DNA from: Squalus acanthias | Lineage: Eukaryota | DNA length: 64,000 nucleotides | Assembly: GCA_030390025.1 (NCBI GenBank) | Contig: CM059432.1 | Coordinates: 6,138,001-6,202,000 of the forward strand | Direction of reading: 5' to 3' | In this document: in pieces, positions 1 through 64,000 of the stretch | Position numbering within the stretch: the first letter of the stretch is position 1 | Layout: each line of letters starts with the position of its first letter | Notes under the pieces: model-generated | Seen by the model: only the letters and a program-made list of their open reading frames with translations | The model's database searches: none | What the model was told of the DNA's origin: nothing | Translations under genes and position numbers: made by a program

Positions 1-800
1 TTGAGAATGCACAAGAGGCTGGAGTCAGAAGAACAGAGTTCCAATGCTAATGGGGAGTTGCAGCACTGGAGAAGATTAGAGATAGACATGAGTGAGGCCA
101 TGGAGGGATTTAAATACAAGTACGAGGCACTGGGGGAGTGGGTGCCAATGCTGGTCAGTGAGGACGGGTGATGGGCGAGCAGGAAGGATGCAGCAGCAAA
201 GTATTGGATGAGCTGATGTATATTGAGGATGGGAGGCTGATCATGAGAAAATTGAACTAATCAAGTATGGAAGTGATAAAGGCATAGATAAGACCTTCAG
301 CAACAGATGAGGTAAGGGAAGCAAGCTGTCTATATGATTGAGAGAATATGGGGTTGAAAGCGCAGCTCAGGGTCAAACAAAATGCCAAGGTTGCCAACAG
401 GCTATTTCAGCCCCAGACAGTGGCTGCGAAGGGAATAGTCAGTGGCAAGGGTACAGAGTTTTTCCCTCCCTAAACCCCTCAACCTCTTCGCTTCCCTCAC
501 CTCCTTTAAAGCCCTCCTTAAAACCCACTCCAAGTTTTTAAGTTAGCCCTCCTAATACTTCCTCCTTTGGCTCAGCATCTATTTATTTTTAATTACGCCA
601 CTGTGAAGACCGAATCTATCATCTTCACAACATTCAGTTGAAGGAAATTATGGCTAGTCCAAGCCTGGAGGTCAAACAATCAGTCTGATAGTCCACATTG
701 AAGCAGTGGATGGGTCAAGAGAGATGATGGAGAGGTGGAGCTGGGTTTCAATCAGCATACATGTCGAAGCTGGCCTCATGTGTGTGCAAGATGTTTCCAA
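1..800 (-). mobile_element. Degraded L2-type LINE fragments (ORF2 C-terminal region; short plus-strand 3' tail piece at ~460-610)
   Basis: Similar by eye to the better-preserved L2 copy at 47140-49720 (e.g. gggtcaaacaaaatgccaaggttgc, ggatgagctga, gagatgatggagaggtggagctggg). Confidence 0.55.
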
Positions 801-884
801 GGGTACTAAAGGGTTTATATGAGATTCATACTTCATTTCCTATGCTAACAACATGGGATTTAGTTTCTCCAGCCAGGTAATCAC

Positions 885-1500
885 ATGGAATCTACAGTAC
901 AGAAACAGGCCATTCAGCCCAACTGGTCTATGGCGGTGCTCACACTCCACACGAGCCTCCTCCCACTCTAATTACCTCTCACCACCTTGCCCCATATCCC
1001 TCTATTCTCTTCTCCCTCTTGTATGCGTCAAGCACCACCACCCCCCCCATTAAGTATATCAATGCTCTCTGCTTCAACCACTCCATGTGGCAGCGAGTCC
1101 CACATTCACGCCACTCTGTGGAAAGAAATTCCTCCTAAATTATTTATTTGATCTGTTAGTGGCTGTCTTATATTTATGCACCCTTGTTCTGGAAGTGAAA
1201 ACAGTTTCGCCAAGTCCAGCTAATCAAACCCCTTCATAATTTTAAAGACCTCAATCAGGTCTTCTCTTCGTCTCTTTTCCATAGGAAAGAGCCCCAGCCT
1301 GCTCAATCTTTCCTGATAACATCTGGTAACATCTTTGTAAATCTTTCCTGCACTTTCTCCAGTACTTCAATATCTTTCTTGTCGCGTGGAGACCAGAACT
1401 GTACAATGTAACCTAAGCGTAGTCTAACCAAGGTTCTACATAAATTTAACATTATCTCCCGGCTTTTGTATTCTATTCCTCTGGAAATTATATAAAACTT
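885..1500 (-). mobile_element. Old CR1 LINE 3' fragment
   Basis: Minus ORF contains RGIEYKSREIMLNLCRTLVR.RL.Y.VQFWSP..KKDIEVLEKVQ.RFTKM, the typical CR1 ORF2 C-terminus, followed by a CR1-like 3' UTR. Confidence 0.85.
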
Positions 1501-2424
1501 TATTTCTTGACAATAACTATTCTCCTCACTCTTTTTCCCCCCACTCTCAGATAATACTTTCTCCCATTCCTGTTTCTGGTGTAACCTGGCACCACACAAT
1601 CCCCAGCTAAAAGGAAGGGAAGGTGGCTCTGCTTTCTGGCCTTCACCGATAACACAAGGACATATCCAAGAGCAGTGCTGGGTGACTATCCCTCCAGTTT
1701 TCTCTTTACAAAACACCCAATGTCCACTCACCAGCTCCCCACATCTGCACAGCTGGCATGAGGGATTCAGCTTGTGATAAGGTTACAGGCACACAGTGAT
1801 ATATTACTGGCACAGCACAAACTCATTTTGAAATGATTGCATTTTTTATTTTTCTCTAAGGGAACTATTAAAGTTTCAGCTCAATTCACTCCTTCTCTGC
1901 TAGTTATAGCTAATATTCAAATCTGGTTTTCTGAAAATTCATATTTGGGATTACTAAATTAATTACACTTATTAAGGACTAACATACATGAAGAACAAAG
2001 TTTAATTGATCAGTAAGTCTGATTATTTAAAGAAACATTTAATGAAGTAAAAATATGAGCATACAGGGGTATCATTTTGATCAACCTTACGAAATGACGA
2101 AAACAACTATTAATCTAAGCCCCTCTCCAGCCAATTAGCTCCAGCTTCAGAAATTAAATTGCAAATTAATACCGCTGAGTTTGCACTTGTTTTACGTATT
2201 CCAGTGTAGGCAAATGAGCTCCACAGGAAATTTGGGTGCAAGTTCCCGTCGGCAAGCTCCGTACAGAAATTTTGGCAACATGCAATCCGGGACTATATAT
2301 TCAAACGAAGGTGCTTCAAAGCAGTGCAACGACTCCAGTTTCCACCAGTTTCAGTATGTTAGCCAGTCAACGATCTAGTAGATACTATATGGTAAAAAGA
2401 TATCTCAACAGCTATGCCACTTAC

Positions 2425-2505
2425 CCTTCACCAAGCTTTTCCAATACATCGAAAACCTCTTCAGGCTGCTTCGTGAGGCTGTCTTCACTCAGTTTTTTCA
2501 ACTTG
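2425..2505 (-). CDS. STK3: STK3/MST2 (Hippo kinase) coding exon 2
   Basis: Reverse complement reads ttttctttaatttag|C AAG TTG AAA AAA CTG AGT GAA GAC AGC CTC ACG AAG CAG CCT GAA GAG GTT TTC GAT GTA TTG GAA AAG CTT GGT GAA GG|gtaagt = (S/N)KLKKLSEDSLTKQPEEVFDVLEKLGE(G). It is 81 nt, phase 2-2, with canonical splice sites. It matches the vertebrate STK3 N-terminus as I recall it (KLKKLSEDSL rather than STK4 QLKKLDEDSL). Confidence 0.95.
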
Positions 2506-2699
2506 CTAAATTAAAGAAAAGAAGGAATTGAAGAACGTAAGAAAGCATGGAACAAGAAAAGGCATTCAGCTTATTGAGTCTGTTCCTTCCATACACCATG
2601 TAGAATTAACTCTACCGAAATCAGTGAATTGCTGAGAAAACAATGTTTCTCCTTCCTCCAAGACATGGTTATAACCCCACAACCAGAAATAGATATTAC

Positions 2700-4100
2700 A
2701 TATTATTTACAGCACAGAAACAGGCCATTCAGTCCAACAGGTATAGCCAGCGTTTATGCTCCACATGAGCCTCTTCCCAACCCTTCTTCATCTAACTCCA
2801 TCAACATATCCGTCTATTCCTTTCTCCCTCATGTGTTTATCTAGCTTCCCCTTAAATACATCAATGCTAGTTGCCTCAGCCGTCCTTGTGATGACGAGTT
2901 CCACATTCTAACCACCCTCTGGATAAAAACGTTTCTCCTGAATTCCCTATTGGATTTATTATATTGGGTTATTTTATATTTATGGCCCCTCGTTCTGGTC
3001 TCCCCCCGCAAGTGGAAACATCTTCTGTACGTCGACCTTATATAGCCAGTTACTCCCCAACGTCCGCAGCAAATATGCTTCAAAATACAAAATAAAAATC
3101 GACTTTGTGTTTCTGAAGAGTAGTCAATAACTTCACACAAGATTTTCTCATCCGCAAGGTATCTGACATGCAAGGACATAATCTGCACATCATAATCCCT
3201 GCACTCTCCCTCCCTCAATGCAGTTCTTTTTCCATTCGTCATCACTTTCTGCTACCAACTGCCAAGTCAATTTTCAACAAAGCCAGCTAATTTACCATGA
3301 GCTCCATGAGCCTCCATTCTTTTAAAAAGTCTCAGCAGTGGAACTTGATCAAATACCTTCCAAAATTTGAAGCCAATTATACTGACAGACAATTTTTCAT
3401 CCACTTGTTTATTCACCTCCACAGAAAATTCCAGCAGATTAGGGAGGAATTTATAAACCAAGAGCGCTAGTTTGAGATTTTAATAAAATATATGATGTAA
3501 TAATAATTCACAGTATTGAGTAATTAACATATATTGAATTTTGCTGCTATGCGTTCAATTTTATTTCATTCATCAAAAATCCTTCCTCACAAAAAAATTC
3601 TGTTTATAAAAGATGATTTGGTCACACCAATGTTTACTATTTTGTCCCAGTTACACTACATCCCATTTAGTTCTCGAAGTTTAGAAAAGTTTTCAATTAT
3701 AGAATCTTAAAAATTTACTGCACAGGGGGGGAGCAATTTGGCCCATTGTGCCTGTGCTGGCTCTCTGAAAGAGCTATTCAATGTGTCCCAACCCCCGGCC
3801 CTTCTCCCATATACCATTTTCAATTGTCTTTCGCAAATATTTATCCATCCACTTGCCTTTTAAAAGCCATTTTGGATTTTGCTTGCACCACTGTTTCTGC
3901 TAAGGCATTCCTTCATGTAACAACCCTTGGTGTAGAAAAAAAAAATTCTCCTAATCTCTCTCCTTTTGATCTTCCAGTGACAATGTTAATTTATGCCCTC
4001 TAGTTACCAACTCACTGACCATTGGAAATACCTTTTCCTGATCCACCTCATCAAAACTTCACAATTGTGAACAATTCCATCACATTTCCTCTTGCCATTC
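2700..4100 (-). mobile_element. Cluster of old CR1 fragments (3' ends at ~2700-3040 and ~3700-4100; RT piece at ~3220-3460)
   Basis: Translations RTRGHKYKI...FRRNVFIQRVVRMWNS and NLLEF...F.KVFDQVP. Confidence 0.75.
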
Positions 4101-4104
4101 TTAC

Positions 4105-4990
4105 GAACATATGAAAAACAACGAACAGGAAAAGAACTACTGGTCCATCCAGCCTGTCCCATACACTTGTGATGAATAATGCATCACAATACGTACACAT
4201 GCCACCCTACCCGGAGCCATGTAATCTCCTTGAAAAGAGGGGGGGCAAAAAAAAAGATCCAGGCCAATTAGGGAGAAACAAATCTGGAAAAATCCTCTCA
4301 ACCCCCTTAGGCAATTAAAACTAGTCCAGGAGACCACCCTGGCCCTAATTAACATTAAAGGATACCAATGTCTTATATGAGGTCATCTCCGCCCCAGCCA
4401 GAAACAGATCCAGCTCTCGCTTGAAGGAATTCAGCGAATCAGCGTTCACCACACGAGCTGCCAACCTGTTCCAGAGGTCCACTATTCTCTGGAAAAGAAC
4501 CTAACATCTAACCTACTTCTGCCGTTGCATAACTTTTAAAAGTGACAACTGGTCCTCCCTATTCAGTTGGTCTGCACAAACAAAATCTAGTCCCTTCATT
4601 ATCTTATAAACCTCAATCAAATCATCCACAAGTCTACACTTCTCTAAAGTATAGAGACCCAGCTCTTTGAGCCTAGCTGGATAACCAAAATGCTTTAAAC
4701 TGGGAATTAATCTTGTGGCCCTTGCCTCCACCCTTTCCAAAGCCTCAATATCACCCACCATGTAAGGAGATCAAAACTGGACACAGCATTCTAACTGAGG
4801 TCTAATCAAGGTCTTGTACAAGGACAACATGGTATGCTTTATTTTATAGTGAAATATCCTGTAAATACACCCTATTCGCTTTTGGCATAGTTTCACGGCA
4901 TTGGTCATGAAACTTTAAAGATTGCGGCACTAAAACACCCAGATCTCTTTCTTTCACCACTGGTTTAAATTCTTTCCTAATGTTTATGTT
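4105..4990 (-). mobile_element. CR1-clade LINE 3' fragment (distinct older subfamily)
   Basis: DIEALERV.ARATRLIPSLKH.GY.ARLKELGLYTLE..RL..DLIEVYKIMKG and ERDLGVLV motifs, followed by a 3' UTR. Confidence 0.8.
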
Positions 4991-5668
4991 TGAATGAAAA
5001 TAAAGGTCAGTTTCACTGGTTGCCAAGCCTCCCATCACTGTTATCTTCATAGTGAATCTCTATATGCACAGCTGACTGAATGGTACTGATGCATCTGGGG
5101 GAAATGAGGTAGACTGCACATGCCCAGACTGCACAATCCAAACTCACCTCAGACACAGCTCGACAAAAAGGCTAGAGCCTTTGCGTAAAAACTTCAATGA
5201 AAGTATTAAAAGATTTTTTTTAAAACACAATTCAATGGATAAATATAATCATGTTACTGTGAATTAAAAAAAAATTGTTAAACCTTTATTGTGGACATTA
5301 GAAATTTCTGTTACGGAGGAAATCAAGGCAGATAAAAAAAATTCAGAAAGTATTTTGAGCAATTTGTGGGAACCACCCAGTGGCCAGGCTGCACAACCAG
5401 AGTGCTGATGCATTCGAAATGTGGACATGGGAATTTATAATGGAAAAAAATGGCAAAGTTGTGCAGACAAGAAGCATATGTTATCGTGAGATTTTATTTT
5501 ATATTATCTATAATTAAATAGCAAAACTGACAGCAATTTGAGAAATAGAGCTTATTGGTACATTGGAATTTCTCTGCAGTACAGAGTGAGGAGCTACCTC
5601 ACCACCATTGATGAGTGTAATTTCAGTGTGACAAGTTTACTCGGAGTTTCCATTATAAACATGGACAT

Positions 5669-5826
5669 CAACGTTCCCACTAAGCTGCGTGGCCACGGTC
5701 AAGAGGTCCCACGCAGGCCGCTCACCGGCTTTGACATGGAAGAAACCACGCATGTGCGAAAATTTGACTGGACCACGTAGCCAGTTAAAGGGACCGCGCA
5801 CGGAAAAAAAATTAGAGGGAACATTG
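5669..5826. mobile_element. hAT-type MITE (158 bp)
   Basis: TIRs CAACGTTCCCACTAA / TTAGAGGGAACATTG (13/15 match); 8-bp flanks ATGGACAT (5661-5668) and GTGGACAC (5827-5834) fit a decayed 8-bp TSD. Confidence 0.75.
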
Positions 5827-6159
5827 GTGGACACTGAGATTAAAATGGGAAAGCTGATACAAAATCATGACAAAAACATGACAACTGGAAATCAGCTTTT
5901 GTAGACAAAATGTGCATGCAGAAACTCGATTGTAAATAGTTACATTTAAAAAGTACCTTTTTTTTCTCGAAAATTCACTGATTTTCAAACAACATACATT
6001 AAAACTCCAAATAATTTAAGACCTGTAGCTATGCAACCAAGCATAGTTTTCTCTTGGAATGTCAAGTAAATTTACTCCAATCTGTATAAATTAATAGAAC
6101 TTGTGACTAACTGAACCTGTACAAATCACTGTCAATTATGTAACAAAGTTGCAGAAACA

Positions 6160-6505
6160 CTTATATTTGCATAGTGCCCTTCACATCCTCAGGACCTTTC
6201 AAAGCACTTCACAACCAATTAATCACTTTTAAAGTGTAGTCATTGTTATTTTGTAGGCAGGTAATTTGCACACAGGAAAGTCCCTCAGTGAATGATCCGT
6301 TAGTCTGTTCTGGCGCTGTTGGTTGAAGGATAAACGTTGCCCAGGTCACCTGTAGAACTCCCTACCCTTCGAATAGCACCAAGGGATCTAAACAGGTAGA
6401 TGGGGCCTTGTATTGATGTCTCATCTGAAAAGGGCTCCTCAGAATGCAGCACTCCCTCAATAAAAGCATTAAAGTGTCAGCTTGGATTATACGCTCAAAT
6501 CCTGG
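6160..6505 (-). mobile_element. Diverged tRNA/Deu-type SINE with L2-like tail
   Basis: Reverse complement resembles the SINE at 11490-11920 (gagtgctgcatt, tttcagatgagac, gactacactttaaaag, ggcactatgcaaat). Confidence 0.6.
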
Positions 6506-6509
6506 AATA

Positions 6510-6912
6510 TAAGAAATGGGAACAGTAGACCATTTGGTCCTTTGAGCCTGCTCCGCAATTCAATAAGATCATGGCTGATCTTCTACATCAACTCCACTTT
6601 CCCGCACTATTCCCATATCCCTTGATTCACTTAATATCCAAAAATCTATCGATCTCGGTCTTAAATATACTCAACAACTGGGCCTCCACAGCCCTCTGGG
6701 GTAGAGAATTCTGAAGATTCACAACCCTTTGAGTGAAGAAATTTTTTCCCATCTCAGTCCTAAATGGCCAATCCCTTATTCTGAAACTGTGACCTCTGGT
6801 TCTAGACCCTCCAGCCAGGGGAAACATCCTCCCATCATCTACCCTGTCAAGCCCCGTAAGAATTTTGTATGTTTCAATGAGATCACCTCTCATTCTTCTA
6901 AATTCTAGGGAA
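6510..6912 (-). mobile_element. CR1 3' fragment; continues at 10161-10200 and 10521-10600 after two nested insertions
   Basis: MRGDLIETYKILTGLDRVD...FFTQRVVNL.NSLPQRAV. The sequence cttctaaattctagggaa resumes as tataggcc at 10161; VRPHLEYCVQIWSPYLRKD at 10521-10600. Confidence 0.9.
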
Positions 6913-9900
6913 CGGTAGCATAGTGGTTATGTTACTGGACTAGTAATCCAGAGGCCTGGACTAATGATCTGAAGACACGAGTTCAAATCCCACCACGGCA
7001 GCTGGGGAATTTAAATTCAATTAATTAAATAAATCTGGAATAAAAAGCTCGTATCAGTGATGGTGACCATGAAACTATCGGATTGTCATATCTGGTTCAC
7101 TAATGTCCTTTAGGGAAGGAAATCTGCCGTCCTTACCCGGTCTAGCCTATATGTGACTCCAGACCCACAGCAATGTGGTTTGACTCTTAACTGCCCTCTG
7201 AAATGGCCTAGCAAGCCACTCAGTTGTAATAAAACGCTACGAAAAACAAGAAGAAAACTGGATGGACCACCCGGCATCGACCTCGGCTATGGACACGACA
7301 ACGGCACACCCAGCCCAGTCGACCCTGCAAAGTCCTCCTCACCAACATCTGGGGACTTGTGCCAAAATTGGGAGAGCTGTCCCACAGACTAGTCAAGCAA
7401 CAGCCTGACATAGTCATACTCACAGAATCATACCTTTCAGCCAATGTTCCAAACTCCTCCATCACCATCACCGGCAGGACAGACCCACCAGGGGTGGCGG
7501 CACAGTGGCATACAGTCAGGAAGGAGTGGCCCTGGGAGTTATCAACATTGATTCCAGATCCCATGAAGTCTCATGGCTTCAGGTCAAGCATGAGCAAGGA
7601 AACATTCTGCTGATTACCACCTACCGCCCTCCCTCAGCTGATGAATCAGTACTCCTCCATGTTGACCACCACTTGGAAGAAGCACTGAGAGTAACAAGGG
7701 CACAGAAGGTACTCTGGGTGGGGGACTTCAATGTAGCACCACTACTGACCGAGCTGGCAGAGTCCTGAATGACATAGCTGCCAGTCTGGGCCTGCGACAG
7801 GTGGTGAGAGAAACAACACGATGAAAAACCTACTTGACCTCGTCCTCACCAATCTACCTGTCGCAGATGCATCTGTCCATGACAGCATTGGTAGCAGTGA
7901 CCAGCGCACAGTCATCGTGGAGACGAAGTCCCATCTTCACACTGAGGACACACTCCATCATGTTGTGTGGCACTACCACTGTGCTAAATGGGATAGATTC
8001 AGAACAGATCTAGAAGCACAAAACTGAGCATCCATGAGGTGCTGTGGGCCATCAGCAGCAGCAGAATTGTATTCTACCATAATCTGTAACCTCATGGCCC
8101 AGCATATCCCTCACTCTACCATTACCATCAAGCCAGGGGACCAACCCTGGTTCAATAAGGAGTGTAGAAGAGCATGCCAGGAGCAGCACCAGGCGTACCT
8201 AAAAATGCGGTGCCAACCTGGGGAAGCTGCAACACTGGACTACATGCATGCTAAAAAGCAGAAGCAGCATGCTATAGACAGGGCTAAGCAATCCCACAAT
8301 CAACGGGTCAGATCAAAGCTCTGCAGTTCTGCCACATCCAGTCGTGAATGGTGGTGGACCATTAAACAACTAATGGGAGGAAGAGGCTCCATGAATAACC
8401 CCATCCTCAATGATGGTGGAGCCCAGCACATGAGTGCAAAAGACAAAGCTGAAGTGTTTGCAACCATCTTCAGCCGTAAGTGCCGACTGGATGATCCATA
8501 TCAGGCCCCTCCTGAGGTCTCCACCACCACAGAAGCCAGTCTTCAGCCAATTCGATTCACTCCATGTGATATCTAGTGTGCTCAGCCGTTTCTTGATAAG
8601 ACAAAGGCTGTGGCCCCAACAACATCCCGGCTGTCGTGCTGAAAACTTGTGCTTCAGAACTAGCCGCGCCTCCAACCAAGCTGTTCCAGTACAGCTACAA
8701 CACTGGCAGCTATCTGACATTCTGGAAAACTGTCCAGGTATGTCCTGTCCACAAAAAGCAGGACAAATCCAATCCAGCCAATTACCGCCCCATCAGTCTA
8801 CTCAATCATCAGCAAAGTGATGGACGTGTAGTCGACAGTGCTGTCAAGCAGCACTTATTCACCAATAACCTGCTCACTGATGCCCAGTTTGGGTTCCGCC
8901 GGGACCACTCGGCTCCAGACTTCATTACAGCCTTGGTCCAAACATGGCCAAAAGAGCTGAATTCCAAAGGTGAGGTGAGAGTGACAGCCTTTGACATCAA
9001 GGCAGCATTTGACCGAGTGTGGCATCAAGGAGCCCTAGTAAATCTGAAGTCAATGGGAATCGGGGGGAAAACTCTCCACCGGCTGAAGTCATACCTAGCA
9101 CAAAGGAAGATGGTTGTGGTGGTTGGAGGTCAAATCATCACAGCCCCAGGACATCTCTGAAGGAGTTCCTCAGGGCAGTGTCCTCAGCCCAACCATCTTC
9201 AGCTGCTTCATCAATGACCTTCCCCCTCCATCATAAGGTCAGAAATGGGGATGTTCGCTGATGACTACACAGTGTTCAGTGCCAATCGCAACTCCTCAGA
9301 TAATGAAGCAGTCCATGCACGCATATAGCAAGACCTGAACGACATTCAGGCTTGGGCTGATAAGCGGCAGGTAACATTCGCGCCACACAAGTGCCAGGCA
9401 ATGACTATCTCCAACAAGCGAGCGTCTAACCACCGCCCCATGACATTTAACGGCATTACCATCGCCAATTCCCCCACCATCAATATCCTGGGAGTCACTA
9501 TTGACCAGAAACTTAACTGGACCAGCCACATAAATACTGTGGCAACAAGAGCAGGTCAAAGGCTGGGTATTCTGCGGCGAGTTTCTCACCTCCTGACTCC
9601 CCAAAGCCTTTTCACCATCGACAAGGCACAAGTCAGGAGTGTGATGAATACTCTCCACTTGCCTGGATGAGTGCAGCTCCAACAACACTCAAGAAGCTCA
9701 ACACCATCCAAGACAAAGCAGCCCGCTTGATTGGCACCCCATCCACTACCTTAATCATTCACTCCCTCCACCACCGGCATACCATGGCTGCCGTGTGTAC
9801 CATCTACAAGATGCACCACAGCAACTCACCAAGGCTTCTTCGGCAGCACCTCCCAAACCCGCGACCTCTACCACCTAGAAGGACAAGGGCAGCAGGCGCA

Positions 9901-10160
9901 TAGGAACACCACCACCTCCAAGTTCCCCTCCAAGTCGCACACCATCCTGACTTGGAAATATATTGCCGTTCCTTCATCGTCGCTGGGTCAAAATCCTGGA
10001 TCTCCCTCCCTAATAGCACTGTGGGAGTACCTTCACCACACGGACTGCAGCAGTTCAAGAAGGCGGCTCACCACCACCTTCTCAAGGGCAACTAGGGATA
10101 GACAATAAATGCTGGCCTTGCCAGCAACGCCCACATCCCATGAACGAATGTAAAAAAAAA
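6913..10160 (+). mobile_element. Apparently full-length single-ORF APE-RT LINE (CR1/L2 supergroup, clade unresolved) with tRNA-like 5' head; ORF disrupted
   Basis: A box TAGCATAGTGG (6916-6926) and B box GTTCAAATCC (6981-6990). APE motifs NIWGL, LTES, YRPP, GDFN, LDL, SDQ (SDH in the 14488-14949 copy). RT motifs NYRPISLL, QFGFR, DIKAAFDRV, GVPQGSVL, FADD. Ends in a 3' UTR and A-rich tail at ~10083-10160. Confidence 0.9.
6916..6990 (+). promoter_or_regulatory. Type-2 internal RNA polymerase III promoter (A and B boxes)
   Basis: TAGCATAGTGG fits TRGCNNARYGG and GTTCAAATCC fits GTTCRANNC, with ~54 nt spacing. Confidence 0.75.
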
Positions 10161-10204
10161 TATAGGCCTCAATCGCCCCATCCCAAGAATCAGGATTTTC
10201 GTTG

Positions 10205-10524
10205 CAATCACAGAACCACAGAATCCCCACAATGCAGATAGAGGCCATTTCGGCCCATCGAGCCTGCACCAACACATATCCCACCCTATCCCCGTAACCC
10301 CACGTAGTTAATCCCCCTAACACTAAGGGTCAATTTATCATAGCCAAATCAACCTAACCCGCACATCTTTGGACTGTGGGAGGAAACCGGAGCACCCGGA
10401 GGAAACCCACGCAGACACGGGGAGAATGTGCAAACTCCACACAGACAGTCACCCGAGGCCGGATTCGAATCTGGGTCCCTGGCACTGTGAGGCAACAGTG
10501 CTAACCACTATGCCACCGTGTCGC
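10205..10524 (-). mobile_element. tRNA-derived V-SINE (HE1-like) with CR1-derived tail
   Basis: Reverse complement: cacggtggcatagtggttagcactg...gattcgaatcc...tgtgtggagtttgcacattctccccgtgtctgcgtgggtttcctccgggtgctccggtttcctcccacagtccaaag (V domain), then ggctcgatgggccgaaatggcct (CR1 3' tail). Confidence 0.9.
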
Positions 10525-10707
10525 TCGAAGGCAAGTATATCCTTCCTGAGGTAAGGAGACCAAATCTGTACACAATACTCCAGATGTGGTCTCACCCCTG
10601 GAGAGGACTTTAAACCCACAACTTTCTGACTCAGAAGCAATAATGACACCTCTGAGCTATAAGGATATTAAGGGATATGGATCAAAGCTGGGTAAAGATA
10701 ATTGAGG

Positions 10708-10841
10708 AAAACAAAAGCAAAATACTGCAGATGCTGGAAATCTGAAATAAAACAAAAAATGCTGGAAATACTCAGCAGGGCAGGCAGCATCTGTGGAGAA
10801 AGAAAGAGTTAACGTTTCAAGTCGATGACCTTTCATCAGAA
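10708..10841 (-). mobile_element. Short Penelope-like (pLTR) fragment with hammerhead core
   Basis: Same sequence as 36085-36192 and 41770-41955. Flanked by AAGATAATTGAGG (10695-10707) and AAGATAATGGAGG (10840-10852), a probable TSD. Confidence 0.8.
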
Positions 10842-11489
10842 GATAATGGAGGTATAGATCAGGTATAGATCAGTCATGATATCATCGAATGGCTCTATGT
10901 TGCTATGGAACAAATGCACCATAGAAAAAAAAAGTTGTGATAATCACTGCAATGTTGGCCTTTTAAAAAAAAACACACACAAAAGCAGAACTGCTAAATC
11001 TTTACTAAACTATTGATCTGCCAGAACATAAATTGTGAAGAAGCGTCACATCTGCTTCGAAGCACTGCTTACATGATTAGTATCCCTTCCGTCTCTCCTT
11101 AAGAATTGCAGAGTGGAAAAGAAAACAAAGTGGTTAAAATTTTCTCACCGATTCTACTGAAACAATTTACTGAAATCACTTCATTAATTAAAGAAAAATC
11201 AACAGATGGTTTGTCCCGTGACATTTTACAGGACTTCTTAGTTTCTGAACACTAATCTCGCCAGGAGAAAAAAAAATGACTTATCTTCTCACATGTAACT
11301 TGATACCAAAGGGATAATTAAATAACATGAGACATTCGAATGTTAAAAATTATTACTTTCTCTTTCCAACCTCTGTGTCACACATTTGGATCCATTTACC
11401 AAAAACACATTGAAATTGGCCTAGTATAAAACAATGGAAATGCTTAATTATTTTTTTGCTTTATTTCATACCATGTCATTAATTGTATG

Positions 11490-11920
11490 GTGTCCGCTGT
11501 GGCTGAGTGGCCTCTGAATCAGAAGGTTGTGGGTTCAAGTCCCACTCCAGAGACTTGAACACATAATCCAGGCTGATATTTCAGTGCAGTGCGGAGGGAG
11601 TGTTGCACTGCTGGGAGGTACCGTCTTTCAGATGAGATGTTAAACCTATCATATGAGGACATAGAACATCCCATGGCACTATTTCGAAGAAGAGCAGGGG
11701 AGTTCTCCCTGGTGTCCTAGCCAATATTTATCCCTCAACCAACATCACTGAAAAACAGATTATCTGCTGTTTGTGGGAGCTTGCTGTGCGCAAATTGGCT
11801 GCCGCGTTTCCTACATATTACAACAGTGACTACACTTCAAAAGCACTTAATTGGCTGTCAAGCATTTTGGGATGTCCAGTGATCATGAAAGACGCTCTAT
11901 AAATGGAAGTTCTTTCTTTC
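11490..11920 (+). mobile_element. tRNA-derived DeuSINE-like element (SacSINE1-like) with L2-type tail
   Basis: B box GGTTCAAGTCC; central cagatgagatgttaaacc...atcccatggcact...ggtgtcctagccaa; tail gacgctctataaatggaag resembles the L2 3' end at ~47140. Confidence 0.8.
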
Positions 11921-13049
11921 TAACTCATGAAGCGACATCTTGCAGGAAGACTCAAGGAGGAAAAAACTATGAAATTGAAGAGAGTGGAGCAGGGCATAGG
12001 GAAAAAAAAGAGGATATGGTAGAGCAAGAGCCAAGAAAGGGATAAATTTGTTGAAATACAACATTAAACAAAAACAGACATTTTAAACCTTGAAAGAGAA
12101 ACAGATGGAAGGACAAATAATTGATTATGAATGAACAGAGATAAATGGGAAGGACAGGAATAGAAAATTGGCTGTTGGACAGCGGTTTCTGATCCAGTGG
12201 GATCAGTGTTCAGACGGTTATACAAATTATATTTTCATGGGACAAGAATGAATTATGCTGTCAAGAGTTCCAAGAATACTCTTGTATATCAAATTGAGTT
12301 GGAAGGAACTGAACTACCACAAATTCTTATCAAAATAACTATTTTATATGAGCAAAAAAAAGTTCCTTTTTGTATTTTATTAAACTTTTAGGATATAGTT
12401 ATAGCTAACTCACATTGATGCAAACTGTCAAAATAACTCAGTCAGGTAAGCAATTGGCCTCCTGAGCATACAAAAGCAAGAAACGTAAAACCGCCTGAAC
12501 AGGGAGTCTCAAAACCTACAGGTCACACCAGATGCAGTATAACTGCAGCTCAATGCAAAATCACATTTTAAGAGTCCATTGAACTGCTGTGGACTTGTAA
12601 AAAAGTACAGATCTCAAATAGTGAAGCTCAACTTGAGTCTATTGAATAGGCATTGCCATTTACAGACTGTTCGATATGTGCACTCAGCAGTATAACTGCA
12701 TTCACATGTACTTGCTCAGTAAAAACTTAACAAATAAGTCAAAGTAAATCAGTGTTCAGACATCTCGTCCACAATGACCAGTTATATTAAGCTCCAGTCC
12801 CAATAATATACTGCACCGTAGATCACAGAGTATAACATTAGATAGAGCCTCCCCCAGTACAATAGGTCCTCAGCAATACAAAAGAATTAATCCAATAAAA
12901 TGGGTAAAGTGTAATCATATTCATATCTCAACCGAACTTCGAGTAACCTTTTAGGTCAGGCAAGTTCAAGATCCAATCATTGCAAAATCTAGCATGCAAG
13001 TCCATTTCTTGCAAATTTTTTGATGCAACTTATTCATTAATAAAACAAA

Positions 13050-13295
13050 GAAGAGCAGGGAAGTTCTCCCCGGTGTCCTGGCCAATATTTATCCCTCAAT
13101 CAACATCACTAAAACAGATTATCTGGTCATTATCACATTGCTGTTTGTGGGAGCTTGCTGTGTGCAAATTGGCTGCCGCGTTTCCTACATTACAACAGTG
13201 ACTACACTTCAAAAGTACTTCATTGGCTGTAAAGCGCTTTGGGAGGTCAGGTGGTCGTGAAAGGCGCTATATAAATGCAAGTCTTTCGTTTCTTT
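13050..13295 (+). mobile_element. 3' half of the same DeuSINE-like family
   Basis: Near-identical to 11690-11920. Confidence 0.85.
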
Positions 13296-13299
13296 CTTT

Positions 13300-13530
13300 C
13301 ACCTGGAGACAAGTCCATATAGGGGTGGCAAGCTCCCTTCCCTGGAGGACATCAGTAAACCAGTTAGATTTTTGCAAACTCTGGCAGATTTCATGGGCAT
13401 TTTTCTTTCCTGGCACCGGCCCACAAATTACAAGATTTATTGAATTCAATTTCATGACTTCCACGGATTTTTACTCGTTAGACTGGGTTGCTCGTCTAGT
13501 CCAATACCACTGCATTACAGTTCCCCAGTA
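13300..13530 (-). mobile_element. Diverged copy of the tRNA-like head found at 6913-7170
   Basis: Reverse complement shares gcagtggtattggactag, aattgaattcaataaatct and ctggtttactgatgtcctccagggaagg with 6920-7130. Confidence 0.65.
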
Positions 13531-13709
13531 AAGTGAAGTTGGTGTTTAATGCTAACACTATATGCATTTACACAGGCTAACAGATGGCCAACAATGAACA
13601 ATAAAGCTGTAATTCAACTGAAGTGGTTTATGACTTCAGCATAACCAGAAGGAAAATTGAAATTCATTGTTAGCTATTATTTGTAATATAAACTGTATAG
13701 TAAACTTAC

Positions 13710-13754
13710 AGATGACCAGCACTACAGTATTGAGTTTGTTTTCCTAATAGATTT
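13710..13754 (-). other. Candidate 45-nt in-frame cassette exon in STK3 intron 1
   Basis: ctgttttgttttacag|45 nt|gtaagt. Only the phase-2 frame, which matches STK3 exon 2, is free of stops. No transcript evidence. Confidence 0.35.
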
Positions 13755-14117
13755 CTGTAAAACAAAACAGACATTATATCAAGGACCCACAATTCAAGGA
13801 CCCACAATTCCGTTTTGGTGGATGTCATTAGGCCAGGCAGCCTTTACAAGGTTGATTGTGTATTACAATGAAGATCTCATCCAATAAGGACTTGCATAAA
13901 TCTGTGGTTTTCAAACTTTTCTATGTCAGGAACATTGTGCAAATATTGGCATTCTGAGGAACCCACTATAAACATTGACGTTCCCTCCATCCTAACTTCT
14001 AAAAGACAGCGTCAGCTACAAAAAGAATAGTGCTATTATTGCAGAAAATGTTTCATTAGTATGCAGCCAAAAAAATAACAAATCAATGAGTCAACAAAAT
14101 ACAAACATTTGAAAATG

Positions 14118-15100
14118 GATGGTGGGGACCTCAGGAGGAGGCCGATATGGATCATCCACTCGGCACATCTGGCTGAAGATGGTTGCAAACGCTTCAGCCT
14201 TGTCTTTTGCACTCACGTGCTGGGCTCCACCATCATTGAGGATGGGGGTATTCATGGAGCCTCCTCCTCCCGTTAGTTTTTTAATGGCCCACCACCATTC
14301 ACGACTGGATGTGGCAGGACTGCAGAGCTTTGATCTGATCCCTTGATTGTGGGATCACTTAGCCCTGTCTATAGCATGCTGCTTCCACTTTTTAGCATGC
14401 ATGTCGTCCTGTGTTGCAGTTTCCCCAGGTTGGCACCTCAGTTTTAATTACGCCTGGTGCTGCTCCTGGTATGCGCTTCCACACTCCTTATTGAACCAGG
14501 GTTGATCTCCTGGCTTGATGGTAATGGTAGTGAGGGATATGCTGGGCCATGAGGTTATAGATTGCGGTGGAATACAATTCTGCTGCTGCTGATGGCCCAC
14601 GGCGCCTCATGGATGCCCAGTTTTGAGCTGCTAGATCTGTTCTAAATCTATCCCATTTAGCACGGTGGTAGTGCCACACAACACGATGGAGGGTGTCCTC
14701 AGTGTGAAGACAGGACTTCATCTCCACAATGACTGTGCGGTGATCACTGCTGCCAATACTGTCATGGACAGATGCATCTGCGACAGGTAGATTGGTGAGG
14801 ACGAGGTCAAGTAGGTTTTTCCCTCTTGTTGGTTCTCTCACCACCTGTCGCAGGCCCAGACTGGCAGCTATGTCCTTCAGGACTCTGCCAGTTCCATCAG
14901 TAGTGGTGCTCCCGAGCCACTCTTGGTGATGAACATTGAAGTCCCCCACCCAGAGTACATTCTGTGCCCTTGCTACTCTCAGTGCTCATCCCAAGTGGTG
15001 GTCAACATGGAGGAGTACGGATTCATCAGCTGAGGGAGGGCAGTCGGTGGTAATCAGCAGGAGGTTTCCTTGCCCGTGCTTGGCCTGTAGCCATGCAACT
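14118..15100 (-). mobile_element. Internal fragment (APE region) of the 6913-10160 LINE family
   Basis: GDFNVHHQEWLGSTTTD...NLLDLVLTNLPVADASVHDSIGSSDH. Confidence 0.9.
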
Positions 15101-17433
15101 TCTAAAGTTCTAAATTCTAAAGTAGTAAGAGTTAGTGTCAAGAGCATAACCCCACAGACAAATAAATACACACATACACACACTCCTAAGTCAGTTAGCA
15201 TTAAGATAGTTAAATTACATTTATCACAATTAAAACAGTAAGTGGTTCTTTTTACCACTCAAACTACAGGCAATAATGGGGCCAAATTCTAATGTAATTC
15301 AAGTTCCTACAATATTTCATGATTGTGAAGTCACAACCAAAAAGCACACAGAAGTATTTGTAAGGTTTTACATCATCATGTAGGGCATAAATTCAATTAT
15401 CCTTTACTAAGGCAGTGAATTACTGCTGAGAAAGCCAACGACGAGTCACGATGAGGGCAGTATGAATGCCAAGAGCAAACAAAGAGAAGTCGTGGATAGT
15501 TTCTAATTAATTTTTTTTTGTCATCTAAAAATGGCTAATATGAACAGGGATTTTGATCTTCCATCCCTTGCACTTTCAGAAGTTCTTATTCACCTGTAAC
15601 TGGTAACCTAAACGAGGACAATGAGAAGATTTAAAGATTTATTCCTTCCTAATATAGAATATCGTCTGGTTTGTAGGAATAAATTCATACCGGGGCCACA
15701 ACTTTATGGGAAGAATTCTTATGTAGCACTACAAGTGGTGCAGTACTGGATTAACAAATTAAGTACTTTTGAATGAATAAGATACAGCTACTAATTGAGA
15801 CCTTTCATAACTTCAATTTACTGCCATACAGAAGACACACTTCTGTGAAGCTCACTGAACCAGTTGTACAGCCTCTCGACCTTTAATACACATTTGTTTT
15901 TGCAGTTGGGTTAATGGCATTCGCTCTGGGGCAGTACAGCACATCCAAAACATTACACATTTGTTTTTTCTTGACTATGTTTTCTGCATTTTATTCTCCT
16001 CATTCCCAAGCATATGGTTATACCATAGAACTACTAAGGATAAGAATGGAAGTGAGAGGCACAACCAATTCTTAACTTATTCCCTTCAAGAAAATATGTC
16101 TCCTTGATAGCTCAGTTATTAATGCCTAAAGTACATTGAGGCTTGAATTGTGATAGTTAGACTGAAGTAAATTATTTATTTAATTAAAAGTCAACTACTA
16201 TGCACCCATTGCATCACACCTTTCAATGGCATATGTCAGTGCATTACACCTGCAAAGCATCAGACATCCATAGAACAAAATTGTGAATGGTTACATTAAA
16301 TTGTATATTTTGTAACTCATCAATAAATCAAAAAGTAGTAAAGTACGAATGATAATGGGTAACCAGCAGAAAACAAAGCAACCAAATCATTATTTCTTAT
16401 TATTATAAGCTTTCATTCACTAACCAGCAAACACAAAAAAACAAAACTGTTCATGAATTTTTTTTTTTGCTTTTATCCACATTTTTCTTCTGCATTCAGG
16501 TTAGTATAGCTAGATTGAAGTAAATTATCTATATAATTAAAACTCATCGACTATGCACCCAAAATATTAACTGTAACATTAACACATAAAATTACACAAT
16601 AGTGCGGAGGGGAGGAGAATATCTCCAAATTTAATTAATGTTAGAAAGCAACAAATTTTCCCCAAATAGGCCTGCTCTTCTATTTGGACCCTAGGACTGG
16701 GTGCTAGAATTTCCAGCTACTGTTGAAAAATTACGCACATGAAATAAAAATACATTATGGGAGCTATTTTCATCCTGGCATGGAATTGAAGTGCCCACAG
16801 TACACTCGGGCAAACCGCATCCTGCAAAAGTCAGGTAGAAAGAACCAGGAGATTTCTGCAAGTGTGAAAGATGCATTATGGGAGCTGTAGTTTTCACAGT
16901 GCTTCTGTTGAACTCCAATATCCAGAACGTACTGTGACTCAGGCAGAACATTTATAATTAACTGCAAGTCACAAGTGGCAGAAAAAATGTTTTTTCAACC
17001 TTCTGTAGATGGTTATTGGAATTCTAAACCAATGTCAAAGGAATTTTTTGTGCTGTGACAAATCTGATGCTCTCGGGCTGCTCTTTATCCAGCAGCGAGG
17101 GGATAAAGAGCGGCCCGAGAGCGGAGCTGAATTAAAGCAGGGGCAGCGGCGAGAGGATAAAGAGCGATCAGAGAGTGGACCTGAATTAAAGCAGCGGCAG
17201 CGCGAGGCTCCAATTCAAAAACAAAGAGTGACATCATAGGAGAGCAGGTAGGTGATTGGTTGGTGAGTATTACAGCTCTTTTAACTCTCTAAGTTAGGGA
17301 AGGGGGTTAAATTAAGAGCTGAGAAACTGTAACTTAATAACTTAAACTAAATAAAATAATTAAACAATAAACCTAAAATATCGATTGAATAAAATCTTTA
17401 ACTAATCAATTAATAAACAAAACAAGGTTAGAG

Positions 17434-18380
17434 ATGGCAGGGCAGGTGGTGTGTCATAACTGCAGCATGTGGGAGTCTGTGGAGAGCATCGCGATCCCGA
17501 GCAACCACATCTGCAGTAAGTGTCTGCAACTCGAGGAACTTCGTCTCCGAATTGTTGAGCTGGAGTACAAGCTACAGACATTGCGATGCATCAGGGAGGG
17601 GGAGAGTTACCTGAACACTTTGTTCCAGGAGGCAGTCACACCTTTTAGGTTAAGTAGTACTTTAGAGTTCGTCAGGGACAGGAGGGTGCGACTGCGAGTC
17701 AGGAAGGTATGGGGACCCAGGATGAAGTGATGGAGGAGCCTCAGCCCTGGACCTTGTCCAACAGGTACAAGGTACTTTCTACCTGTATGGATGATGAAAA
17801 GGACTGCAGGGAGGATGGGCAAACTGACCACAGCACTGTGGTACAGGGGGCCATCCAAGTGGGGGAAGAAGGAAAGAATGTGGTAGTAGTAGGGGACAGT
17901 ATAGTCAGGGGGATGGATACTATTCTCTGCAGCTGCGAAAGAGAGTCCCGAAGGCTGTGTTGCCTGCCCGGTGCCAGGGTTAAGGATATCTCCTCATGGC
18001 TCGGGAAGAACTTGGAGTGGGAGGGGGAGGATCCAGTTGTCGTGGTCCATGTAGGAACCAACGACATAGGTAGAACTAAGAATGAGGTTCTGCTGAGGGA
18101 GTTTGAGGAGCTAGGGTCGAAATTAATAAACAGAACCACAAGGGTAATAATCTCTAGATTGCTACCTGAGCCACGTGCAAATTGGCATAGGGTCAAGCAG
18201 ATCAGAGAGTTAAATGCGTGGCTCAAAGAGTGGTGTGGGCAAAAGGGGTTTCAATTCATGGGGCACTGACATCAGTACTGGAGAAAGAGGGAGCTGTTCC
18301 GTCGAGACGGGCTCCACTTAAACTGGCTGGATCCAGCGTCCTGGCGAATCGAATAACTAGGGCTGTAGATAGGGCTTTAA
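17434..18380 (+). pseudogene. CR1 ORF1: CxxC...CxxC zinc finger, leucine zipper and SGNH esterase domain (frameshifted, with stop)
   Basis: CHNC...CSKCLQLEELRLRIVELEYKL; VVVVGDSIVR; CLPGARVKD; VHVGTNDIG. Confidence 0.88.
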
Positions 18381-18972
18381 ACCAAAAAAAGGGGGGCGAG
18401 GGGTCAGGTGAGGGGAAATTGAGAAATCTAAAGAGAACGGTCAAGGCAATAGAGCAGTGTAGCGATTTGGGTAAAAATAAGCATAGTGTGACATGAAGGG
18501 ACAAAGAGTTTAATGGCAGCAGTGCAGCAGTAAATAAGGTCAAAGCAGGGAATAATGGTAAAAAATTTGAATTAAAAGGCTCTTTATCTGAATGCACGAA
18601 GCATTCGTAACAAGATAGACGAACTAGTCGCACAAATAGAAATAAATGGGTTTGATCTAATTGCCATTACAGAGACATGGTTGCAAGGTGGCCAAGGTTG
18701 GGAACTAAATGTTCCAGGGTACTTGACGTTTCAAAAAGACAGGCAGAATGGAAAAGGAGGGGGAGTAGCCCTGATAATAAAGGATGACATAAGGACAGTA
18801 GCGAGAAAGGATCTTGGCTCAGAAGATCAGGAAGTAGAATCAGTATGGGTGGAGATAAGGAATAACAAGGAGCAGCAAACGCTGGTAGGAGTAGTATATA
18901 GGCCCGCTAACAGTAGCTATACCATTGGACAGAATATTAATCAAGAAATAGTAGGAGCTTGCAACAAAGGTC

Positions 18973-21267
18973 ATGGAACCAATCAGGGAACAGGCTATTT
19001 TAGACTGGGTATTATGTAACGAGAAAGGATTAATTAGCAATCTTGTTGTACGAGGCCCCTTGGGTCAGAGTGATCATAATATGATAGAATTCTTCATTAG
19101 GATGGAGAGTGAAGTAGTTGACTCAGAGACTAGGGTCCTGAATTTAAATAAAGGAAACTACGATGGTATGAGGCGCGAATTGGGTAGGATTGATTGGGGA
19201 ATGTCACTCAAAGGGTTGACGGTGGATAGGCAATGGCAAACATTCAAAGATTGCATGGATGAACTACAGAATTTGTTCATCCCAGTGTGGCATAAGAATA
19301 AAACAAAAAGGGTGACTCAACCGTGGCTAACAAGGAAAATTAGGGATAGCATAAGATCCAATGAGAGGGCATATAAATTGGCCAGAAAAAGCGGTAACCC
19401 TGAGGATTGGGAGCAGTTTAGGCTTCAACAAAGGAGGACAAAGGGATTAATTAAGAAGGGGAAAATAGAATATGAAAGTAAGCTTGCAGGGAACATAAAA
19501 ACTGACTGTAAGAGCTTTTATAGATATGTGATGAGAAAAAGATTAGTGAAATCAAGTGTAGGTCCCTTGCAGTCAGAAGCGGGGAAAGTTATAATGAGGA
19601 ACAAAGAAATGGCAGACCAATTAAATGCATATTTTGGTTCTGTCTTCACAAAGGAGGACACAAATAACCTCGCAGAGATGTTGGAGAACATAGGGTCTGA
19701 TGAAAGGGAGGAACTGAAAGAAATCAGTATTTGCAGGGAAATGGTGTTAGGGAAATTGACGGAATTGAAGGCCGATAAATCCCCAGGGCCTGATAATCTA
19801 CATCCTCGGGTACTTAAGGAAGTGGCCCTAGAAATAGTAGATGCATTGCTGATCATCTTCCAACAGTCGCTGGAATCTGGAACTGTACCCATGGATTGGA
19901 GGGTAGCTAATGTTAGCCCACTATTCAAAAAGGGTGGTAGAGAGAAAGCGGGGAATTACAGACCGGTAAGCCTGACATCGGTAGTGGGGAAAATGCTAGA
20001 GTCCATTATAAAGGATGTAATAGCTGAGCACTTGAAAAACAGTGACAGGATCGGACAAAGTCAACATGGATTTACAAAAGGTAAATCGTGCTTGACTAAT
20101 CTACTGGAATTTTTTGAGGATGTAACTGGGAAAATAGATAAGGGAGAACCAGTAGATGTGGTGTATTTGGACTTTCAAAAGGCTTTCGATAAGGTCCCGC
20201 ATAAGAGATTAGCGTGTGAAGTTAAGGCATATGGGATTGGGGGCAAGGTATTGACTTGGATAGAGAACTGGTTGGCGGACAGGAAGCAGAGAGTAGGAAT
20301 TAATGGATCTTTTTCCGAATGGCAGGCGGTGACTAGTGGGGTACCGCAGGGGTCGGTCCTTGGACCCCAGCTATTCACAATATACATTAATGATCTAGAT
20401 AAGGGAACTAAATGTAATATCTCCAAGTTTGCAGATGACACAAAGCTGGGTGGGCGTGTGTGCTGCGAGGAAGATACGGAGAAACTCCAGGATGATTTGG
20501 ACAGGTTGGGTGAGTGGGCAGAAGCGTGGCAGATGCAATATAACGTGGATAAATGCGAGGTTATCCATTTTGGTGTCAAAAACAGAAAGGCAGACTATTA
20601 TCTGAATGGCAATAGATTGGGAGAAGGGGAAGTGCAACGAGACCTGGGTGTCCTTGTGCACCAGTCGCTGAAGGTAAGCATGCAGGTGCAGCAGGCGGTG
20701 AAGAAGGCAAATGGTATGTTGGCCTTCATAGCGAAAGGGTTTGAATATAGGAACAGGGATGTCCTGCTGCAGTTGTACAGGGCCTTGGTGACACCATACC
20801 TTGAGTACTGTGTGCAGTTTTGGTCGCCTTATCTGAGGAAGGATGTTCTTGCCATGGAAGGAGTTCAGCGAAGATTCACAAGGCTGATACCTGGGGTGGC
20901 AGGAATGACATATGAGGAGAGATTGGGTCGATTGGGCTTATACTCGCTGGAGTATAGAAGAATGAGAGGGGATCTCATCGAAACATATAAAATTCTGACA
21001 GGTCTGGACAAACTAGATGCAGGAAGAATGTTCCCGCTGGTCGGAGAGTCCAGAACCAAGGGTCATAATCTAAGGATAAGGGGTAAGCCATTTAGGACAG
21101 AAATGAGGAAGAATTTCTTCACCCAGAGAGTGGTGAACCTGTGGAATTCTCTACCACAGAAGGTAGTTGAGGCCAAGTCATTAAATATATTCAAGAATGA
21201 GTTAGATATATTTCTTAAAGCTAAAGGTATCAAGGGATATGGGGAGAAGGCAGGTACAGGGTACTGA
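18973..21267 (+). CDS. Open 764-aa CR1 ORF2 segment (end of APE, complete RT, C-terminus) of a young 5'-truncated CR1
   Basis: SDH, KSPGPD, NYRPVSLTS, QHGF, YLDFQKAFDKV, GVPQGSVLGP, KFADD and ..RDLGV in one uninterrupted frame; 3' UTR runs to 21360 ending (tctatgtt)n. Confidence 0.93.
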   Translation: MEPIREQAILDWVLCNEKGLISNLVVRGPLGQSDHNMIEFFIRMESEVVDSETRVLNLNKGNYDGMRRELGRIDWGMSLKGLTVDRQWQTFKDCMDELQNLFIPVWHKNKTKRVTQPWLTRKIRDSIRSNERAYKLARKSGNPEDWEQFRLQQRRTKGLIKKGKIEYESKLAGNIKTDCKSFYRYVMRKRLVKSSVGPLQSEAGKVIMRNKEMADQLNAYFGSVFTKEDTNNLAEMLENIGSDEREELKEISICREMVLGKLTELKADKSPGPDNLHPRVLKEVALEIVDALLIIFQQSLESGTVPMDWRVANVSPLFKKGGREKAGNYRPVSLTSVVGKMLESIIKDVIAEHLKNSDRIGQSQHGFTKGKSCLTNLLEFFEDVTGKIDKGEPVDVVYLDFQKAFDKVPHKRLACEVKAYGIGGKVLTWIENWLADRKQRVGINGSFSEWQAVTSGVPQGSVLGPQLFTIYINDLDKGTKCNISKFADDTKLGGRVCCEEDTEKLQDDLDRLGEWAEAWQMQYNVDKCEVIHFGVKNRKADYYLNGNRLGEGEVQRDLGVLVHQSLKVSMQVQQAVKKANGMLAFIAKGFEYRNRDVLLQLYRALVTPYLEYCVQFWSPYLRKDVLAMEGVQRRFTRLIPGVAGMTYEERLGRLGLYSLEYRRMRGDLIETYKILTGLDKLDAGRMFPLVGESRTKGHNLRIRGKPFRTEMRKNFFTQRVVNLWNSLPQKVVEAKSLNIFKNELDIFLKAKGIKGYGEKAGTGY

Positions 21268-23999
21268 GTTTGGATGATCAGCCATGATCTCATCGAATGG
21301 CGGATCAGGCTCGAGGGGCCGAATGGCCTACTCCTGCTCCTATCTTCTATGTTTCTATGTTTAGATCTTGTATTGTGTAATGAGACAGGGTTAATGAGCA
21401 ATCTCATAGTAAAGGATCCTCTGGGGCAGAGTAATCATAAGATAGAATTTCAAATTAATTTTCAGAGTGACTTGCCTAAGCCCAAAACTAGAGTCTTAAA
21501 CTTAAATAAAGCCAATTACATAGGTATGAGGGGCGAGTTGGCTAAGGTAGATTGGAAAAATAGATTAAAAGGTATGGTGGTAGATAAGCAGTGGCTAGCA
21601 TTTAAAGAAATATTTCATAATTCTCAACAAAAATACATTCCACTGAGAAACAAAAACTCCAACCCTGGCTAACTAAAGAAGTTAATGATAGCATTAGATT
21701 GAAAGAAGAAGCTTATAATGTTGCAAAGAATAATAGTAAGTCTGAGGATTGGGAGAGTTTCAGAAACCAGCAAAGGTTGACCAAAAAATTGATAAAAAGG
21801 GAAAAAATAGAATGAGAGAGAAAACTAGCAACAAATATAAAAGCAGATTGTAAGAGTAAAAAGGAAAAGAGTAGCAAAAGTAAACGGTCCCTTAGAGGCT
21901 GAGACAGGAGAAATTATTATGGGGAATAAGGAAATGGCAGAAACGTTAAACAAATATTCTAGATCTGTCTTCACAGTAGAAGACACAAAAAGCATACCAA
22001 AAATGGTGGGGAACCAAGGGTCTAATGAGGGTGAGGAACTTAACGTAATTAATATAAGTAGAGAAAAAGTACTAGAGAAACTAATGGGACTAAAAGCCGA
22101 CAAATCCCCTGGACCTGATGGCCTACATCCTAGGGTTCTAAAAGAGGTGGCTGAAGAGATAGTGGATGCATTGGTTTTGATCTTCCAAAATTCTCTAGAT
22201 TCTGGAATGGTCCCAGCGGATTGGAAGGTCGCAAATGTAACACCACTATTCAAGAAAGGAGGGAGAAAAAAAACAGGGAACTACAGGCCAGTTAGGCATT
22301 CGATAAGGTGCCACATAAAAGGTTATTACACAAGATTAGGGCTCATGGGATTGGGGGTAATATATCATGGATAGAGGATTGGTTAACGGACAGAAAACAG
22401 AGAGTAGGGATAAACAGGGAACTACAGGCCAGTTAGCCTGACATCAGTCGTCGGGAAAATGCTGGAATCCATTGTTAAGGAAGTAATATCAAGTCACTGA
22501 GAAAATCATAACATGATTAGGCAGAGTCAACCTGGTTTGATGAAAGGGAAATCGTGCTTGACAAATTTATTAGAGTTTTTTGAGAATGTAACTAGCAGGG
22601 TAGATAAAGAGGAACCAGTAGATGTAGTATATTTGGATTTCCAAAAGGCATTCGATAAGGTGCCACATAAAAGGTTATTACACAAGATTAGGGCTCATGG
22701 GATTGGGGGTAATATAATATCATGGACAGAGGATTGGTTAATGGACAGAAAACAGAGAGTAGGGATAAACGGATCTTTTTCAGGTCGGCAGGCTATAACT
22801 AGTGGGGTGCCGCAAGGATCAGTGTTGGGGCCTCAGCTATTTACAATTTTTATTAATGACCTAGATGAAGGGACCGAGTGTAATGTATCCAAGTTTACTG
22901 ATGATACAAAGCTAGGTGGGACAGTAAGCTGTGAGGAGAACACAAAGAGTCTGCAAAGGGATATAGATAGACTAAGTGAGTGGGCAGTAAGGTGGCAGAT
23001 GGAGTATAATGTAGGGAAATGTGAGGTTATTCACTTTGGTAGGAAGAATAGAAAAACAGAATATTTTTTAAATGGTGAGAAACTTTCAAATGTTGGTGTT
23101 GAGAGATTTAGGTGTCCTCGTGCAAGAAACACAGAAAGCCAGCATGCAGGTACAGCAAGCAATTAGGAAGGCAAATGGCATGTTGGCCTTTATTGCAAGG
23201 GGGTTGGAGTATAAGAGTGAGGAAGTCTTGCTACAATTGTACAGGGCCTTTGTGAGACCACACCTGGAGTACTGTGCAGCTTTGGTCTCCTTATCTGAGG
23301 AAGGATTTACTTGCCTTGGAGGCGGTGCAACGAAGGTTCACTCGATTGATTCCTGGGATGAGAGGGCTGTCCTATGATGAGAGATTGTGTAGAATGGGCC
23401 TATACTCTGGAGTTTAGAAGAATGAGAGGTGATCTCATTGAAACATACAAGATTCTGAAGGGGATTGACAGGGTAGATGCTGAGAGATTGTTTCTCCTGG
23501 CTGGAGTGTCTAGAACTATGGGGTATAGTCTCAGGATAAGGGATAGGCCATTTAAGACTGAGATGAGGAGGAATTTCTTCACTCAGAGCGTTGTGAATCT
23601 TTGGAATTCTCTGCCTCAGAGGGCTGTGGATGCTGAGTCTTTGAGTATATTCAAGGCAGGGATAGATAGATTTTTGGACTCATGGAGGAGAATCAAGGGA
23701 TATGGAGATCGGGCGGGAAAGTGGAGTTGAGGTCGATGATCAGCCATGATCTTATTGAAAGGCGGAGCAGGCTCGAGGGGCCGTATGGCCTACTCCTGCT
23801 CTTATTTCTTATGTTCTTATGAAAGGGGATGTTTATGAGATGGTTTGATGCTAGCTTCAGACACTGTGGCCGGAGTCAGCCGGACCTGGACAATGGGGAA
23901 TGACCATCTGTTCAGGTGCTGGTCATTGGAGACTTGACAATGTGGAAAATACCTACTTTGGCAGTGCTATATAAGTGACGGGTTCAGCAAGAATGACAC

Positions 24000-24272
24000 A
24001 TCCATTTAGGACTGAGATGAGGAGAAATCTCTTCACTCAAACGGTTGGGAATCTTTGGAATTCTCTACCCCAGAGAGCTGTGGATGCTCAGTCCTTGAGT
24101 ATATTCAAGACAGAGGTCGATACATTGTTGGGAACGAAGGGAATTAAGGAATATGGGGAAAGAGCGGGAAGGTGGAGTCGAGGTAGAAGATCAGCCGTGA
24201 TCTTGTTGAATGGCGGAGCAGGCTTGAAGGGCCAAATGGCCTACTCCAGCTCCTATTTCTTATGCTCTTATA
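24000..24272 (+). mobile_element. CR1 3' terminal fragment
   Basis: PFRTEMRRNLFTQ...WNSLPQRAV plus CR1 3' UTR. Confidence 0.88.
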
Positions 24273-25029
24273 TTCATCGCAGGAGACAAGGGACAAGGAA
24301 AATAATTTTTTATAATATGAAGAATTAAGAAACGAAAGATTTTGAGAAGGGAAGGGCAAAGAATAAATGAATAAATAAGGTACTTTCAACTTAAGCAAAT
24401 ACTGCAACTAACATGGGAGGTATAGCAAAATAATATTTGATCATGTAAATAACTGGGAATAAGAGATTTAGAGTAGAGAAGAAAGTTACTTGAACCTACT
24501 GTTTAAGTTTTCTAAAGCAGTAGATAAATATTATACCGCATGTATATTTCAGTAATATTCAGCTATGTAATATTTCTACCATGGAGCAATCGCGGTTTAT
24601 TAGTGATGGGAAACTGCTGGCAGACTTAGGCTGCAGGGAACATCAAAAATTCCACTGTGGGTCTTGCATCCCAGTGAGCAATACCACAGGTATTATATAT
24701 ATTAGGCTGTTTAACAGGGTGCTGGCAGCTACTGTAACAAAGGTATATGTGACACCGATTTGAGTCCAGTGGTTGCTGGGACCACAAAAAAACTTGGAGA
24801 AATTGTACCACAATGCCAACAAGCGAGTCAGATTTTCGGGGGCCTAATGCATGTTCTGGCAACTCAACTGCAAGCAACTGATAGTTACGGAACTTTTTCA
24901 ATCTGATATTATCCGACAAAAAGTTCCAGAAATGATTATTGCAATTTTGCTGCCGGTATCGTATGTAAACTTTTTGGGCTCATAGATAGCACTAATGTGT
25001 AGCTTAAGTTGCTCAGAAAAACAATTTTT

Positions 25030-27410
25030 TTTTATTATTTATTCCTAGGATGTAGGCATCTCTGGCAAGCTCCGCAATTATTGCCCATCCCTAATTGCCC
25101 TCGAGAAGGTGGTGGTGAGCCGCCGTCTTGAACCGCTGCAGTGCTTGTGGTGAAGGTACTCCCAACAGTGCTGTTCAGGAGGGAGTTCTAGGATTTTGAC
25201 CCAGTGACGATGAAGGAACGGCGATATATTTCCAAGTCAGGATGGTGTGCAACTTGGAGGAGAACTTGGAAGTGTTGGCGTTCCCATGCGCCTGCTGCCC
25301 TTATCCTTCTAGGTGGTAGAGGTTGCGGCTTTGGGAGGTGCTGCCGAAGAAGCATCGGCGAGTTGCTGCAGTGCATCTTGGAGATGGTACACACTGCAGA
25401 CAGGTTGCGCCGGTGGTGGAGGGAGTGAATGTTTAAGGTGGTGGATGGGGTGCCAATCAAGCGGGCTGCTTTGTCCTGGATGGTGTTGCGCTTCTTCAGT
25501 GTTGTTGGAGCTACACTCATCCAAGCAAGTGGAGAGTATTCATCACACTTCTGACTGTGCCTTGTAGATGGTGGAAAGGGCTTTGGGGAGCACGAGGTAA
25601 GACACTCGCCGCAGAATACCCAGCCTCTGACCTGCTCTTGTAGCCACAGTATTTATGTGGCTGGTCCATTTAAGTTTCTGGTCAATAGTGACCCCCAGGA
25701 TGTTGATGGTGGGGGATTCGGCGATGGTAATGCCGTTGAATGTCAAGGGGCGGTGGTTAGACTCTCGCTTGTTGGAGATAGTCATTGCCTGGCACTTGCG
25801 TGGCGTGAATGTTACTTGCCACCCATCAACCCAAGCCTGAATATCATCCAGGTCTTGCTGCATTCGGGCATGAACTGTTTCATTATCTGAGGAGTTGCGA
25901 ATGGAACTGAACACTGTGCAATCATCAGCGAACATCCCCACTTATGACCTTATGATGGAAGGAAGGTCATTGATGAAGCAGCTGAAGATGGTTGGGCCTA
26001 GGACACTGCCCTGAGGAACTCCTGCTGCGATGTCCTGGTGCTGAGATGATTGACCTCCAACAACCACAACCATCTTCCTTTGTGCTAGGTATGACTCCAG
26101 CCAGGGGAGAGTTTTCACCGATTCCCATTGACTTCAGTTTTATGAGGGCTCCTTGATGCCGCACTCTGTCAAATGTTGCCTTGATGTCAAGGGCAGTCAC
26201 TCTCACCTCACCTCTGGAATTCAGCTCTTTTGTCCATGTTTGGACCAAGGCTGTAACGAGGTCTGGAGCCGAGTTGTACTGGCGGAATCCAAATTGAGCA
26301 TTGGTGAGCAGGTTATTGGCGAGTGCCGCTTGATAGCGCTGTTGATGACACCTTCCATCACTTTACTGATGATTGAGAGTAGACTTATGGGGCGGTAATT
26401 GGCCAGATTGGATTTGTCCTGCTTTTCGTGGACAGGACATACCTGGGCAGTTTTCCACATTGTCGGGTAGATACCAGTGTTGTAGATGTACTGGAACAGC
26501 TTGGCTAGAGGTGCAGCTAGTTCTGGAGCACAAGTCTTCAGCACGACAGCCAGGCTGTCGTCAGGGCCCATAGCCTTTGCTGTATCAAGTGCGCTCAGCT
26601 GTTTCTTGATATCATGCGGAGTGAATCGAATTGGCTGAAGTCTGACTTCTGTGATGACGGGGACCTCAGGAGGAGGCCGATATGGATCATTCACTCGGCA
26701 CTTCTGGCTGAAGATGGTTGCAAACGCTTCAGCCTTATCTTTTGCATTTGCGTGCTGGGCTCCGCCATCATTGAGGATCAAGATATTCTTGGAGCCTCCT
26801 CCTCCCGTTAGTTGTTTAATTGTCCACCACCATTCATGACTGGATGTGGCAGGACTGCAGAGCTTTGATCTGATCCCTTAATTGTGGTATTGCTTAGCCC
26901 TGTCTACGGCATGCTGCTTCAGCATTTTAGCATGTAGTCCTGTGTTGCAGCTTCCCCAGGTTGGCACCTCATTTTTAGGTCTGCCTGGTGCTGCTCCCGG
27001 CATGCTCTTCTGCACTCCTCATTGAACCAGGGTTGGTCCCCTGGCTTGATGGTAATGGTAGAGTGAGGGATATGCCAGGACATGAGGTTACAAATTGTTG
27101 TGGAATACAATTCTGCTGCTGCTGCTGATGGCCCACAGCACCTCATGGATGCACAGTTTTGAGCGGTTAGATCTGTTCTGAATCTATCCCATTTAGCACA
27201 GTGGTCATGCTACACAACACGATGGAGGGTGTTCTCAGTGTGTAAACGAGATTTTGTCTCCAGAAGGACTGTGCGGTGATCACTGCTACCAGTACTGTCA
27301 TGGACAGATGCATCTGCGACAGGTAGATTGGGGAGGACGAGGTCAAGTCGGTTTTTCCCTCGTGTTGGTTCTCTCACCACCTGCCGCAGTCCTAGTCGGG
27401 CAGCTATGTC
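25030..27410 (-). mobile_element. Second long copy of the 6913-10160 LINE family (RT region and 3' end); continues at 29545-29940
   Basis: Collinear reverse-complement similarity to ~7750-10160; FADD, NYRPISLL, MSVAPTTLKK. Confidence 0.92.
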
Positions 27411-29544
27411 CAGCTATGCTGGAAACAGCAACACAACTCGAGAACAAGAAAGCTGTTCTACAGACGCCTGAAGGCCGAGGTCCAACAAAAAACTTGTGAC
27501 CTAAAGAACAGGTGGTGGGCGGAGAAAGCGCAGGAGATCCAGCAGCTAGCCGACAACCACGACGTGCATAGATTCTTTAGCGCAGTCAAGACCGCCTACG
27601 GCCCAAGCACCCAAGGTCCTACCCCACTGCGGGCCAAGAACAGAGAGGTACTCATCAAGGACAGGGCAGTCAGTGCCCACTGGAAGGAGCACTTCGAAGA
27701 TCTCCTTAACCGAGACTCTGTCTTCGACGCGAGTGTCCTCAACTCCATCCCGCAGCATGCTACCCACCACCATCTCAGCACAACCCCAGCCCGGCATGAG
27801 GTTGAAAAGGCCATCCGACAACTGGACAACAACAAGGCCTCAGGAGCAGATGGAATCCCTGCCGAGGCGCTAAAGCATGGCGGAGAAGCACTACTGGCGC
27901 GAATTCATGAACTAATTTCTCTTATCTGGAAAGAGGAGAGCATGCCAGGGGATCTCAGATACGCCATAATTGTGACCATCTTCAAGAAAGGTGACAAGTC
28001 CGATTGCGGTAATTACAGAGGAATTTCCCTGCTGTCTGCCACAGGGAAAGTCATCGCAAGAATCCTCCTCAATCACCTTCTCCCAGTGGCTGAAGAGCTC
28101 CTCCCAGAGTCGCAATGCGGATTCCGCCCACTAAGGGGCACAATGGACATGATCTTCACCGCATGCCAATTACAAGAGAAATGCAGGGAACAGCACCAAC
28201 CGCTATACATGGCCTTCTTTGACCTCACAAAGGCCTTTGACACTGTCAACCGTGAGGGATTATGGAGTGTCCTCCTCAAATTCTGCTGCCCTCAAAAGTT
28301 TGTCACCATCCTCTGCCTGCTTCACGACGACATGCAAGCCGTGATCCTGACCAACGGTTCCACCACAGACCCAATTCATGTACGGACCGGGGTCAAGCAA
28401 GGCTGTGTCATCGCACCAACGCTCTTCTCGATCTTCCTTGCAGCACTGCTCCATCTCACCCTCAGTAAGCTCCCCGCTGGAGTGGAGCTAATTTACAGAG
28501 CAAACGGGAAACTGTTCAACCTCCGTCGCCTCCAGTCCAGATCCAAGGTTGTCCCTTCCTCTGTCGTCGAATTACAGTATGCAGACGACGCTTGCGTCTG
28601 CGCTCACTCAGAGGTCGAACTCCAAACCATCGTTAACACCTTTACCGAAGCGTACGAGAGCATGGGCCTTACACTAAACATCCATAAGACAAAGGTCCTC
28701 TACCAACCTGCCCCCGCCACACAGTACTGTCCCCCAATTATCAAAATCCATGACAAGGCCTTGGACAACGTAGATCACTTTCCATACCTCGGGAGCCTAC
28801 TGTCAACAAGGGCAGACGTCGATGACGAAGTCCAACACCGCCTTCAGTGTGCCAGTGCAGCCTTCGGTTGCCTGAGGAAGAGTGTTTGAAGACCAGGACC
28901 TCAAACCCGGCACCAAGCTCATGGTCTACAGAGCAGTAGTAATACCCGCCCTCCTGTACACCTCAAAGCACTGGAGAGGTACCACCAACGCTGCCTCCGC
29001 AAGATCCTGCAAATCCATTGGCAGGATAGGCACACCAACGTCAGTGTTCTCGCTCAGGCCAACATCCCCAGCATCGAAGCTTTGGCCACGCTTGATCGGT
29101 TCCGATGGACGGGTCACATCGTCCGCATGCCCGATTCGAGACTCCCAAAACAAGCGCTCTACTCGGAGCTCCGACACGGCAAGAGAGCCCCAGGTGGGCA
29201 GAGGAAACGCTTCAAGGGCACCCTCAAAGCCTCCTTGAAAAAGTGCAACATCCCCACCGACACCTGGGAATCCCTGGCCCAAGACCGCACAAAGTGGAGG
29301 AGAAGCATCCGGGAAGGCGCCGAATACCTCGAGTCTCTTCGCCGGGAGCAAGCGGAAGCCAAGCGCAAACAGTGGAAGGAGCGCACGTCAACCCAAGTAC
29401 CCCACCCACCCGCCCCTTCAACCACCGTCTGCCCCACCTGTGACAGAGACTGTCGGTCCGGCATTGGACTCATCAGTCACCTGAGAACTCATTTTTAATG
29501 TGGAAGCAAGTCATCTTCGGTTCCGAGGGACTGCCTAAGAAGAA
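27411..29544 (+). mobile_element. 5'-truncated RTE-clade LINE (RT ORF 27564-28889, then frameshifts; C-terminal C2H2-like finger)
   Basis: NYRGISLL, ESQCGFR..RGT.DMIF, F.DLTKAFDTV, GVKQGCVIAPTLF, LQYADD, RLPKQALYSEL, CPTCDRDC.S.IGLISHLRTH; short 3' UTR ending in aagaagaag. Confidence 0.92.
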
Positions 29545-29940
29545 GGACAGATGCATCTGCGACAGGTAAATTGGTGAGGACGAGGTCAAGTAGGTTTTTC
29601 CCTCGTGTTGGTTCTCTCACCACCTGCCACAGTCCTAGTCTGGCAGCTATGTCTTTCAGGACTCGGCCAGCTCCGTCAGTAGTGGTGCTCCCAAGCCACT
29701 CTTGGTGATGGACATTGAAGTCCCCCAACCCAGAGTACATTCTGTGCCCTTGCTACCCTTACTGCTTCTTCATGGTGTTCAACATGGAGGAGTACTGATT
29801 CATCAGCTGAGGGAGGGCGGTAGGTGGTAATCAGCAGGAGGTTTCCTTGCCCGTGCTTGACCTGATGCCATGAGACTTCATGGGGTCCAGTGTCCATGTT
29901 GAGGACTCCCAGCGCCACTCCCTCCTGACTGTATACCACT
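29545..29940 (-). mobile_element. APE part of the LINE interrupted by the RTE
   Basis: YSQEGVALGVLN...HEVSWHQVKHGQGNLLLITTYRPPSADES, GDFN. Confidence 0.9.
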
Positions 29941-30359
29941 TGCATTTATATAGCGCCTTTAGAATAGTAAAACGTCCCATGGAAGTTCAGCTTAACTTGT
30001 GTGCTGCCACTCGAGTTATCATATCTCCACTGAATCACATGCCTCTGAGGTTGTAATGGGTGGACATATGTATTGAGTAGGCTATTCTCATCAAATCCAC
30101 TGTTTTTTTTTATGGCTTTGGATTGCAGTGAGTCGAACAGCAGGAGATAGGCTGTAAAGGGCTATAATATTCCAGCACTGAGCAGATAGCAGAGCATGGT
30201 TTGTAGAAGATTCAAATTACTGATGGTGACAAAGTAGTACCTGGGTTTTTTGAGGATTACCACTTTTCTGCTGGCTTTTCCCACCAACAAACACACTTGA
30301 CAGGGTAGACGTTGTGAGGTTGTTTCCCCTGGCTGGGAAGTCTAGAACTAGGAGTCTCA

Positions 30360-31072
30360 GCCTCCGTCATTACCCCTCTGAAACGGACCACAACTTCAGG
30401 ATTTAGTGCATGCGCAGATAAACACGGAAATCCTGAACTTGCGATTAGTCATTCGCTACTCTGACACAGGTTGTGCTGTGGAACTCCTCAAAGCCGGCAA
30501 TCAGTTGAAAACACATAAAAGGTTGAAAACTTCCTCTTTTATGAAGGAATATCGCTGTTAAAAACCAGCAAAAAATTTAAGCTTTGTTGAAAGTGGTGTA
30601 ACTGGGTTTTTAAACGGCGTACTGACTGCTGGACAACCATTCTGACCCTAATAAACTAATTTTATATTTGTGGAATGTTAAATTTTTCCATTACTATTTT
30701 AATAAGAATTACATGTTTTTAATATATTTTTTTAAGTTTATGATATTTCAGCTTCTACCTTAATCATATGTGTATGTCCCAATCTTTATTTCGCTCTCTG
30801 TAAAATTCATAAAAAGTAAAATTAGAATCTATACATTTTACTTCCTGGTTTGCGGTCTGTGAGAATTCTTCAATGTGATTGGCTGCTTGGCCAGCTTGAT
30901 CTCATCACTGTTGCTGGACGGTTAGGATTCGCTTGATTTGGCCCCAGATTCAAACAAAGGTCGGGAGAGCTGAAATTCACGCCACAGAAATCTCTAGATC
31001 TTTGTTGGCAGCTTTCTTTGAGGTCAGCGGCGATTGCCGTTGCTTCGCCACTGACCGCAAATTCAGGGCCAA
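30360..31072. mobile_element. Probable Harbinger-type non-autonomous element remnant
   Basis: Ends in gcaaattcagggcc, similar to gcaatttcagggcc at ~59448-59461; internal hairpin ttcaggattt...aaatcctgaa is shared with 59338-59391; only one terminus is visible. Confidence 0.45.
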
Positions 31073-31199
31073 TGTGTTAAATGACTTGCAAACAACTTAA
31101 TAGAAAACAGCTACTGATGATCTTCCATATCATGTGAGATAATACAGCCATATAGAAAAGACAGAAGAATGTGCAAATAGTGGAGGGGGTAGTGAAAAG

Positions 31200-31410
31200 A
31201 CAACATCCAGGCTTGGGCTGACAAGTAGCATGAAATATTCATGCCACTTAAATGACACCAACTAAGAGGTCCAACCACCTCCCCCTGACCTTGAACAGCA
31301 CTATCATTGCCAAGTCCCCATCAACATGCTGGGGATCACCATTGAGCAGAAGCTCACCTGTACCAGCCATATCAATTACGTGGCAATAAGAGCAGGCCAA
31401 GAGGCTGGGT
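31200..31410 (+). mobile_element. Older diverged fragment of the 6913-10160 LINE family; continues at ~33125-33525
   Basis: caggcttgggctgacaag...caccattgagcagaagctc...agagcaggccaagaggctgggt matches 9345-9570; 33125-33525 matches 9585-10150. Confidence 0.75.
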
Positions 31411-31415
31411 TGTCA

Positions 31416-32680
31416 GCTTGACTAATCTATTGGAATTTTTTGAGGATGTAACTGGTAAAATAGATAAGGGAGAACCAGTGGATGTGGTGTATTTGGACTT
31501 TCAGAAGGCTTTCGATAAGGTCCCGCATAAGAGATTAGCGTGTAAAGTTAAGGCACATGGGATTGGGGGCAAGGTATTGACTTGGATAGAGAACTGGTTG
31601 GCAGACAGAAAGCAAAGAGTTGGAATAAATGGGTCTTTTTCCTAGTGGCAGGCAGAGACTAGTGGGGTACCGCAGGGATCGGTGCTAGGACCCCAGCTAT
31701 TCACAATATATATTAATGATCTAGACGAGGGAATTGGATGTAATATCTCCAAGTTTGCAGACGACACAAAGCTAGGTGGGAGTGTGTGCCATGAGGAGGA
31801 TGCCGAGAAACTCCAGTATGATTTGGACAGGTTGGGTGATTGGGCAGAAGCATGGCAGATGCAATATAATGTGGATAAATGCGAGGTTATCCACTTTGGT
31901 GTCAAAAACAGGAAGGCAGATTATTATCTGAATGGCAATAGATTGGGAGAAGGGGAAGTGCAACGAGACCTGGGTGTCCTTGTGCACCAGTCGCTGAAGG
32001 TAAGCATGCAGGTGCAGCAGGCGGTTAAGAAGGCAAATGGTATGTTGGCCTTCGCAGCGAAAGGGTTTGAGTACAGGAACAAGGATGTCTTGCTGCAGTT
32101 GTACAGGGCCTTGGTGAGACCACACCTTGAGTATTGTGTGCAGTTTTGGTCGCCTTATCTGAGGAAGGATGTTCTTGCCATGGAGGGAGTGCAGCGAAGA
32201 TTCACCAGGCTGATACCTGGGATGGCAGGAATGACGTATGAGGAGAGATTGGGTCGATTGGGCTTATACTCGCTGGAGTTTAGAAGAATGAGAGGGGATC
32301 TCATTGAAACTTATAAAATTCTAACAGGACTAGACAGACTAGATGCAGGAAGGATGTTCCCGATGGTGGGGGAGTCCAGAACCAGGGGTCACAGTCTAAG
32401 GATAAGGGGTAAGCCATTTAGGACTGAGATGAGGAGGAATTTCTTCACCCAGAGAGTGGTGAACCTGTGGAATTCTCTACCACAGAAGGCAGTAGAGGCC
32501 AATTCATTAAATATATTCAAGGAGTTAGATATATTTCTTAAAGCTAAAGGGATCAAGGGATATGGAGAGAAGGCAGGGACAGGGTACTGAATTTGGATGA
32601 TCAGCCATGATCTCATTGAATGGCGGAGCAGGCTCGAGGGGCTGAATGGCCTACTCCTGCTCCTATCTTCTGTGTTTCTG
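31416..32680 (+). mobile_element. Young 5'-truncated CR1 (same subfamily as 19004-21360)
   Basis: ORFs 31418-31645 and 31682-32590 are nearly identical in protein to the C-terminal half of the 764-aa ORF; possible TSD TGTCAG. Confidence 0.93.
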
Positions 32681-32684
32681 TCAG

Positions 32685-33122
32685 ACTTGGCTCAATGGTA
32701 GTACTCTCAGCTCCAAGTCAGAAGGTAATGAGATTAAGCCTCACGCAGGCCAGGCCAACACTTCGGTGCAGTACTGAGTAAGTGCTGCAGTGTCAGAGTG
32801 CTGTTTTTTGGATGAGACGTTAAAGCGAGGCCCTGTCTTCCCTCTCAAGTGGTCATAAAAGATCCCATGGCACTATACAAAGAGCAGGGGAGTTTGCCAC
32901 ACATCTTGGCCAATATTTATCCCTGAAACATCACTAAAACATATTATAAGGTGATTCACCTCATTGCTGTTTGTGGGACCTTGCTGCATGCAAATTGGAT
33001 GCCGTGTTTCCCTACATTCCGATAGTGACTACACTGCAAAAGTATTTATTTGGCTGTGAAGCATTTTGGCATGCCCTTAAGTCGTGAAAGGAGTTATAAA
33101 AATACAAGCTCTTTCTTTTCTT
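32685..33122 (+). mobile_element. DeuSINE-like element
   Basis: tggctcaatggtag head; ggatgagacgttaaagcgaggccctgtc...taaaagatcccatggcact core; L2-like tail. Confidence 0.8.
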
Positions 33123-33549
33123 TCACTGTGTGACAAGTTCCTGACCCCTCAAAACCTCTACCATTTACAAGGCTCAATTGAGGAGTGTAATGAATGCTCA
33201 CCACTCCCCTGCATGAGTGCCATTGCAACAATTCTGAAGAAGCTCAGCACCACCCAGGACGGAGAAGTCTGCTTAATTGGTGCCCAGCCAAGAAGGACAA
33301 GAGGAGCAAGATCATGGGAACACCATCACCTCCAAATCACACATCATCCCGACTTGGGCACATCATCATTATTTCATCAACACTGAGTCAAAGTCCTGGA
33401 ATTCTCTACTTAAAACCATCTTGGAAGCACAAGGACTGCATGGTTCAAGGAGAAAAACCACCACCAACTTCTCAGGCAATAAATGCAGCCTTGCCAGCAT
33501 TGCCCACATCCCAAGAACAAATGTTTTAAAAAATACAGCAACTAGGATT

Positions 33550-34215
33550 TTTTTTATTATTCATTCACAGCATGTGGGCGTCTCTGTCAAGGCCAGCAAT
33601 TTTGCCCATCCCCAATTGCCCTTGTAAAGGTGGTGGTGAGCCGCCTTAATGAACCGCTGCAGTCAGTGTTGTGAAGGTACTCTCACAGTGCTGTTAGGTA
33701 GAGGATGAAGGAACGGCGATATATTTCCAAGTCAGGATGGTGCGTGACTTGGAAGGGAACTTGGAGGTGGCGTTCCCATGCGCTTGCTGCCCTTGCCCTT
33801 CTAGCTGGTAGAGGCCGTGGGGTGGGACGTGCTGTCAACGAAGCCTTGGCGAGTTGCAGTTGTGCATCTTATAGATGGTACACGCTGCAGCCACGGTGCG
33901 CTGGTGGTGGAGGAGTGAATGTTTAAAGGTAGTGGATGTGTTGCCAATCAAGCGGGCTGCTTTGTCCTGGATGGTGTTGAGCTTCTTGAGTGTTGTAGGA
34001 GCTGCACTCATCCAGGCATTCCGTCACACTCCTGACTTGTGTCTTGTAGATGGTGGAAAGGCTTTGGGGATACTGGAGGTGAGTCACTCACCGCAGAATA
34101 CCCAGCCTCTGACCTGCTCTTGTAGCCGAAGTATATGTGTAGCCGGTCCAGTTAAGTTTTCGGTCAATGGTGACCCCCAGGATGTTGATGGTGGGGGATT
34201 CGATGATGGTAATGC
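33550..34215 (-). mobile_element. 3' fragment of the 6913-10160 LINE family
   Basis: Reverse-complement similarity to 9455-10150. Confidence 0.88.
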
Positions 34216-36055
34216 CATCATGGATTCAGCATGAATTTATCCCCTTTCAGCATTTCAAAGGGACTGTTCCTTCTGATGACCTGGTCCACTCTTCCATCAC
34301 CCCCAATATCTGCACCGCTTCCACTGGTATCTTCCCATGAACACGCAAGAGATGCAACACCTGTCCTTTCATCTCCTCCCTTCCCACTACTTCCGGGTGA
34401 AGCAGCGATTTGCTTGTACTTCTTCCAACTTGGTACACTGTATTCGCTGTTCACGATGCGGTTTGCTCTACCTTGGGGATACCAAACCCAGATTGGGTGA
34501 TCACTTTGCTGAACATCTCTGTTCAGTTCGCGATCATGCGGAGCTTCCAACCGCTTGCCACCTTAATTCTCCATCCCACGCCCAATCTGACCTCTCTGTT
34601 GTGAGTGAGGAGGACATAAAAAACCTGCAAGGGGACATAGACAGGCTAAGTAAGTGGGCAGAGATTTGGCAGATGGAATACAACACTGGAAAGTGTGAGG
34701 TGATGCACTTTGGCAGGAAAAATCCTAGAGCAATTTATTATCTTAATGGCAAGAAACTGGAGAATACTGAAGTGCAAAGGGATCTGGGGGTCCTGGTGCA
34801 CGAAACTCAAAAGGTTAGTATGCAGGTGCAGCAAGTGATTAAGAAGGCAAATGGAATGTTGGCTTTCATTGCTAGGGGGATAGAATATAAAAATAGGGAG
34901 GTATTGCTTCAGTTGTACAAGGTATTGGTGAGACCGCACCTGGAATACTGCATACAGTTTTGGTGTCCTTACTTAAGGAAAGACATCCTTGCTCTCGAGG
35001 CAGTGCAAAAAAGGTTCACTCGGTTAATCCCGGGGATGAGGGGGTGGTCATATGAGGAGAGGTTGGGTAGATTGGGACTCTACTCATTGGAGTTCAGAAG
35101 AATGAGAGGCGATCTTATTGAAACATATAAGATTGTGAAGGGGTTGGATCGGGTGGATGCGGGGAGGATGTTCCCGATGACGGGTGAGACTAGAACTAGG
35201 GGACATAGTCTTAGAATAAGGGGCTGCTCTTTCAAAACTGAGATGAGGAGGAACTACTTCACTCAGAGGGTGGTAGGTCCATGGAATATGCTGCCACAAA
35301 AAGCTGTAGAAGCTACATCATTAAATAAATTTAAAACAGAAATAGACAGTTTCCTAGAAGTAAAGGGCATTAAGGGTTACGGGGAGCGGGCAGGAATTTG
35401 GACATGAGTCTAGGTTCGGATCGGTCATGGCCCTGTGGGTAGTGGAGCGGGCCCAGGGACCGTGTAGCCTGATTCTGCTCCTATTTCGTGTGTGCAATTC
35501 TGTTAGATGCAGGAGATGGTTCTGTGATAGTAGATTGGCGGTTAGGATCAGATCAGCCATGATCTTATTGAATGGCGGAGCAGGCTCGAGGGGCCGATTG
35601 GCCTACTCCTGCTCCTATTTCTTATGTTCTTATGTTCTTATGTTCTGTTCTTGGCTTCCTATATTGTTCCAATGAAGCTCAATGCAAGCTCGAGGAACAG
35701 CACCTCATCTTTCTACCAGTCACTTTACAGCCTTCTGGTCTTAACACTGGGTTTAACAACTTTAGACCTTAAGCACCGCTCCCATTTTCTCTCAGATAGC
35801 AGGTGCTGGTAAAGGAGGAAGGCTGCACCAGAGCAACTGTGAGTGGAGGAAGTGTGGGCTGGTGCTTGGGGAGGGGATACCCACAGCTGGCGGGGTGGTC
35901 CGCACCGCTGAGGTCTATCTGCCTCTCTTCCGCCACATTCCTGGGCCATGGGAGCCTTCTCTGCCAGATTTTCCATGCTTCGTTCCTCCTCTGCTGTTCT
36001 GCTATAACCATTTACACTTCCTCTGGACCCACCTTTTGTTTCTATAACTGCTTTT
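34216..36055 (+). mobile_element. Penelope-like element 3' part (GIY-YIG endonuclease and 3' region), split by a CR1 at 34601-35645
   Basis: F.CTSSNLV.CIRCSRCGLLYLG.TK.RLGD.FAEHL.SVR...CH.NSPSH..SDLSV resumes after the CR1 as LG.L.CSNEAQ.KLEEQHLIF; tctgtt is repeated at both CR1 junctions. Confidence 0.85.
34601..35645 (+). mobile_element. 5'-truncated CR1 with doubled 3' UTR (same subfamily as 60420-64000)
   Basis: SEEDIKNLQGDIDRL...GIKGYGERAGIWT; ends in (ttcttatg)n. Confidence 0.93.
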
Positions 36056-36084
36056 GAGCTGAAGATAGACAGAAACAAAGCTCT

Positions 36085-36741
36085 AATATAAAATAAAAAC
36101 AAAAAATGCTGGAGATACTCAGCAGGTCAGGCAGCATCTGTGAAGAGAGAAACAGAGTTAACGTTTCAGGTCGATGACCTTTCGTCAGAACTGGAAAAAA
36201 AGCAGGAAATGGAACAGATTTTTAAGCAAGTGTAGGTCTGGGAAATGGGGGAGGGGATGAAAGAACAAAAGGGAAGGTCTGTGATAGGATAGAAGGCAGG
36301 AGAAGTTAAGAGACATTAAGAGATATTCAAGGCAAAAGGAGATGGTAATGGGACAGGTTAAGAAACAAAGGATGGCTCTGGATGAAGTGTAAATTGCGCT
36401 GGCAGAATGAAAGACAGCTGCCATGTGGGAGAGAAGAACAGAAGGCACAAACAAAAAGTGTGGATAAAAAATATATATATATGATAGGGCCAGGTTATGA
36501 TCTGAAATTGTTGAACTCTATGTTGAGTCCAGAAGGCTGTAAAGTGCCTAATCAAAAGATGAGGTGCTGTTCCTCCAGCTTACGCTGAGCTTCCGTGGAA
36601 CAATGCAAGAGGCCGAGGACGGTGAGGTCTGAGTGGGAGTGGAGCGGTGAATTAAAGTGACAGGCAACCGGAAGCTTGGGGTCCCCCTTACGGACTGAAC
36701 GGAGGTGTTCCGCAAAGCGGTCACCCAATCTGCGAATTAAG
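36085..36741 (-). mobile_element. 5'-truncated Penelope-like element with 14-bp TSD
   Basis: RRLGDRFAEHLRSVR...PVACHFNSP.HSHSDL.VLGLLHC..EAQRKLEEQHLIF; AGAAACAAAGCTCT at 36071-36084 and 36742-36755. Confidence 0.88.
36156..36192 (-). ncRNA. Minimal type I hammerhead ribozyme motif
   Basis: AGUU-CUGACGA-A-AGGUC(AUC)GACCU-GAAA-CG-UU-AACU: intact core, 5-bp stem II, 4-bp stem I, palindromic stem III AACGUU. Confidence 0.82.
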
Positions 36742-36755
36742 AGAAACAAAGCTCT

Positions 36756-37590
36756 CTTAAGTTTGCAGATGATAACAAAAGAGGGTGGGACAGACAAACT
36801 AAAGGGACATGAATAGGTTGGTAAATAGCATTTAATGTGGACAAAGGCAAGGTAATGCGAGTAGAAAAGGTAAAAGAACAGTGGGAATATAAACTAAGTG
36901 GCACTAGGCTATGAACGAATGTAGGAGAGATACGAGGGTATTGGTGGACAGTATAATGTGTGGTAGCAGTAACGAAAGCTAACTGGATCTTGGGATTTTT
37001 TCCCCAGAAGAATAGAGCATAAATCCCAGGTGCTGACAATGGATCTTCACAAGGCACAGATATGACAACTCCAGGATTAACATACAAAATCTAGCCACTA
37101 TACTACAGCAAAGATATGCAGGCATGGAGGCAGTGTAGAAAAGGGCAACCAAACTGGTACCTAAATGAGCTATGAGGAGAGGTTGAAAGCCTGGGAATGT
37201 TAACTCTGGAAAAGAGAAGGTTCAGGCGAGTTATTAAAAATTCTAGAATAGATAAATTGAACCCCAATAATATGTTTAAGATTGCCACAAACTCTAAAAC
37301 TTGAATCGGTGATCCCGGTTCAAGAAAGGAAAAAGGTGCACAATTTGCATTTAACTACTTTACACAGAGATGGTGCATATGTAGAATAGACTGCCCAGGA
37401 AGTCAAATAGTGTAGAATTAGAAATACATATGTGGGCAACAGAGAAGCAATAGTTTACGGGAGCAGCCATATGGACAACATAGCCTTCTCCAGTTTTAAA
37501 AAGGATCATGGCAAAAATAGAAATCATTAGACCTGTCAACTTAACAGCAAGAGAAAGTCTTTTAAGGAAATCTAGTAGAAATGCAGTCAC
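36756..37590 (+). mobile_element. Very old CR1 fragments
   Basis: aagtttgcagatgat (KFADD) and decayed ORF2 motifs. Confidence 0.6.
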
Positions 37591-39068
37591 CGGGCTGGGA
37601 CCAGTGTCCTGGCGAATCGAATAACTAGGGCTATATATAGGGCTTTAAACTAAAAAGGGGGTCGAAATCAGGTGAGGTGAAATTTAGAAATCTAAAGAGA
37701 AAAGTCAAGGCAATGGAGCAGTGTAGCAATCTGGGTAAAAATAAGCAGAGTGTGACAGGAAGAGAGAGAATTTAACGGTAATAGTGCATCAGCAAATAAG
37801 ATGAAAGCAGGCAATAATGGCAAAAAAATAAAATTAAAGGCTCTTTATTTGAATGCACAAAGCATTTGTAACAAGATAGATAAATTAGTGGCACAAATAG
37901 AGATAAATGGAGACGTGGTTGCAAGGTGACCAAGGTTGGGAACTAAATATTCCAGGGTACTTGATGTTTCGAAAAGACAGGCAGAATGGAAAAGGAAGGG
38001 GGGTAGCCCTGATAATAAAGGATGGCATAAGGACGATCGTGAGAAAGGATCTTGGCTCAGAAGATCAGGAAGTAGAATCAGTATGGGTGGAGATAAGAAA
38101 TAACAAGGGGCAGAAATCACTGGTGGGACTATTTATAGGCCCCCCAAACAACAGCTATACCGTTGCACAGCGTATTAATCAACAAATAATAGGAGCTTAT
38201 AACAAAAGTAATACAATAATCATGGGGGACTTTAATCTTCATACAGACTGGGCAAATCAAATTGGCAAAAGGTAGTCTGGAGGAAGAGTTAATGGAAAGC
38301 ATTCGAGACAGTTTCATAGAACAATGCGTTATGGAACCAACCAGGGAACAGGCTATTTTAGATCTTGTACTGTGTAATGAGACAGGGTTAATTAGTAATC
38401 TCATAGTAAAGGATCCTCTGGGGAAGAGTGATCTTAATATAATTTCAGACTGAGCTTGAGAGTGAAATTCTAAAATCCGAAATGAAAGTCTTAAACTTAA
38501 ATAAAGCCAATTACATAGGTATGAGGGGCGAGTTTGCTACGGTAGATTAGGACATTAGATTAAAAGGTATGACGGTACATAAGCAGTGACAGACATTTAA
38601 AGAAATATTCCAAAATTCTCAATGAATATACAGTCCCTTGAGAAATAAAAACTCCACGGGAAAAGTGATCCACCTGTGGCTAACTAAAGAAGTTAAGGAT
38701 TGAAATATAGTAAAAGACGAGGCTTATAATGTTGTGAAGAATAGTAGTAAGCCTGAGGATTGGGAGAGCTTTAGAAACCAGCAAAGGATGACCACAAAAT
38801 TGATAAAAAGGGAGAAAATAGAATGAGAGAAAACTAGCAAGAAATATAAAAACAGATTTTAAGAGCTTCTACAAGTATGTAAAAAGGAAGAGAGTAGCAA
38901 AAATAAGCATTGGTCCCTTAGAGGCTGAGACAGGTGAAATTATAATGGGGAATAAGGAAATGGCTAAGACTTTTTAAAAATATTTTGCATCTGTCTTCAC
39001 AGTAGAAAGCACAAAAAGCATACCAAAAATAGCGAAGAACCAAGGGGCTAATAAGAGTGAGGAACTTG

Positions 39069-39756
39069 GGGGGAAAAATTCGGTCGCGCCCCCTTTGGGG
39101 TGCTAACTTTGCCGGGGTGCTACTTTTAGCGCCCCGAAAAAGTTAGCACCCTGCGCCGTAAATTAAGTGGTAGTGCCCCAAGCAGAAGGCGGGGCGCTAC
39201 TGGAAGCGCTCCCCCTCCCTCTTGGGGCGCTACCATTCAACAGTGCCGCAGTATTACAGGCCTCCCTCCCCTGGTTAAAAGGGAGGGGCCTAGCGCAGCA
39301 TGCACCGGGGCCCTGCTGGACCACCGGGGAGCGGGGTGCCGGGAAAACAGCCCGGCACTCAAGAGGAGTGCCAGGCTGACCAATCGTGGCCGGCACCCCG
39401 CATGAAGCAGCGGGAGGGGGTAGGTGCTGGCAGGTGGCCCAATAAAAGGCCACCCGGCACCTGCCCTTTAATTAGCGCTGCCGCAAAAACGCCACCCTGA
39501 CCCTGTCAAACATATCGTCCGGCGGTAGGTCAGGAGGCGCTATCAAAGTTTGCGGTCTGGGCGCGAGCGGGGCGCTGCGCACGGCAATGACATCATCGCC
39601 GGAGGCGCAGTGCCACCGGTAACCGCCACTGCTAACGTCCCACTGAATGTCGCGTGAGGCGTTAGCGGCGCCGCGCCCGGACGCTAGGTACTTTGCACCC
39701 CATTACCGCCCCCTGGGGCGCTAACGGGAGGAGCAAAACAACCCAATTTTTCCCCC
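39069..39756. mobile_element. GC-rich PIF/Harbinger-type non-autonomous element (688 bp)
   Basis: TIRs GGGGGAAAAATTCGGT / ACCCAATTTTTCCCCC (15/16). It interrupts CR1 gaacTTAaagtaat with flanks TTG and TTA, consistent with a 3-bp TWA TSD. Confidence 0.85.
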
Positions 39757-40199
39757 TTAAAGTAATTATCAGTAGAGAAAAAGTACTGAGAAACTAATGG
39801 TACTAAAAGCCAACAAATCCCCTGGACCTCATGGCCTACATCCTAGGGTTCTAAAAGAGGTGGCTGCAGAGATAGTGGATGCATTGGTTGTGATCTTCCA
39901 AAATTCCCTAGATTCTAGAACGGTCCCAGCAGATTGGAAGGTACCAAATGTAACCCTGCTATTCAAGAAAGGAGGGAGAGAAAAAACGGGGAACTAGAGG
40001 CCAGTTAGCCTGACATCAGTCGTCGGGAAAATGCTGGAATCCATTATCAAGGAAGTAATAACAGGTCACTTAGAAAATCATAATATGATTAGGCAGAGAC
40101 AACATGGTTTTATGAAAGGGAAATCGTGTTTAACAAATTTATTAAGAGTTTTTTGAGGATGTAACTAGTAGGGTAAAGGGAACCAGTGGATGTAGTATA

Positions 40200-40564
40200 C
40201 AGGAAACTCTTTACTAACCGGCACCGACGGGACCGGCGTGGTGCCGGTTAATCAAAAAGTCCGGATAACGGAGAGTTATATCTCCCAACGTACGAGAGCC
40301 CCGTACACATTGACATGCGCCTGCATTCGGAGCTCCGTCTCCCCGGGGACCGCCAGCTGACCATCTGTCGTGTCCGCTGCCTACCCGGGCTGCACATTCC
40401 CCTCCCAATCTACACGCTCCGATACAAGGCAAACGCCTCGGGTTTTTTTTTTTAAGTTAATTTTAAACGAGAGATGAAGGAAAACCCCAGTTACCTACTC
40501 AAGAATTTTGCCGGTTAAGAGAGATTTCCGGATATTTGGGTGCCGGTTAATAAAGAGTTTCCTG
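40200..40564. mobile_element. Tc1/mariner-pogo (Tigger-like) MITE (365 bp)
   Basis: TIR CAGGAAACTCTTTA(C/T)TAACCGGCACC (25/26); TA duplicated at 40198-40199 and 40565-40566; the empty site gatgtagtatatttgg is seen at 22621. Confidence 0.9.
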
Positions 40565-41769
40565 TATTTGGATTTCCAAAAGGTATTCGATAAGGTGCCA
40601 CAAAAATGGTTGCTACACAAGATAAGGGCTCATTGGGTTGGGGGTAATATATTAGCATGGATTGAGGATTGGTTAACGGACAGAAAACAGAGAGTAGGGA
40701 TAAATGGGTAATTTTCTGGTTGGCAGGCTGTAACTAATGGGGTGCCGCAAGGATCAGTGCTTGAGCCTCAGCTATTTACAATCTTTTTTAATGACTTAGA
40801 TGAAGGGACCGAGTGCAATATATCCAAGTTTGCTGACAATACAAAGCTAGGTTGGAAAGTAATCAGTGAGGAGAACACAAACAGCCTGCAAAGGGATATA
40901 GACAGCTTAAGTGAGTGGGCAATGAGGTGCAGATGGAGTATAATGTGGGGAAATGTGAGGTTATTCAATTTGGTAGGAAGAATAGAAAAACAGAATATTT
41001 TTTAAATGGTGAGAAACTATTAAATGTTGGTGTTCAGAGATTTAAGTGTCCTCGTACAGGAAACATAAAGTTAGCATGCAGGTACAGTAAGCAATTCGGA
41101 AGGCAAATGGCATGTGGCCTTTATTGCAAGGGGGTTGGAGTACAAGAGTAAGGACGTCTTCCTCCAATTGTACAGGGCTTTGGTGAGACCACACCTGGAG
41201 TACTGTGCAGTTTTAATCCTTCTCTGAAAAGGACATACTTGCCTTCGAGGCAATACTCTCTGGAGTTCAGAAGAATGAGAGGTGATCTCATTGAAACATA
41301 TAAGATGGTGAGGGGGATTGACAGGGTAGATGCGGAGAGGTTGTTTCCCCTGGCTAGAGAGTCTAGAACTAGGGGGCATAGTCTCAGGATAAGGGGTCGG
41401 CCATTTAAGACGGAGATGGGGAGGAATTTCTTCACTCAGAGGGTTGTGAATCTTTGGAATTCTCTACTCCAAAGGGCTGCGGATGCTGAGTCGTTGAGTA
41501 TATTCAAGGCTGAGATCGATAGATTTTTGGACTCTGGGGAATCAAGGGATATGGAGATCGGGCGGGAAAGTGGAATTGAGGTCGAAGATCAGCCATGATC
41601 TTATTGAATGGCGGAGCAGGTTCAAAGGGCCGTATGGCCTACTCCTGCTCCTAATTCTTATGTTTATTCCATTTTGAAAAGCTTTTTGACAAGTTTCTAG
41701 GTCAGAGGTTAATGGCTAAAGCAGAGTCATAGAATCAAGTGCGGTGCTGCACAGAAACGTTTCAGGTTG

Positions 41770-41955
41770 TACTTGCTTAAAACCTGTTACATCTCTAACC
41801 TTTTCCAGATCTGACGAAAGGTCATCGACCTGAAACTTTAACTCTGTTTCTCTCTCTCTCTCTCCACAGATGCTGCCTGACCTGCTGAGTATTTCCAGCA
41901 TTTTCAGTTTTTATTTCAGATTTCCAGCATCCGCAGTATTTCGCTTTTGTTTCAG
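41770..41955 (+). mobile_element. Penelope-like pLTR fragment with degenerate hammerhead (41807-41843)
   Basis: ctgacgaaaggtcatcgacctgaaacttta...cacagatgctgcctgacctgctgagtatttccagcattttc. Confidence 0.8.
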
Positions 41956-41969
41956 TAGAATTTGGATCT

Positions 41970-42362
41970 TTACTCAGTGGTAGCACTCTCGCTTATGAAT
42001 CAGAAGGTCAAACCCCAGTGCAGGAGTTGAGCACATAATCTAGGCTGACACTTCAGTGCAGTACAAAAGTTGTGTTGCATTGTCAGAGGTACCTTCTTTC
42101 AGATGAAATGTCTGCCTATTCAAGTGTACATAAAAATATTCCGCGGTACTATTTAAAGAGGAACAAGGATGTATTGGCCAACATTTATCCATCAACCATC
42201 AGATTAACTGATCATTTATCTTATTGTTGTTCATAGGACCTTGCTGTGCACAAATTGGCTGCTACGTTTGCCCACGAAACAGAGACTGCATTTCATAGGC
42301 TGTAAAGCACTTTGGGGTGCCCTGAGGATATGAAAGGCACTATATAACCAAGTTCTTTCTTT
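41970..42362 (+). mobile_element. Diverged DeuSINE-like element
   Basis: Similar to 11490-11920. Confidence 0.75.
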
Positions 42363-42479
42363 TAAGAAACTGAACCAATTGACAGCCAATGAAGGCAATG
42401 TAGATAAGTGTAAAAAGAAATGGAAGTGAAGAACCAAAATAAAGAATATGTTTTTAAATGGAACAGTTAAGTAACATAC

Positions 42480-43105
42480 TTATCAAGAAAAGGATTTGGC
42501 GATTGTTGTAGAAATATCCAGAACTGAAAAAGGCATGGTATTTGTTTACATTCTCGGAATAGACTGCAACTCAAAAGAATGACTTTCTTACTGTATAAGA
42601 TGCTGGTAAGATGTCCTTTGGAGCACTGTTGCTCTGGTCACTTAGGAGGAACATTATTTGCTCTTGAAAGGGTATATCATAAGGCAACTGAGATGGCACC
42701 AAGTCTCAAGAATCTAAAGTTATGAAGAAGCTAAGTTTGTTCATAATGGAAAGAGACACTTCGAAGTGATTTAAGGGATGTTTTCAAAATGATATGAGAA
42801 GGTTTGATGAAGTTGATCCAGACAGTTTACATTCATGAAGGGAACAAAATTAGGCGGTATAAAACTCAGGGGGTAAATAGGGAATTCAAGCAGAACTTTC
42901 ACACCAAGCCTAATAAACATGTGGAATACATTACCAATGAACGCTGTTGCAGCAAACACAAATGGCTTCAAGGGACAACTAGATAAATTTCTAAAGAACG
43001 AACGGATTGTGGGATTTGGGAAGAAGCCAAGAAAGCAGAGCAACTAAAATGGAACATGTTTGTTAGACCAATCATCAATGTTTATAAAATGTCCTATGTT
43101 CCTCT
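42480..43105 (+). mobile_element. Very old CR1 3' fragment
   Basis: Decayed EKDLG / LY..LVR..LE.C / 3' UTR-like pattern. Confidence 0.55.
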
Positions 43106-44654
43106 AAGTATGGTGCTAAGTGAAAACATTTTTAACACAAATAAAATTTGATGCAACACTGAAAATGAATATGGGGCTGATGTTTTACCACAAACCACTA
43201 CATGTAACTAATACACTATGAAAGCAAAGCAGGTGAAATTTGCAAGTACAAGTTTAGTCTAACTAGCAAATCTCTAAAATGAAAAACAAATAGAAGCCAA
43301 ATCTAACAGCCCTGCAGAGCAGTTTGTGCAAAAAAAAGATCCTACAGTATCTGATTTCCCCCTGTTTTAGATTTACACAATTGCTGAGTAAAATGATTCA
43401 GCTTGACCTTGGCATACAGTAAAAGCTCCATGCACAGACTGAGATCTTAGGGATTCCTTAGACAATACCTATACAAAACACCGAGAAAGAGGAGACATGT
43501 TCCTGATTGTGGCATTTGGTAGAATTTTATCACAAACTCCATAAAATTACAATAACTAGTTCACAGAAAGCAACTGACATCTGCCAGCTATCTGGATTGG
43601 CAGCAATCCATGGCATCAGCCAGAGGTTGTTTCATCCTTTTGAGCTGCAGGGAATGGTACTGAATGTGAAATGCAATAAAATCCTATTCCACAGGTGGTT
43701 TGTTCTTTGATTCCTTCAATTGTCCAGTACTATCTGGAAAAACAAGCACTCTTTTTTTCCCCACAATTAATGATTGCTGCATCAGTGCCACTAGCCTTAA
43801 GTCACTATTAAAGTACGGTCACCAAGTGGTCACAGCAATATGATACTCAACAGAACCATTATCTTGATTGCAAACTCACATGATTTTTTACTTAATACAA
43901 GAGGAATTACAGAAACCACACAATTCAAACCAAACATCTGTCTCTTTTGTTTCTTCCTCTGAACAGTATTCTTTTAATTGTAGCCAACGAATAACCACAA
44001 CCTACTGGAAATATCTGGGCTTTTCTCCTCACTCCAATTGAAAAGGAGGTCACGAAGGACTGAATTAGCCATCACCTGAAAAATTAAGAAGACAAATTCT
44101 ATCCATCTGGAAACTCTGAATTTCCATAACTTCAACTATGTCACCCCATCTGTTCTGCAGCCTTCATCTACTATATTAATCTACTAAATAATTATCTGGG
44201 CTTCTATCCAAAGATATATCCTGTGTTTTCTTTATGAAAAACACCCATGTCTAATTCTATTCTCTTATGTTATTGCTTATAAAACTGTTGTTTAATAGAT
44301 TTTTTTTTTTAAGTTCAACCTCTGCTCTGTATGGACAGTAAAAGACAATAGCGACAAGGGCCTTTTTCCAATAAGTGCAAAAATTAAAGAACTGAATAAT
44401 TTCACAATTTTTCGCAGACTGTGGCCTCGTCCTTGCTGTCAAAAAGGGGCATCAACAGTAATTAGAACCGTAACAGCAGGGAAAGGATTTATGCCGATTG
44501 CAGTTACCTTGTTTTACAAAAGTTCCCTAGTTGTAAGGTCCCTGCGGTATATAAGGGTTTCACTTTTATTTAGCACCTGCCACCATTTTGATGTCCAGGG
44601 AAGAAAAGAAAAAAATGTTTCTTTCAAAGGTCTGATACTATTTCACATTCTTTA

Positions 44655-44918
44655 CTAGAGACGAGTTGAGGAGAATTTTTTTCACCCATAAGGGTGGTGG
44701 GGGTCTGGAACTCACTGCCTAAAAGGGTGGTAGAAGCAGAAACCCTCGTCGCATTTAAAATGTACTTGGATATGCACTTGAAGTGCCGTAACCTACAGGG
44801 CTACGGACCAAGAGCTGGAAAGTGAGATTAGGCTGGATAGCTCTTTTTCGGCCAGCACAGACACAATGGGCCAAATGGCCTCCTTCTGTGCCGTAAATTT
44901 CTATGATTCTATGATTTA
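44655..44918 (+). mobile_element. CR1 3' terminal fragment
   Basis: Near-identical to 54013-54262; ends in (ttctatga)n. Confidence 0.85.
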
Positions 44919-45704
44919 CAATTTCCTAAACACAATACTATATTTCATAAGCTGCAAGAGTAAGCAAAGATGCAACTGCTCTCAAATATTCATATTGGGA
45001 CAAAGCATTTGACTGAGCAGCATGGTATGAAATAAAAACATGTTATTAAAGAGAAAATTACTGTACCTCTATTTTCTGCAAATCTGCCAGGAACTTAAGT
45101 GGAAAGGGTCAAGCAGTTTCAGACAAAAGAAATCCCATTAATGTTCCGTAACTAACTCTGAAGCAGATGATATTTTCCACCAAAAACTGGACAAGTGAGT
45201 TTTAAATAGTTATAAAGTAAGACTTGTCTTATACCAACTTGGGAAAGGAAGTGTGATTGAAAAATAAATTGCTAGTCCATAAAATTATACCCTCAATCTC
45301 TCTCACTCCATTTTACACATTATTTCAATTATTATGGGGATGGTAAATGATATGTGTTATATTATAAGCCATGGAGTACGAGTATGTGTTCTAGTAAAGG
45401 GCTACTGTACAATTGAGTAATAACTGAATGGAACGTTCAACAGGTCCTCATAGACTTCTGGATTCCAGAATAAGTAAAACAGTCTGCAAAACCATCTGTA
45501 ATATAAATGGCTGCCAGTGTGGAATGATGAGGCCTAAATCGGAGCATAAAAATGTAGCATCCTGGTCTGGAAATGGTTACTGCAAAAGTACGTGTTAGTT
45601 CAGATGCCAACTCTTCTCTGTAAAAATACTTGAGGCTATGCCTTCTACAAGGTATCATCAAGGGAATGGTTCAATTAGAATACATAGCAATTCCCTTGAT
45701 CCTT

Positions 45705-46220
45705 TACATAGGAACAGGAGTAGGCCAATCAGCCCCTCGAGCCTGTTCCGCCATTCAATTAGATCATGGCTGATCTGTATCTCAACTCCATATCTCTTAA
45801 TACCCTGACCGAATAAAAATCTATCGATTTCAGTTTTGAATTTTTCAAATTCAACAACTTTTTAAAGAGAGTTTTCCAGATTTCCACCACCCTTTGTGTG
45901 AAGAAGTGCTTTCTGACATCACCTTGAACAGCCTAGCTCAAATTTTAAGGTTGCGCCCCCTTGTTCTGGACTCCGCCACCAGAGGAACTAATTTCTCTCT
46001 ATCCACCCTATCAAATCCTTTAATCATCTTAAAACATTTCAATTAGATCACCCATTAAACTTCTATACACAACCACACACAACCCTCGTCTCTGTAACCT
46101 GTCCTCATAATTTAACGCTTTCAGCCCCAGTATCATTCTGGTGAATCTGCGCTGCATCCTTCCAAGACAAATATATCCTTCCCAAGATGCAGTGCTCAGA
46201 ACTGAACGCAGTTCTCCAGA
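45705..46220 (-). mobile_element. CR1 3' fragment
   Basis: Reverse-complement CR1 3' UTR (ggaacaggagtaggccaatcagcccctcgagcctg) and ORF2 end. Confidence 0.85.
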
Positions 46221-47040
46221 TGCGGTCTAACCAGAGCTTTTCAGGTGGGAAAGTAAGTTGTGAGGAGGATGCAAAGAGGCTGCAAAGTGATTGGGCAAGA
46301 AGGTGGTAGCTGGAGTATAATGTGGGCAAGTGTGAAATTATCCACTTTGGTATGAATCGAAAAGCAGGACTTTTTTAGAAAGCGAGAGACTAGTAAATGT
46401 TGGTATTCAGAGGGATTTGGGTGTCCTTGTACATGAATCACAGAAAGTTAACATGCAGGAACAGCAAGCAATTTGGAAGGCAAATGGTATGTTAGCCTTT
46501 ATTGCAAAGGGGTTAGAGTACAAGAGTAAGGAAGTCTTGCTGCAATTATATAGGGCTTTGGTGAGACCACGCTCGGAGTATTGTGTACAGTTTGGGTCTC
46601 CTTACCTAAGGAAGGATAGACTTGCCTTGGAGGGGGTGCAACAAAGGTTCACTAGATTGATTCCTGGGATGAGAGGGCTGTCCTATGAGGAGAGATTGAG
46701 TAGAATGGACCTATATTCTCTGGAGTTTAGAATGAGAGGTGATCTCATTGAAACATGTAAAATTCTTACAGGGCTTGACAGGGTAGATGCTGAGAGGCTG
46801 TTTCCCCTGGCTGCAGAGTCTAGAACCAGGGAACATAGTCTCAGGACAAAGGATCGACCATTTAGGACTAAGATGAGAAGAAAATTCTTCACTCAGAGGG
46901 CTGTGAATCTTTGGAATTCTCTACCCCAGAGGGCTGTGGATGCTTACACATTGAGTCTATTCAAGACGGAGATCGATAGATTTTTGGGCACTAAGGAAGT
47001 CGAGGGATATGGGGATAGGGTGGGAAAGTGGTGTTGATGT
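46220..47040 (+). mobile_element. CR1 ORF2 C-terminal fragment
   Basis: ORF 46417-47037: GVLVHESQKV...KANGMLAFIAKGLEYK... Confidence 0.9.
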
Positions 47041-47069
47041 AGAAGTTCAGATGTAAAGTGCCAATACTA

Positions 47070-47135
47070 GAGAAGAAGAACAAGATGAACAGGAACAAGA
47101 ACAAGAAGAAGAAGAACAACAACAACAACAACAAG
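47070..47135. repeat. (GAA/CAA)n-type microsatellite at the L2 3' end
   Basis: gaagaagaacaaga...aagaagaagaagaacaacaacaacaacaacaa. Confidence 0.85.
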
Positions 47136-49720
47136 TATTTACATAGCACCTTTAATCTAGTAAAACATTACAAGGTGCTTCACAGAAGTGTTATCAAAAT
47201 TTGACTCCAAGCCACATAAGGAGATATTAGGGCAAATGACCAAAAGCTTGGTCAAAGAGGTGGGTTTTAACGAGCGTCTTAAAGGAGGAAAGTGGTGTAG
47301 CGAGATGGTGAGGTTTAGGGAGGGAATTCCAGAGCTTAGGGCCTTGGCAATTGAAGGCACAGCCACCAATGGTGGGGCAATTAAAATCGGGGATGCTTAA
47401 GAGGCCAGAATTGGAGGGGCGCAGATATCTTTTTTTTTTTTTAATGGGATGTGGGCGTCGCTGGCAAGGCCAGCATTTATTGCCCATCCCTAACTGCCCT
47501 TGAGAAGGTGGTGGTGAGCCGCCTTCTTGAACCGCTGCAGTCCGTGTGGTGAAGGTGCTCCCACAGCGCTGTTAGGGAGGGAGTTCCAGGATTTTGACCC
47601 AGCGACGATGAAGGATCGGTTCCAGGAAAAAAAGGAAACAAGGGTTGTATGGCTGGAGGAGGTTACAAAGAATAGGAAGGGGTGAGGCCACAGAGGAATT
47701 TGAAAACAAGGATGCAGATTTTAAAATTGAGGCGTTGCTTAACCAGTGTGTGTCAGCGAGCACAGGGGTGATGGGCGAACAGGACTTGGTACGAGTTAGG
47801 ACACGGGCAGCAGAGTTTTGGATGGCCTCAAGTTTATGGAGGGGAGAAAGTGGGAAGCCGGTCAGGAGTGCGTTTGAATAGTCAAGTCTTGGGGTAACAA
47901 AGGCATGGATGAGGGTTTCAGCAGCAGATGAGCTGAGGCAGCGGCGCAGTCGGGCGATGATACAGAGGTGGAAATAAGCAGTCTTAGTGATGGCATGGAT
48001 ATGTGGTCTGAAGCTCATTTTGGGGTCAAATATGACACCAAGGTTGCAAACAGTCTGGTTCAGCCTCAGACAGTTGCCAGGGAGAGGGATGGAGTCGGTG
48101 GCTAGGCAACTGAGATTGTGGCAGCGACCAAAGACAATGGCTTCACTCTTCCCAATATTTGGTTGGAGGAAATTTCTGCTTATCCAATACTGGATGTCGG
48201 ACAAGCAGTCAGATATATATCAGAAACAATGGAGGGGTTGAGAGAGGTGGTGGCAAGATAGAGCTGGGTGTCGCTGCGCTTTCGGATGATGTCGCAGAGG
48301 AGCAGCATGTAGATGAGAAACAGGAGAGCGCCAAGGATAGATCCTTGATGGACACCAGAGCCAACGGTGTGGGAGCAGGAAGAGAAGCCATTGCAGGTGA
48401 TTCTCCGGCTACGACTGGATAGATAAGAATGGATCCTGGCGAGTGCAGTCCCACCCAGCTGGACGACAGTGGAAAGGCGTTGGAGGAAGATATCATGGTC
48501 AACCGTGTCAAAGGCTGCAGACAGGTCGAGAAGGACGAGGAGGGATAGTTTACCTTTGTCACTGTCACATAAGATGTAATTTGTGACTTTGATAAGAGCT
48601 ATTTCGGTACTGTGGTAGGGGTGGAAACCTTATTGGAGGGATTCAAACATGAAGTTCCGCGAAAGATGAGCACGGATTTGGGAGGCGACAGCACGTTCAA
48701 GGACTTGAGAGGAAAAAAGAAAAAAAAACTTTTATATCGAGCCTTTTATGACCACCGGACGTCCCAAAGCGCTTTACAGCCAATTAAGTACTTTTTGAAG
48801 TGTAGTCACTTTTGTAAAGTAGGAAAAGGAGGTTGGAGATGGGGTGGTAGTTTGCAAGGGAGGAGGAGTCAAGGGTTGTTTTTTGAGAGGGGTGATGACG
48901 GCAGACTTGAAGGAGAGGGAGACAGTACCCGAGGAGAGAGAAACGTTAACAATATCAGCTAACATGGGAGCCAGGAAGGGAAGTTGGGCAGTCAACAGTT
49001 TAGAAGGATTAGAGTTGAGGGAGCAGGAGGTGGGTCTCATGGACAAGATGAGCTCGGAGAGAACATGAGGGGAGATAGGAGAGAAAGATGCGAGTTCAGG
49101 ACTAAGGCAGGGGGGAACCTTCGAGGAAGTTTGGCCCAGTGGGCTAGGGGAAGGAAGGGAAGCGGCAGAGGTAGCTGATCAGATTGTCTCAATCTTAGTG
49201 ACAAAGAAGTGCATGAACTCCTCGCACTTGTTGTTGGAGGGGAGGGTGGAGGAAACAGGGGAGAGGGGTTTAAAAAGACGGTTTGCAGTAGAGAAAAGAA
49301 GCCAGGGGTTGGTTATCTTTGCATTCCAGAATGATCCTGAAATAGTGAGCAGTTTTGGCAGACGAGGGCAGGACCCAATAGTGCTTTATGTGGTCCAGTT
49401 AGATATAGCAGTGAATGGTTAAACCAATTGTCCGCCATATCCTTTCAAGTTTGCATTCCTTGAACTTGGGCGGAGATGAGGGTCGTACTAAGGGGAACAG
49501 CCAAGGCGGGAAAGCGTAATGGTTTTAATGGGGACTAGGGCATCAAAGGTGGAGGTATGGTTGAGCAGATCGGTAGCTGCAGAAATATCGTGGTGAATAG
49601 AGGGCCAAAGGCTAGGCAGCTGTAAGTGAATTTGGAGAGAGTTTTTTTTTCAGGGGTGGACACAGAAGGAGGTAAAGTTGGGAGGGGGAAGTGGGGTGTG
49701 GGTGAATAAGAGCCATCATT
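47136..49720 (-). mobile_element. L2 LINE ORF2 (decayed) with 3' end; interrupted by a LINE tail (~47430-47625) and a SINE tail (~48715-48825)
   Basis: IVNVSLSSGTV..SFKSAVITPL; NLGVIFD; TAYFHL..IARLR..LSSSAAETLIHAFVT.RLDYSNALL.G; IQNSAARVLT; GG.AF...GPKLWNSLP. Confidence 0.9.
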
Positions 49721-49734
49721 GAACAAACTATAGG

Positions 49735-49995
49735 TTGTGATGTCTTGACCGATCTGGAGGAGTCCTATAGCCCTGAGCGGGTTTCCAGGTTTGTTGTAGT
49801 TTGTTGCATGCTCCACAATTATGCCATCCAGAGGGGCCAAGCCTGGTTCTTTCTGTGGCAGCTCCAAACAGAGGAAAATGATGAAGGGGATGAGGAAACA
49901 GAGGATAATGAGGAAGACAAAGGCCGAACAGTTCTGCCAGCTGCAAGTCGACAAATGATTAAAGAGATTGTCTTGAGCAATCCCTCCTCTCGCCA
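49735..49995 (+). pseudogene. Harbinger (HARBI1-like DDE) transposase C-terminal relic
   Basis: CLDRSGGVL, then after a frameshift YSPERVSRFVVVCCMLHNYAIQRG and an acidic tract; resembles the RFRCL...LQYSPEK...I.ACC.LHN motif of Harbinger transposases. Confidence 0.78.
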
Positions 49996-50889
49996 GCACA
50001 CCAACAGTCCCCACCTACTATCTGACCCTAGTCCTTCTATATGCCCTCAAATACAAGTGTTCCTCTTGCATAACTAAGAATACGAAGACCAAGAATATTA
50101 AAAAAACTTATTTTACATCTTGTACATGCTGGATTTAACAAATGGTGAACTGAAATCAATCACTTAGTAGCGAGCCTATGTGCTCGTTTACCTACTCTGG
50201 TGATCCAACAAGGTGGTTCCCCTATTGCTGGAGCCTGGGAGGTGAAAAGCTGTTAATCATCCACTGAGGGCATTTGAGATGGCCATGGAGGGCGACCTCG
50301 AACAACTCTGGCCCTTATTAGGGCTAAACTTATTAGGACTTCATTCTTTACTTAACTGGATAAAGGGACACTCTGATCAAGGATGCAGGCTACAGAAAAT
50401 CAGTTGTGGTCTCCATCAACCAGTGCAAACAGTTACTCAAATTTTCATTTTACCATAACCCAACTAATCACCATGAAGTATGGTGGCCTGGGACTGATCA
50501 AGGTATTGAGCACATTCCTCAAGAATGCAACAGCTGTTGAAAAGCACAATATGTGCCCAGACTTGCACCTCTTCATCCATTGAAAATGCCAAATACACTA
50601 CGGCAGCACATAGCTGTGGATTATACTAGCTAATTTCAGGGTTTCATACATCTCACTGTTGCAAATGCACAAAGTAGCCAGAAATCATTTGTACACAACC
50701 ACCTCATTACAAATGCCTCATGTTATTTGAATCTTTTTCACAATAAATAGCATTCCTGAACAAATTTCAACTGAAATGGCCCAAAGTTCATTTGCAGTAA
50801 GTTCTGCCCCTGCACAAAATGTAATGGCATCACCCTCTCATCTGCTGGCAGAGCAATGAAAGCCTCAGAAAAACCTCAGTTCAAACAAA

Positions 50890-51425
50890 AAGAATCATTA
50901 CATCATAGAAGGAGGCCATCCTGCCTGTGCCGGGTCTTTGAAAGAGCTATCCAATTAGTCTCACTCCCCTGCTCTTTTCCCATAGTCCTGCAATTTTTTC
51001 CTTTTCAAGTCTACATCCAATTCCATGTTAAAGTTACAAATGAAATGCTTCCACCACCCTTTCAGGCAATGCATTCCAGATCATCGCAACTAGCTGCGTA
51101 AAAAAAAAAATTCTCCTCATCTCACTCCTAGTTCTTTTGCCAATTATATTAAATCTGTGTCCCCTGGTTACCGACCCTCCTGCCAGTGGAAACAGTGTAC
51201 GCTATCGAAACCCCCTCATGATTTTGAACACCTCTATCAAATCTCCCCTTAACCTTCTCTGCTTAAACAGAACAATCCCAGCTTCTCTAGACTCTTCACA
51301 GACCTGAAATCCCTCATCCCAGTCTTGTAAATCTCCTGTGCACCCTTGACATCCTTCCTAAAAAGTGTGGTGCCCAGAATTAGACACAATACTCCAGCTG
51401 GGGCCGAGCTATTGCTTTATACTTT
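50890..51425 (-). mobile_element. Old CR1 3' fragment
   Basis: Reverse-complement CR1 ORF2 end and 3' UTR. Confidence 0.8.
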
Positions 51426-51949
51426 GGGCTAGGAAGGGGAAATAAATAACCTTGATGGCAGTCCCCTTGATGATCAACAGACTAAATTTTTCCAAAACTT
51501 AGATGCCCTTGTCCCCACTACAAATCATGCAAACTTCTACAATTGCACTTGGTAGTCCGATTTGCTGTTCAAGTCCCATAGGTTCATGTAAAAGTCCCAG
51601 TGGCAGTGCAAATGGCCATGGTTTCTGCTCCTATTCAGCATTCAGTAACTCCTGCTTCAGGCAGTCATCTGACTGAAGGGAGAGGCCAGTACCAGGCTTG
51701 GCTGTGATGCCGCCCCCCCCCCCCCCCCACAACCACATACAGAAAAAATGCCACTTTGATGTGGTACTACTGGAAGGTGACTGGGGCTCCAACATGGAAG
51801 ACAGGAGCAAATTGTTAAAAACTTAAAGGTAATCGAGAAAGAGATAATCTGAAAGATTCTTCCATTGAGCCATTTCAGACATATCTGCTGGATAAGGACA
51901 ATACATGACCGACAAAGTACATTGATTCAATTATGATTCAGCCTTTTCG

Positions 51950-52500
51950 ATCACAGTCCATGCCATCTCCAATCACTTCCTCGTATCCCTCATCACCCAT
52001 AACCTGCTTCCAACTCCATTTTCTTTTGCATACACACCTGGAAAAACTCTCCCTCAAGTCATTTACAACTGAACTTTCAAACTCCCAACTAACTAGCCTT
52101 TGGCGTCTGTTCACCTCGATAGTTCTGCAGGTGTTGATCAGCTTAACTACTCCCACACCTCCACCTTTGATGCCCTTGTCCCTAGTAAAACTCTTACTCT
52201 CTCCCAACCAAGTCATTCACCATGATATGGCCTTATCTTCAGCCCCTCGAGTCCAAGGGGCACAGGCTTGAGTGTATCTCATGCACAACTGGTTTATCCA
52301 TCCATCTCCAGATATGGCTGGACCTCATCAAGCATTGATCTCCTCTGCCAAGACCACTCACAATTCCAGGATCATTCTGGAAATCAAAGATAACCATCAT
52401 CTCCTTAAATCCCTCTCCACTGCCCCCTCCAACAAGTGTGAGGAGCTCATGGACTTCTTTGTCACTAAAATGAAGACCATCCATTCACCTACCTCTACCG
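51950..52500 (+). mobile_element. Old L2 fragment
   Basis: Matches the reverse complement of ~49170-49680 (ccacctttgatgccct, ggatcattctggaa, cctccaacaagtgtgaggag). Confidence 0.75.
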
Positions 52501-52853
52501 CATTGTGGCTCAGTGGCAAATTGTCTTTGATAGGTGGTTAAGGCGGCATACGGGATACTTTCCTTTAATAGCTGAGGCATAGAATATAAGAGCAGGGAGC
52601 TTATGCTTGAACTGCATAAAACACTAGATATGGCCACAGCTAGAGTACTGCGTACAGTTCTGGTCACCAGATTGCAGGAAAGAGGGTACAGAGGATATTG
52701 CCAGGACTGGAGAATTTGAGCCATAAGGAAAGATTGGATAGGCTGGGGTTGTCTTCTTTGAAACATGATGCGGAGATGCCGGCGTTGGACTGGGGTGGAC
52801 AAAAATGAGAAGTCGCACAACACCAGGTTATAGTCCAACAGATATATTTAAAA

Positions 52854-52895
52854 TTACAAGCTTTCGGAGCTATCGATCGCCCCTTCTTCAGGTAA
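52854..52895 (-). ncRNA. Minimal hammerhead ribozyme motif (left arm; sense to the STK3 pre-mRNA)
   Basis: Mirror image of 53778-53819. Confidence 0.8.
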
Positions 52896-53777
52896 AGTTA
52901 CTATGAGTGAATCTACAAAAGTTCACAGAATTTAAACACAGAAAAAGCAGAGATACAATCTTTCTTACATCAAAGACACACCAAGAGCACAGCCAAGACA
53001 ATGAGATGTGTCCCAGGGGGTCCAACGTGTCAAATCCTGCTGTCTGCGTATCCTCTCCATATCCCTTCCTCTCTCTTCGTCCTTTTTGGGTTTGTATTTT
53101 GTGTTTGTTTTTTTGTGTTTGTTTTTTAAAAACTGGAAAGACAGACAACGATGTCAAGTCACGTTCTGTAGCGTGACATGAACCCGATATCCCTATTGAG
53201 GCCGTCCTCATGAGTGCGGAACTTGGCTATCAGTTTCTGCTCGATGATTTTGCGTTGTCGTGTGTCTCGAAGGCCGCCTTGGAGAACGCTAACCCGTAGA
53301 TCCGAGGCTGAATGCCCTTGACTGCTGAAGTGTTCCCCACACTTCAGCAGTCAAGGGCATTCAGCCTCGGATCTGCGGGTTAGCGTTCTCCAAGGCGGCC
53401 TTCGAGACACACGACAACGCAAAATCATCGAGCAGAAACTGATAGCCAAGTTCCGCACTCATGAGGACGGCCTCAATAGGGATATCGGGTTCATGTCACG
53501 CTACAGAACGTGACTTGACATCGTTGTCTGTCTTTCCAGTTTTTAAAAAACAAACACAAAAAAACAAACACAAAATACAAACCCAAAAAGGACGGAGAGA
53601 GAGGAAGGGATATGGAGAGGATACGCAGACAGCAGGATTTGACACGTTGGACCCCCTGGGACACATCTCATTGTCTTGGCTGTGCTCTTGGTGTGTCTTT
53701 GATGTAAGGAAAGATTGTATCTCTGCTTTTTCTGTGTTTAAATTCTGTGAACTTTTGTAGATTCACTCATAGTAACT

Positions 53778-53819
53778 TTACCTGAAGAAGGGGCGATCGA
53801 TAGCTCCGAAAGCTTGTAA
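53778..53819 (+). ncRNA. Minimal hammerhead ribozyme motif (right arm)
   Basis: UUAC-CUGAAGA-A-GGGGC(GAUCGAUA)GCUCC-GAAA-GC-UU-GUAA; palindromic stem III AAGCUU. Confidence 0.8.
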
Positions 53820-54460
53820 TTTTAAATAAATCTGTTGGACTATAACCTGGTGTTGTGCGACTTCTCTTCTTTGAAACAGAGGAGGCTAAGGGAAGACTTA
53901 ATTGAAGTGTATAAAGTTTTGAGGGGCCTAGATAGAGTGGATAGGAAGGACCTATTTGTCTTAGCAGAGTGGTCAATAACTAGATTTAAAGTAATTGGTA
54001 GAGGATTAGAGGGGAGTTGAGGAGAACTTTGTTCACCCAGAGGGTGGTAGGGGTCTGGAATTCACTGCCTGAAAGAGTGGTAGAGGCAGAAACCCTCAAT
54101 GCATTTAAAAAGTACTTGGATATGCACTTGAAGTGCCATAACCTACAGGGCTACGGACCAAGAGCTGGAAAGTGGGATTAGGCTAGATAGCTGTTTTTCG
54201 GCCGGCACAGACACAATGGGCCGAATGGCATCCTTCTGTGCTGTAAATTTCTATGATTCTATAAAAGGATTCAATCGGGTAGATTCAGAGAAACTATTCC
54301 CTCTGGGAGGGGATTCCAGAACAAGGGGGCATAATCTTAAAATTGGAGCTATGTCATTCAAGCGTAAAAATCAGGAAGCACTTTTTCCCCCCAGAGAGTA
54401 TTGGAAATCTGGAACATTCTCCCCCAAAAGGCTGTGGATGCTAAGTCAATTGAAATTTTC

Positions 54461-55075
54461 AAGACTGAGATCGATAAGATTTTTTTTTAAGTATGGGTAT
54501 CAAGGGATATGGAGCATCTTAAAGGAGAGGCGGAGAGGTTTAGGGAGGGAATTCCAGAGCTTAGGGCCTTGGCAGCTAAAGGCACGGCCACCAATGGTTG
54601 AGCAATTATAATCAGGGTTGCTCAAGAGGGCAGAATTAGAGGAGCGCAGATATCTCAGAGAGTTGTGGAGCTGGAGGAGATTACAGAGATAGGGAGGGGC
54701 AAGGCCATGAAGGGATTTGAAAACAAGGATGAGAATTTTGAAATTGAGGCCTTGCTTAACCAGGAGCCAATGTAGGTCAGCGAGCACAGGGGTGATGGGT
54801 GAACGGGACTTGGTGCAAGTTAGGACACATTTATCCACCCTGTACCTTCATCTACCTATCCAAATCAAATGATGTTAACATAGACTCTGAGATATCTGCG
54901 CTCCTCTAATTCTGCCCTCTTGAGCAACCCTGATTATAATCGCTCAACCATTGGTGGCCGTGCCTTCAGCTGCCAAGGCCCTAACCTCTGGAATTCCCTC
55001 CCTAAACCTCTCCTTTAAGATGCTCCATATCCCTTGATACCCATACTTTTAAAAAATCTTATCGATCTCAGTCTT
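54461..55075. repeat. ~200-bp inverted duplication (54461-54660 vs 54885-55075) spanning a CR1/L2 junction
   Basis: aagactgagatcgataagatt...ggatatggagcatcttaaaggagagg...gatatctcagag recurs as its reverse complement. Confidence 0.9.
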
Positions 55076-55099
55076 AATTGACCTACCTCAACCATTAAC

Positions 55100-55730
55100 T
55101 CAAAGTGAATTCCACAGCCTCACAACTGTGTGTGAAGTAGTTTCTCCTGCCCTCTCTTCTGAATCTTTTACATTAATCTTGCATCATTCTTCACCCCTCA
55201 ACAACTAGAAATAGTCTGCTTCTATCTACCCTATCCCATCATTTCATATTGTACTGTAATCTGCATTGGTCTAACAAAAACAAATGTTTTCTTCCTTTAT
55301 ATTTCTTTTCCTCATACCAGACAGCATCCTACATATTTCTATGTATCTGTCTACCAGGGATGACATTTAACTCGCATCCAGAAATGCTAGCATCCTAGTG
55401 AATCTGCATGGTACACTCTCCAGTGTCTCAATTTCCTTCCTATATAATGTGAAGCCGAATACTGCACACGGTACTCCATCTGAGGTCTTAAGGTTTTGTA
55501 TAGGATCATCATTACCTCTTGGCTTTTATATTCTATACCTCTTATGATAAAACTTAGAATTCCAATAGCTTTTTTATTACCCCATCGACCTGAGGTGCTG
55601 ACTTTAATGCCCTGTGAACCTGTACCCCAAATCCCTCTGCTCTTCCACAACACCAAGCCTACTTCCATTCAAAGTATAATTACAGCTTTTTTTTTAAATA
55701 AACCAAAATGCATCACTCACACTTACTGAC
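55100..55730 (-). mobile_element. Old CR1 fragment
   Basis: KKAIGILSFIIRGIEYKSQEVM..LYKTLRP..EY.VQ. Confidence 0.8.
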
Positions 55731-56084
55731 TTCAAAGATGTACATAGTATAGCACCGCAAAGACTACTTTAAAGCTCTCCCAAGGTTTAAAACAGCCATT
55801 TACTCTTTCAGTTCTTGGATAACCGTGGATATCTTTTGCGAGTAATCAGTGGGAGTGCTGCTGCAGCTAGATGCACAGACCTTCACTACTTTTCCCCCCT
55901 TCCACTAACTCTACTCTTCATCTTAACCTTTGAGCACAAAGATTCTGATATGAGCTTCAAGCAGAGAATCGGTTAAAGATTTAAGCTGATCAGTTTCGAT
56001 AAAACAAGATGCTTTCACATTAGGCTAGAAAACACAGTATATATTTGTTTACCACAGTCTTTCTTCGGTTGAAATTTTTCCTTA

Positions 56085-56200
56085 TGTACTTCCCACATTA
56101 CAACAATGACTCCACTTCAAAAGTACTTCATTGGCTGTAAAGCGCTTTGAGACGTCCGGTGGTCGTGAAAGACGCTATATAAATGCGTCTTTCTTTCTTT
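56085..56200 (+). mobile_element. SINE/L2-type 3' tail fragment
   Basis: Near-identical to 13180-13290. Confidence 0.8.
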
Positions 56201-58211
56201 AAGTTGTGTATTGTACATTGATTTCAAGTGATTTCCCAACCACACTGAACCAGAAGGGGCCTAAAGCCTTCTACCCTGACCAAATGCATTTCTAGAAAAA
56301 AAAACTGTTGGCTGCAAATGTGAGGTTATCAAATACTGGGTTCAGAATGTTCTGTTCACATCTTTTTCCCCCCCCCCACCAATATCCTACCCTCCACTGC
56401 TGAAGGCATTTATTCCTTGCTGGGGCAAGATTTCACATCATCATGCATCCTCTTGTACCTTGGCCAAGTGAGCCTTGACAGCAAGTTATTCCATCGTGAG
56501 CAGGATCACATTCAAGGCCATTCTGTCCTCATTTGAGGTCCACAGTCCCATACCCATTCTCTCCCTCATCTACAGGTATAGAGGCCAATTGTAGCCCTCT
56601 ACTGCCAGCGATCAGCGAATACAGTACTGGGAATTGAACTAGAGTCTCAAGTACTCACTGGACCTACTTCCGAATGCAGTGAGTTGCTAAATTGTGAAAG
56701 GAAAAGTTCTTAGTAATTAAAATGCAATGTAATTTCCATGAAATGCACACAAAAAATAAAAACTTGCATGTTTAATCTAACAGTTTTAACATTGAGAATG
56801 CAGGGCAGCCTTGGATAGCATAACTCTAAAAATAAACAATTGCAACAGAGGAATTTTAGCTTCAACAGTGAGGTTCAGCTTAGAAAAGTCAGAGGTTACA
56901 GACTTCAAGGTCATTCTCTAGTATTGGTTATTTATAACATGCATGATTTTAATTTTAATTGGGGTTTTATTCAGATTGAGGTCCTTTTTTAAAAAAAAAC
57001 ATACTAGATCTTCCATGTACATGAAATTCACTTTAGAGAATTCGCAACTGTTGAAAAATTATCTTGAGTTGTACGGTGGCCAGAATATTATTTTCATAAA
57101 TATGTGTTGACATTCAGTTCCATAATTTTTCTGATATTTCCAAATTCACTAGAATTTATACATTTTTTCCTTTTCTGAGTGCTTTCAGTTTAACATATAC
57201 CATAATAATAATTTGGTTAGTCTGCAGTATGAGGCTGTAACATAATCAAGGAGTTTGGATGATATAATAATATATAACCACAAAGCTTCAGCAGTTTGTA
57301 AAGATCATAAGAACTCTTTTTCATCTTCATAACTCAACTAATAACACAGCAATTAAGTTATTTTGGACATAGAAGTGATGACATGACTAGGAAGTCAATG
57401 ACTACTGTTTACTATACCAGACCAGTTAAAATGAAAGTCAGATGACAACAGGGTTAGTCATATAGAGGAAAAGTAATAAAGGTACATAGCTACACTACAG
57501 AGTCAAATCAGACACTCACAAGCAATCGTAAGATACAGTAGTTATCTCATCAAGGAGTTCAGGCCTTGAAGGTTATAAAACACAAGACTACAATACTAGA
57601 ATGCCCCAAATATAAATATTCCTGCTTTATCATTTTATATACAGTACATGGAAGTCAATTTATTCCATTTTGATTCAGTTTCCCAACAACAAGGACAGGG
57701 GAGACGGCAAGCAGGATAGAATACTGGCAGCAAAGTTTTTGATGAGCTGAGGTGTATAGGAGGGTGGATGAGAGGCCAGCCAAGAAAGCATTGGAATAGT
57801 GAATTATGGAGATGATGAAGGGATGGATGAGGGTTTCAGAGTCAGATAGGTTGAGATAGGGGCAAATTCACAACTGAATCACATCATATTCAGGTGAAAG
57901 CAATTCCCTGCAAGTTTAATCAAGTAGTCATTAACAATGGATTACAACAACCTAGAAATTGCGGTCAGAGGCATACCTCTGGAGTACGCCTCCGACCCAC
58001 GAAACAATTCCAAAAGTACCTCCTGGCGCTCAGGCTGCGAAGATTTGCAGTCTCAGGCCTCAAGGCGGAGGGCAGCGTTATAGCCCATGGATCCCAGGGT
58101 CGCAGCCGGTCCTGAAGTGCACCTGGGATCATGTGGGCCCACTCCTCCAATGACAAAGGAGAATTCCATTGCAATCATTTACGAAGGGATTCCCCTAATG
58201 ATATGCAATGA

Positions 58212-58950
58212 AATTCTCAGATAATGAAGCAGTCTGTGCCCGCATACAAGAAGACCTGGACGACGTTCAAGCTTGGGCTGATAAGTGGCAGGTAACATTC
58301 GCGCCACAGAAGTGCCAGGCAATGACTATCTCCAACAAGCGAGAGGCTAACCACCGCCCTTTGACATTCAACGGCATTACCATCGCCGAATCCCTCACCA
58401 TCAACATCCTGGGGGTCACCATTGACCAGAAACTTAACTGGACCAACCACAAAAATACTGTGGAAACAAGAGCAGGTCAGAGGCTAGGTATCCTGCGGCG
58501 AGTGTCTCACCTCCTGACTCCCCAAAGCCTTTCCACGATCTACAAAGCACAAGTCAGGAGTGTGATGGGATACTCTCCACTTGCCTGGATGAGTGCAGCT
58601 CCAACAACACTCAATAAGCTACAAGATGCACTGCAGCAACTCGCCAAGGCTTCTTCGGCAGCACCTCACAAACCCGCGACCTCTTCCACCTAGAAGGATA
58701 AGGGTAGCAGCCGCATGGGAACACCACCACCTCCAAGTTCCCCTCCAAGTCACACACCATCGTGACTCAGAAGTATATCGCCGATCCTTCATCATCGCTG
58801 GGTCAAAATCCTGGAACTCCCTACCTAACAGTACCTTCACCACATTGACTGCAACGGTTCAAGAAGGTGGCTCACCACCACCTTCTCAAGGGCAATTAGG
58901 AATGGGCAATAAATGTTGGCATTGCCAGCGACACCCACATCCCATAAACT
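58212..58950 (+). mobile_element. 3' fragment of the 6913-10160 LINE family
   Basis: SDNEAV.ARIQEDL..VQAWADKWQVTFAP.KCQAM...KAQVRSVM.YSPLAWMSAAPTTL. Confidence 0.9.
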
Positions 58951-59089
58951 AATTTTTTTTTAAATCCCGAAATGTAAAAATTATACAATTAACAAAATTG
59001 CAATTTTATTCATAAGTTCCTTCATTGCACCAACCTCAATAAAAATTAAATTTTTTGTTAATAATTTTAAACATCATTAAGACTGTAAT

Positions 59090-59462
59090 CCGGGCCAATA
59101 TTTGCATAAACTCATTTAATAAAGTGTATGTGCATAATTTTGGATTTTTAAATGTTTTATTTAAGCCTTAGATATCCACTTACGCTGATGCAAGCAGGCC
59201 CTACATCTGCTTGCATCAACTGTAAGACTTACATGGGCAAATGCTGGCCAGTCGCTGGGCAAATAGCCCAACTCTGCACCAGCAATACTCAGTTTTCAGG
59301 CGGTTCGGATGATCTGTCAAGACGTACCTTGACAGATCGCAAGTTCCAGATTTCACGCATGTGCAAGTGCATGCGGAAATCCGGAATTTGCGGGACATTT
59401 CAAAGGAAATATGATGGCATACTCTAAAGTACGGCGTCGCACACAGAGCAATTTCAGGGCCA
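59090..59462. mobile_element. Possible Harbinger-type MITE remnant with internal palindrome
   Basis: Hairpin gcaagttccagattt..cgcatg...catgcg.aaatccggaatttgc at 59338-59391; terminus gcaatttcagggcc. Confidence 0.4.
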
Positions 59463-60419
59463 AAGATTTATACAATAGCTAATTGCCATGATTTATACCA
59501 TCAGTTCCTGGTCAGGCCAACAACCTATCCACATAAAAAGGGGTCTTTGTTACGGAAACAACAGAGCATTATCTGCTGAAAGAAAACAGTGGAAGAAATG
59601 AGTTGCCTCGTGTATCACTAGGAATGGAAGAAAAAGCAGAAGGTACTATTAGATGGTTTTTCATACTCTGATCCACTAGTGGATTTTTTTTAAACTATAC
59701 AATAAAGACAAGAATGATTTAATTTAATTTTATACAAAATAGCTCTGATCTCCAAATGAGCTTTTACATTATAGCAATACCATTGACACTCAACGTATGG
59801 CTCACCCAGCTAATGGCACTTCCCAGTATAAATCACCCAAGCTATTTTGGTCCAGCATTGATTTATGGACCCCCTGTTTGGACCTACAGAGTAGATGGTT
59901 CCATCAGACCCCAGGAGACTGGAAATATAAAAATGCGAGAGTGATGTAGAAAACATCAAGCCACAATGTAATAGCACTTTAAAGTACTCTCGTAACACCA
60001 GTTTCACAGGAATAGTTTTCGACTGTGTAAGTTGCATGATGCCATTTGGTTTCACACTATTGCTATTCATAGACACCATAACATTCTATTTGTCTTGGCC
60101 ATCTTTGCAATACCTCGTGACACCATGTTAAAGATTTGGGCAGCTCTTGCACCCACATTTTTTTACTGCACCATCTGGTTTAATATTCTGGTCTCCATAT
60201 TACAAAAAAAGTTAGAAGCACTGGAGAAGGTGCAAAAACAGATTTACAAGGACGATACCAAAACTGAGAGGTTATAACTATAAAGGAAAGACTAAAACAG
60301 ACTGGGGCTCTTTTCTCTAGAAAAGGAAGGCTAACAGGCGACATAATAGAGGTCATTAAAATTATGAAGGGATACAATAGGGTAGACATAGAGAAGATGT
60401 TTAAGAGAAGATGTTTAAG

Positions 60420-63400
60420 AACATAAGAACATAAGAAATAGGAGCAGGAGTAGACCAATCGGCCCCTCGAGCCTGCTCCGCCATTCAATGAGATCATGGC
60501 TGATCTGATCCAACCTCAACTCTAAAGAACACGAGAAGTCGGAGCAGGACCAGGCCACTCGGCCCCTGGGCCCGCTCCGCCACCCACAGGGCCTTGACCG
60601 ATCCGAACTCAAACTCATGTCCAATTTCCAGCCCGCTCCCCGTAACCCCTAATTCCCTTTACTTCTAGGAAACGGTCTATTTCTGTTTTAAATTTATTTA
60701 ATGAAGTAGCTTCCACAGCTTCCTGGGGTAGCAAATTCCACAGACCCACTACCCTCTGAGTGAAAAAGTTTCTCCTCATCTCAGTTTTGAAAGAGCAGCC
60801 CCTTATTCTAAGATTATGTCCCCTAGTTCTAGTTTCACCCATCATTGGGAACATCCTCACATCCACCCGATCAAGCCCCTTCACAATCTTATATGTTTCA
60901 ATAAGATCGCCTCTCATTCTTCTGAACTCCAATGAGTAGAGTCCCAATCTACTCAACCTCTCCTCGTATGTCCACCCCCTCATCCCCGGAATTAACCGAG
61001 TGAACCTTCTTTGTACTGCCTCGAGAGCAAGTATGTCTTTTCTTAAGTATGGACACCAAAACTGTATGCAGTATTCCAGGTGCGGTCTCACCAATACCTA
61101 CAACTGCAGCAATACCTCCCTGTTTTTATATTCTATCCCCCTAGCAATAAAAGCCAACATTCCGTTGGCTTTCTTGATCACCTGCTGCACCTGCATACTA
61201 ACTTTTTGATTTCCTTGCACCAAGACCCCCAGATCCCTTTGAACTGCAGTACTTTCCAGTTTCTCGCCATTAAGATAATAACTTGCTCTCTGATTTTTCC
61301 TGCTAAAGTGCATAACCTCACATTTTCCAATATTGTATTGCATCTGCCAAATCTCTGCCCACTCACCCAGCCTGTCTATATCCCCTTGTAGGTTTTTTAT
61401 GTCCTCCTCACTCTCTACTTTCCCTCCCATCTTTGTATCATCTGCAAACTTTGATATGTTACACTCGGTCCCCTCCTCCAAATCGTTAATATAGATTGTA
61501 AAGAGTTGGGGACCCAGCACCGACCCCTGCGGAACACCACTGGCTACTGGTTGCCAGTCCGAGAATGAACCATTTATCCCAACTCTCTGCTTCCTGTTAG
61601 ATAACCAATCCTCCACCCATGCCAGAATATTACCCCCAATCCAGTGATTTTTTATCTTGAGCAATAATCTTTTATGTGGCACCTTGTCGAATGCCTTCTG
61701 GAAGTCTAAATACACTACATCCACTGGTTCCCCTTTATCCACCCTGTACGTTATATCCTCAAAGAACTCAAGCAAATTTGTCAGACATGACTTCTCCTTC
61801 ATAAAGCCATGCTGACTTTGTCCTATTAAATTATGTTTATCTAAATGTTCAGTTACTGTCTCCTTAATAATAGACTCCAAAATTTTACCCACCACAGATG
61901 TTAGGCTAACTGGTCTATAATTTCCAGCCTTCTGCCTACAACCCTTTTTAAATAAGGGTGTTACATTAGCAGTTTTTCAATCTGCCGGGACCTTTGCTGA
62001 GTTCAGGGAGTTTTGGAAAATTACCAAAGCATCCACAATTCCTACTGCCACTTCCCTCAAGACCCTAGGATGTAAGCCATCAGGTCCAGGGGATTTATCC
62101 GCCTTGAGTCCCATTATTTTACTGAGTACCAATTCCTTAGTGATTTTAATCGTATTTAGCTCCTCCCCCACTAGAGCCCCTGTTTGTCCAGTGTTGGGAT
62201 ATTCTTACCGTAAAGACTGAAACAAAATATTTGTTCAGCATTTTTGCCATCTCCATGTTTCCCACCATTAATTTCCCGGTCTCATCCTCTAAGGGTCCTA
62301 CGTTTGCCTTAACCACCCTTTTTCTTTTTATATAACTATAGAAACTCTTGCTATCTGTTTTTATATTTTTTGCTGATTTATTTTCATAGTCTATTTTCCC
62401 TTTCTTAATCAATCCTTTAGTTACTTTTTGTTGTCTTTTGAAGACTTCCCAATCTTCTATCCTCCCACTAACTTTGGCTACCTTATATGTCCTTGTTTTT
62501 AGTTGGATACTTTCTTTAATTTCTTTACTTAGCCATGGATGGCTGTCATTTCTTTTACACCCTTTTTTCCCTCAGTGGAATATATTTATTTTGAAAGTTG
62601 TAAAATAACTCCTTGAATGAACACCACTGCTCATGTACCGTCTTACCCTTTAATCTATTTTCCCAGTCCACTTTAATCAATTCCGCTCTCATACCATCAT
62701 AGTCTCCTTTATTCAAGCTCGGTATGCTTGTTTGAGAACCAACCTTCTCACTCTCTAATTGGATATGGAATTCAACCATGTTATGGTCACTCATTCCAAT
62801 GGGATCCTTAACTAGGACATTATTAATTAATCCAGACTCATTACACAGTACCAGGTCCAAGGTTGCTTGCCCCCTTGTAGGATCAGTTACATACTGCTCA
62901 AGAAATCCATCCCTAAGACACTCAATAAACTCTTCCTCAAGGCTGCCCTGCCCAATTTGATTTGTCCAGTTAATATGATAGTTAAAATCCCCCATAATTA
63001 TAGCTGTTCCCTTATTACATGCCCCAACTATTTCCTGATTAATACTTCTTCCAACAGAGTTGCAACTATTAGGAGGCCTATATACTACGCCCACCAGTGT
63101 TTTTTTCCCCTTATTATTCCTTATCTCTACCCAAACTGTTTCATTATCCTGATCTTTTGACCCAATATCATTTCTCTGTATTACAGTGATTCCTTCCTTT
63201 ATTAACATAGCCACCCCCCCTCCCCTTCCTTCCTGCCTGTCCTTCCTGATTGTTAAATACCCTGGCATATTTAATTCCCAGACGTTGTCACCCTGCAGCC
63301 ATGTTTCTGTAATGGCCACAAGATCATACCCATACATAGTTATTTGTGCCGTTAACTCGTCAATTTTGTTACGAATGCTATGTGCAGATAAAGAACTTTC

Positions 63401-64000
63401 AAATGTGTTTTGCGACACTTACTTCCTGCTTTTTCCTTATTTAACACTTTACCTTTTACTCCATACCTTCTGTCCCTTCCTGACATACTTTCCTCTGTCT
63501 CCCTGCTCAGGTTCCCAACCCCCTGCCACATTAGTTTAAATCCTCCCCAACAGCACTAGCAAACACTCCCCCTAGGACAGCGGTCCCGGCCCTGCCCAGG
63601 TGCAGACCGTCCGGTTTGTACTGGTCCCACCTCCCCCAGAACCGGTTCCAATGTCCCAGGAATTTGAATCCCTCCCCCTTGCACCATTCCTCTAGCCACG
63701 TATTCATTTGAAATATCCTCCTATTTCTACTCTGACTAGCACGTGGCACTGGTAGCAATCCTGAGATTACTACCTTTGAGGTCCTATTTTTTAATTTACC
63801 TCCTAACTCCCTATATTCTGCTTTTAGGACCTCATCCCCTTTTTTACCTATATCGTTGGTGCCTATGTGCACCACGACAGCTGGCTGTTCGCCCTACCCC
63901 TCCAAAATGTTCTGTAGCCGCTCCGAGACGTCCTTGACCCTTGCACCAGGGAGGCAACACACCATCCTGGAGTCTCGGTTGCGGCCGCAGAAGCGCCTAT
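60420..64000 (-). mobile_element. Long, fairly young CR1 LINE (ORF1 esterase part, frameshifted ORF2, doubled 3' UTR); runs off the window end
   Basis: VHIGTNDIG...DGLHL (63531-63875); APE ETWL, YRPP, GDFN, SDH (62555-63418); RT QHGF, GVPQGSVLGP, KFADD (61098-61895). Confidence 0.94.

What the first reader, a model, noticed from the sequence alone, without database searches (positions are those of the whole stretch)
6913..10160. A LINE with a SINE head: single-ORF APE-RT element with a tRNA-like Pol III promoter that inserted as one unit
Seen: a tRNA-like head (A box 6916-6926, B box 6981-6990) and ~400 bp of UTR lead directly into the first APE motif (NIWGL, ~7344). There is no room for an ORF1. 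APE, RT, a 3' UTR and an A-rich tail follow. The flanking minus-strand CR1 breaks at 6912 (...ctaaattctagggaa) and resumes at 10161 (tataggcc...), so head, ORF and tail occupy one insertion site. An older copy of the head lies at 13300-13530, and several other pieces of the ORF occur in the window. Established: LINEs are normally Pol II transcribed, whereas tRNA-derived A/B-box heads define non-coding SINEs. Inference: this may be an autonomous retrotransposon with a Pol III promoter, and possibly the parent of a SINE formed by internal deletion. This copy has no in-frame ATG upstream of the APE motif, so translation initiation may be non-canonical, or the copy may simply have decayed. I cannot confirm whether this structure has already been described.
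Basis: partly seen in the sequence, partly recalled or inferred. Interest (0 to 1): 0.85.

Follow-up and report, generated by a model that had tools for sequence, protein, structure and literature searches.

The report
Shark LINE with a SINE head
This is one decayed copy of an abundant shark jumping gene that encodes its own copying enzyme yet begins with the tRNA-like front end normally seen only in short, non-coding SINEs, and that has shed many SINE-like mini-copies by losing its middle.

Summary
Window 6908-10160 (+) is a single insertion of a 3.25-kb non-LTR retrotransposon. It has a degenerate tRNA-derived head with A and B boxes, about 230 nt of SINE-type body, a short linker, one decayed APE-RT reading frame that runs to a TAG 65 nt from the end, and a short A tail.

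The head-ORF junction is a family feature, not a local accident. An exact two-motif pattern across it occurs 2,067 times in this 3.7-Gb genome (reversed control 0). Twenty-one aligned full-length copies share the same 5' end with unrelated flanks. Of 15 copies found without using the junction, 0 have another 5' region or an ORF1.

Short head+tail forms that lack the ORF also exist: 1,573 exact matches, with about ten different deletion junctions.

Pol III transcription of the full element is untested. The supporting signs are weak: box geometry, no T4 run in the ancestral sense strand, and no in-frame AUG.

Five literature searches found no description of a LINE with a tRNA-type head. Repbase and Dfam could not be consulted. 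This scan had not noted it before.

The parts
6908..10160 (+). Whole element: one decayed full-length copy (93% identical to the family majority) of a ~3.25-3.3 kb non-LTR retrotransposon. The first 5 nt (GGGAA) are shared with the host sequence.
6912..7000 (+). Degenerate tRNA-derived head. It is tRNA-Thr(AGT)-like only at relaxed threshold. It contains a 21-nt tandem duplication of the anticodon arm (about 6935-6976).
   Evidence: no call at default; relaxed call, duplication
6916..6926 (+). A box TAGCATAGTGG (11/11 to the recalled consensus TRGCNNAGTGG), starting 9 nt from the element's first base
   Evidence: The consensus is recalled, not from a tool.
6980..6990 (+). B box AGTTCAAATCC (9/11 to the recalled consensus GGTTCGANTCC)
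   Evidence: The consensus is recalled.
7001..7229 (+). SINE-type body shared with the short forms. The part 7092-7207 is 10-50 times deeper than the ORF part in contigs of other coded organisms. The window copy lacks 8 nt (AAAAACCC) at about 7090.
   Evidence: (table 2)
7230..7232 (+). TAA that closes the APE frame upstream. It is conserved (GTTGTAA) in the aligned copies.
7239..7241 (+). In-frame ACG (GCTACGA, purine at -3), proposed as the non-AUG start. It is ancestral, judged by eye from the first 100 rows of the LINE-form listing, where ATG and ACA variants are about equally rare.
   Evidence: listing; inference
7262..7291 (+). Two ATGs (7262-7264 and 7289-7291) lie in the -1 frame relative to the APE. 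In the family each site is mostly ACG (18 ACG, 10-12 ATG, 4 ACA among the parsed copies).
7233..10095 (+). Single APE-RT reading frame, about 950 codons when intact. It is broken here by several frameshifts and stops. It starts with a basic N-terminal stretch. APE lies at about 7340-7940, RT at about 8750-9520, and the stop TAG at 10093-10095.
10104..10109 (+). AATAAA hexamer, 43 nt before the A run
10152..10160 (+). Terminal A run (9 A). In the family the tail is ...CCCAT(A/G)AACGAAT plus a short A run. In 10 of 49 3' ends a T4-T10 run sits between the two.
6627..6912 (-). 3' part of the host CR1/L2-type LINE ORF (...SLEFRRMRGDLIETYKIL...), interrupted by the insertion
10161..10330 (-). Continuation of the host LINE upstream of the insertion (reads ...GLY| across the joint)
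   Evidence: table 7
13299..13530 (-). Old, diverged SINE-like copy related to the body domain (69% over 68 nt).

Best explanation
Window 6908-10160 is a dead, full-length copy of a high-copy elasmobranch non-LTR retrotransposon. The family's own 5' untranslated region is a SINE-type module: a tRNA-derived head with A and B boxes followed by a SINE body. A single ~950-codon APE-RT frame and a short A tail follow.

Shown:
- The module is the true 5' end of the family.
- Copies are independent insertions that show 5' truncation.
- The family coexists with many short head+tail forms that lack the ORF.

Inferred:
- Full-length RNA starts at the first G of the head, from a promoter inside the head/body.
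- The protein is made from a non-AUG start, most likely the in-frame ACG four codons after the TAA.
- The protein copies its own RNA by target-primed reverse transcription and joins the 5' end by microhomology, as at this locus.
- Internal deletion or template jumps between the 3' and 5' parts of the LINE RNA repeatedly produced ~400-500-nt derivatives. These are in effect tRNA-type SINEs, driven by Pol III and mobilised in trans.

For the full-length RNA I put Pol II at about 0.5, Pol III at about 0.35, and both or other at 0.15. The confidence given is for the structural and family-level reading, not for the polymerase.
For: - Junction is family-wide. 40 of 40 scored hits span 7130-7430. The exact pattern body...145-175 nt...APE start occurs 2,067 times, with 0 for the reversed control.
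- Common 5' end. 21 aligned copies (window included) start at or within 1-3 nt of GGGAACGG, two of them (L010, L016) only by about nt 8, and all have unrelated flanks. 18 further copies are truncated at scattered positions from nt 25 to 208.
- No other 5' end. Of 15 copies found through the RT or through long ORFs, 13 carry head sequence, 2 are truncated and 0 have another 5' region.
- Coding capacity. Pfam finds APE and RT. The longest open frames are 819 aa and 863 aa (the latter with 1 TAG) among 150 scored.
- No in-frame AUG before the APE in L061 or in the majority sequence. The upstream ATG/ACG sites lie in the -1 frame in 33 of 34 (site 1) and 36 of 37 (site 2) parsed copies.
- Short forms. 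330 + 592 + 981 exact matches, controls 0. L074 and L077 carry a full head plus tail.
- Motif counts. Head 25-mers (6,551) outnumber APE-start 25-mers (3,686).
- Microhomology. The GGGAA is shared by host and element.
Against: - No intact full-length ORF was seen in the sample, which was the best 150 of 294,998 candidates. Copies are about 5.6% from the majority sequence. Autonomy is therefore inferred for the ancestor, not shown.
- The start codon is unknown. Three frames overlap around the junction.
- Some deletion junctions could derive from one another, so the number of independent deletion events is uncertain.
- The oldest short form seen (L077, 70% identity) is as old as, or older than, the oldest head-bearing LINE copy seen (L048, 69% over the body). 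The LINE-first order is therefore not established.
- The majority sequence used for several counts is a rough projection onto the window copy and still contains frameshifts.
Confidence: 0.85

Rival explanations
1. Pol III-driven autonomous LINE. TFIIIC binds the A and B boxes. Pol III starts at the first G, transcribes all 3.3 kb because the sense strand has no T4 terminator, and stops at or after the 3' end. The uncapped RNA is translated from a non-AUG codon, much as R2 is translated without a cap.
For: - The A box is a perfect match and the B box matches 9/11 (recalled consensus). Both are kept in both LINE subfamilies. No variant inside the boxes was listed in four other coded runs, though that list is incomplete.
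- The 5' end of full-length copies lies 8 nt before the A box.
- The majority sequence has 0 T>=4 runs on the sense strand, against 16 A>=4 runs. Mononucleotide shuffles expect 3.9 (P 0.015).
- Family ORFs carry 0.24 T4+ runs per kb, against 2.1 per kb in 10 other LINE ORFs from this genome.
- In L061 the only T4+ run in 3,260 nt sits at the extreme 3' end. 10 of 49 3' ends have such a run.
- There is no in-frame AUG and no ORF1.
Against: - With codon composition kept, the ORF is expected to hold only 1.5 T4+ runs (P 0.17-0.19). The 78 family ORFs are copies of one ancestor, not independent samples.
- 32 of 49 3' ends have no T run.
- An AATAAA lies about 45 nt before the A tail, as in Pol II mRNAs.
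- From recall, Pol III products are normally under about 0.5 kb and are poorly translated. I know of no coding retroelement transcribed by Pol III.
- Kojima 2018 (PMC5786205, Discussion read) assumes Pol II for LINEs and their bipartite derivatives.
Confidence: 0.35
2. The order is reversed. An ancient tRNA-type SINE (head + body + LINE tail) came first, and a headless LINE later acquired its 5' module by recombination or RT template switching. The chimeric LINE then amplified, using the captured module as a Pol II promoter or 5' UTR.
For: - SINEs of this build (SacSINE1/LmeSINE1) are reported in sharks, a skate, a chimaera and the coelacanth, and are therefore very old (PMC5499810, section 7 read).
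- An old short form (L077, 70% identity) exists here.
- The body domain is far more abundant than the ORF part in other coded organisms (table 2).
- Template-switch chimeras are a known LINE by-product (PMC7245038, passages read).
Against: - No headless full-length relative was seen: 0 of 15.
- The short forms stop at different points of the LINE linker and restart at different points of the LINE's 3' coding region. Some of them contain more 3' LINE sequence than others. That is easier to explain by repeated deletion of a head-bearing LINE.
- Old LINE copies (69-80% identity in the head) already carry the module.
Confidence: 0.35
3. One-off chimera: a LINE that landed beside or inside a SINE, or a single template-switch event, unique to this locus.
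For: Only the appearance of the single locus.
Against: There are 2,067 exact junction-pattern matches genome-wide with 0 in the control. 40 of 40 scored hits span the junction. The flanks are independent.
Confidence: 0.01

Closest known systems
SacSINE1 / LmeSINE1 (tRNA-headed DeuSINEs of sharks, chimaera and coelacanth) and their partner LINE (called L2-2_CM in PMC5499810 and 'CR1-4_DR-like' in PMC3747384)
   Same: The layout of the short forms matches: a tRNA-like head with A and B boxes, a conserved body, and a 100-160-nt tail shared with a LINE, about 450 nt in total. The host group is also the same, cartilaginous fishes.
   Different: In those papers (section 7 of PMC5499810 and Table 1 of PMC3747384 were read) the LINE shares only its 3' tail with the SINE. 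Here the LINE also carries the whole head and body at its own 5' end.
Bipartite non-autonomous LINE derivatives (Bov-A2, MAR4, RTESINE1, RTE1-N1_LA; Ingi/RIME; R2 SIDEs)
   Same: These are short elements made of the 5' and 3' ends of their parent LINE, produced by internal deletion (PMC3747384 Table 1; PMC5786205 Discussion).
   Different: Kojima 2018 reports them only for RTE, Ingi, Vingi and R2, and takes them to be Pol II-transcribed. Here the 5' part is itself a tRNA-type Pol III promoter module, so the derivative is formally a SINE2. The parent looks like a CR1/L2/Jockey-group element, judged by recalled motifs only.
R2 elements
   Same: An autonomous LINE whose RNA is not a standard capped Pol II mRNA, with a single ORF, no ORF1 and often no AUG at the start. 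This is recalled, and mentioned in part in the PMC5786205 Discussion.
   Different: R2 is co-transcribed with rRNA by Pol I and released by an HDV-like ribozyme. No ribozyme family matched here (Rfam), and insertion is not site-specific.
U6/L1 and other template-switch chimeric retrocopies
   Same: A small Pol III RNA sequence is fused 5' of LINE sequence within one insertion.
   Different: Those are unique, dead-on-arrival events. Here the fusion is the heritable 5' end of a family with thousands of copies.

Membership tests
APE-type non-LTR retrotransposon (LINE) | Apurinic-type endonuclease domain followed by a reverse transcriptase in one ORF | tested here: met
   Pfam on L061: Exo_endo_phos aa 41-235 (E 3.9e-9), Exo_endo_phos_2, and RVT_1 aa 520-765 (E 2.4e-36). 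RVT_1 on the window piece.
APE-type non-LTR retrotransposon (LINE) | Copies share the 3' end and are variably truncated at the 5' end | tested here: met
   Tail 25-mer 45,377 > APE-start 25-mer 3,686. Truncation points are scattered.
APE-type non-LTR retrotransposon (LINE) | Target-site duplications flanking independent insertions | tested here: inconclusive
   About 10 bp in L069, none in the window copy, L061 or L064. Only 4 full copies were inspected by eye.
tRNA-derived SINE (SINE2) | 5' head derived from a tRNA, with A and B boxes | tested here: met
   The boxes are present. A tRNA-like fold is called only at relaxed ARAGORN settings, not at default or by Rfam.
tRNA-derived SINE (SINE2) | Short (under about 700 bp) and non-coding | tested here: not met
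   The element is 3.25 kb with an APE-RT ORF. Only its deletion derivatives meet this feature.
tRNA-derived SINE (SINE2) | Transcribed by RNA polymerase III | not testable with these tools
   No RNA run on record. Contigs cannot show transcript starts.
DeuSINE superfamily / SacSINE1 | Central Deu domain similar to the published consensus | not testable with these tools
The supplements of PMC5499810 were not readable, and PMC4824008 has no sequence in its text. The resemblance is recalled only.
Bipartite non-autonomous LINE derivative (applies to the short forms) | Consists of the 5' and 3' parts of the parent LINE, with the middle missing | tested here: met
   L074 and L077 align to element nt 1/24-321/333 plus nt 3141/3147 to the end.
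CR1/L2 group versus RTE clade | Placement of the RT in a reference LINE phylogeny | not tested
   No named reference LINE proteins were available. The nearest non-shark proteins are 23-37% identical and unnamed or 'hypothetical'. The length and single ORF resemble RTE, while the RT motifs (recalled) resemble CR1/L2/Jockey.
Template-switch chimeric retrocopy | Junction unique to one locus | tested here: not met
   2,067 exact pattern matches. 40 of 40 scored hits span the junction.

The most novel reading that the evidence does not exclude
[quoted passage not shown] It would be the living parent of a tRNA-headed SINE superfamily. If so, the head and conserved body of those SINEs were never 'added' to a LINE tail. 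They would simply be the two ends of one LINE.
Probability: 0.3. Interest if true: 0.92.

Novelty: new variant of a known kind. Interest (0 to 1): 0.72.

Why it matters
In the sources read, SINEs and LINEs are treated as separate lineages that share only a 3' tail. Heads come from Pol III genes, and the origin of the conserved SINE bodies is called enigmatic (PMC5786205 abstract). That paper found LINE 5' sequence in SINE bodies only for the RTE and Vingi clades, and no LINE match to the conserved bodies.

A LINE that carries a complete SINE head and body as its own 5' end, together with a swarm of its deletion derivatives, offers a concrete route from LINE to SINE, or from SINE back to LINE. 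It makes two open questions directly testable in shark cells or extracts:
- Where do SINE bodies come from?
- Can a Pol III promoter drive an autonomous coding retroelement?

It also matters for annotation. Repeat maskers would split such copies into 'SINE' plus 'LINE'.

Tried and rejected
Only small stretches were taken afterwards.
- Rfam at E<=1 on 6500-14000 found no tRNA, ribozyme or other family at the element.
- No RNA holder was listed for the stretch. All four runs laid were contigs, so they say nothing about transcript starts, strand or expression.
- One contig of organism C joins <=7220 to >=7313 through a different 22-nt linker ending in ATG. Its frame relative to the APE could not be verified (table 5c).
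- T-run depletion was tried as a Pol III test. It is significant only against a composition-only null (P 0.015), not against codon-aware nulls (P 0.17-0.19). It is kept only as weak support.
- I looked by eye for a -1/+1 frameshift site linking the upstream ATG/ACG frame, or the AUG at majority nt 274, to the APE frame. No convincing slippery site was found.
- I looked for a second preferred 5' end near nt 183-208. The starts are scattered and the flanks unrelated. L034 and L050 both 'start' at about nt 411: one is a plain truncation and the other an internal deletion that still keeps the tRNA head.
- The Deu-domain identity and the LINE clade could not be tested.
- The search of earlier findings gave nothing on this element.
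- Two paper searches failed on term syntax, and two patterns were too long. They were re-sent in corrected form.
Full report
WHAT IS AT THE LOCUS

- The A box TAGCATAGTGG lies at 6916-6926 and the B box AGTTCAAATCC at 6980-6990.
- About 230 nt of non-coding sequence follow. A TAA at 7230-7232 then opens the frame that reads ...CKVLLTNIWGLVPKLGELSHRLVKQQPDIVILTESYL..., an endonuclease start.
- The RT piece 8600-9160 matches Pfam RVT_1 at E 5e-13.
- The frame is broken by several frameshifts and stops in this copy.
- ARAGORN at default and Rfam at E<=1 call no tRNA. A relaxed ARAGORN run on the family majority calls a tRNA-Thr(AGT)-like fold at nt 5-93. The anticodon arm is present twice as a 21-nt tandem unit. 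'tRNA-derived, degenerate' is the right description.

ONE INSERTION

On the minus strand the host LINE reads G-L-Y-S-L-E-F-R-R-M-R-G-D-L-I-E exactly across 10161.../...6912. Contigs of uninterrupted host-family copies in three coded runs continue after 6912 with TATAGGCC..., which is window 10161 onward (table 7).

The family's 5' end is GGGAACGGTAGC. The element therefore begins at 6908, and its first five bases coincide with host bases. This is a 5-nt microhomology joint with no target duplication.

A FAMILY FEATURE, NOT AN ACCIDENT

- The junction query 7130-7430 found 4,411 candidates in the window's own 3.7-Gb genome. 40 of 40 scored hits spanned the whole query at 92-94% identity.
- An alignment of 21 copies, the window included, shows the same 5' terminus (two copies, L010 and L016, match only from about nt 8) next to unrelated flanks.
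- 18 further copies are truncated at scattered positions between nt 25 and 208, with unrelated flanks.
- Whole-genome exact patterns, each with a reversed control of 0, give these counts:

| Pattern | Matches |
|---|---|
| Head 25-mer | 6,551 |
| Body 25-mer | 11,619 |
| APE-start 25-mer | 3,686 |
| Tail 25-mer | 45,377 |
| Body, 145-175 nt gap, APE start (LINE form) | 2,067 |

- 15 copies were found through the RT protein or through long ORFs, that is, without using the junction. Of these, 13 carry head sequence upstream of the APE, 2 are simply truncated, and none has another 5' region or an ORF1.
- Copies have a median identity of 94.4% to a rough majority sequence (76 HSPs).
- The longest open frames among 150 scored are 819 aa (L061, a full-length copy) and 863 aa with one TAG.
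- L061 carries Exo_endo_phos (aa 41-235) and RVT_1 (aa 520-765).
- The frame ends at a TAG about 65 nt before the 3' end. Coding sequence therefore fills nearly everything after the head.

THE START OF TRANSLATION

In L061 and in the majority sequence there is no in-frame AUG between the TAA and the APE. The first M is near aa 280.

The two ATGs in the window copy (7262 and 7289) lie in the -1 frame. Across the family each site is mostly ACG: 18 ACG, 10-12 ATG and 4 ACA among the parsed copies.

An in-frame ACG with a purine at -3 lies four codons after the TAA (7239-7241). In the first 100 rows of the LINE-form listing, counted by eye, most rows read GCTACGA, and the ATG and ACA variants are about equally rare. 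That pattern fits decay of an ancestral ACG.

A variant contig in another coded organism changes seven positions, one of them a 6-nt insertion, upstream of the APE. In the APE frame these changes keep or raise the basic character of the N-terminal stretch, and they destroy the -1-frame ATG (tables 3 and 4; my translation). I infer a non-AUG start. This is not shown.

SHORT FORMS

A loose end in one run joined the end of the head directly to the LINE's 3' region. In the window's own genome:
- The head end followed within 0-25 nt by that 3' motif occurs 330 times.
- The body motif followed by the tail motif occurs 981 times at 90-120 nt and 592 times at 130-160 nt.
- That gives 1,573 short forms, against 2,067 LINE forms counted with equally specific patterns.

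The listed rows show about ten different junctions. They differ both in where the 5' part stops (GTTGT(A), GCTAC, GCTACGAC, ...) and in where the 3' part resumes (TAAGGCGG, TTCAAG, AGCGG, TGCAGCGG, CGGACTGCAGCGG, CAGCACTGTGGGAG). Some have more 3' LINE sequence than others and so cannot all derive from one another by further deletion.

Seven short loci were fetched. L074 (89% identity) and L077 (70% identity) have a head (complete in L077; from nt 24 in L074) plus a tail.

The short forms mostly read GTTGTACC where the LINE reads GTTGTAAC. This suggests that they have master copies of their own.

POL III OR NOT

Points in favour:
- The box geometry fits. The A box starts at +9, and the A-B spacing is widened by the 21-nt duplication.
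- The majority sequence has no T>=4 run on the sense strand, against 16 A>=4 runs. Mononucleotide shuffles expect 3.9 (P 0.015).
- Family ORFs carry 0.24 T4+ runs per kb, against 2.1 per kb in 10 other LINE ORFs of this genome. Observed/expected is 0.23 against 0.64.
- 10 of 49 3' ends carry a T4-T10 run right at the end.

Points against:
- With codon composition kept, only 1.5 runs are expected in the 2.5-kb open frame (P 0.17-0.19).
- The family ORFs are not independent samples.
- 32 of 49 ends have only an A run.
- An AATAAA precedes the tail.

No RNA evidence was available. I rate Pol III for the full-length RNA at about 0.35.

WHAT IS KNOWN

- Ohshima 2013 (PMC3747384, passages and Table 1 read) lists SacSINE1/LmeSINE1 as tRNA-promoter DeuSINEs with a CR1-4_DR-like tail. 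It also lists several '(5'-end of RTE)' derivatives.
- Luchetti et al. 2017 (PMC5499810, abstract and section 7 read) describe SacSINE1 in sharks, a skate, a chimaera and the coelacanth. In their account it shares only the 3' end with L2-2_CM.
- Kojima 2018 (PMC5786205, abstract and Discussion read) finds LINE 5' parts in SINE bodies only for RTE and Vingi. He reports no LINE match for the conserved bodies and assumes Pol II for LINEs and their bipartite derivatives.
- Kojima 2020 (PMC7245038, passages read) describes SINEs that contain bipartite RTE parts behind a tRNA or 7SL head, but no LINE with such a head.
- PMC4824008 and PMC11481361 (passages read) add nothing contrary.
- Five full-text searches returned no paper describing a LINE with a tRNA-type head.
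- Repbase, Dfam and subscription journals were not searchable, and the supplements of PMC5499810 could not be read. Prior description there cannot be excluded.

VERDICT

The internal-deletion idea is supported. The Pol III idea remains an attractive, testable hypothesis. I file it as a new variant of a known kind, a LINE/SINE pair in which the LINE itself carries the SINE head and body.

Noticed in passing
window 10330-10400 (minus strand): Just upstream of the host LINE piece lies a stretch reading TCCGGGTGCTCCGGTTTCCTCCCACAGTCCAAAGATGTGCGGGTTAGG on the minus strand. I recall this motif from a widespread fish/shark SINE core. The same piece recurs in several fetched loci (matches to 10272-10400).
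   Followed up: no
window 18955-21264 (+): A 770-aa open frame of a different LINE family (26% identical to this one over 629 aa) looks much better preserved than the element studied.
   Followed up: no
L070:4577-7500 (+): Another retrotransposon sits next to a copy of the family. A 316-aa ORF with cysteine-rich motifs is followed by a 666-aa open APE/RT frame that runs off the locus end. It is possibly a young two-ORF LINE.
   Followed up: no
3' ends of family copies, e.g. L061:5055-5075, L069, L067, window 33520-33533 and 58944-58953: About a fifth of copies (10 of 49) carry a T4-T10 run between ...GAAT and the terminal A run. Together with the upstream AATAAA, this resembles the tails of polyadenylated Pol III SINEs (recalled). 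It could equally be slippage at priming.
   Followed up: partly
element nt 28-69 (window about 6935-6976): The anticodon stem-loop of the tRNA-like head is tandemly duplicated (CTGGRCTAGTAATCCAGAGGC / CTGGACTAATGATCCAGAGAC). This pushes the B box about 21 nt further from the A box.
   Followed up: partly
L050:96-300: One LINE copy keeps the tRNA part of the head (nt 1-120) but has lost nt 121-411, so the head is joined almost directly to the APE start. This shows that internal deletions also occur within the 5' module.
   Followed up: partly
L067:1-2075: A long low-complexity tract gives 660-690-aa 'open frames' of SLSLPP-type repeats in three frames. It is a microsatellite-like array, not a gene.
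   Followed up: no

What the first reader, a model, noticed from the sequence alone, without database searches (positions are those of the whole stretch)
52766..53878. ~1.06 kb near-perfect palindrome formed by an inverted Penelope insertion, with a hammerhead in each arm
Seen: arms of ~527 bp (52807-53333 and 53339-53866) separated by only TCCCC. I count three substitutions and one 1-nt indel between them. The left arm has ~40 extra nt at its outer end (52766-52806). A 10-14 bp target duplication (TCTTCTTTGAAACA) splits a CR1. Both arms carry the GIY-YIG C-terminus and an intact hammerhead core. Established: Penelope elements often have inverted pLTR arrangements, and long, nearly spacerless palindromes are usually unstable. 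Inference: a recent insertion made by fold-back second-strand synthesis. If this lies inside the STK3 intron, it would form >500 bp of dsRNA (ADAR/Dicer substrate) and a potential cruciform, and the long duplex would sequester the ribozyme.
Basis: partly seen in the sequence, partly recalled or inferred. Interest (0 to 1): 0.7.

Follow-up and report, generated by a model that had tools for sequence, protein, structure and literature searches.

The report
Head-to-head Penelope retroelement insertion
Two short, mirror-image ends of a very common shark jumping gene (a Penelope-like element) landed head to head inside an older repeat, which is a standard, already described way for these elements to insert.

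Summary
Arms 52807-53333 and 53339-53866 differ by 3 substitutions and 1 indel, around a 5-nt centre. There is a 41-nt one-sided extension and a 14-nt target duplication; removing the insert restores the host LINE's frame. Each arm carries the last ~56 codons of a Penelope RT/GIY-YIG ORF (95% to a shark protein) and a minimal hammerhead. This head-to-head layout with tail, TSD, junction palindrome and opposite-strand hammerheads is published for Penelope-like elements, and this scan met it before on other DNA. The extension is the family 'tail': 8 of 8 listed joints from host repeats enter the element at the two ends used here. A fold-back assembly artefact is unlikely, though no centre-spanning contig was listed. 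Best mechanism: target-primed cDNA folds back on itself (about 0.6). The rival is separate priming from both nicked strands (about 0.25). The hammerheads lie on opposite strands and lack helix III, so one transcript holds one ribozyme plus its antisense. The STK3-intron location is unproven (only one exon found, 50 kb away); editing, small RNAs and polymorphism are untested. Ordinary; low interest.

The parts
52540..52765 (+). 5' part of the host LINE fragment (RT C-terminal region, CR1-type by recall), ending in the left TSD copy; start coordinate approximate
   Evidence: Peptide 52644-52763 matches LINE copies elsewhere in the window; one of them lies in a 770-aa ORF with Pfam RVT_1, E 2.5e-33
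52752..52765 (+). Left copy of the target-site duplication (14 nt at most)
   Evidence: Uninterrupted family copies run from 52765 into sequence like the right flank (loose ends in X5, X7, X10)
52766..52806 (-). 41-nt Penelope 'tail', on the left arm only
   Evidence: 8 of 8 listed flank-to-element joints land at 52763-52766 (4) or 52801-52807 (4) (lists cut). Tail described in PMC11167929, PMC8557442 and PMC3846280
52807..53333 (-). Left arm: 5'-truncated Penelope copy (ORF end, 3' UTR, pLTR with hammerhead)
52859..52895 (-). Minimal type-I hammerhead motif of the left arm
53162..53338 (-). Left-arm coding remnant, reading GEHF to the stop; it includes the centre
   Evidence: tblastn of P0001, E 8e-30
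53334..53338 (.). 5-nt centre: native Penelope sequence that continues the left arm, not inserted bases
   Evidence: Family contigs leave the window sequence after 53338 in 4 of 4 runs
53339..53866 (+). Right arm: inverted 5'-truncated copy without the tail
53340..53513 (+). Right-arm coding remnant, 57 aa, the C-terminus of the endonuclease domain
   Evidence: 95% to P0001 (RT plus endonuclease region, 643 aa); P0004 passes the Pfam GIY-YIG cut-off
53778..53818 (+). Minimal hammerhead of the right arm: 4-bp helix I, CUGAAGA core, extra A, 5-bp helix II, GAAA, and a palindromic AGCU in place of helix III
   Evidence: matches the features listed in PMC4209133
53865..53878 (+). Right copy of the target-site duplication; first 2 nt shared with the arm end
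53879..54200 (+). 3' part of the host LINE fragment, in frame with the left part once the insert and one TSD copy are discounted; end coordinate approximate
   Evidence: in 4 intact window copies the two matches are one codon apart, as here
2424..2510 (-). Context: the one STK3-like coding exon found, 50 kb from the palindrome
   Evidence: Residues 2-29 are identical to STK3 chain 4lgd_A, E 3.2e-11

Best explanation
One retrotransposition event of an endonuclease-bearing Penelope-like element into a dead LINE. Shown: identity, boundaries, TSD, head-to-head geometry, one-sided tail, and a centre made of native left-arm sequence. Inferred: the GIY-YIG endonuclease made staggered nicks up to 14 nt apart. 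The nick at 52765 primed cDNA at the outer start site (so the tail is included) and copied about 573 nt. The cDNA 3' end turned back on itself at 53338 and was extended along itself, giving the mirror arm. The returning strand was joined to the other target end at the family's second recurrent terminus, 41 nt short of the first. That last step could be an endonuclease cut, a block by the bound protein, or annealing to a short cDNA primed from the second nick. The product is a non-coding, non-autonomous relic. Any transcript through it would make the antisense arm first and bury the single hammerhead in a ~527-bp duplex.
For: The two truncation points lie within 5 nt of each other; fold-back gives this directly, whereas independent truncations would rarely coincide (inference). 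The centre continues the tailed arm in frame. Both arms carry the same letters at sites where most family depth differs: at 52932, 70,899 of 71,709 depth in X1 and 49,444 of 52,123 in X5 read the other letter; at 52946, 33,618 of 35,283 and 149,817 of 159,286 (no arm mismatch there). So the arms share one source haplotype. The host frame is restored exactly. PMC3846280 (Discussion read) infers self-priming on an antisense template from junction palindromes; first-strand cDNA is antisense (my inference). Fold: 1056-1068 of 1101 nt paired, and hammerhead bases pair with the other arm.
Against: No clear priming microhomology is left at the junction: the family continues with G, the locus with A, and only 3 of the listed X1 contigs share that A. 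Stems available within the arm are 1-3 bp. A 9-bp native inverted complement just beyond the centre is seen by eye in the X7 consensus, but it is weaker in the X1, X5 and X10 consensus and would need a later 12-nt deletion. The right end sits at the second recurrent terminus, which in the anole element is a second RT start site used from either strand (PMC11167929); this fits separate priming better. No centre-spanning contig was among the 32 pieces listed (41,665 not shown).
Confidence: 0.6

Rival explanations
1. Dual target-primed reverse transcription without fold-back. A dimeric enzyme primes from both nicked strands, one at the outer start site (tail) and one at the inner site (no tail). 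Both cDNAs stall at about the same template structure and are joined head to head.
For: The anole element cleaves and extends both strands and starts at two sites that bound the tail (PMC11167929). The locus uses both recurrent family termini. Three X5 joints land at 53346-53347, which mirror 53325-53326, a weak hint of a stall region near the centre.
Against: It needs two truncations within 5 nt. The three joints come from one run, two are flagged 'between: not known', only joints landing in the 37 right-arm bases laid could show up this way, and a common variant could clip alignments there.
Confidence: 0.25
2. The symmetry is secondary. An older or more asymmetric inverted insertion was made perfect later by arm-to-arm conversion, central deletion, or break-induced inverted duplication.
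For: Shared minor alleles would also arise by conversion. A second inverted duplication lies 583 bp away. Small-hairpin inverted duplications with 2-bp microhomology are reported at L1-induced breaks (10.1101/2024.12.14.628481, passages).
Against: The clean TSD, the restored host frame and the two canonical ends argue for one insertion event. Central rearrangements usually lengthen spacers rather than shorten them (recalled). At least one shared allele (52946) also sits in a multi-copy contig (X10 record 12, depth 382).
Confidence: 0.1
3. Fold-back read or assembly artefact; the genome has one arm.
For: Palindromes trouble assemblers (PMC8557442 passage). One search listed no contig across the centre.
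Against: The right flank is not the mirror of the left (best local score 18) and continues the host LINE in the right orientation after an exact TSD. The mirror arm stops at a natural family terminus. The arms differ at 4 places, and at 2 of them the right-arm letter is a common family allele.
Confidence: 0.04

Closest known systems
Inverted-pLTR insertions of endonuclease-bearing Penelope-like elements, e.g. Pen2a_Av and Pen2_Av of Adineta vaga (PMC3846280; passages and Discussion read)
   Same: Head-to-head inverted copies, palindrome at the junction, 9-10-bp TSD, 31-bp tail on one end, insertion into a non-LTR element, self-priming proposed
   Different: Here both copies are cut to about 530 nt, so the whole insert is one palindrome. 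The arms include coding sequence, the tail is 41 nt and the TSD up to 14 nt
General PLE insertion scheme (PMC8557442, PMC2377424, PMC8969392; passages read)
   Same: An inverted 5'-truncated copy next to the main copy, a 30-40-bp tail at one end, inverted repeats of variable size
   Different: No full-length ORF and no direct tandem pLTR at this locus
Poseidon from Anolis carolinensis, PAc (PMC11167929; parts 1-2 of 4 read)
   Same: Two recurrent 3' ends that bound the tail, hammerhead in the pLTR, AT-rich target
   Different: The paper does not reconstitute an inverted product. Clade placement of the shark element was not tested by a tree
Minimal hammerheads of metazoan PLEs (PMC4209133; parts 1-2 of 4 read)
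   Same: Short helix I, unpaired base between positions 9 and 10.1, G10.1-C11.1 pair, palindromic 15.2-16.2, no helix III; pairs on opposite strands 100-700 bp apart already reported
   Different: Helix II is 5 bp here (7-8 bp in Schistosoma). The two cores are about 890 bp apart
Penelope inverted-repeat copies as siRNA sources in Drosophila (PMC3681739; passages read)
   Same: Long inverted repeats able to give dsRNA
   Different: Transcription and small RNAs are not shown for this locus
L1 twin priming (10.1101/2024.12.14.628481, passages; model details recalled)
   Same: Both target ends extended, inverted 5' part, TSD
   Different: L1 inversions join non-overlapping parts of one RNA; here the same part is present twice

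Membership tests
Endonuclease-bearing Penelope-like element | Single ORF with RT followed by a C-terminal GIY-YIG endonuclease | tested here: met
   Met through homologues. The arm peptide is 95% identical to the end of P0001 (RVT_1, E 5.2e-9); of 6 homologues scanned, 4 hit Pfam GIY-YIG and 1 passed the cut-off. The locus keeps only the last ~56 codons.
Endonuclease-bearing Penelope-like element | Hammerhead motif in the pLTR | tested here: met
   Motif and fold in both arms. Rfam gave no hit at gathering score.
Endonuclease-bearing Penelope-like element | 30-40-bp tail on one end | tested here: met
   41 nt on the left only; 8 of 8 listed flank joints at the two ends (lists cut by 12 and 9 rows).
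Endonuclease-bearing Penelope-like element | 5' truncation, inverted adjacent copy, TSD | tested here: met
Penelope/Poseidon clade | RT phylogeny; no extra Zn-finger-like linker motif of the Neptune/Nematis kind | not tested
   No tree was built and no reference set was at hand; placement is only likely.
Active hammerhead ribozyme | Stable helix III as a monomer | tested here: not met
   Only the single closing pair forms in the monomer fold, and z is -0.9. A co-fold of two copies did not give the dimeric helix III as its lowest-energy structure.
Active hammerhead ribozyme | Self-cleavage | not testable with these tools
   Needs an assay. A single minimal motif showed no cleavage in PMC4209133, and the anole motif needed protein in PMC11167929.
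Intronic inverted-repeat dsRNA (ADAR/Dicer substrate) | Lies within a transcription unit | tested here: inconclusive
   One STK3-like exon at 2424-2510 (-). No convincing first exon among the candidates listed.
CR1 clade (host) | LINE RT of the CR1 clade | tested here: inconclusive
   LINE RT relation shown; the clade name is recalled from motifs.

The most novel reading that the evidence does not exclude
The locus records a two-step PLE integration route that has not been reconstituted. Fold-back of the first cDNA makes the symmetric centre, while a second cDNA primed from the opposite nick at the inner start site supplies the tail-less end. The two products are complementary and anneal. This would explain the tight centre and the one-sided tail together. 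A very abundant young shark family would let it be tested genome-wide, and intronic copies could be a steady source of long dsRNA.
Probability: 0.25. Interest if true: 0.45.

Novelty: new member of a known kind. Interest (0 to 1): 0.17.

Why it matters
As a single locus it matters little: it is a clean example of a described insertion layout. Its value is as one data point for an open question, how PLEs build inverted copies and tails, which PMC8557442 calls undefined. A young, very abundant shark family offers many such junctions for a census. If the site proves intronic and transcribed, it would be a >500-bp near-perfect dsRNA in a Hippo-pathway gene, but nothing here shows that.

Tried and rejected
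No whole genome is held for this window, so no census of head-to-head copies and no search for STK3 exon 1 outside the window were possible. Pfam on 8 short local ORFs found nothing at E below 0.1. Rfam gave 0 matches at gathering score. The exon-1 search by ATG...GT pattern gave no convincing candidate; the CpG-rich stretch 38800-40800 looked like repeat sequence. Sequencing runs: no RNA holder listed; X10 is only a guessed RNA run and its contigs reflect the family, so it says nothing on expression or editing. Of 24 runs, 4 were laid, on one arm plus the centre (52300-53375); no listed piece bridges the centre or a junction, and the lists are cut, so neither artefact nor polymorphism was settled directly. 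Loose ends that read through the target site are from paralogues, not an empty allele. Summed depth rises from the tail bin to the next bin in X1 (3.2 to 4.9 million), X5 (1.7 to 6.4 million) and X10, but falls in X7; it was not used as evidence. The metagenome scan gave 4 loci at 38-45% identity, none useful and none examined further. Look-ups of earlier findings by sequence and near this place returned nothing. A paper search for Penelope + retrotransposon + palindrom + shark gave 2 unrelated reviews; searches listed no shark-specific or fold-back-specific PLE study beyond PMC3846280; (STK3 intron) was uninformative. Rejected: a double hammerhead in cis (opposite strands); a MITE or other DNA transposon (coding remnant, tail); a functional ORF across the centre (stop at 53319-53321). 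No supplements were read.

Full report
Observation. Alignment of the left arm with the reverse complement of the right arm gives arms 52807-53333 and 53339-53866, with 3 substitutions and one 1-nt indel, around a 5-nt centre. The left arm has 41 extra bases (52766-52806). A 14-nt direct repeat flanks the whole and occurs only twice in the window. The central 81 nt fold far better than 200 of 200 shuffles.

Identity. The 57-aa frame at 53340-53510 found 18 proteins among 28 candidates. The best, P0001 (643 aa, named by its source as a shark protein), is 95% identical and carries RVT_1. Of 6 homologues scanned, 4 hit Pfam GIY-YIG, 1 of them above the cut-off. The arms hold only the part after the catalytic motifs, and Pfam is silent on the arm peptides themselves. 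On the minus strand the left arm still matches P0001 through GEHF, so the 5-nt centre is native left-arm sequence. In all 4 runs laid, family contigs leave the window sequence after 53338, which places the turn-round point there.

Target. The flanks are two halves of one LINE fragment. Each half matches other copies in the window, and in 4 intact copies the two matches are one codon apart (for example 35092 and 35096). That is what remains here when the insert and one TSD copy are discounted. One of these copies lies in a 770-aa RT frame. The name CR1 is recalled, not tested.

Real or artefact. A fold-back chimera would mirror the left flank. It does not (best local score 18); the host continues forward after an exact TSD. 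The mirror arm also stops at a natural terminus. Among the joints listed, 8 of 8 distinct ones that run from host repeats into the element land at 52763-52766 (4) or 52801-52807 (4); 12 and 9 further rows were not shown. At 53297 the right-arm letter is the family majority (95% of X1 depth, 92% of X5), and the right arm's extra base is common in the family; the other two differences were not listed. Against this, no listed contig bridges the centre (32 pieces shown, 41,665 not). Flank contigs with no differing letters have depth near 18, while summed depth over the arm mostly runs from 1e5 to over 1e6. The family is therefore very abundant, although the tool warns that this is no copy number. 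Polymorphism was not settled.

Age. The frame is open, CpG o/e is 0.80 against 0.40 for the window, and the arms differ by 0.57% (95% CI 0.12-1.65%). It is young relative to its surroundings. No absolute date is given, since conversion between arms could hide age.

Hammerheads. Both arms carry a 4-bp helix I, the CUGAAGA core, an unpaired A, a 5-bp helix II and GAAA followed by a palindromic tetramer in place of helix III. These are the minimal, dimer-type motifs of PMC4209133 (parts 1-2 of 4 read), which also reports pairs on opposite strands 100-700 bp apart and no cleavage by a single motif. Rfam does not score them. Because the copies lie on opposite strands, any transcript has one ribozyme, and head-to-head geometry puts its antisense first. 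The predicted fold pairs 1056-1068 of 1101 nt and buries the core. Sequestration follows, but the motif would be nearly inactive alone anyway.

Gene context. A motif scan found one STK3-like exon, 2424-2510 on the minus strand, identical over 28 residues to STK3 chain 4lgd_A. The palindrome lies 50 kb on its 5' side. No convincing first exon was found, so the site is either in a long first intron or upstream of the gene. Editing and small RNAs were not testable. The idea has a precedent: Drosophila siRNAs map to inverted Penelope regions (PMC3681739, passages). Instability of short-spacer inverted repeats is established in yeast, where mismatches near the centre reduce it (PMC10164571, passages); the innermost mismatch here is 37 bp from the centre.

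Mechanism. Two facts need explaining: truncation points within 5 nt of each other, and outer ends at the family's two recurrent termini. Fold-back of the first cDNA gives the first directly. It fits the centre belonging to the tailed arm and the alleles shared by both arms. PMC3846280 (Discussion read) already reads junction palindromes as self-priming on an antisense template. The weak point is that no clear microhomology survives. Separate priming from both nicks gives the second fact directly: the anole enzyme cleaves and extends both strands and starts at two sites that bound the tail (PMC11167929). It needs two matching stalls. I put fold-back at about 0.6, pure dual priming at 0.25, later homogenisation at 0.1 and artefact at 0.04. 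A combined route (fold-back centre, second-nick end) is my inference, falls within the first, and is the most novel reading left.

Comparison and verdict. Inverted 5'-truncated copies, one-sided tails, TSDs and junction palindromes are described in PMC3846280, PMC8557442, PMC2377424 and PMC8969392 (passages). Earlier notes of this scan report the same layout in other genomes; they are unchecked and are not counted as support. The searches run listed no shark-specific description, but the library lacks most subscription papers and repeat databases. PMC abstracts or listings not named above were seen only as search results; 10.64898/2026.07.22.740005 was read as passages and added nothing specific. 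This is a new copy of a known kind, of low interest on its own.

Noticed in passing
window 54461-54660 and 54885-55075: A second inverted repeat 583 bp from the palindrome: 5 mismatches in 191 aligned bases, indels of 1 and 8 nt, 224-nt spacer. The arms span a junction between two different repeats (CR1-like and L2-like by recall), so it looks like a templated inverted duplication of host DNA rather than an element's own ends. A link to breakage at the palindrome is possible but untested.
   Followed up: partly
window 34394-34600 (+), 35647-35772 (+), 36522-36737 (-), 36164-36188 (-): Older, distant Penelope-like endonuclease fragments (33-37% to P0001). The two + pieces flank a LINE insertion and face a - copy with its own hammerhead-like motif; 35647-35772 and 36495-36620 are 79% inverted matches.
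   Followed up: partly
window 10815-10839 (-), 36164-36188 (-), 41811-41835 (+): Three related hammerhead-like motifs of a second, older repeat family, with similar downstream sequence.
   Followed up: no
window 34280-35404 (+): A 375-codon stop-free frame runs from a Penelope-like endonuclease fragment into a LINE fragment; probably a chance in-frame junction.
   Followed up: no
P0002, P0008, P0014, P0017, P0018: Five predicted shark proteins, four named XRCC5, FAM210B, septin 5a and FAM204A isoforms, carry this Penelope endonuclease end. P0002 and P0014 enter it near the same motif, which may be annotation error or a cryptic splice acceptor.
   Followed up: partly
window 53346-53347 (run X5): Three joints from 52831, 53017 and 53252 land here. 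They may be other head-to-head junctions of the family with unequal arms and a shared stop near this centre, or alignment clipping.
   Followed up: partly
window 17069-17122 and 39098-39151: Two 54-nt imperfect palindromes (81%) with the same score; not examined.
   Followed up: no
window 2424-2510 (-): STK3-like coding exon with canonical AG/GT ends; it is the only kinase motif hit in the window.
   Followed up: yes
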